Positions 1-32,000 are shown, counted from the first letter of the stretch. The stretch is 32,000 nt of DNA from Moraxella nasicaprae (GCF_025643275.1 NZ_CP089977.1:270001-302000), one strand, 5' to 3'. The notes: generated from the letters alone by a model not told the origin. A program made the numbers and translations.

Positions 1-243
1 TAGGCGGTCGTAGGCTTGCCATTCGATGAGTTCATTATAAGACAGCTCATCTTCAAGCTCGCCTACGGTGCGCTCTAATCAATGATGTATATTGACCGTT
101 TGTGATTGATTCATCAGCCTTGCTTTTGTTAATTATTCATATTTATCTTGTATTTTGACTATTCATCAGTTCAAATCTATGATAAATTAGCAAGCATTTC
201 CATTAACATTGCACCATGCCCATTAACTTAATCACCCAAATGT

Positions 244-1071
244 GTGCTGATGAGCTTGATGGCAATAAAAGAGGTTTGTGTGCTGATTGTTTTTTTGATG
301 ACCACCATCATCTATTCCACCAGCAGTGTGTATCTGACACATACACTACTGCAAAAAACTACCCCAAATAAGTTTGGGTTACTGGGTTTCTTGATACTCG
401 GTGTGTGCTTGCACGGTTATCTACTATATCCACAAATAATGACTTTACATGGCTTAAACTTCAACCTGTTTAACACATTGAGCCTAACCAGTCTGTTTTT
501 TGTGATTTTTTATGTGCTATTTGGATTGTATCGCCCCATTTTAAGTTTAGGGATTTTGGCAGTACCCATCGCACTGGCTGGTGTTAGCACAGGTTATTTT
601 GGCAAGGCAAGTTACCAACCGATTGCCAGCCTTAATATCGGCTTGCAGCTTCACATTTTGTTATCGTTTGCCGCTTACTGCGTTTTATTGATGGCAGCCG
701 TGCAGGGTTTTATCCTAAAATTACAAATCAAAGAACTAAAACACCAAACCATTCATCGCTTTTGGGTCAGTCGTCTGCCTGCCTTGCAAAGTATGGAAGG
801 TCTGCTGTTTGATATGATTTTGATGGGCTTTGTCATTTTAAGCATTGCACTTGGTTTTGGATTTGTGGCAACCTATGACATCTTAGACCAGCACATCGCC
901 CATAAAATGTTTTTTAGCTTGGCAAGTTGGGTTGTGTTTGGCATTTTGATTGCAGGGCATTATCTGCATGGCTGGCGTGGTAAGCGTGCGGCAAATTTCA
1001 CCATTTATGGTTTTATCTTACTTGCCATCGGTTTTGTGGGTTCAAAGGCGGTGCTGGAATTGATTTTGTAG
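244..1071 (+). CDS. ypjD: CcsA/YpjD-family inner-membrane protein (cytochrome c assembly protein family)
   Basis: 275-aa ORF, strongly hydrophobic with about 8 TM helices. The layout and C-terminal half (..RLPALQSMEGLLFDMILMGF.., aromatic-rich helices) resemble YpjD/CcsA-type proteins. Start is uncertain (GTG 244 or ATG 250). Confidence 0.65.
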   Translation: MLMSLMAIKEVCVLIVFLMTTIIYSTSSVYLTHTLLQKTTPNKFGLLGFLILGVCLHGYLLYPQIMTLHGLNFNLFNTLSLTSLFFVIFYVLFGLYRPILSLGILAVPIALAGVSTGYFGKASYQPIASLNIGLQLHILLSFAAYCVLLMAAVQGFILKLQIKELKHQTIHRFWVSRLPALQSMEGLLFDMILMGFVILSIALGFGFVATYDILDQHIAHKMFFSLASWVVFGILIAGHYLHGWRGKRAANFTIYGFILLAIGFVGSKAVLELIL

Positions 1072-1352
1072 GTTGATGCTTTATTTGATGGCAGACGCTT
1101 CATCAATTTGCACAAAAAACAACAAAATATTGCCAGCATCGATTGATTTATCAGAAAAAGCCATAAAAAATAGCTTTATTTTTTCACAAATTCGCAGATT
1201 TCCTACTTGAAATCTGCCATCATATCTCCATTTATTAGCTTATGCTTATCTTTCCCAATTGTAGCTTTTTGTAGCCAAAGGGATTTTTACTGGTTTTCTG
1301 GCATTGAATGTTATAGAATGCCTGCAACTTTCACTAAGTTTTTAATGAAATT

Positions 1353-2213
1353 ATGAAAAATTTAACCACAAAGTTCTCGCTAAGCATCTTGGCAATGACA
1401 CTGACCGCTCAGGCTTTTGCCGAAGTAAAAACCACCATCATGCCAGCAGGCGGTGTCACTGTGACCGTCCAGCCAAGCACCCAAGGTAGCGAGAAGTTCA
1501 CCCAAACCACCCAAAGCACAACTTATGCCAAAAGTGGGACTTTTTATAACGCCAATAACAATCAGACCAATTATAGCTCATCAGCATTTAGCTCTTACTC
1601 AACAGAAAACTACTCCAACTATTCATCATATAGTGGCAGTGCCAGCAGAGACAGCTACGACCATCTCATTCGTGACGCCGCAGCTCGTCATGGCGTTGAC
1701 CCTGCGTTAATCAAAGCCATCATTCACACCGAATCAACCTTTGACCCTTATGCCAGATCTCGTGTTGGTGCAGCAGGTCTAATGCAACTGATGCCTGCCA
1801 CCGCTCGTGAAATGGGCGTCTGGGATGTGTACGATCCTGCTCAAAATATTGATGGTGGCACCAAATATTTAGCATTTTTACAACGCCAGTTTAGCAACCA
1901 AAATCATGTGATTGCTGCCTATAACGCAGGCCCTGGCAATGTACGCAAGTATGGCGGTATTCCACCATTTCGTGAAACTCGCAACTATGTCCAAAAAGTC
2001 AATGACCGCTATAATAACATTTATAGCCTAGATGCCAGCCTGTATTCTGGCTCAGGTCGTTATTCAAATCTGGCGATGAACACACCAGTTGGTGGTACGA
2101 CCGTTACCCAAACCAGCAAGGTCATCAGTTCATCAGGGGTTAATTTTGCCGCACCACAAAACCCAAGCGTGAATTACACTGATGGTCGAGTGTTTATTTC
2201 GAGCAACCCTTAA
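1353..2213 (+). CDS. secreted lytic transglycosylase (SLT domain) with S/Y/N-rich low-complexity linker
   Basis: Signal peptide MKNLTTKFSLSILAMTLTAQAFA. SLT catalytic motifs are present: IIHTESTF (catalytic Glu-Ser), AAGLMQLMPATA, AYNAGPGNV. Confidence 0.85.
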   Translation: MKNLTTKFSLSILAMTLTAQAFAEVKTTIMPAGGVTVTVQPSTQGSEKFTQTTQSTTYAKSGTFYNANNNQTNYSSSAFSSYSTENYSNYSSYSGSASRDSYDHLIRDAAARHGVDPALIKAIIHTESTFDPYARSRVGAAGLMQLMPATAREMGVWDVYDPAQNIDGGTKYLAFLQRQFSNQNHVIAAYNAGPGNVRKYGGIPPFRETRNYVQKVNDRYNNIYSLDASLYSGSGRYSNLAMNTPVGGTTVTQTSKVISSSGVNFAAPQNPSVNYTDGRVFISSNP

Positions 2214-2254
2214 TGTCCATCATTTAGACTTTGTTAATTTTTTGTGAAAATATG

Positions 2255-2295
2255 GGCAAAATTGGTCATTTCTGATTGGTTTTGCCTTTTATTTT
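2255..2295 (+). terminator. rho-independent terminator after the lytic transglycosylase gene
   Basis: GGCAAAA (2255-2261) pairs with TTTTGCC (2280-2286). The stem can extend through G-U pairs and is followed by TTTTATTTT. Confidence 0.6.
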
Positions 2296-2340
2296 GACAA
2301 ATCGCCCAAAAATAATAGACACATTCTTCGTATTACCTAC

Positions 2341-2373
2341 CCGCCAAGACCAAACCGCTTGGTCGGTTTTTTT
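2341..2373 (+). terminator. second terminator-like hairpin plus U7, 17 nt upstream of the htpX start
   Basis: CCGCCAAG (2341-2348) pairs with CTTGGTCGG (2358-2366) with one bulge, then TTTTTTT. It could be a tandem terminator or an htpX leader structure. Confidence 0.4.
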
Positions 2374-2390
2374 AAAAGGAATCCCTATCT

Positions 2391-3299
2391 ATGATGCGAA
2401 TTGGTTTATTTCTACTGACCAACCTAGCTGTAATTATTGTATGTAGCATCGCTTTTGCTGTGTTATCGTCAGTTTTTGGTTTAGGCAGTGTTCATGCAGG
2501 TGGTGGTCTTAACTACGCCAGTCTGATTGTGATGTGCTTTGTCTGGGGCATGGTTGGCTCGCTGATTTCATTGTTCATGTCAAAATGGTTGGCAAAGAAA
2601 TCCACAGGTACTGTTGTGATTGAAACGCCACGCAATGCCACCGAACAATGGCTGGTTGATACCGTTGCCAAACAAGCCCGTGCGGTTAATATCGGCATGC
2701 CAGAAGTTGGTATTTTTGACAATCCTCAGCCAAATGCCTTTGCCACAGGCTGGAATAAAAACAACTCATTGGTTGCTGTCTCAACAGGACTGCTACACAC
2801 CATGACCGCTGATGAAGTAGAAGCGGTACTGGCTCATGAGATTGGTCATGTCGCCAATGGCGATATGGTAACTTTGGCACTAATTCAGGGTGTGGTCAAT
2901 GCCTTTGTGATGTTCTTTGCACGCATCATTGGTAACTTTGTTGATCGTACAATATTTCGTAATGAAGACGATGCTCCTGGCATTGGTTATTTTGTGACCA
3001 GCATCGTGATGGATATTTTGCTGGGCATGCTGGCTTCTGCCATCGTAATGTGGTTCTCTCGCCGTCGTGAGTTTCGTGCTGATGAAATGGGGGCAAAACT
3101 TGCCAGCCGTGATAAAATGATTAGTGCTTTGAACGCTTTACGCCCTGCCGAAAGCCGCCCTGATACCATGCCAGAAGGCATGAGAGCCTTTGCCATCTCA
3201 TCAGGTCAATCACAAGGATTTAGTATTGCCAGCCTGTTTCGCAGTCACCCAACACTAGATGACCGCATTGCAGCCTTGCAAAAATTACCACAAAACTGA
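2391..3299 (+). CDS. htpX: membrane zinc metalloprotease HtpX
   Basis: Colinear with E. coli HtpX from the N-terminus ([14 protein letters not shown]..). HEIGH zinc motif ([12 protein letters not shown]), 4 TM segments, C-terminal ..[12 protein letters not shown]. Confidence 0.95.
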
Positions 3300-3311
3300 T
3301 TGAACAAACCC

Positions 3312-3350
3312 AAAAAATCCATCAATGAGTTGATGGGTTTTTTAATTTTT
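3312..3350 (+). terminator. rho-independent terminator of htpX
   Basis: AAAAAATCCATCAA (3312-3325), loop TGAG, TTGATGGGTTTTTT (3330-3343) with one G-U pair, followed by a T-rich tail. Confidence 0.75.
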
Positions 3351-3427
3351 AATGCTTAACACTCACTCCCTTTATCTGTTATACTATACTGACAACCCAA
3401 TGAATGAAAATTGACAAGGATTGGACA

Positions 3428-3925
3428 ATGCGTCATTTATTTGCCACTACATTGCTATTTACCGCCCTATTGCTTGGTACAACTGCTCACGCAAGTGACC
3501 CCAAACCTGAACAATGGCTGTATCAAGATTCGCCTTACGATAAAATCAATGGAAAAAATTTATTTCAAACCACCGCCATACGCAATATTACAAACAAATT
3601 ACCGTCCAGTACAGCAGGCGTCATCAAAAGAGCCAGAATGTCACAAGATGTCATTTTGCAAAGTAAAGTTCTTTATGTGCAGATTTGGGATAAAAATGAA
3701 ACAGATACGACAGTTCATTTATTTTATCACATCAAAAATGGGAAGTTTTGGGCATATCATCAACAGCAGGATAACTCCATCAGATGTTATGCAAACAACC
3801 ATGATGATATGACAAACTTTGAATTAGCAAACTTAGATTATATCCCCACCTCACAATGCAAAAAGTATAAAACAAAAAACCACCGCTCATGGTGGTTTTT
3901 TTATATATCAACTGACCTTAAATGA
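3428..3925 (+). CDS. secreted protein of unknown function
   Basis: ATG 3428 is preceded by AAGGA (3416-3420). Signal peptide MRHLFATTLLFTALLLGTTAHA. No family recognised. The ORF-track start 3404 is less likely. The last 6 codons overlap the clpA 3' end convergently. Confidence 0.55.
   Translation: MRHLFATTLLFTALLLGTTAHASDPKPEQWLYQDSPYDKINGKNLFQTTAIRNITNKLPSSTAGVIKRARMSQDVILQSKVLYVQIWDKNETDTTVHLFYHIKNGKFWAYHQQQDNSIRCYANNHDDMTNFELANLDYIPTSQCKKYKTKNHRSWWFFYISTDLK
3874..3902. terminator. bidirectional terminator between the 3428-3925 ORF and clpA
   Basis: AAAAAACCACC (3874-3884), loop GCTCAT, GGTGGTTTTTT (3891-3901). A/T runs on both sides. It lies just downstream of the clpA stop (3908-3910, minus strand). 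Confidence 0.7.
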
Positions 3926-6118
3926 TATTTCCCCCGCCTCATCAAGCAGCACCGACACTTGACCGCCGTCAGCCAATTCGCCAAACAGTATCATAGATGC
4001 CAATGGTTTTTTGAGTTTATCTTGAATCAGTCTTGCCATAGGTCTAGCACCCATCAAACGGTCATAGCCATGCTTGGCAAGATATTCACGAGCTGTTTTA
4101 TCCACCGTCAAAACGACATTTTTGGCAAGCAGCATCTCTTGTAATTCACTGACAAATTTATCCACCACAAAATCCATCACCATGGGCGATAATGGTTCAA
4201 AATTAACCATCGCATCAAGCCGATTGCGAAACTCTGGCGTAAAGGTGCGTTTAATCGCTTCGCCATTGTCGTGCTGATGATTTTGTTCGGTAAAACCCAT
4301 TGATTGACGGCTGATGCTATCCGCCCCAACATTACTGGTCATGATGAGTATGACTTGACGAAACGACACCGTACGACCATTATTATCGGTGAGCATGCCG
4401 TTATCCATCACTTGTAATAACAGGTTAAAAACATCAGGGTGAGCCTTTTCCAATTCATCAAGCAACAAGACGCAATGAGGAAACTGCTGAATTTTTTCAG
4501 TCAATAAGCCACCTTGATCATAGCCGACATAACCTGGCGGAGCACCAATGAGTCGTGATGCGGTGTGCGATTCCATGTATTCTGACATATCAAAACGCAC
4601 AAACTCCACACCAAGCATGAACGCCAGTTGTTTGGCAAGCTCCGTTTTGCCCACACCTGTCGGACCTGTGAACAAAAATGAGCCAATCGGTTTATTGGGA
4701 TTGCCAAGCCCTGCTTTGGATAGCTTGATGGTGTCGCTCAATACCTCAACCGCCCTATCTTGCCCAAAGATGACTTGTTTGAGCTGATGTTCTAATTGGG
4801 CAAGCTGTTGTTTGTCATCACTGGCGATGCTTGATGGTGGAATACGAGCCATCTTGGCAATGATGGTTTCAATCAAAGTACTATCCACCATTTGCTCATC
4901 TTTGGGATTAAGACGCAAATAAGCACCTGCTTCATCAATCACATCAATCGCTTTATCGGGTAAAAAACGCTCATGCAAATGCTTGACTGACAGCTTGACT
5001 GCCGTCTCTATCGCTTCATCGGTGTAAGTAACCTGATGAAAATTCTCATAATATTTTTTTAGACCCTGCAAAATCTGTATCGCCTCTGCCACCGATGGTT
5101 CTTTGACATCGATTTTTTGGAAGCGTCTGGATAAGGCGTGATCCTTTTCAAAAAGCTGTCGATATTCAACAAAAGTTGTCGAACCGATACATCGCAACTC
5201 GCCACGAGATAAAGCAGGCTTAATCAGATTGGAAACATCGACATTACCATCGTTGGACGCACCTGCCCCAATCATCATATGAATCTCGTCAATGAATAAA
5301 ATGACATCAGGCTTATTTTTTAGAATATCCAATAAATTTTTAATTCTTTTTTCAAAGTCGCCACGAAATTTAGTCCCCGCCACCAAAGAGCCAATATCTA
5401 AGCTATAAATCGTGGTCTGTGCCAGCAGGCTTGGGACTTGCTGATGAACGATTTTCCACGCCAGCCCTTCAACAATGGCGGTTTTACCAACACCAGCATC
5501 ACCCACAAACAATGGATTGTTTTTGCGACGACGGCATAAAATTTGTATCGCTCGCTCAATCTCATCATCACGCCCCACCAAAGGGTCAATCTTGCCAAGC
5601 TGGACTTGTTCGTTAAGATTGGTGGTGTAGGCGGTCAAAGGATTGATTTTTGTTTCTTGTGCCACATCATCTTGGGTGAGTTTCTCAGTAAACTCTTGTC
5701 TATCTAGCTGAGAAATGGTTTTGGTCAGCATCAAGATATCCAGCCCCAAATCCTGCAAAAGCTGATTGGCAAAGCAATCAGATTCTTTGAAAATCGCCAC
5801 CAACACATCGCTGGGTGCGACTAATTTTTGGGTTTGGCTTGCTTGTACTTGATAAATTGCCCGCTGTATGATTCTCTGCACACTCTTGGTTGGTTTGGGA
5901 TTAACATTTTCTTTACTGATGAGATAATCTTGAAAATAATTGGTCAGATGCTCTTTGATTTTTTCTTGCTCAATCTGACATTCTTTGAGCACCAAAGATA
6001 CTTTGTCATCATCAAGCAAATGCCACAGCAAATGTTCGCTGGTCATGAGCGAATGCCCAAGTCTTTGGGCATGGTCAAGAGCAGATTGATGAATTGCTGA
6101 AAACTCTGGACTAAACAC
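3908..6118 (-). CDS. clpA: ATP-dependent Clp protease ATP-binding subunit ClpA
   Basis: 736 aa with a Clp N-domain and two AAA+ modules. Walker A motifs are GDAGVGKT and GPTGVGKT. It lies 20 nt downstream of clpS. Confidence 0.95.
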
Positions 6119-6138
6119 AACTTATTCCTTAATGCTTA

Positions 6139-6453
6139 TCATGCTGGTTCGATGGTGGTTAAAAGTGGATAATTTTCCTCTTCGGCAAGCAAATCTACTT
6201 CCTCAACCTTCATCTCAGCAATCTCAAATGGCAATGTTGCCACCACCGCTCTGCCTGTTTGATGCACCTTCATCATCAGCTGGTAAGCCTGCTCAGTATT
6301 ATGCTCAAAAATATCCATCAGCACATACATTACAAACTCCATCGTGGTGTAATTATCGTTGTGCATCACGACCGCATACATAGACGGACGGCGAACCTGT
6401 GTCTGCACTTGACTTGTCACCGCCACATCGCTGTCGGTATCATGCTCTGCCAT
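6139..6453 (-). CDS. clpS: ATP-dependent Clp protease adaptor ClpS
   Basis: Core ..PSMYAVVMHNDNYTTMEFVMYVLMDIF..A.QLMMKVHQTGRAVV.. matches ClpS. I prefer the MAEHD start (6453), which gives 104 aa. The ORF-track start is 6495. Confidence 0.9.
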   Translation of the reverse strand: MAEHDTDSDVAVTSQVQTQVRRPSMYAVVMHNDNYTTMEFVMYVLMDIFEHNTEQAYQLMMKVHQTGRAVVATLPFEIAEMKVEEVDLLAEEENYPLLTTIEPA

Positions 6454-6510
6454 TGCTTGTGTTTGATTACAAAAAATTGATTGAATATAAAACATGACTC
6501 ATCATTCATC

Positions 6511-6551
6511 AAAATAAAAAGCTGCAAGCATGCCCAAGACACACTTACAGC
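6511..6551 (-). terminator. rho-independent terminator downstream of the 6569-7321 gene
   Basis: On the minus strand, GCUGUAAG pairs with CUUGCAGC (plus 6544-6551 with 6521-6528, one G-U), followed by UUUUUAUUUU (plus 6511-6520). Confidence 0.6.
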
Positions 6552-6568
6552 TCATCAAAACCCAAAGA

Positions 6569-7321
6569 TTATTTGTCGTTTTTGACGATTGGGCGGTTGC
6601 TGGTATTCGGCATTTCGGACAGTGATGTTGGTGCATCAGAGACGATTTTACCGATTTGCCAGTTGTATAATTGTTGTACTTTTTGCGTGCCAGCAGTCAG
6701 CTCCAACTTCATCTGCTTAGGTTCAAAACCCTCTGGCATCACGAAACGACCACGAATATTTGCCACGCCCTTGATGTCGTAGCTTGATGGTTCAAGCGGA
6801 ATCTCCACCATGTTGGTTGAGTTAAGCAGGGTTAATTTTGGAATCATTTTGACCGCTTGTCCTGAAATATCAATCATCGCCACATCAAAACGATACTCAA
6901 AAGTATTTTGTGGCAAAGAGATAATCTCTGATGCGATGATGTTTAATGCCACGCCACCCTGTTCTGCCACCGATGACTTTAACAGTTCATTGACTTGTTC
7001 AAGCTGCAAATTGGTTGTCTTTAAATCTTCAATCTGAGTACGCAAATTATCCAGATTAGACATACTGACATCACGCTCCTGATTGGCAGTGGCAATGTCT
7101 TGTTTTAGTTTGGTGTTTTCTTCAATCAAAGCACTGGTATCAGCACTAACAGCGGCTGGTCTGTTCTCGTCTGCACTATGCACACCTTGACGATAACCAA
7201 ACTTGTAGCCAATGACTGCCACAACCAAAGAAGCAAAAATCAACGCCAATAAGAACAACGCCAAAATCTGACCTATTGCCCCGCGCTGATTGCGTAAATG
7301 ATGAGAATGAATTGTTGGCAT
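6569..7321 (-). CDS. membrane-anchored coiled-coil protein of unknown function
   Basis: 250 aa. N-terminal basic stretch, one TM helix (ILALFLLALIFASLVVAVIGY), a heptad-like coiled-coil region (..LKQDIATANQERD..LRTQIEDLKTTNLQLEQVNELL..), then a beta-rich C-terminal domain. Confidence 0.6.
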   Translation of the reverse strand: MPTIHSHHLRNQRGAIGQILALFLLALIFASLVVAVIGYKFGYRQGVHSADENRPAAVSADTSALIEENTKLKQDIATANQERDVSMSNLDNLRTQIEDLKTTNLQLEQVNELLKSSVAEQGGVALNIIASEIISLPQNTFEYRFDVAMIDISGQAVKMIPKLTLLNSTNMVEIPLEPSSYDIKGVANIRGRFVMPEGFEPKQMKLELTAGTQKVQQLYNWQIGKIVSDAPTSLSEMPNTSNRPIVKNDK

Positions 7322-7549
7322 AAAAAACCCAATTGATATAAATATTTCAATCCCACTATTATAGCAATTTTATGCAAAAAATAGGATATTTTTTGTTAAA
7401 AAAACGAAAATAGTACAATAATTCTCATTTTCACCAATAGAAAATGGATATTTTAATGGTACTGACCGACATCAAGCCTAATACAACAAGCATTGATTGA
7501 GCATCGCAAGCATTAAACCCCCCCAAAAAATATCAGGGGGTCATATTTT

Positions 7550-8629
7550 TTATAATTGATATTCATGCACCGCATCAATAAAGGCTTTGGCATGGTCTGG
7601 ATTCGACCATTGCGTGATGCCATGTCCAAAATTGGCGATGTATCCTGTCTTGTCAAGCACATACGCATCATCAAGCATTCGCTCAACCTCTTGCTTGATA
7701 CTTTGTGGACTGCCATAAATGGTGGCGGGGTCTAGGTTGCCTTGCAGGGCTTTTTTGGCATTTAGAGCATGCAAAGTATGTCGTGCCTTATCCAGTGGCA
7801 TCGTCCAATCCAGACCCAATACATCAGCCTGACTGTCTGCCTGAATATCTAGCCACAAACCACCACCTTTGGTAAACAGCACCACAGGAATGCTTGGGTG
7901 CTTTTGTTTTAAGGCAGCGACAATCTGACGATTGTAAGCATGGCTAAACTTGGCAAATTGACGATGTCCCAATGCCCCACCCCAACTGTCAAAAATCTGC
8001 ACAATCTGAGCACCAGCAAGGATTTGTGCGTCCAGATAATCAATCACTGCCTCGCTAATCTTGCCCAATAAAGCATGCAGCAGTTCTGGTGTTTGATACA
8101 TCATTTGCTTGGTGTGACGAAATTCACGACTAGAACCGCCCTCAACCATATAGGTTGCCAAAGTCCAAGGCGAACCTGAAAAACCAAACAGCGGCACTTG
8201 TCCATTTAGTGCCATGCGAATGCTACTGACCGCTTTCATCACATAGTCAAGCGATGAATTCATGTCAATTTTTGGTAGATTGGCAATGTCTTGTTCGCTA
8301 CGCACCGTCTTAGATAGCTTAGGACCTTCGCCAGCTTCAAAATACAAACCCAAATCAAAAGCATCTGGAATGGTCAAAATATCACTAAACAAAATCGCTG
8401 CATCAAGCTCAAAACGACGCAACGGCTGCAAGGTCACCTCTGTTGCTTTATCGGTGTCTTTGCATAGACTTAGAAAGTCGCCCGCCAATGCTCGCACTTC
8501 TTTGTATTCTGGTAAATAGCGACCTGCCTGTCTCATCATCCAAACAGGCGTGGTGTCCACTGGCTCAAAAGCGATAGCACGCAACAAGCGATCATTTTTT
8601 AGGGCTGGAAATTGCTGGTTTGTCATCAC
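7550..8629 (-). CDS. hemE: uroporphyrinogen decarboxylase
   Basis: 359 aa. N-terminal signature ..[15 protein letters not shown].. and overall HemE colinearity. It lies 24 nt downstream of obg on the same strand. Confidence 0.95.
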
Positions 8630-8653
8630 AAAACTCTCAATCTGTTCACAAAA

Positions 8654-9868
<1,215 letters not shown>

Positions 9869-9931
9869 CTATTTACTCTAAATTTTGATTAAATTATCGT
9901 CTATTGTAGCACAGTTTTTGAATTTGCACGA

Positions 9932-10062
9932 GATGGCAATGACATTGATAAAATTCAGGTTACCGCAGTTAATCTATTACCCAAACAAACCTTAGAAAAT
10001 ACCTTTAAAAATACTATGACCCTAATGATGGGCGTGGTGCTCCAATTTCCACGATGGCACGC
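9932..10062 (+). pseudogene. fragment of a second zeta-toxin-like kinase domain (C-terminal part only)
   Basis: 9950-10062 aligns by hand to 13000-13113 (94/114 nt) with a 1-nt deletion in an A-run. It translates to ..KIQVTAVNLLPKQTLENTFK / YYDPNDGRGAPISTMAR, versus KVKIVAVNPLPEQALENTFKRYYDPNDGRGAPISTMAR in the full copy. Confidence 0.7.
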
Positions 10063-10199
10063 TTGGCATTGCCTTTGGTGCAAGGGGGAGTGGTTGGGCT
10101 TCTGCTCATTATGAGCGTGGCGAACAGGTTATTAACCTTACTAAAACAAGGGGTGCTGGCTCTCTGGCACATGAATGGTGGCACGCCCTAGACCACTAT

Positions 10200-12149
10200 A
10201 TGAAAAATGGCGATGACCTACTAACACGCCATTTAAACGCCAACAGCACCGCACGACACCAAGAGCTTATCGCCTCAGTCCGTGAATTAGTTAAAGATAT
10301 TCACAAATCGGAATTATACAGCCGCTCGCTCAAAGCAGACGCATACCGCAGTCAGCCCTACTTTGCAACCGATGTGGAAATGACCGCTAGGGCATTTGAA
10401 GGACATATCCAACACACCCTATCTAAAATGGGGATTAAAAATGATTTCTTGGTAAATATCAAAGCTGAAAAAGACTGGCAAAAGAACTTGGACGCTTATC
10501 CCTACCCCAAAGCGGAAGAATTAGAACCACTTGGTAAGGCGTATAATGCCGTTTTTGACACACTCAAAGAAGTGGATAAAGAATTTATACCAACTCACTA
10601 TGAGCCTGAACAGATTATCCACGCTGATACTTTGGCTGTTACAGAAGCTGAAAAGACAAAAGAAAACCAGCCTTTTGCATTGGATGCACAAAATCAGGAC
10701 AATACTTACTCAAACAGTATTGATAACGCCATACAAGGCAAGCCACTAGAGAGTGCCAAAATTTGGGTGGGTAGAACGCCACAAGTTTTGCAAATGCTAG
10801 GGGTGCAAGATTTGCCTGTGTATATTCATAGAAAAACCGTATTAAAAGACGCTATCAGAAAACACAATATAACCGCAGATGATATAAAAGCAATTCCAAG
10901 TCAGCTTGAAAGACCTATTGCGGTAATGAAATCAGCACAGACATCCAGTAATCCAAACGCTTATTTGGTTCTGACTGAACTGATCGAAAAAGAAAATGGG
11001 AAAGATAAGCCTGTTATTGCTGTCTTGTCTGTCGCTCAAAAAGAAGACAGTATAGAAATTAATTCAGTATATGGCAGAAGACAAAGCCAAATTGAAAGAG
11101 ACTTGAATAATGTGCTGTATTGGGATAGCAAAAAAGGTCAACAATTTATTGATAGCTTCGGGTATCAATTACCCCCCTCGCTATCTAATGCCGACCTTTT
11201 GCATCATTATAAAACAGAGAAAGATTTAAGTCAATATATTTTGAAAGCAAATCTTGACAAAGATTACCATGCTAAAATTATTGAGGATAATGTTAAAAAA
11301 ATCTTGCAGGATTATACAAAAGATATTATTAGATTTAATTCCAGCATTGACAAAGTAATTGGTGGCAGTTACGGGCGTGGCTATGTACCTATGGGAAGAA
11401 CACCTGATGTGCTGAAAATCTTGGGTGTGCCTGATACAAAGGTTAGAATAAAGGAACAACACCTTGAAAAGGTAATGGCAATCCATCTTGGCATTCCTGA
11501 TGGTAAATACGAAACGCCACACAATGTAACGCCTGACACTTTGCGAAAAATCCCAAGTGAGATACACAATCCAATTGCTGTATTTAAATCTTCCACAAGG
11601 GATAATTCTTATTTGACTTTAACAGAACAGCATGAGCAAAAAGCAACCACTGGTGAAAATTCGCCAATCGCTGTGATTTTCAATGTCAATGCTGGCAAAG
11701 ATGAAATTGATATTATCAATATTGGCAGCATCTATGGGCGTTCACAAAATCAGCTTGTCAAAGATTTTACAGAAAATTTACTGTATATCAATACAGAAAA
11801 AGGTCAGAAATTTCTGAATACCGAAAGGCTTCAATTGCCGTGGGATTTTACATCAGATACTTCTAACCTTTCCCAAGATTATAAAACAGAGAAAGATTTA
11901 AGTCAATATATTTTGCAAGCAAATCTTGACAAAGAACGCATCGAGCAATTTTTACAAATTGCCACAGAAATCCAAGCCAAGATTGATAACGCTCCAAATA
12001 AAGAGCTGTCTGCATTTGCACAGGTTATCTATGAAGATATTCAAAGCGTCCATGATAAGGCTCAAAAAGAAACAGCCCCAACCTTTGATGAATTGGAAAT
12101 TGCCAAGCGGCATCTTGAAGGACTAAATTATTCTTTTGAAAAAAAATAG
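10200..12149 (+). CDS. polyvalent-protein segment: C-terminal half of an HExxH zincin-like module plus two tandem MuF-C/PBECR-like domains plus a helical spacer
   Basis: 649-aa ORF. The frame stays open upstream to 10029 and there encodes GIAFGARGSGWASAHYE..LTKTRGAGSLAHEWWHALDHY. There is no Shine-Dalgarno sequence before ATG 10200. Internal duplication: aa 186-354 versus aa 393-578. Confidence 0.6.
   Translation: MKNGDDLLTRHLNANSTARHQELIASVRELVKDIHKSELYSRSLKADAYRSQPYFATDVEMTARAFEGHIQHTLSKMGIKNDFLVNIKAEKDWQKNLDAYPYPKAEELEPLGKAYNAVFDTLKEVDKEFIPTHYEPEQIIHADTLAVTEAEKTKENQPFALDAQNQDNTYSNSIDNAIQGKPLESAKIWVGRTPQVLQMLGVQDLPVYIHRKTVLKDAIRKHNITADDIKAIPSQLERPIAVMKSAQTSSNPNAYLVLTELIEKENGKDKPVIAVLSVAQKEDSIEINSVYGRRQSQIERDLNNVLYWDSKKGQQFIDSFGYQLPPSLSNADLLHHYKTEKDLSQYILKANLDKDYHAKIIEDNVKKILQDYTKDIIRFNSSIDKVIGGSYGRGYVPMGRTPDVLKILGVPDTKVRIKEQHLEKVMAIHLGIPDGKYETPHNVTPDTLRKIPSEIHNPIAVFKSSTRDNSYLTLTEQHEQKATTGENSPIAVIFNVNAGKDEIDIINIGSIYGRSQNQLVKDFTENLLYINTEKGQKFLNTERLQLPWDFTSDTSNLSQDYKTEKDLSQYILQANLDKERIEQFLQIATEIQAKIDNAPNKELSAFAQVIYEDIQSVHDKAQKETAPTFDELEIAKRHLEGLNYSFEKK
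11206..11263 (+). repeat. 58-nt direct repeat, copy 1 (57/58 identical to 11878-11935)
   Basis: ATTATAAAACAGAGAAAGATTTAAGTCAATATATTTTG[A/C]AAGCAAATCTTGACAAAGA. Encodes YKTEKDLSQYIL(K/Q)ANLDK at the end of each duplicated domain. Confidence 0.9.
11878..11935 (+). repeat. 58-nt direct repeat, copy 2
   Basis: Same sequence as 11206-11263 with one mismatch. The offset is 672 nt, exactly 224 codons. Confidence 0.9.
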
Positions 12150-14235
12150 CACCTATTATCAATTTGGCGGGCTAATCAATTATGCCAAAATGTCCATTTA
12201 TCACGAAATCGATCGCCAAGACTGGCAGAAAGTCGATGATGTGCAGGTATCGTATGACAGCATCCAAGATGAAGCCAGTCATCTGTATTCTATCAAAATC
12301 AATGGTAAAACCTATGAATTATCCAGCCAAGATATTAAACAAAGAAATTTTGATGCAATTAAAGCTGACTTAGGATATGTGGTGCATAAACAACATGATG
12401 AATATCTACAAAAAATTGCAGACCAAATCTTAGAGCATGAACAAATTATCCGCGCTGACACGCTGGCAGTTATTGGTGCTGAAAAGACAAAGGAAAGTTT
12501 AGAGCCAATTATGGAAAACCAAGAAAACAATCCCCTTAATATTATTGCCAAAGATTTTAGCGATGACCCAGCCTCCAAAGAAGTACAAGATAGAGTTATG
12601 GCGTTAGCTAAACAGCACCCACAAGAACTAATTAAAATTTATACAGAAATGAGTTCTACTTTTAACGGTCGCTATATCGCTTCTGATATGATGAAAGAAG
12701 TGTTTGAGGATTTTAATCGATCGCCAGCTCATCGCAACCAATTTAATAACGCCGTACACAATTCGGCAGCCACATTATCCGCCTTACATTTTGAGCAAAT
12801 GATTAACGAGCCAGTTATAGATGGACGTGATACAGTCGTATTTTTAACAGGTAGCCCAGGGGCTGGTAAAACTTCATCGGTAATGAATAATGACGGCTTA
12901 GATGAAACAACCAAAGTAGTTTTTGAAGGGCAACTAGCCAATGCTCATATTAGTAATGCACCCATACAAAAAATACAACAAGCCTTAGATAACAATTTAA
13001 AAGTTAAAATTGTTGCGGTTAATCCATTGCCTGAACAAGCCTTAGAAAACACCTTTAAAAGATACTATGATCCCAATGATGGGCGTGGTGCTCCAATATC
13101 TACAATGGCACGCATCCAAGGCAATACTTATGACGGCTTAAAAGCCATACATGATAAGTTTGGTGATAAAGTAGAATTGCATATCGTTGATAAACCAGAC
13201 GGTAACAAAAACACTATAAAATATACTGGCTGGCAACATTTAGATGTGCTAAAATCACAAGGTGCAGAAGCTGAAATTGCAAAGCGACTGGAAAATCATC
13301 TTATCAACCACTATTCACAGGGAAAAATTAATTATGAATGCTTCAAACAATCAGCAGGTTCAGATGAACGAGCAAAACAACTCATTTCAAGCTTGGATAG
13401 ATCGCACCATCGAGGGACACAAGAGAATGGCAACAGACGAGAAATTTCGTCAGGAAGTCGCCAAGAAAGCCACACCCAGCAGGGAAGAAGTTCAAGCCCT
13501 GTTAGCCAAGCACATACCCACATTACAAACAGCCAAACCAAACCTAATTTAAGCACTCAAAACACCTATATCAACTGCCCCTATACCGAGAAAGACCAAG
13601 CCAAATCACTAGGGGCAAAATGGGACAATACCAATAAGTCTTGGTATGTACCAGCAGGTCTTGATTTAAATAAATTTGAAAAATGGCTGACTTCTGAACA
13701 AGAGAAAAACACGAAAACACCAACCAATCAACAAAACAAAATCTACCTATACACCACCCCTGAAGACATCCAACAACTGCAAGAGCTAAAAGCTCAGGGC
13801 GTGGTTGCTTTTGATATTACACATAAAGTTTGGTATGCCAAAGAAGCTGACAATCCAGCTGTAAAACAATGGCTAAATAGACCAAACATCCCCACTCCAC
13901 AAGAGTCATTTGCAGAATACCTTAAAGCCAATGGTATTGCTGTTGTTGGTGAACACCCTATTTTAGATGGTAGAGCTCACCGTATTAGCAATAAAGGTTT
14001 AGCTGATAAAAAACACGCCCTATTGAGCGTGTTTTTGTTAGAACAAGTTGGTTTAGTAGCGGATACCTGCCATCTCTTCGGTAACACGGATAACCTGTGT
14101 GCTATAACCCATCTCATTATCATACCACACATACAAAGTGGCACGATTATCAGTAGCGATGGTGGCTTTGGCATCAAAAATAGCCACTTTCTCAGAACCC
14201 ACAAAATCAGTCGATACCGCTTCTGGCGAGTCTGA
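12136..14235 (+). CDS. polyvalent-protein segment: unknown N-terminal module, zeta-toxin-like P-loop kinase, two KWD..WY modules, truncated primase N-terminus
   Basis: 699-aa ORF in the +1 frame relative to 10200-12149. Walker A GSPGAGKTS at 12850-12876. ..VVFEGQ.. and ..FKRYYDPNDGRGAPIS.. resemble zeta/PezT-type kinases. AKWDNTNKSWYVPAGLD at about 13567-13689. The last ~220 nt (after ~14016) run through the gap terminator and antisense into gap, so they are probably not coding. Confidence 0.6.
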   Translation: MKKNSTYYQFGGLINYAKMSIYHEIDRQDWQKVDDVQVSYDSIQDEASHLYSIKINGKTYELSSQDIKQRNFDAIKADLGYVVHKQHDEYLQKIADQILEHEQIIRADTLAVIGAEKTKESLEPIMENQENNPLNIIAKDFSDDPASKEVQDRVMALAKQHPQELIKIYTEMSSTFNGRYIASDMMKEVFEDFNRSPAHRNQFNNAVHNSAATLSALHFEQMINEPVIDGRDTVVFLTGSPGAGKTSSVMNNDGLDETTKVVFEGQLANAHISNAPIQKIQQALDNNLKVKIVAVNPLPEQALENTFKRYYDPNDGRGAPISTMARIQGNTYDGLKAIHDKFGDKVELHIVDKPDGNKNTIKYTGWQHLDVLKSQGAEAEIAKRLENHLINHYSQGKINYECFKQSAGSDERAKQLISSLDRSHHRGTQENGNRREISSGSRQESHTQQGRSSSPVSQAHTHITNSQTKPNLSTQNTYINCPYTEKDQAKSLGAKWDNTNKSWYVPAGLDLNKFEKWLTSEQEKNTKTPTNQQNKIYLYTTPEDIQQLQELKAQGVVAFDITHKVWYAKEADNPAVKQWLNRPNIPTPQESFAEYLKANGIAVVGEHPILDGRAHRISNKGLADKKHALLSVFLLEQVGLVADTCHLFGNTDNLCAITHLIIIPHIQSGTIISSDGGFGIKNSHFLRTHKISRYRFWRV
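13334..13552 (+). CDS. candidate 72-aa ORF in an alternative frame inside the 12136-14235 ORF
   Basis: ATG 13334 is preceded by AGGGA (13319-13323). The product MNASNNQQVQMNEQNNSFQAWIDRTIEGHKRMATDEKFRQEVAKKATPSREEVQALLAKHIPTLQTAKPNLI looks like a normal helical protein. The co-linear main-frame stretch is S/R/Q/H-rich low complexity. Confidence 0.3.
   Translation: MNASNNQQVQMNEQNNSFQAWIDRTIEGHKRMATDEKFRQEVAKKATPSREEVQALLAKHIPTLQTAKPNLI
14009..14036. terminator. bidirectional rho-independent terminator (serves gap on the minus strand)
   Basis: AAAAACACGC (14009-14018), loop CCTATTGA, GCGTGTTTTT (14027-14036): a 10-bp perfect stem. On the minus strand it is followed by a U-run, 17 nt after the gap stop codon. 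Confidence 0.8.
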
Positions 14236-15399
14236 ATAATCAATCTGCTCTTGCCATTGCAAACTTTGGCTGGCTTGCTTGATGAACGCATTCAAGGCTT
14301 CGGCTGAACCAACTGCTTTTTCGAAGTTTAGGTTTAAAATCGCCAAAGACACATTTGGTGTTGGTACACGAATGGCGTTGCCAGACAGCTTACCTTTTAG
14401 CTCAGGAATGGCTTTTGCCACCGCAGAAGCTGCACCTGTGCTGGTCATAACCATGTTTAGTGGTGCAGCACGACCACGACGGTCTGCTTTATGATGGTTG
14501 TCCACCAGATTTTGGTCATTGGTAAAGGCGTGCACCGTTTCCATATGACCGTTGATGATGCCATACTCATCGTGTAGCACTTTTAGGGTTGGTGTGATGG
14601 CGTTAGTGGTACAGCTTGCTGCTGATACGATGGTGTCATCGCCAATGGTTTGATGGTTCACGCCATACACGATGTTTTTCACTTCGCCTTTGGCTGGGGC
14701 GGTCAATAATACTTTTGCCACACCTTTGCTTGCCAAATGCTTGCCTAGACCTGCTTCATCTTTCCATTTGCCTGTGTTGTCAATCACAATGGCGTTATTG
14801 ATGCCATAAGCTGTATAATCCACTTCACTTGGGTCGGCGGCATAAATCATTTGGATAAAGCGACCATTAGCGATGATACCATTATTGGCTTCATCAACGC
14901 TCACACTGCCATCAAACCAGCCGTGTACTGAGTCTCTTTCTAACAAACTGGCACGCTTGGCAAGGTCGCCTTCACCTGCTGGACGCACGACAATTGCTTT
15001 TAGCTGCAAGCCAGTTTCAGAGGCTGGGCGACTCATCAATAGGCGTGCCAAAATACGACCGATACGACCAAAACCATACAACACCACATCAGTAGCTGGT
15101 GCAACACCCGCCTTAAAATCAGCTGCTGTCTTGCCAGCCTTAACCGCCTGACCCAAATCGATACGGGCGGTGCTAATGCCTGATTCAACCAATGCTTGGG
15201 CAAGTTTTAGCGTGTCAGCAATCGCCACACCGTGCATATCATGCAATGCCAAAATTTGAGCCACTGATAATGCCACACGCTGACCAAAAAATGAGATTTG
15301 CACTTCTTTGGCAGCCAACAAGCTCAATGCGGCAATCAACGCAGCAGCATCTGTTTCTTGAACCTTACGGCTTGATAGATGATTGGCAAAAACTGTCAT
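14053..15399 (-). CDS. gap: glyceraldehyde-3-phosphate dehydrogenase, long form with a ~110-aa N-terminal extension
   Basis: NAD-binding GFGRIGR and the catalytic SAASCTTNA motif. I prefer the start at MTVFANH (15399), which is preceded by AAGGA. The ORF-track start is 15432. Confidence 0.9.
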   Translation of the reverse strand: MTVFANHLSSRKVQETDAAALIAALSLLAAKEVQISFFGQRVALSVAQILALHDMHGVAIADTLKLAQALVESGISTARIDLGQAVKAGKTAADFKAGVAPATDVVLYGFGRIGRILARLLMSRPASETGLQLKAIVVRPAGEGDLAKRASLLERDSVHGWFDGSVSVDEANNGIIANGRFIQMIYAADPSEVDYTAYGINNAIVIDNTGKWKDEAGLGKHLASKGVAKVLLTAPAKGEVKNIVYGVNHQTIGDDTIVSAASCTTNAITPTLKVLHDEYGIINGHMETVHAFTNDQNLVDNHHKADRRGRAAPLNMVMTSTGAASAVAKAIPELKGKLSGNAIRVPTPNVSLAILNLNFEKAVGSAEALNAFIKQASQSLQWQEQIDYSDSPEAVSTDFVGSEKVAIFDAKATIATDNRATLYVWYDNEMGYSTQVIRVTEEMAGIRY

Positions 15400-15560
15400 A
15401 AGATTTTCCTTTATTTTATGAGTGGAACACAAAAGTAACGCCTAACTTTTTCAAATTGTAAATCAAAAATTGCATTTTGGCAATCGTAATTCATTTGAAA
15501 AATATACATATTTTTTATATGAATATATAAATCAGACAGCCCACCGTCCATCATCTTTTA

Positions 15561-16037
15561 TCATGCGTGTGCCCGCTCATCTGCCAACCAAGTCAAAATT
15601 GCCGCATTGGCCTCTGGCAACGCATCTTGACTGGCTAACAAGGTATCTTTTGACAGCCACAGCAACGCCTGTCCTTCTTGTCCCACTTGGCGATTGGCAA
15701 AAGCTGCATATTGCTCATCATTCATCATCGCTTGACAAATATGCAATCGCACGGATTTGTCATCATAATGATGCTCAATCTCCCCCATAAAAACCAGCTG
15801 GTCGGTTTTTAAAGATAGACCCAACTCCTCCATGACCTCTCGAATCACAGCATCAAAAAATGACTCGCCTGCGTCTATCTTACCACCAACAAATTCCAGT
15901 TTACCACCTTGATGTTGATGCAATGCACGCCTTGCCAATAAAAATTCATCGCCATATCGCAAGACCGCCACCGCCACTTCGATGATTTTTTTGTCAAAAT
16001 TGACTGCATGCTGGGTTTGATTTATACCGTTTATCAT
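15561..16037 (-). CDS. mutT: Nudix hydrolase, MutT (8-oxo-dGTP diphosphatase) type
   Basis: Nudix box GGKIDAGESFFDAVIREVMEELGL. 158 aa. Confidence 0.8.
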   Translation of the reverse strand: MINGINQTQHAVNFDKKIIEVAVAVLRYGDEFLLARRALHQHQGGKLEFVGGKIDAGESFFDAVIREVMEELGLSLKTDQLVFMGEIEHHYDDKSVRLHICQAMMNDEQYAAFANRQVGQEGQALLWLSKDTLLASQDALPEANAAILTWLADERAHA

Positions 16038-16056
16038 AAAAAATATACCGTTTATC
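16023..16056. repeat. two perfect 13-bp direct repeats (TATACCGTTTATC), 21 bp apart, straddling the mutT start codon
   Basis: Copies at 16023-16035 and 16044-16056. The mutT ATG is the complement of 16035-16037. Confidence 0.85.
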
Positions 16057-16127
16057 TAAAAGTTGACCAATTTTATCAAATTTTGCATTTTGTATTTGCA
16101 ATCTTTGAAAAATTTGCTATCATAACA

Positions 16128-16146
16128 ACAAATGATAATTATTATT
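16128..16146. promoter_or_regulatory. Fur-box-like site upstream of hemP
   Basis: ACAAATGATAATTATTATT matches the 19-bp consensus GATAATGATAATCATTATC at 14/19 positions by hand alignment. Confidence 0.5.
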
Positions 16147-16189
16147 GTTTAGTAACAAGTATCATTCTAGCAAACAAGATACCAGCCAA

Positions 16190-16207
16190 ACAATCATTAT
16201 CATTTTC
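16190..16207. promoter_or_regulatory. second, weaker Fur-like hexamer array
   Basis: ACAATC ATTATC ATTTTC: three NATWAT-type hexamers, about 100 nt upstream of the hemP ATG. Confidence 0.35.
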
Positions 16208-16304
16208 TTGCGTCCATAGACGCAGTGTGTTCATTTAAAGTTTTAGTTTAAGCCAATGCGGCTCGGGAAAAAACCCGTTACCCGCCAACAGAAGGAAAAT
16301 CGCC

Positions 16305-16472
16305 ATGACTATGACCATCGCTCGCTATTTTAGCAACCGTGATAGTGTTCGTTTGCCAACACTATACTCTCAAAATCTATTTGCGATGACCAAGGAAGTA
16401 AGAATTGAACACCAAGGGGAGGAGTATCGCCTTCGCCTAACTCGCAACAATCGCTTGATTTTAACCAAGTGA
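16305..16472 (+). CDS. hemP: hemin uptake protein HemP/HmuP family (55 aa, absent from the ORF track)
   Basis: GAAGGAAAA ribosome-binding site 6 nt upstream. The product MTMTIARYFSNRDSVRLPTLYSQNLFAMTKEVRIEHQGEEYRLRLTRNNRLILTK carries the family C-terminal signature (..I.H.G..Y.LR.T...KLILTK). Confidence 0.8.
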   Translation: MTMTIARYFSNRDSVRLPTLYSQNLFAMTKEVRIEHQGEEYRLRLTRNNRLILTK

Positions 16473-16504
16473 TTCATGGATTTTATCTCTTAATTTCTCC
16501 AAAG

Positions 16505-16541
16505 CCAAAAAGCACCGTCATCATCTGGCGGTGCTTTTTGG
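16505..16541. terminator. bidirectional terminator between hemP and tamB
   Basis: CCAAAAAGCACCG (16505-16517) pairs with CGGTGCTTTTTGG (16529-16541): a 13-bp perfect stem with A/T runs on both sides. Confidence 0.8.
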
Positions 16542-16577
16542 TATCGATAAAACAAGCCTGACATCATCAATGAAAGA

Positions 16578-19500
16578 TTAAAACTTCCAGCGATAGATGA
16601 CATCAACCAAATTTTCGGTCGCACTGGTTGCCTCGATGAACACTCGGCGAGTCAGTTGATAACGCATCGACAGTGATGATTCAGCATTAAACACCCCAAT
16701 GCCATAGCGAATGTACAAATCAGGTGTGATATAGCCTGTCACATTCACATTGGTGTCAGAAGCACTGCCTGATGCGTCAAGTGTCAAACTTTGTAGTCCC
16801 AATGCTTGTCCAATCTGATTGGTCAAATTGCGAGTGCCTGACAAGCCAAAACTTAGCCCTGCTGCTGCCAACTGATTGGTGACCTGTGAGCGAAAACCCT
16901 GCTCGGTAATCTGAGCGTCTGCTGACTGGCTTAATCGACCCGTCACCAAGGCATTCATTGCTTGCTGCTCAGTCAATCCTGCGTCATTAAATACCGTAAT
17001 CACAGGGCTAGATGCCGTACCACGAATACGCACCCCAATGGTCTGACCTTCGATTTGTTTTTCGCCCTCGATGGATAATTGTGGGTTGAGCAAATCTCGA
17101 TTGAAGCGAATTTGAGCATAATTTAGCTCCAAATTCTGACCAATACCATCAATCTTGGTGCGTTCTGATACCTGAACAACACCACGAGCTTGCATCACGC
17201 CACGCCCCACTTGGGTTAGATGCAATGCACCTGCCAATGGTAATTTTGCCCCAAAACCACGAAATTCCACCTGATTGCCCAAATCAACACCGATATTGGC
17301 GTTAATACTCCAAGGCTCAACCACCGCCAAAATCTTATCCACATTGCCACCCAAACGACGGTCAAGTACCGATACATCTTCGGATTCGCCAACAATCTGA
17401 GCGGTTGTCTCAGGCGGACGCAAAATCGCCTGTGGAATACTGACCACGCCCTGAATATCCACATATTTTTGCATTGGACGGACAATAATTTCAAAATCAG
17501 GGTTGATTTTTGCAGTAACGATTGGCAGCTTATTAACTTCCAGCTCCTGACCTGTGATACTCATTTTTGCCTGAATGTCTTTTTGCCAATCAAGCTCGCC
17601 AGTCAGCACACCCCGACCTTGTCCAGCATCAAATTCGCCTGACAATAAGGCGTGATTGCCATCAATTTGGGCAGCTGCTTGGATATTTTGTAATGCCATC
17701 GGCACGCCTGCAATCGCCAAAGCACCATCTGACAAATTTGCCTGACCATGAAATAACGGCTGTCTGAGCGTACCGCCTAATTTACCAGCAACATCAATTT
17801 TGCCCGTCAAAGTTTGCAGACTTGGGAAAAATGGACGCAATACCGCCAAATTCATCTGACTAAGCATCAAATCGCCTGTGATTGGCTTGCTGTCCTGATA
17901 AGGATTTAGCGTGATGTCTGCATAACCAACCCCTGCCACACCCGCCACATCGGTATGAATCTGCAACCCAGCAGGCACGCTTTTGGCAAAAAATGACACT
18001 TGCTTATAAGGCATCTCCACATAGCCTGTATCATCTTGATTTAGCCCAATCCGTCCATCATCAGAATACAGCACCGCATCTACCGTAGGAGTTTTGCCTT
18101 GTTGCCATTGCACTTTGGCACGACCATTAAGCAATGAATACCACTGAATATCGCCAGGCAGTGCTGCCGAAAAAATCTGCGTATCTAGATTTTGGACGAC
18201 CAGATTGACATTACCCTGATTTGGCGACAGCACCAAAGTGTCTTGTAGGCATAGTACGCCTTGACCATCATAGATATTTTTGCCAGTCTGCCAACAATGT
18301 GCAGCAAGCTGGACGCTATTATCATTAAGCCCATACGAAAACTCGGTCGGTTGTTTTTGGGCAAGCACACCAAACTTGCTTGATACACGACTATCTCTTA
18401 GTACACCACTGTATCGCATGGTTTTTTGGTGGAATGAACCTTGAACGGTGGTTTGTGCCTCAATGTCGGCATTTTTTGTGCTGGCGGTCAAAATATGATT
18501 ATCCTGCGTACCTGCAAAGTCAATACGAGCTGACTTGATGACCTTGCCCATCACAATGATGTCACTGCCCTGCACCAACAACTGACTGACTTCATTGCCC
18601 AAATTGACAATTTTGCCAATCGCCTGAGCCTCTTGAACAACCAAACTTGGTGTACGAATCTGTGACAAATTCATGTCCACATACAAGGTTGGTAGTGCTT
18701 GACCGTCATTGATGATAATCAGACCACCTTGAATCACACCACGAGTTTTGTCAATAATCTGACCCAAATCAGTGATGTTAATGCTGGTGATGATTTGCTC
18801 ATCATTGCCATGCATTTTTAGCTGATTATCGCCCAGCTTGATGTGCAGATTATCCGCTCGAATCGTATGAATGATGCTTTGTATCTGACGAGCATTGCGA
18901 TCAAGCTGTCCACGCAACGCCAAAATGCCTTGTCTGGTATTGGCTTTGCTGGCGGATTTTTTTAGATTATCTAAATAAGCATTGATGTCTTTTGGTAACG
19001 ACAGCTCGGCAATGAACAGCCCCTTTGCTGACATGGGCTGACCATTAAGCATACCCTGAATGTCCATCTTATCGATGATGATTTTTTGGTTATGCTCCTG
19101 CCAATGTCCACGACTATTTAGTACACCTGTTAATTGACTGTTTAAATTTTTAACAAATTTACCTGCATTAAATCCTGCCAATCGAGCCTGAATATCCCAA
19201 GCAACACCTTTGGATACATCTACCCAGCCTGACACCTGCAAATCACCTGCCACGCCTGTATGCTCAATTTTATCAATCACAAAATGATTATTTTTGCCTG
19301 TTGCGGTCAGTTTTAATTTACCCTCTGGTAGATTTTTATTGATGACATTGCCATCAAAATCAACGGATAGCTCGCTGATTTTATCCTGATAAAAACTACC
19401 TCGACTGCTGACATTGCCCGACACGACGGCAAGCAGGTGTTCATCATCAATGAACTTAGCGGTATTAAATTGATTGAGTGCCGCCTTAATATCCCAAGAA

Positions 19501-21791
19501 ATCTCCCCCTTGGCATCAAGACTGGCTACACCCACAGTCTGTGCCGAAGCTGGTGAATGTATATCGCTGGCATCAAGATTAAATCGTGCTGACGCTGACT
19601 GCAATTTTTCGTTGCGATATACACCCGTACTCATGACATCGCCAGACATCAGCACTGCAAAACGCTGGTCATCAAGCAGTTTACTTGTGTTAAATTTATG
19701 AAGTTTTGCTTTAATATTCCAACCAATGCCATCTGTCAAATCCAGCTCACCTGTGGCTTGAATATCTCCATGCTTGCTGACCACATTACCCTGCTCAATG
19801 GTCAGTTTGGATAGATTACCGCTGGCACGAATGTCTAGGTTTGCCGTATCAAGCTGCGGGAACATGGACTGCTGTGTTTGACCTACAAAACTGGCAGAAA
19901 AATGCTGCAACTCATTGTTTTTTAGATGAAGGGTTGCCTCTGACTTACCCGCAATATGCACACTATGCCATTCATTATTTTGCTTGATGCGTGCAGATAA
20001 ATCGCCATCACTTAGCTGCACTTCATGCACCATCACGCCTTTATCTTCACGCATTCTGCCTGTAGCAACCAGACGACCTGTCAGTTGCTCAATCGGTGTT
20101 TTATCATCGCCCAGATAAGCATTGGGCAGTAGTTTTTTGGTGTGCAGATTTGCTCGCCAAGTCAAAGGCTGATGCGTGGTGGCAAAATCAATCGAAGCCA
20201 CGCCAGTCAAATCGCCCATCACCCCTTGATAATCAAGGTCTGTAATGTGAATGCGTTCGCCCTTATCAATGTTGGCGGTGAGTTGATAATGACCTTTTGG
20301 AGCGGCATGAAGCTCATCAATATCAGCCGTTGCTTGAATGTGAGTTTTGCCCTCTTCTAGGCGGATACTGACATTGCCAGCACGACTGTCAATCACATCA
20401 AGCTGTGGCACATGATGTCGTTTTAGATGTTGCCAATCGGCTTGGATTCGCCAAGGAGCATTGGCTTGATTTTGCTGCTGTGCCAAAGTTGCATTGATAT
20501 GCTCGCCATCTTTTTGACGAAGTTTAAATTCAAACTTGGTATCGCCTGCTTTATTAAGCAGTTCGTAACGCATACTAAGGCTGCCGTCCAGATATTCGGG
20601 CAAATAAGCCTGATAATCGGCATACTCTGCTGGCATGACTTGGCGGATTTTAAATTTATCGCCTGTAATGTGTGCATCAAGCTCAAACTCATCAGACCAT
20701 TGCATCTTGCCGTTGGCGGTCAGAACACCGCTTGGCGTGTGTGCCTGCAAAAATGGAATATCCATACCGCCATCACGCACGATACCACGACCACGATAAC
20801 GACCCTGAGGAATATCCTTGCCCACAAGGTCAGTATCAATGCGAAGCTCAATGTCAGACACCACGCCATCGGCGATGATTTTACCCTTGCTAAGCGTGAT
20901 GTGCTGTTCTTCGGCGTACGGCAAAACCACTTTGTCAAAATCAAGACTTGCGTGAAATGGCGAACCTTCGTCCAAACCCTGAGCCACAAATTCGCCCGCC
21001 ACTTCATAGCCATTATAACGGCTAGCCACCTTACCCACAGTACGTTTTAGCGTACCGTCTGCCTTGACGGACAATCTGTCAAAATAGACTTTTTCTAATG
21101 CTAAAATATTGATGTCTGCATCTAGTTTTAGGGGATAATCTCCCGACAAATCAATCCAACCATTCGCTTGGCGAACATCTAGCACATCGCCATAATCAAG
21201 TTGAGTATCGCTGACTTGAACCTTAGAATCCGTCCAAGTTACTTTTTCGCCTTGAATGTTGTGCATTTCAAAAGGCGTACCGTCTTTTTGGGTATAATAA
21301 AGGTGCTTAATACTGACATTGTCTAGATATAGACTGACAGGTGTGGCGATGGTCGCATAATCAAACGGCTCGCCTGTGGGGGCTTTTTTATTATGGATTT
21401 TGATGGTGTTGATTTGTGGATTGACCAAATGCACCTGACGAGAAAAAATCGCTCGCCAGCCAAGCTGAACATACGCCTTATCCACATGAACCGTGATGTC
21501 TTCGCCAGCATCAATATCAATATCACTGACCCAGACACCATCTCGCAGATTGCCCTGCTGATAGTTTAGATGAATGCCCGTTTCGCTGACAATTTTGTCT
21601 AACAAAAATTGCGAACCACGCTGTGTGCCTGCCATATAAAATAGTAGCGACACCAACAAAATCATCGCCACCAATGCCGTCACCAGCAGACGAATCAAAT
21701 AAATGAACCATTTAGGCTTATTTTGGGTAGGCGACGCCACATCCGTCTGGTGATGAGTCTGATGAGAATCTTGCCTAGCCATAACAATCAA
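16578..21791 (-). CDS. tamB: translocation and assembly module protein TamB (unusually long, 1737 aa)
   Basis: N-terminal signal-anchor (WFIYLIRLLVTALVAMILLVSLLFY) and a long beta-rich body. The DUF490-type C-terminus ends ..YITPDLYIRYGIGVF..RYQLTRRVFIEATS..VIYRWKF. It lies 110 nt downstream of tamA. Confidence 0.9.
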   Translation of the reverse strand: MIVMARQDSHQTHHQTDVASPTQNKPKWFIYLIRLLVTALVAMILLVSLLFYMAGTQRGSQFLLDKIVSETGIHLNYQQGNLRDGVWVSDIDIDAGEDITVHVDKAYVQLGWRAIFSRQVHLVNPQINTIKIHNKKAPTGEPFDYATIATPVSLYLDNVSIKHLYYTQKDGTPFEMHNIQGEKVTWTDSKVQVSDTQLDYGDVLDVRQANGWIDLSGDYPLKLDADINILALEKVYFDRLSVKADGTLKRTVGKVASRYNGYEVAGEFVAQGLDEGSPFHASLDFDKVVLPYAEEQHITLSKGKIIADGVVSDIELRIDTDLVGKDIPQGRYRGRGIVRDGGMDIPFLQAHTPSGVLTANGKMQWSDEFELDAHITGDKFKIRQVMPAEYADYQAYLPEYLDGSLSMRYELLNKAGDTKFEFKLRQKDGEHINATLAQQQNQANAPWRIQADWQHLKRHHVPQLDVIDSRAGNVSIRLEEGKTHIQATADIDELHAAPKGHYQLTANIDKGERIHITDLDYQGVMGDLTGVASIDFATTHQPLTWRANLHTKKLLPNAYLGDDKTPIEQLTGRLVATGRMREDKGVMVHEVQLSDGDLSARIKQNNEWHSVHIAGKSEATLHLKNNELQHFSASFVGQTQQSMFPQLDTANLDIRASGNLSKLTIEQGNVVSKHGDIQATGELDLTDGIGWNIKAKLHKFNTSKLLDDQRFAVLMSGDVMSTGVYRNEKLQSASARFNLDASDIHSPASAQTVGVASLDAKGEISWDIKAALNQFNTAKFIDDEHLLAVVSGNVSSRGSFYQDKISELSVDFDGNVINKNLPEGKLKLTATGKNNHFVIDKIEHTGVAGDLQVSGWVDVSKGVAWDIQARLAGFNAGKFVKNLNSQLTGVLNSRGHWQEHNQKIIIDKMDIQGMLNGQPMSAKGLFIAELSLPKDINAYLDNLKKSASKANTRQGILALRGQLDRNARQIQSIIHTIRADNLHIKLGDNQLKMHGNDEQIITSINITDLGQIIDKTRGVIQGGLIIINDGQALPTLYVDMNLSQIRTPSLVVQEAQAIGKIVNLGNEVSQLLVQGSDIIVMGKVIKSARIDFAGTQDNHILTASTKNADIEAQTTVQGSFHQKTMRYSGVLRDSRVSSKFGVLAQKQPTEFSYGLNDNSVQLAAHCWQTGKNIYDGQGVLCLQDTLVLSPNQGNVNLVVQNLDTQIFSAALPGDIQWYSLLNGRAKVQWQQGKTPTVDAVLYSDDGRIGLNQDDTGYVEMPYKQVSFFAKSVPAGLQIHTDVAGVAGVGYADITLNPYQDSKPITGDLMLSQMNLAVLRPFFPSLQTLTGKIDVAGKLGGTLRQPLFHGQANLSDGALAIAGVPMALQNIQAAAQIDGNHALLSGEFDAGQGRGVLTGELDWQKDIQAKMSITGQELEVNKLPIVTAKINPDFEIIVRPMQKYVDIQGVVSIPQAILRPPETTAQIVGESEDVSVLDRRLGGNVDKILAVVEPWSINANIGVDLGNQVEFRGFGAKLPLAGALHLTQVGRGVMQARGVVQVSERTKIDGIGQNLELNYAQIRFNRDLLNPQLSIEGEKQIEGQTIGVRIRGTASSPVITVFNDAGLTEQQAMNALVTGRLSQSADAQITEQGFRSQVTNQLAAAGLSFGLSGTRNLTNQIGQALGLQSLTLDASGSASDTNVNVTGYITPDLYIRYGIGVFNAESSLSMRYQLTRRVFIEATSATENLVDVIYRWKF

Positions 21792-21901
21792 GCCTTTTTG
21801 TGAATAACATTAATTTTATTTTTTAAAATATCGACGGTGTATCTTTGGGTAATCAATCGTCCGTCATTAAAACACAAATAAGTGCATTTATCAAAACTTT
21901 T

Positions 21902-24601
21902 TTAGAATGGTGTACCAATAAAAAAGTGCAACTTAATCTGCGTGTCTTGTTCTTTTAAGCCTGTGGCAACATCGACACGCACCTGCCCCACAGGAGATGC
22001 CCAGCGAATGCCCACGCCTGCACCCACTTTGGTTGGCGTGCTAAACTTCTTGTCATAAGCACCGCCCACATCGCCAAAGACCGCCAAGCGAAAATCCTTC
22101 ATCAATTCATAATTGTACTCGACACTACCCACCGCCAATGCCTGACCACCTGTCAAGTAACCTTTATCAGATACAGGCGATAGACTGCCGTGATTATAGC
22201 CTCGCACGCTTTGGTCGCCTCCTGCAAAAAATCTCAGCTTATAAGGCACGGCATCAAAATCATTCGTCCAAATATAGCCTCCTTGCAAGCCAGCCACGAC
22301 CTGATGAGCCCTATCCTTGCCGTAGGCATTATCCCCAAAACTATACACACCGCTCACACCTGCTTGAACGATGGCCATATCTGCATCACTGATGAGTTCT
22401 TTACTACCCACTTCCAAAGAATAATTTTGGCGATAGCCACGCAATGGATTGACCAAGTCATCAGCAACAGTCTTATGTAATGCAAATCCTGCCAATAAAG
22501 CCTCTTGGGTTGGCTTGCCATCTCGAAAATTGACGGGCAAATCCTGCCAAGTTGATGGGTCTGCTTTGGTTTCTAGCTCATCTAAGCGATAACGCAATGA
22601 ATAACTGCGATTCCAGCCATTTTTATTGATGATATTACGACCAATGCCTTGTTCTAGCGTTCTGGTTGTCAGGTCAAATCCATTGGTTGATTTACCCACC
22701 ACCTCCTCAAAATAGCTGAGACTGGCTTGCAATTTGTCATTGATGGGGTGACTAAGTGGTCTGCTGGCATACAGCTTAATACCTTTTTTATCTTCGGATA
22801 AGCGTACCTCTGCACCTGCCTGATAGCCATTGCGATTGATGAGATTATGTTCAAACTTGGTAATCAAGCGTGTGCCACTGTCCGACCCCCAACCCAGACC
22901 AATATGAGCATCACGAGGCTTATCAGACATCACAAAAATGTACAAAGGAACTTTTTTGTCCTCATAGACCGCTTGGGCGGTTTTTTTGCCAGCCAGTTCA
23001 GGCTTACTAACCCCTTCTGGCAAATCCAGCACATCTTTACTCTCATCTGGCAAGATGACTTTGGCAACATGCTTGATGGCATCACTGACCTTACCAAGTA
23101 GTGAGGTTGATTGATTTTGTGTCTGGTCAATCGGTAGCAGTCTATCATCAGGCAAATCATATAATCGCTGTGCTTTTTGGGCAACCAGATTGAGTTTGTC
23201 TTTGATGACCTCAGAAGCACTAAACTCAATCGGAGCAATGTCGGCCGTGATACCATCGCCCAGCTCAACCATCTGTGTTACGCTCTCTTTGGGCTTGTTG
23301 CTTTCATCAAATTCCACGCCTGCCACAGGATTTTTTTGAGGATAAATCGTCTCGGTATTAACGGCATTAAAATAGCCTGTCGCCAACAAACTGTTGGATA
23401 ATTCTCGTACCGCCTGTCGATTATAAGCATCGCCCAGTTGAAAATTTAATAATTTTTTCAATAGTTTTGGCTTTACAGGCAACTTATCAGGGTCGGTGGT
23501 CAGCATACCCGTATCAGGGTCAATGGTAAAAAACACCACTTCATCAAACTGATATTGCACCCCTGTGTCATAAATCAAACTGACATCAGCAATATTGTCT
23601 GGCAAAACCACATCGACTGATTTGTTCAACCATTTTCCGTCCAAAAAACCCTGCTCACCACTGATGGTTTCGATGGCGGACTTACTGGCTTCATACTTGC
23701 CATGATGAAATACATCGCCTGCTTGTAAAACATTAGAATTAACCACAGCTTGATAATCGGCATTATTCTGCCCATCGCCACGCACTTCCAAGACACGGTT
23801 ATCTACCTTGACAGGGTCGCCAAGCTGATGAATGATAAGATTGACTTCGCCTGCTTTTTGTTTTTGTAAACTAAAATCCACCGAATAATAACCCACTGCA
23901 CGAGCAGCCGCCTGCACCGCTTGACGCATTCTGGGTAATGAACCATTAAAGTCAGTTACTGATTCTTGGGTGATGTCCTCCAAAGCGGCTTTCATGTTAG
24001 CGTATGGCTCTTGCATCAAAGTTTTGCGACTGATTTCTACCAGCTCATCGCCTTGTTGCTGACTGGCATGATAAAGACGGGCTTTTAGGCGTGGAACTTT
24101 GGCAACACCGTCATTAAACAAACGATTATACAGACGGCGAATCGCTCCATCGGTCTTTGGGGCATCATGCGTGATGGCTGGGAATGTCGCCATTTCTGCC
24201 GCTTGTATATCCAGCAAATATTCAGCAGGATTTAGATTTTCTTTGTCCAACGGTTGCACGGACATCTCTTGGGCAAGCTCTGTATCCAAGCCAACAGGAA
24301 TCTTGTTTTCGTGCAAGCGTGAAATGATTTGCTCCTCAGGCAACCCATCTGTCTGTGTCTGCTCGCTACTTAAATCACTAAGCAAACGCTGCTCCAAATT
24401 GATGGCATTTCTGGCAGCGGTCAGATGTGCCTCAATCTGCTGAGGTGTTAATAACGCAATGTCATTATTTTGAACCGACTGGTCGGTTTTATTTGGCTCA
24501 GTTTTGTTCTGGGCGGTGGCGGTAGAAATCAAAACCGCCGAACACGCCAGCCATAAAGACGAACGCTTAAATGCTGGGCGTAGCATTTTTTTGAATTTCA
24601 T
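21902..24601 (-). CDS. tamA: Omp85-family outer-membrane protein TamA (unusually long, ~899 aa)
   Basis: Signal peptide MKFKKMLRPAFKRSSLWLACSAVLISTATA, a POTRA-like region, and a C-terminal beta-barrel ending ..IKLHFFIGTPF. Directly upstream of tamB. The ORF-track start is 24631. Confidence 0.85.
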   Translation of the reverse strand: MKFKKMLRPAFKRSSLWLACSAVLISTATAQNKTEPNKTDQSVQNNDIALLTPQQIEAHLTAARNAINLEQRLLSDLSSEQTQTDGLPEEQIISRLHENKIPVGLDTELAQEMSVQPLDKENLNPAEYLLDIQAAEMATFPAITHDAPKTDGAIRRLYNRLFNDGVAKVPRLKARLYHASQQQGDELVEISRKTLMQEPYANMKAALEDITQESVTDFNGSLPRMRQAVQAAARAVGYYSVDFSLQKQKAGEVNLIIHQLGDPVKVDNRVLEVRGDGQNNADYQAVVNSNVLQAGDVFHHGKYEASKSAIETISGEQGFLDGKWLNKSVDVVLPDNIADVSLIYDTGVQYQFDEVVFFTIDPDTGMLTTDPDKLPVKPKLLKKLLNFQLGDAYNRQAVRELSNSLLATGYFNAVNTETIYPQKNPVAGVEFDESNKPKESVTQMVELGDGITADIAPIEFSASEVIKDKLNLVAQKAQRLYDLPDDRLLPIDQTQNQSTSLLGKVSDAIKHVAKVILPDESKDVLDLPEGVSKPELAGKKTAQAVYEDKKVPLYIFVMSDKPRDAHIGLGWGSDSGTRLITKFEHNLINRNGYQAGAEVRLSEDKKGIKLYASRPLSHPINDKLQASLSYFEEVVGKSTNGFDLTTRTLEQGIGRNIINKNGWNRSYSLRYRLDELETKADPSTWQDLPVNFRDGKPTQEALLAGFALHKTVADDLVNPLRGYRQNYSLEVGSKELISDADMAIVQAGVSGVYSFGDNAYGKDRAHQVVAGLQGGYIWTNDFDAVPYKLRFFAGGDQSVRGYNHGSLSPVSDKGYLTGGQALAVGSVEYNYELMKDFRLAVFGDVGGAYDKKFSTPTKVGAGVGIRWASPVGQVRVDVATGLKEQDTQIKLHFFIGTPF

Positions 24602-24827
24602 AAGCACACCTGACCATCGTAATGCAAGCAAAGATACAATTTTTGCACAAAAAATAAAAAAACTTAAAAATAATACCTGTTATTATAGCAGACCCAAACG
24701 AAGTTTGATGACTTTTGTAAAAAATGTAACAAATTACACGCTCATCATTCAGTATGATAATAACCAACACTTTGTTTTTATTTAGACCATGACAGCCAAG
24801 CCATTGGCATTTTTATGATGATTTTTT

Positions 24828-26150
24828 ATGGCAAGCCAACTCTCCTTATTCAAAAAACCTGCATTTAGCTCCATGTTTTTTACCCAGCTATTTGGGGCAT
24901 TTAATGATAATATTTTTAAACAAGCACTTATTTTATTATTAACTTATTCAGCTGCTGCAAAACTTGACATGTCGGTCAGTCTGCTTAACAATCTGGCAGC
25001 AATGCTTTTTATTTTGCCGTATTTTTTATTTTCAGCATTGGCAGGACAGCTTGCAGATAAATACGAAAAATCTTGGCTAACTCGCCAGCTAAAACTGCTT
25101 GAAATCATCATCATGATTGTTGCCGCTGTTGGCTTTTTTTATGAGATTTATTGGCTACTGTTTGTGGCATTGTTTTTTATGGGGACGCAATCTACTTTCT
25201 TTGGCCCAATCAAATACGCCTATCTGCCAGAAGTGATGCACAAAGATGAACTGGTCGGTGCCAATGGTCTGTTTCAAAGCAGTACCAGCCTTGCGATTTT
25301 GGCAGGCATGATGTTGGCAGGTCTTTTGACCCAATTATACTTTGCTGAATACTGGCTGGCAGCGGTGACCATCATCGTGGCGTTATTTGGTTATTTGGCA
25401 GCCAGTGCCATTCCAAAAACCCAAAGCCACGCCAAAGACCTTGTCATTAACCATAACATCATCAGCACCAGCTGGGACATCATCAAGCACTTATACAGCT
25501 TACCTTTGCTATTTTTTATCATCATGGGTAATAGCTGGTATTGGTTTTATGGGGCGACTTTTTTGACCCAAACCCCAGAAGTCAGCAAAACCATCTTGCG
25601 TGGCGATGAGTCGGTGGTGATTTTTCTTTTAACTCTATTTTCGGTCGGTATCGCCATTGGCTCTGGTGTGTGTAAAATGTTCACCAAAAACCAAGTCAGC
25701 TTAAAACTTTTGCCCTTTGGCATTGCAGGTTTGACGATTTTTGCGGTTGCTCTTCATTACAGTTTGCTCCATGTACAAATACCAGCCAGTCAAATCGTCT
25801 ATGGCATATCAGAATTGATGACTTTTGATGGTGTGTCATCGGTCTTTATTTTACTGTTTTTGTTAGGATTTGCAGGCGGTATCTATATCGTACCACTCTA
25901 CACCTGCATGCAAGCCTATTCGCCCATCAGCCATCGCTCTCGCATTGTTGGGGCAAATAATATTTTTAATGCCTTATTTATGGTTGGCTCAGCGATATTT
26001 GCCATCGTGATTTTGACTGTCTTAAAGTTAAATTTGCCGCAACTGTTCTTGATTACAGGTATTCTTAATCTCATTCTTGGCGTGTTTTTTTACCATAAAC
26101 TCAAACAACACGAAAACAGTTTGCCCATCAATGAAGGCAGTAACTTGTGA
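24828..26150 (+). CDS. lplT: MFS transporter, lysophospholipid transporter LplT-like
   Basis: 12-TM MFS layout. The N-terminal motif ..QLFGAFNDNIFKQAL.. plus ..ALAGQLADKYEK.. and ..GPIKYAYLPE.. parallels E. coli LplT. Confidence 0.7.
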   Translation: MASQLSLFKKPAFSSMFFTQLFGAFNDNIFKQALILLLTYSAAAKLDMSVSLLNNLAAMLFILPYFLFSALAGQLADKYEKSWLTRQLKLLEIIIMIVAAVGFFYEIYWLLFVALFFMGTQSTFFGPIKYAYLPEVMHKDELVGANGLFQSSTSLAILAGMMLAGLLTQLYFAEYWLAAVTIIVALFGYLAASAIPKTQSHAKDLVINHNIISTSWDIIKHLYSLPLLFFIIMGNSWYWFYGATFLTQTPEVSKTILRGDESVVIFLLTLFSVGIAIGSGVCKMFTKNQVSLKLLPFGIAGLTIFAVALHYSLLHVQIPASQIVYGISELMTFDGVSSVFILLFLLGFAGGIYIVPLYTCMQAYSPISHRSRIVGANNIFNALFMVGSAIFAIVILTVLKLNLPQLFLITGILNLILGVFFYHKLKQHENSLPINEGSNL

Positions 26151-26293
26151 TGAAAGCTGGCAAGTATTACAATATTGCAACATTTTCATCATCACTTTGT
26201 ACAAAAAGATGACGATATTTTTTGGCAAATCTGTTATGATTTGACAAATTTTTTGGCACAATCATGTTAGTTGTATTTATTTAGGAATTTGTT

Positions 26294-27109
26294 ATGAAAA
26301 AATTGACCGCTTTGGCAGCATTGACCGCCATCATCAGCCAAGCTGCTTACGCCAATACCCATCAGTCGCCTGCCATGCGTGGCGAGCTTACCCAAGCCAT
26401 CGCACACCCAGCATCGGCAAACCTGCTTAGCACCAGCGTCAAAGGTCTGCCCGCACCAAGCGTATCAGTCAGTGAAGTCAAACACATTCCAACCGTACTC
26501 ATTCCAGCCGATGCCGCTGGTACAACGATGATTGATGTAACCTTGATTGATGAATTTTTGGACGATGTTGCTCCAAATGCACGCCACTATCCACCAAACT
26601 TCCCAAGCCGTACCGCAGAATACTTGACCAGCGAAAACATCAAGCATCTATCTGATTGGATTGAGCCTTATGCCACCGCCGCCAATGCGTCATTTGATGT
26701 GGTATTGCGTGCCGCCAAAATCAATGGCATGGCTCGCAACCTAAATGTTGGCGACAGCTACACTTTGCGTGCTGGCAAACACATGGAGCAAGCCATCAAG
26801 CTACAACCAAATCACGCCGAAGCCAATTTCCTATATGGCATGATGATTTCAGAAGCTGGTGGTTTTAAGGAAGGTCGTAAATATTTGGATAAAGCCACCT
26901 CGCTAGGCTATACCGAAGCTGAGCAAAGCATCGCCCAAGCTGACCTGCTGAGCGACAACAAAACCGCTGCCCTAAAACGCCTGCGTGATTTGGCAGCTAA
27001 GCACCCAAATAATGCCCAAATCGCTGAGCAGGTGCGTATCGTTGAAGATGGTGGTTTTTATATTTGGAACATCAAAGACAGCAATATCCAAGTCAAACCA
27101 ATCAAATAA
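26294..27109 (+). CDS. secreted TPR-like repeat protein of unknown function
   Basis: Signal peptide MKKLTALAALTAIISQAAYA. The C-terminal half has TPR-like helical repeats (..AIKLQPNHAEANFLYGMMISEAGGFKEGRKYLDKATSLGY..). Confidence 0.6.
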   Translation: MKKLTALAALTAIISQAAYANTHQSPAMRGELTQAIAHPASANLLSTSVKGLPAPSVSVSEVKHIPTVLIPADAAGTTMIDVTLIDEFLDDVAPNARHYPPNFPSRTAEYLTSENIKHLSDWIEPYATAANASFDVVLRAAKINGMARNLNVGDSYTLRAGKHMEQAIKLQPNHAEANFLYGMMISEAGGFKEGRKYLDKATSLGYTEAEQSIAQADLLSDNKTAALKRLRDLAAKHPNNAQIAEQVRIVEDGGFYIWNIKDSNIQVKPIK

Positions 27110-27123
27110 GTTCCAATTTATAC

Positions 27124-27156
27124 AAAGTCCGCACGGTGTCATGCTGTGCGGATTTT
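27124..27156 (+). terminator. rho-independent terminator after the TPR gene
   Basis: TCCGCAC (27128-27134) pairs with GTGCGGA (27146-27152), extendable by A-U/G-U pairs, followed by TTTT. Confidence 0.55.
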
Positions 27157-27226
27157 GACACATTGAATACATCAAGATTCATCAATACCTCATTTGCAGA
27201 GTTTTTCATCGTTCATCTCATTGATT

Positions 27227-29404
27227 ATGCCAGTCAAACAATTTTTACCACAAGCCATCTTTTTGACCACTCTTACCCTGTCTTTGAATGCGTGTAGCGT
27301 GCTTGCTCCAAAACCCAAACAAAATGCCGCCAACCTACTACAACAAACCAGAAGTAGCATCATCACCAGTCATGAACTTAGTGCCACCAGCCAAGCCGCC
27401 ATCTTATCATCAGGGTTTAGCCAAGAAAGCTGTTTATCAGAATTTGAGCATTGCTTACAAGGTGTTCAAAATTCGTTATTGATTGACGCACCAAACCGCC
27501 ATCTGTTATCGGTATTGGCAGAACTGCATTATGCACATTCCTTAAAACTTGCCAGCCAGTCTGCCTGTCGTAGTGAGCTAGATAGATTACCCATTGATGA
27601 ATATTATCACAACCAACCGCCAAGTCTTGATGAACTGGAACAAAAGTCACAAGCCAGCCAAGAATGCACCAGTCAATATCGACAAGCACTTTATCAGACG
27701 ATTAAGCACAGTTATGCTTATCTGTTTTATGACAATCTAAACAATCATCATTCTGCCAGCAATATCGCCCAAGACAGTGATATTCGCACGCTTGATTTGT
27801 ATCATCTGGCAAGCAATGATTTAATCAGTGAGATTTATCGTGATGACTTAGGTGCATTTGCCCACATTGCTCGCACGCAATACGACATTCGTCACGCCCC
27901 CATTGAGCCTTACTATCATCAAAAACAAATCAGCAAAATAACCACCATTGATGACAAGCAGCACACAACCATCAATGCCTTTATCGAAAATGATGATGAC
28001 TACCTAAAACAACTGATGCGTGGCAATCAGCAGACCATCACTGATTTGGTTTCTGCGTATGATCCTAGATTATCTAAACTTGATGTCAATAGTCGTCGCT
28101 CTGGTATTGGGGTGAGCATGATTGGCTCGGTTGATGGGCGTTACACCATAGACAAACAAACCAGACAAGCCCTGCAACAAAATACTTGGCAACAAAGCCA
28201 AAATCCCAGCGACCGCATTCACACCATGGGACATCTACAAATCACCGCCATTGTAAAACCGACTGGTCGGACTGTATTAGAGGTTTTGGCAAGTGATACA
28301 CTCAATATTCATCTATTTAACCCACAAAATCATCAGCAAGTAGAAATTTTGGGCAAAAGCTATCCGCTAAGTGCCAATTTTTCGGCAGGCTATGCGTTAT
28401 GGTTGTCCGAAAACAAACTTAGTCAAGCCAGTCTGATTGGCATGCTTGCCAAGTCCAATCACGCCAGACTACCAGAACTTTTTATGCTAAAACCGTTCAA
28501 TCCCAAACAAAAAGTCATCATTATGCTGCACGGTTTGGCATCAAGTCCTGCCACATGGGTAAATCTAACCAATACCCTATTATCCGACCCTGCATTGAAC
28601 GAACAGTACCAAGTTTGGCAAATCGCTTATTCGACCAATTTGCCCATCTTGGAAAATCGTCATCAAATCCAGCAGCTCATCGAAACTGCCTTTGCCAATG
28701 CCGACCCATCAGGTCACGCCATCGCCAGTAAAGATGCGGTCATCATTGGGCATAGCATGGGTGGTGTCATCGCTCGGCTGATGCTCTCTGATGATGACCT
28801 AACCGTCAAATTAGGCGAATTGGGCGATAAAGCACAACAAGATTTGCTCAAAAAACTTCCCAAAGACCAAAGAATGGCAGTTGATGAACGGCTAAAATTA
28901 CACGCATTACCACAAATTGGTACGGCGGTATTCATCTCAGCACCGTTTCGTGGCACAGACTATGCTGACCGCTGGTTTACTCGTGCCGCCAGACGCATCA
29001 TTCATCTACCGCTTGATTTAACCCAAACCACAGGTGCTATCCTAAAAAACCTTGATGCAGGCAGCAATCAGCAAAATATCGGTGCTTTGTACTTGCAAAA
29101 TGGTGCCAGCCAGCTCTCTGACCGTTCCTCATTCATGCAGCTGACCAAAGACATACGCATTCACCCAAAAGTACATTACCACACCATTGTTGGTGACCAT
29201 CAAGGTATTCATGGTAAAGAAAACACGGTCAGTGACCATATTTCTGATGGCATTGTGCCGTATCTAAGCTCACACTTAGATGGTGCGACAAGCGAAACCA
29301 TCATCACAGGCAGGCATAATATCCACGAAAACCCCAAAACCATTTTGCAATTACGCAAAATCCTGCATGCCCATTTAAACAAGAATACATCGCACACTCA
29401 CTAA
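27227..29404 (+). CDS. lipoprotein with C-terminal alpha/beta-hydrolase (esterase/lipase-like) domain and ~400-aa unknown N-terminal region
   Basis: Lipobox LSLNAC (Cys at 27293-27295). Hydrolase motifs ..IIMLHGLASSPATW.. and the nucleophile elbow GHSMGG (28748-28765). The ORF-track start TTG 27194 is less likely than ATG 27227. Confidence 0.7.
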   Translation: MPVKQFLPQAIFLTTLTLSLNACSVLAPKPKQNAANLLQQTRSSIITSHELSATSQAAILSSGFSQESCLSEFEHCLQGVQNSLLIDAPNRHLLSVLAELHYAHSLKLASQSACRSELDRLPIDEYYHNQPPSLDELEQKSQASQECTSQYRQALYQTIKHSYAYLFYDNLNNHHSASNIAQDSDIRTLDLYHLASNDLISEIYRDDLGAFAHIARTQYDIRHAPIEPYYHQKQISKITTIDDKQHTTINAFIENDDDYLKQLMRGNQQTITDLVSAYDPRLSKLDVNSRRSGIGVSMIGSVDGRYTIDKQTRQALQQNTWQQSQNPSDRIHTMGHLQITAIVKPTGRTVLEVLASDTLNIHLFNPQNHQQVEILGKSYPLSANFSAGYALWLSENKLSQASLIGMLAKSNHARLPELFMLKPFNPKQKVIIMLHGLASSPATWVNLTNTLLSDPALNEQYQVWQIAYSTNLPILENRHQIQQLIETAFANADPSGHAIASKDAVIIGHSMGGVIARLMLSDDDLTVKLGELGDKAQQDLLKKLPKDQRMAVDERLKLHALPQIGTAVFISAPFRGTDYADRWFTRAARRIIHLPLDLTQTTGAILKNLDAGSNQQNIGALYLQNGASQLSDRSSFMQLTKDIRIHPKVHYHTIVGDHQGIHGKENTVSDHISDGIVPYLSSHLDGATSETIITGRHNIHENPKTILQLRKILHAHLNKNTSHTH

Positions 29405-29410
29405 GCCAAT

Positions 29411-29442
29411 AAAAAACCCCACCGTCTTTGGTTGGGGTTTTT
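29411..29442. terminator. bidirectional terminator between the hydrolase gene and adk
   Basis: AAAAACCCCA (29412-29421) pairs with TGGGGTTTTT (29433-29442). Confidence 0.75.
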
Positions 29443-29461
29443 GCTGATGGGCTTGAAATGC

Positions 29462-30127
<666 letters not shown>

Positions 30128-30317
30128 TTATTCTCCAAGATGATTATACCAAAAAACCCTGCAATGATGGTTCATCAAAATCCTCCCTGCACACCATCTC
30201 TCCATTACTCATCACAGACGACACTACTATAAAGCAGTCTGTCAAATTGTTCAAGTTATTTTGTATCAAATCCATATAAAAAACTCATCTTTCAACCAAT
30301 ACCTAAAAACTCATCAC

Positions 30318-30353
30318 AAAAAAACACATCAACCAACTGATTGATGTGTTTTT
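30318..30353. terminator. terminator downstream of ccmI (bidirectional hairpin)
   Basis: AAAAACACATCAA (30320-30332), loop CCAACTGA, TTGATGTGTTTTT (30341-30353). Confidence 0.75.
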
Positions 30354-30382
30354 AAATGAACCGTATTGCTAAGCAAAACCAA

Positions 30383-31645
30383 CTAAGGAATGATTTGAGA
30401 AATCATCAAAGAGACTTGCTGGTCGTTCTTTTTTAGCACCACAGGATTAGCCGCCAAATCGCCTGACTGACTCATCGCATTGCCTGAGTGGCTGATACGA
30501 GCATTGACCACCAATGTCACGCCAGCATCACGCCCCATGCTCAGCGTACGATTTGGCATCATTGCATCAGCATCACTTAGCGTGACCGTAATCGCACCTG
30601 CTTTGATGTCACTGGCTGCCAAGCGTTTGACCGCATAAGGTGCACCGCCCGACTGCTCTGCCACTGACACAAATAGCGAATCATCAACCTTCATCTGTGC
30701 CAGTAAAGAAGGCTCGATGCCAACGGTAATCTTCACGCCTTGTGATGCCATTTGTTCTTGTTTGGCGATGTTTTGTGATAAATTATCCAAACTTGCCAAT
30801 GCTTCGCTATGGTCACCAGAACGAGAAACAATGGACGAACGCAGTTTGGCAATCCACGCCTTTGCCATTGGATAATTACCCGCACGAGCCTCGCCCATCA
30901 CCATCATCATCAATGCCCCTTCGTGATTTGGCGAGACGCTCAATACTTGGTTTAATACAGCACGAGCATTAGCATCTAGCTTACCCTCATTGGCAAAAAA
31001 GCTGGTCTGAGCATAGGTAATGGCAATCTCTTGATTGTCAGGTTCAAGACGGTTGGCACGAGCCAATGCCTCTAATGCCTGCGGTTTGGCATCAAGCATC
31101 ATGAACAGCTCAGACAGTCTCATCCAACGATTGGCGTCATTGGCGTGCTGATGAACATTGGTCTGTATTGCAGAAATGAGTGCTGAGGAATTTTTTGCTG
31201 CCCATTCTGGCGGTGTGTCTAGCTTGCCTGTCAATAGGTCATCTGCCACCTGTCCCACGCTGTCTTGTGCAGCCCACAAGGTAAATACAGGCGTACGGTC
31301 AGCAGTGGTCAGATAAGCAATTGCCACCAGAATCGGAATCCACACCAGCACAATGATTCGCCCCTTGATGCCCACAGGCGTGTGCGTTTCTGCCACCGTT
31401 TGAGCATCAAGCAGTTGGCGTTTTAGTTCAATGGTCTGGGCTTTATAATGCTCATCATCAATCAGACCAGCTTGTTTATCGGCCTCCAATTCAGCAATGC
31501 GTTCGCCAAAAATCTGCACATTCACCGCCATCAACTGATTATCCTGCTGCCGTGCATGTCTTAGCCAAGGAAAAATAACCACTAATGACAACAAAAAAGT
31601 CAGCACCGCACACAGTGAAAAAAACAACAATAAACTTGGTGTCAT
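30383..31645 (-). CDS. ccmI: c-type cytochrome biogenesis protein CcmI (CycH), TPR-containing
   Basis: Two N-terminal TM helices, a TPR-like periplasmic region, and ATGA start/stop overlap with ccmH. Confidence 0.8.
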   Translation of the reverse strand: MTPSLLLFFSLCAVLTFLLSLVVIFPWLRHARQQDNQLMAVNVQIFGERIAELEADKQAGLIDDEHYKAQTIELKRQLLDAQTVAETHTPVGIKGRIIVLVWIPILVAIAYLTTADRTPVFTLWAAQDSVGQVADDLLTGKLDTPPEWAAKNSSALISAIQTNVHQHANDANRWMRLSELFMMLDAKPQALEALARANRLEPDNQEIAITYAQTSFFANEGKLDANARAVLNQVLSVSPNHEGALMMMVMGEARAGNYPMAKAWIAKLRSSIVSRSGDHSEALASLDNLSQNIAKQEQMASQGVKITVGIEPSLLAQMKVDDSLFVSVAEQSGGAPYAVKRLAASDIKAGAITVTLSDADAMMPNRTLSMGRDAGVTLVVNARISHSGNAMSQSGDLAANPVVLKKNDQQVSLMISQIIP

Positions 31646-32000
31646 GATGATTCCTTATTTTGTGTTTGTTGGTGTGTTGCCAAAATTTTGGCAATTTTTG
31701 CCTCTTCGCTGGCAGATAGCTCGTCAGTTGGCTCGTCAAACTTTTTGGCATTATGCCCACGAGATTTGTATAGCCAGCCTAGCAATAACATCAATAATAG
31801 CACTGGTGGAAAAAACCACAAAATCCAAGTCGATGGACGAATTGGCGGTTTATAACTGATGAAATCGCCATAGCGTTCAAACATATAATTGCGAATCTCG
31901 GTATCACTTCGACCCGCTTTAATCATTTCATAGGTTTGCTGCTTTAAATCTTGGGCGATGGGTGCGTCCGACCCTGCTAAATTTTGATTTTGGCATTTTG
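31642..32000 (-). CDS. ccmH: cytochrome c-type biogenesis protein CcmH (5' end outside the window)
   Basis: The frame stays open to the window edge: ..KCQNQNLAGSDAPIAQDLKQQTYEMIKAGRSDTEIRNYMFERYGDFISYKPP.. followed by a TM helix. The ORF-track Met at 31926 is internal. Confidence 0.85.
   Translation of the reverse strand, partial: KCQNQNLAGSDAPIAQDLKQQTYEMIKAGRSDTEIRNYMFERYGDFISYKPPIRPSTWILWFFPPVLLLMLLLGWLYKSRGHNAKKFDEPTDELSASEEAKIAKILATHQQTQNKESS

Follow-up and report, generated by a model that had tools for sequence, protein, structure and literature searches.

The ∼4.1-kb, A/T-rich insert that separates obg (8654-9865, minus strand) from gap (14053-15432, minus strand) in Moraxella nasicaprae is, judged by homology, the middle of a transferred-primase-type polyvalent gene of Moraxella conjugative and mobilizable plasmids. 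It occupies positions 9932-14011, on the plus strand, of the window (the whole 32,000-nt stretch of DNA analyzed here) and lies between the obg promoter and the gap terminator; both flanking genes were checked with Pfam. The locus is probably a host-retained effector cassette derived from the captured plasmid gene, and not neutral debris. A dN/dS of 0.19, a synonymous divergence like that of the flanking genes and an intact open reading frame (ORF) in a sister strain fit a retained cassette better than a dead relic.

Results

The insert is A/T-richer than its surroundings, as a preliminary description of this DNA had held: GC content is 0.35-0.40 over 10501-14000, with an AT skew of +0.13 to +0.28, as compared to a GC content of 0.44-0.47 in the flanks. 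Its left limit is host sequence, the obg promoter -10 region (9893-9905, minus strand; TGTGCTACAAT on that strand), which is identical in the sister strain contig L082; a TGCTA(C/T)AAT motif is conserved at the same spacing 5' of obg in other Moraxella species. The right limit is likewise host sequence, the gap terminator hairpin (14012-14046; CACGC...GCGTG with A and T runs), and an equivalent hairpin lies 3' of gap in M. bovoculi L010. The right joint of the insert lies in an A-run at this terminator, and microhomology marks the joint at either end of the plasmid-derived gene body. No terminal inverted repeats, target-site duplications or flanking repeats were found at the insert borders, and tRNA and Rfam scans of the 32-kb window were empty. 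The reported absence of integrase, relaxase, T4SS and phage genes nearby held across the full 32 kb, where no recombinase gene was found either; Pfam assigned the other window ORFs of at least 120 aa to housekeeping families or gave no match, and no mobile-element family was among the matches. The insert does not have the features of a transposon, IS or integrative element, having no flanking repeats, no transposase or integrase, and microhomologies at both junctions. A metagenome scan with the left junction 27-mer returned no matches. In eight related species the gap-obg spacer measures 183-1026 bp and is empty or holds LemA, DUF6984, GNAT or SH3 genes; none of the eight has a polyvalent homologue there, and the sister strain has an intact version rather than an equally broken one.

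Profile searches (Pfam, NCBIfam and PDB) match the named modules of the polyvalent-protein mosaic that had been proposed, and the plasmid homologues share its module grammar. The zeta scrap, HExxH segment plus LPD1, two MuF_C domains, zeta kinase, two DUF5710 modules and primase leader were all recovered, and the module that had been listed as unknown proved to be an orphan in sequence, PDB and fold searches. Several frame breaks had also been described, which makes the damage look greater than it is: of three frame switches, two fall in the 5' scrap (about 10009 and 10054) and only one in the main body (12139-12146).

All modules described below are on the plus strand. The 5' scrap, a C-terminal piece of a zeta-type kinase (9932-10053), is non-coding debris read in two frames. 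The stretch 9932-10062 is a direct DNA repeat of 13015-13113 (87% identity), and as compared to L082 the scrap shows a 1-nt deletion near 10009 and 13 differences per 100 nt. An illegitimate junction at 10045-10053, inside the shared microhomology ATGGCACGC, joins it out of frame to the metallopeptidase segment: the sequence is AATGGCACGCTTGGCATTGC in plasmid L083 and CAATGGCACGCATCC in the window's own zeta module, and plasmid homology starts at 10054.

The segment at 10054-10199 is the C-terminal part of a zincin-like metallopeptidase (CLCA_X/MPTase), with an NCBIfam CLCA_X match and 87% DNA identity to plasmid L083. The match covers positions 68-246 of 250, as compared to 3-246 in intact P0005. 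The frame is open from 10029, with no ATG, GTG or TTG start until the ATG at 10200 that begins ORF1 (10200-12149, 649 aa), annotated by NCBI as an 'LPD1 domain-containing protein' (P0001, 100% identity). The absence of a start codon, as first described, is not fully accurate in view of this ATG and the NCBI gene annotation. The HExxH motif (HEWWH, 10170-10184) lies upstream of the ATG, from which only CLCA_X positions 164-246 are left, and the zincin MPTase hub domain is not intact. The start Met corresponds to an internal Met of plasmid proteins (P0005 and P0007 read HEWWHALDHYMKNGDDLL), and the start codon is a by-product of truncation. A promoter scan found no sigma-70-like promoter on the plus strand upstream of 10200, and reading of the sequence gave no Shine-Dalgarno before this ATG. 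Upstream non-ATG starts, or translational coupling to a 45-aa ORF at 10054-10191, were set aside after inspection by eye gave no convincing ribosome-binding site. The locus no longer has a working zincin metallopeptidase, the enzyme presumed to process proteins of this kind, nor a delivery system nearby; both count against retention.

Within ORF1, the LPD1 domain (10338-10571, residues 47-124) matches Pfam PF18796 (E=7e-19, also given as E=1e-19). It is followed by copy 1 of a linker repeat (10602-10665; EPEQIIHADTLAV...), which is 81% identical to 12433-12496 and also lies 3' of LPD1 in plasmid proteins, being present in P0003, P0005 and P0007. MuF_C/PBECR module 1 (10767-11263; Pfam PF18819) includes a C-terminal YKTEKDLSQYIL linker, while module 2 (core 11391-11753) lies in a segment, 11264-11865, that is absent from L082; the combined Pfam score of the two MuF_C domains is E=3e-43. 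This segment is bounded by 70-nt repeats that are 93% identical (11194-11263 and 11866-11935), and it shows 71-79% identity with the plasmid-type relatives P0006, P0003 and P0010. Members of the PBECR/MuF_C family are predicted RNases, and when mapped by eye against the description in PMC5512222 both MuF_C copies have a His (RKHNIT, TPHNVT) and the S(V/I)YGR Ser where expected. A helical spacer (11936-12138), common to P0002, has no family or PDB match. One weak PADLOC Csn2 match in the helical region (E=8e-4) was judged to be coiled-coil noise, and the PADLOC defence-system models gave no accepted match at the locus.

The main-body frame break is an A8 homopolymer (12139-12146) that separates ORF1 from ORF2. 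The sister strain has A7 there (a 1-nt indel at 12139) and its frame reads through, with P0002 reading ...NYSFEKNSTYYQF.... The ORF2 frame is +1 relative to ORF1, and ORF2 has no entry in the protein database. Programmed frameshifting at A AAA AAA was rejected as the main reading because ORF2 is +1, not -1, and the sister-strain tract is in-frame. The orphan module (12148-12396) is found only in the two chromosomal copies, between which its dN/dS is 0.14. With 12148-12444 as the query, a HMMER scan of 1.84 billion representatives returned two matches, both compositional false positives, PDB sequence searches were empty, and Foldseek with the AlphaFold model (pLDDT 62) returned nothing from the PDB below E=0.59. 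Assignment of the module as HigB_toxin (a weak Pfam match, E=0.04) was dropped, as nothing else supported it. Copy 2 of the linker repeat (12397-12496; EHEQIIRADTLAV...) forms the left edge of the strain-variable module.

In the window this module is a zeta-type kinase of the ng_zeta1 subclass (12562-13524), which scores above the Pfam Zeta_toxin cut-off and matches the Zeta_1 toxin of PDB 6EPH/6EPG (E=2.6e-50). Its P-loop, GSPGAGKT, is at 12850-12873, and the equivalents of Asp56 and Lys115 are conserved (RYIASD aligns with RYVCAD(56) of 6EPH, and GAGKT with GSGK(115)T). Rather than standing alone as a toxin ORF, the kinase is embedded within a larger frame. No antitoxin-like sequence was found in the locus and there is no small neighbouring gene; the spacer and orphan module upstream of zeta have no PDB match, epsilon_1 included. 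Two DUF5710 modules (13564-13890; KWD..K.WY; Pfam PF18974, E=1.8e-23 in two stretches) lead into the first ∼40 residues of a Toprim-primase leader (13891-14011), which aligns with P0005 and P0007 and is cut within the run GATAAAAA. The alignment with P0005/L083 stops at 14012, about residue 768 of P0005 and ∼220 residues before its Toprim_3 (residues 987-1097), and the Toprim catalytic domain is absent from the insert. The gene is cut in the primase leader at 14011, and ORF2 runs through the gap terminator on the plus strand with no stop until 14235. L082 has a TGA at the equivalent of 14038-14040, where the M. nasicaprae window has TTA.

Intact homologues, for which a search had been proposed, were found at full length (1,190-1,223 aa) on Moraxella T4SS/relaxase plasmids. 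ORF1 residues 1-155 share 83% amino acid identity with a 1,198-aa M. lincolnii plasmid protein (H5), and across the metallopeptidase/LPD1 part identity reaches 92% with P0005, which is encoded by a small Rep3/relaxase plasmid. For the zeta/DUF5710 part, the polyvalent protein of the 32-kb T4SS plasmids of M. bovis shows 54% identity. The plasmid gene sits between topoisomerase III and resolvase, beside T4SS and relaxase genes, and the same plasmid block is also integrated in a 180-kb chromosomal contig. As compared to the plasmid gene, the insert has lost the N-terminal ∼345 residues, which hold LPD5 and the opening third of the zincin, and on the C-terminal side the whole Toprim primase and the C-terminal tail. 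The remaining order is LPD1, RNase-like PBECR module(s), helical spacer, orphan module, one enzymatic module and two DUF5710. As dS to the nearest known plasmid is 0.55-0.65, the insert is no recent arrival from a known donor.

The sister contig L082 (Logan SRR23387602), whose flanks are 97% identical, carries the same insertion with base-identical junctions on both sides. Its insert is a single 1,014-aa ORF (P0002), with no stops in 1,014 codons, that holds LPD1, MuF_C, a PRTase-like module and DUF5710 in one frame; the second MuF_C is absent, and the PRTase-like module replaces the zeta kinase. The repeated linkers are where module content has changed. The 678 codons common to both strains differ by 42 synonymous and 33 non-synonymous changes, for a dN/dS of 0.186 (p=1e-11 vs neutrality), a signal that rests on a single pairwise comparison because the locus is carried by two genomes only. 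Flanking genes have a dN/dS of 0.01-0.07 and control frames of 0.7-4; the LPD1 region stands at 0.078, and the same measure for a pair of plasmid copies is 0.11. Neutral simulations stayed stop-free in just 3.5% of cases, and 2/3 of the indels inside the ORF are 3-nt. With this dN/dS, a stop-free L082 and one frameshift in the window, the locus does not have the profile of a neutrally decaying pseudogene. Comparison of the two strains suggests that it evolved under purifying selection, which had been named in advance as a sign against a relic; module content and frame structure differ between the two. The low dN/dS could come partly from gene conversion with selected plasmid alleles, and not from selection on the chromosomal copy. 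Locus dS is 0.11, and that of obg, hemE, gap and nudix is 0.08-0.15; synonymous divergence equal to the flanks fits vertical inheritance and makes the locus as old as the strain split.

Discussion

Polyvalent proteins hold at least two effector/LPD domains per polypeptide (Iyer, Burroughs, Anand, de Souza, Aravind 2017, J Bacteriol 199:e00245-17), as does this locus, with LPD1 and two MuF_C in ORF1 and Zeta_toxin and two DUF5710 in ORF2 (Pfam). The closest examples are WP_338755961.1 (M. lincolnii, 1,198 aa) and WP_264676374.1 (M. bovis, 1,190 aa). The Moraxella plasmid proteins have the same order (zincin MPTase, LPD1, PBECR/MuF_C, zeta or PRTase, DUF5710, primase leader) and the same linkers, with 83-92% identity in the MPTase/LPD1 part. 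Unlike them, the locus is chromosomal, with no T4SS, relaxase or replication genes in the ∼10 kb to its left or the ∼18 kb to its right; missing from it are LPD5 at the N terminus, one third of the zincin and all of the Toprim primase, whose catalytic domain TraC/Sog-like transferred primases possess, and it has the orphan module. An intact zincin MPTase hub is common but not universal, being present in about 36% of polyvalent members. Contexts i and ii of Iyer et al. 2017, which are element-borne and beside T4SS or virion genes, describe the homologues but not the locus. Their third context (PMC5512222) comprises genes with no mobile-element neighbourhood, acquired by hosts from invader remnants and possibly defensive; the locus likewise lacks a distinguishing neighbourhood and has plasmid-type syntax. 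Context-less polyvalent genes in host genomes are therefore already described by Iyer et al. (2017). Beyond that context, the locus has mapped capture junctions, truncation, a purifying-selection signal, and modules exchanged between two strains while the chromosomal site stayed fixed. Pseudogenes, degeneration and domestication go unmentioned in the excerpted text of Iyer et al. 2017 (PMC5512222). The same paper describes Helicobacter pylori jhp1044-type mosaics in which PBECR is duplicated, lost or rearranged among strains of one lineage, as here; those, however, occur in (pro)phages and in many combinations, whereas the locus has two variants at a housekeeping intergenic site. The kinase domain of the locus aligns with ng_zeta1 over residues 21-284, with the catalytic Asp and P-loop Lys kept. 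The toxin ng_zeta1 belongs to the epsilon/zeta system of a Neisseria gonorrhoeae conjugative plasmid (6EPH, 6EPG, 6EPI; Rocker et al. 2018, PMC5923241) and is lytic without its antitoxin (PMC5923241). While ng_zeta1 is a stand-alone toxin with an adjacent epsilon gene, the locus kinase has neither feature, and the C-terminal domain of ng_zeta1 is unmatched in the locus.

An ancestor of M. nasicaprae may have taken the fragment into the short interval that separates the gap terminator from the obg promoter, a site that holds different small cargo genes in different Moraxella species. Capture would have occurred by illegitimate microhomology-mediated joining, either directly or by plasmid integration and then deletion. 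As a retained cassette, the locus would have a host function in the sense of the third context of Iyer et al. 2017, possibly defensive against other invaders, and the A8 break would keep the antitoxin-less zeta kinase silent. One A added to A7 splits the frame, and ORF1, with LPD1 and two PBECR modules, is the only plainly translatable product.

The preliminary description had offered a relic or a retained cassette, and the comparison with the sister strain favors the second over a simple relic. A dead relic of a lost plasmid or integrated element, in which the insertion is young enough that its ORFs are still long and the A8 frameshift is the first damage, is a rather unlikely reading. Both ends are cut as compared to the intact homologues, an out-of-frame zeta scrap marks the 5' end, the zincin domain is cut, no promoter or Shine-Dalgarno was found, the M. 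nasicaprae frame is broken and ORF2 is missing from the protein database. Against these stand the significantly low dN/dS with dS equal to the flanks, an LPD1 constraint that matches that of plasmid copies, the intact 1,014-codon ORF of the sister strain, the rarity of stop-free survival in neutral simulations, and the dS of 0.55-0.65 to the nearest plasmid. Somewhat less doubtful is that a sequencing or assembly error in the homopolymer produced the ORF1/ORF2 split and that the true gene is one frame of ∼1,280 codons, holding LPD1, two PBECR, the orphan module, zeta and two DUF5710. The contig is a 2.1-Mb complete chromosome, and assemblies of that kind are mostly built from long reads, with their tendency to homopolymer errors; A8 vs A7 is the sole difference, and every other ORF indel is in-frame. 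Against this, an intact frame would have the cell make a lytic kinase of the ng_zeta1 type although no antitoxin is close by, and the window also lacks the TGA that closes the L082 ORF.

The break could instead be a gate, with rare A8-to-A7 slippage in DNA or transcription yielding a full-length protein with active zeta that kills the cell or acts on incoming elements, or that is exported by the T4SS of a resident plasmid. In its favor, the A-run falls precisely at the border that precedes the toxic module, zeta retains its catalytic residues, the zeta-less strain has its frame open, and defensive use of context-less polyvalent genes has been proposed by Iyer et al. (PMC5512222). Such a suicide or defence effector is nonetheless improbable: A7/A8 is short for efficient slippage, the correlation consists of two genomes, no PADLOC model matches, there is no known T4SS signal or partner, and the two strains do not share the frameshift, which speaks against programming. 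A domesticated, truncated effector at a fixed site that swaps warheads at its linkers (zeta kinase or PRTase, one or two PBECR RNases), keeps zeta poly-A-gated and turns the invader's own weapon into an anti-plasmid/anti-phage or suicide module is only slightly less speculative. An assembly chimera, or contaminating plasmid sequence joined to the chromosome, would account for an insert GC unlike the flanks and for nearest relatives that are plasmid genes, but it is effectively refuted by the independent assembly L082, from another sample, with base-identical junctions and the same obg/gap synteny, and by the intact host promoter and terminator at the borders.

Polyvalent proteins are known almost only from sequence analysis, and the fate of their genes after vehicle loss has so far been asserted, not shown. 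The locus is a small, tractable case, with base-mapped junctions, two natural alleles with different enzymatic modules, a selection signal and, behind a one-base switch, a kinase closely related to one whose lytic activity has been proven biochemically. Without expression, the locus would be a pseudogene like any other, of note solely because its annotation misleads, the NCBI gene call covering half. If it is expressed, a bacterium keeps an invader's weapon without its delivery system, and the idea of defensive use becomes testable.

The obg–gap insert encodes a string of polyvalent-protein modules

A polyvalent-type locus had been recognized from the sequence alone between the minus-strand genes obg (8654-9865) and gap (14053-15432), and this observation was confirmed. 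The two genes are separated by 4,187 bp containing two long plus-strand ORFs, ORF1 (10200-12149, 649 aa) and ORF2 (12136-14235, 699 aa), and a Moraxella nasicaprae NCBI protein encoded on a 2,106,666-bp contig is 100% identical to ORF1. GC content in the insert region is 0.35-0.40, as compared to 0.44-0.47 on both sides, and the AT skew is strongly positive. Profile searches bore out the modules that the preliminary description had named, identifying in ORF1 an LPD1 domain (E=7e-19) and a pair of MuF_C/PBECR domains (E=3e-43), and in ORF2 a Zeta_toxin domain exceeding the Pfam cut-off together with a pair of DUF5710 domains (E=2e-23). An HEWWH motif (10170-10184, plus strand) is part of a zincin domain, which matches the NCBIfam zincin model CLCA_X only from model position 68 of 250. 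The final ~40 residues of the insert align with the stretch preceding the Toprim primase in intact relatives, and the Toprim domain itself is absent from the insert in this alignment. At the opposite end, 9932-10062 is a DNA repeat with 87% identity to the C-terminal part of the insert's own zeta module (12562-13524). For the module at 12148-12396, no homologue other than the two chromosomal copies turned up among 1.84 billion representative proteins or in the PDB, and no confident fold was obtained. This orphan module of ~83 aa nevertheless displays a dN/dS of 0.14 between the two strains that carry it.

The remaining sizeable ORFs in the 32 kb are housekeeping genes or have no Pfam match. 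Identified neighbours are cytochrome c biogenesis, SLT, M48 peptidase, ClpA, HemE, Obg, GAPDH, Nudix, TamB/TamA, MFS, an alpha/beta hydrolase-fold protein, and adenylate kinase. Neither a tRNA nor an Rfam match was found in the 32-kb window. No PADLOC defence model was matched. The GAPDH-like product of gap has an ~110-aa N-terminal extension, with Gp_dh_N beginning at residue 115, and other Moraxella species appear to have kept this extension (tblastn coverage of residues 3-455).

The insertion is shared with a sister strain and occupies a variable site

An 11.3-kb contig from the Logan assembly of another sample (L082; SRR23387602) has the order clpS-hemE-obg-insert-gap-nudix, as in the window, with flanks 97% identical to the window and both insert junctions base-identical. 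Because this independent assembly shares the synteny and both junctions, an assembly chimera is ruled out, and the insertion, being common to both strains, is therefore older than their split. The L082 insert consists of one ORF of 1,014 aa (P0002). It lacks window positions 11264-11865, the second MuF_C module, leaving a single copy of a 70-nt linker repeat, and in place of window ~12400-13550, the zeta module, it has a stretch of ~1,030 bp that codes for a PRTase-like module (below the cut-off for Pfam Pribosyltran, E=3e-4; about 1e-3 for the NCBIfam PRTase models). This replacement begins at the second copy of an EQIIxADTLAV linker. Each of the two differences may have arisen either by loss from a longer ancestral form or by exchange with alleles on plasmids.

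The site was compared in eight related genomes with nudix-gap-obg-hemE synteny, seven Moraxella and one Moraxellaceae MAG (spacer loci L001, L003, L004, L008, L010, L017, L018, and L075, upstream of obg). None of the eight has a polyvalent homologue in its gap-obg spacer. The spacer ranges from 183 to 1026 bp; three genomes (M. oculi, M. bovoculi, and one MAG; 183-260 bp) have nothing in it, and elsewhere it carries LemA (M. cuniculi), DUF6984 (M. pluranimalium), an opposite-strand GNAT acetyltransferase (M. catarrhalis), an SH3_3 protein (one MAG), or a small membrane ORF (another MAG). Given these differing contents, the gap-obg spacer is a permissive, variable site. The insert fits exactly between two conserved elements, the gap terminator and the -10 element of obg; the host parts of the spacer in the window are 9866-9931 and 14012-14052.

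Homology to plasmid genes starts at 10054. The joint between the metallopeptidase sequence and the 5' scrap of zeta kinase (9932-10053) falls within ATGGCACGC, which is common to the plasmid metallopeptidase sequence and the zeta module, and the two sides of this joint are out of frame with each other. At the right end, plasmid homology ends in GATAAAAA, a run that merges with the A-tract of the terminator hairpin of gap. The insert is flanked by neither terminal repeats nor target duplications. We infer that the fragment may have been captured by illegitimate recombination, having entered either directly or through plasmid integration followed by later deletion.

The insert derives from a family of plasmid-borne proteins

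The nearest intact relatives of the insert are polyvalent proteins on Moraxella plasmids. One, from M. lincolnii (1,198 aa), lies on a 30-kb plasmid with T4SS genes, coupling protein, LPD7 protein, topoisomerase III, resolvase, Fic, and a MOBP relaxase. A second (1,223 aa), on a small Rep3/relaxase plasmid contig, shares 92% amino acid and 87% DNA identity with the insert in the metallopeptidase/LPD1 part, and an M. bovis relative (1,190 aa), on 32-kb T4SS/MobF plasmids, is 54% identical across zeta and DUF5710. The second MuF_C type is found in other plasmid-type proteins at 71-79% identity, and the linkers are also the same. As compared to the intact plasmid proteins, the insert has lost ~345 residues at the N-terminus, as well as the primase and all that follows it.

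A plasmid block is also integrated in a 180-kb chromosomal contig, and the polyvalent plasmid family therefore does enter chromosomes. In positions 1-16000 of this contig (L085; ENA ERZ23879776), the whole plasmid-type block, comprising T4SS, coupling protein, LPD7 protein, topoisomerase III, resolvase, Fic, relaxase, and a polyvalent gene split into an LPD5 ORF and an LPD1 ORF, sits beside rubredoxin, purD, ompA, and rnhB; it apparently belongs to the same plasmid family as the relatives of the insert. M. bovis plasmid NZ_CP087839.1 (L084, 17407-18859) carries a stand-alone zeta toxin gene with an 88-aa ORF before it, likely an epsilon/zeta pair. The same plasmid encodes a polyvalent protein containing a zeta module, which the pair might also neutralise in the donor cell.

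The coding sequence carries a signal of purifying selection

The preliminary description had left open whether the locus is a relic or a retained cassette and had named purifying selection as the result that would speak against a relic. Across the 678 insert codons shared by the window and L082, a comparison of two genomes only, dN/dS is 0.186 (dS 0.11), with 42 synonymous as against 33 non-synonymous changes, a departure from neutrality at p=1e-11. The corresponding values are 0.012-0.065 for obg, hemE, gap, and nudix (dS 0.08-0.15) and 0.7-4 for insert segments read in the two wrong frames (dS not applicable). In the metallopeptidase-remnant/LPD1 region, dN/dS is 0.078 for the chromosomal pair (dS 0.14), 0.11 for two plasmid copies (dS 0.90), and 0.065-0.09 between chromosome and plasmid (dS 0.55-1.08). 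Even the nearest plasmid differs by a dS of 0.55-0.65, so the chromosomal copy is no recent arrival from any sampled plasmid. Only 3.5% of neutral simulations (5,000 runs, 75 substitutions each) remained stop-free, and two of the three indels within the ORF are 3-nt. Within the limits of two genomes, the outcome that was to speak against a relic is obtained, and the interpretation in the preliminary description is partly supported. We favour a retained cassette, which seems the somewhat better than even reading of the insert, and consider it rather improbable that this truncated locus is a relic.

The main body of the insert has a single frame break, at an A-run (12139-12146) that is A8 in the window and A7 in L082. 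The extra A could stem from a sequencing error in the homopolymer; since L082 reads through the tract in frame, programmed frameshifting is unlikely. The zeta module downstream matches the solved gonococcal toxin ng_zeta1 (PDB 6EPH) with E=2.6e-50. The 4'-OH of UNAM and UNAG is phosphorylated by this toxin, which lyses E. coli when its antitoxin is not co-expressed; Lys115 and Asp56 are its essential residues (PMC5923241). Equivalents of both residues are kept in the zeta module of the window, and no antitoxin-like gene or domain was found in the locus. In the two genomes, the allele with zeta has its frame broken just upstream of zeta and the allele without zeta is intact, a pattern that fits silencing of a dangerous module.

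Start and end of the reading frames

No plus-strand promoter candidate was found upstream of 10200 and no Shine-Dalgarno motif before the ORF1 ATG, which encodes a Met that lay internally in the ancestral protein. Around this start, 10066-10265 contains 1 difference in 200 nt between the window and L082, as compared to 2-6 per 100 nt elsewhere in the insert and 13 per 100 nt in the zeta scrap (9966-10065). The near-invariance of this tract, which spans the ATG at 10200, could reflect regulatory constraint or recent recombination. The zeta scrap, which also has a 1-nt indel between the strains, behaves as non-coding DNA. When aligned to 12989-13113, the window scrap (9932-10053) is nearer the window's own zeta module than the L082 scrap is (alignment score 129 vs 95), a similarity suggestive of intralocus gene conversion in the strain still carrying the zeta module. 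A 45-aa ORF (10054-10191, plus strand) runs from the Met of the zeta frame's ...STMAR across the metallopeptidase remnant, out of frame, and stops 9 nt ahead of the ORF1 ATG; it is probably meaningless but could permit translational coupling. At 14038-14040, inside the gap terminator, where the L082 ORF ends, the window has TTA instead of TGA, and ORF2 therefore continues 65 codons to 14235. This extension (14041-14235, plus strand) is antisense to the gap 3' end, and the ORF2 transcript would be a non-stop mRNA if terminated at the gap terminator.

Relation to known polyvalent proteins

Polyvalent proteins were defined by Iyer et al. (2017), who list LPD1, MuF_C/PBECR, zeta kinase, PRTase, MPTase, and Toprim primase among their domains (PMC5512222). 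The third genomic context in that study comprises polyvalent copies without a mobile-element neighbourhood, read as host acquisitions from remnants, perhaps in defensive use (PMC5512222). The obg-gap locus belongs to this already known category. To it, the locus adds capture junctions at base level, a demonstrated truncation, a fixed site with two alleles that differ in their modules, and a signal of selection.
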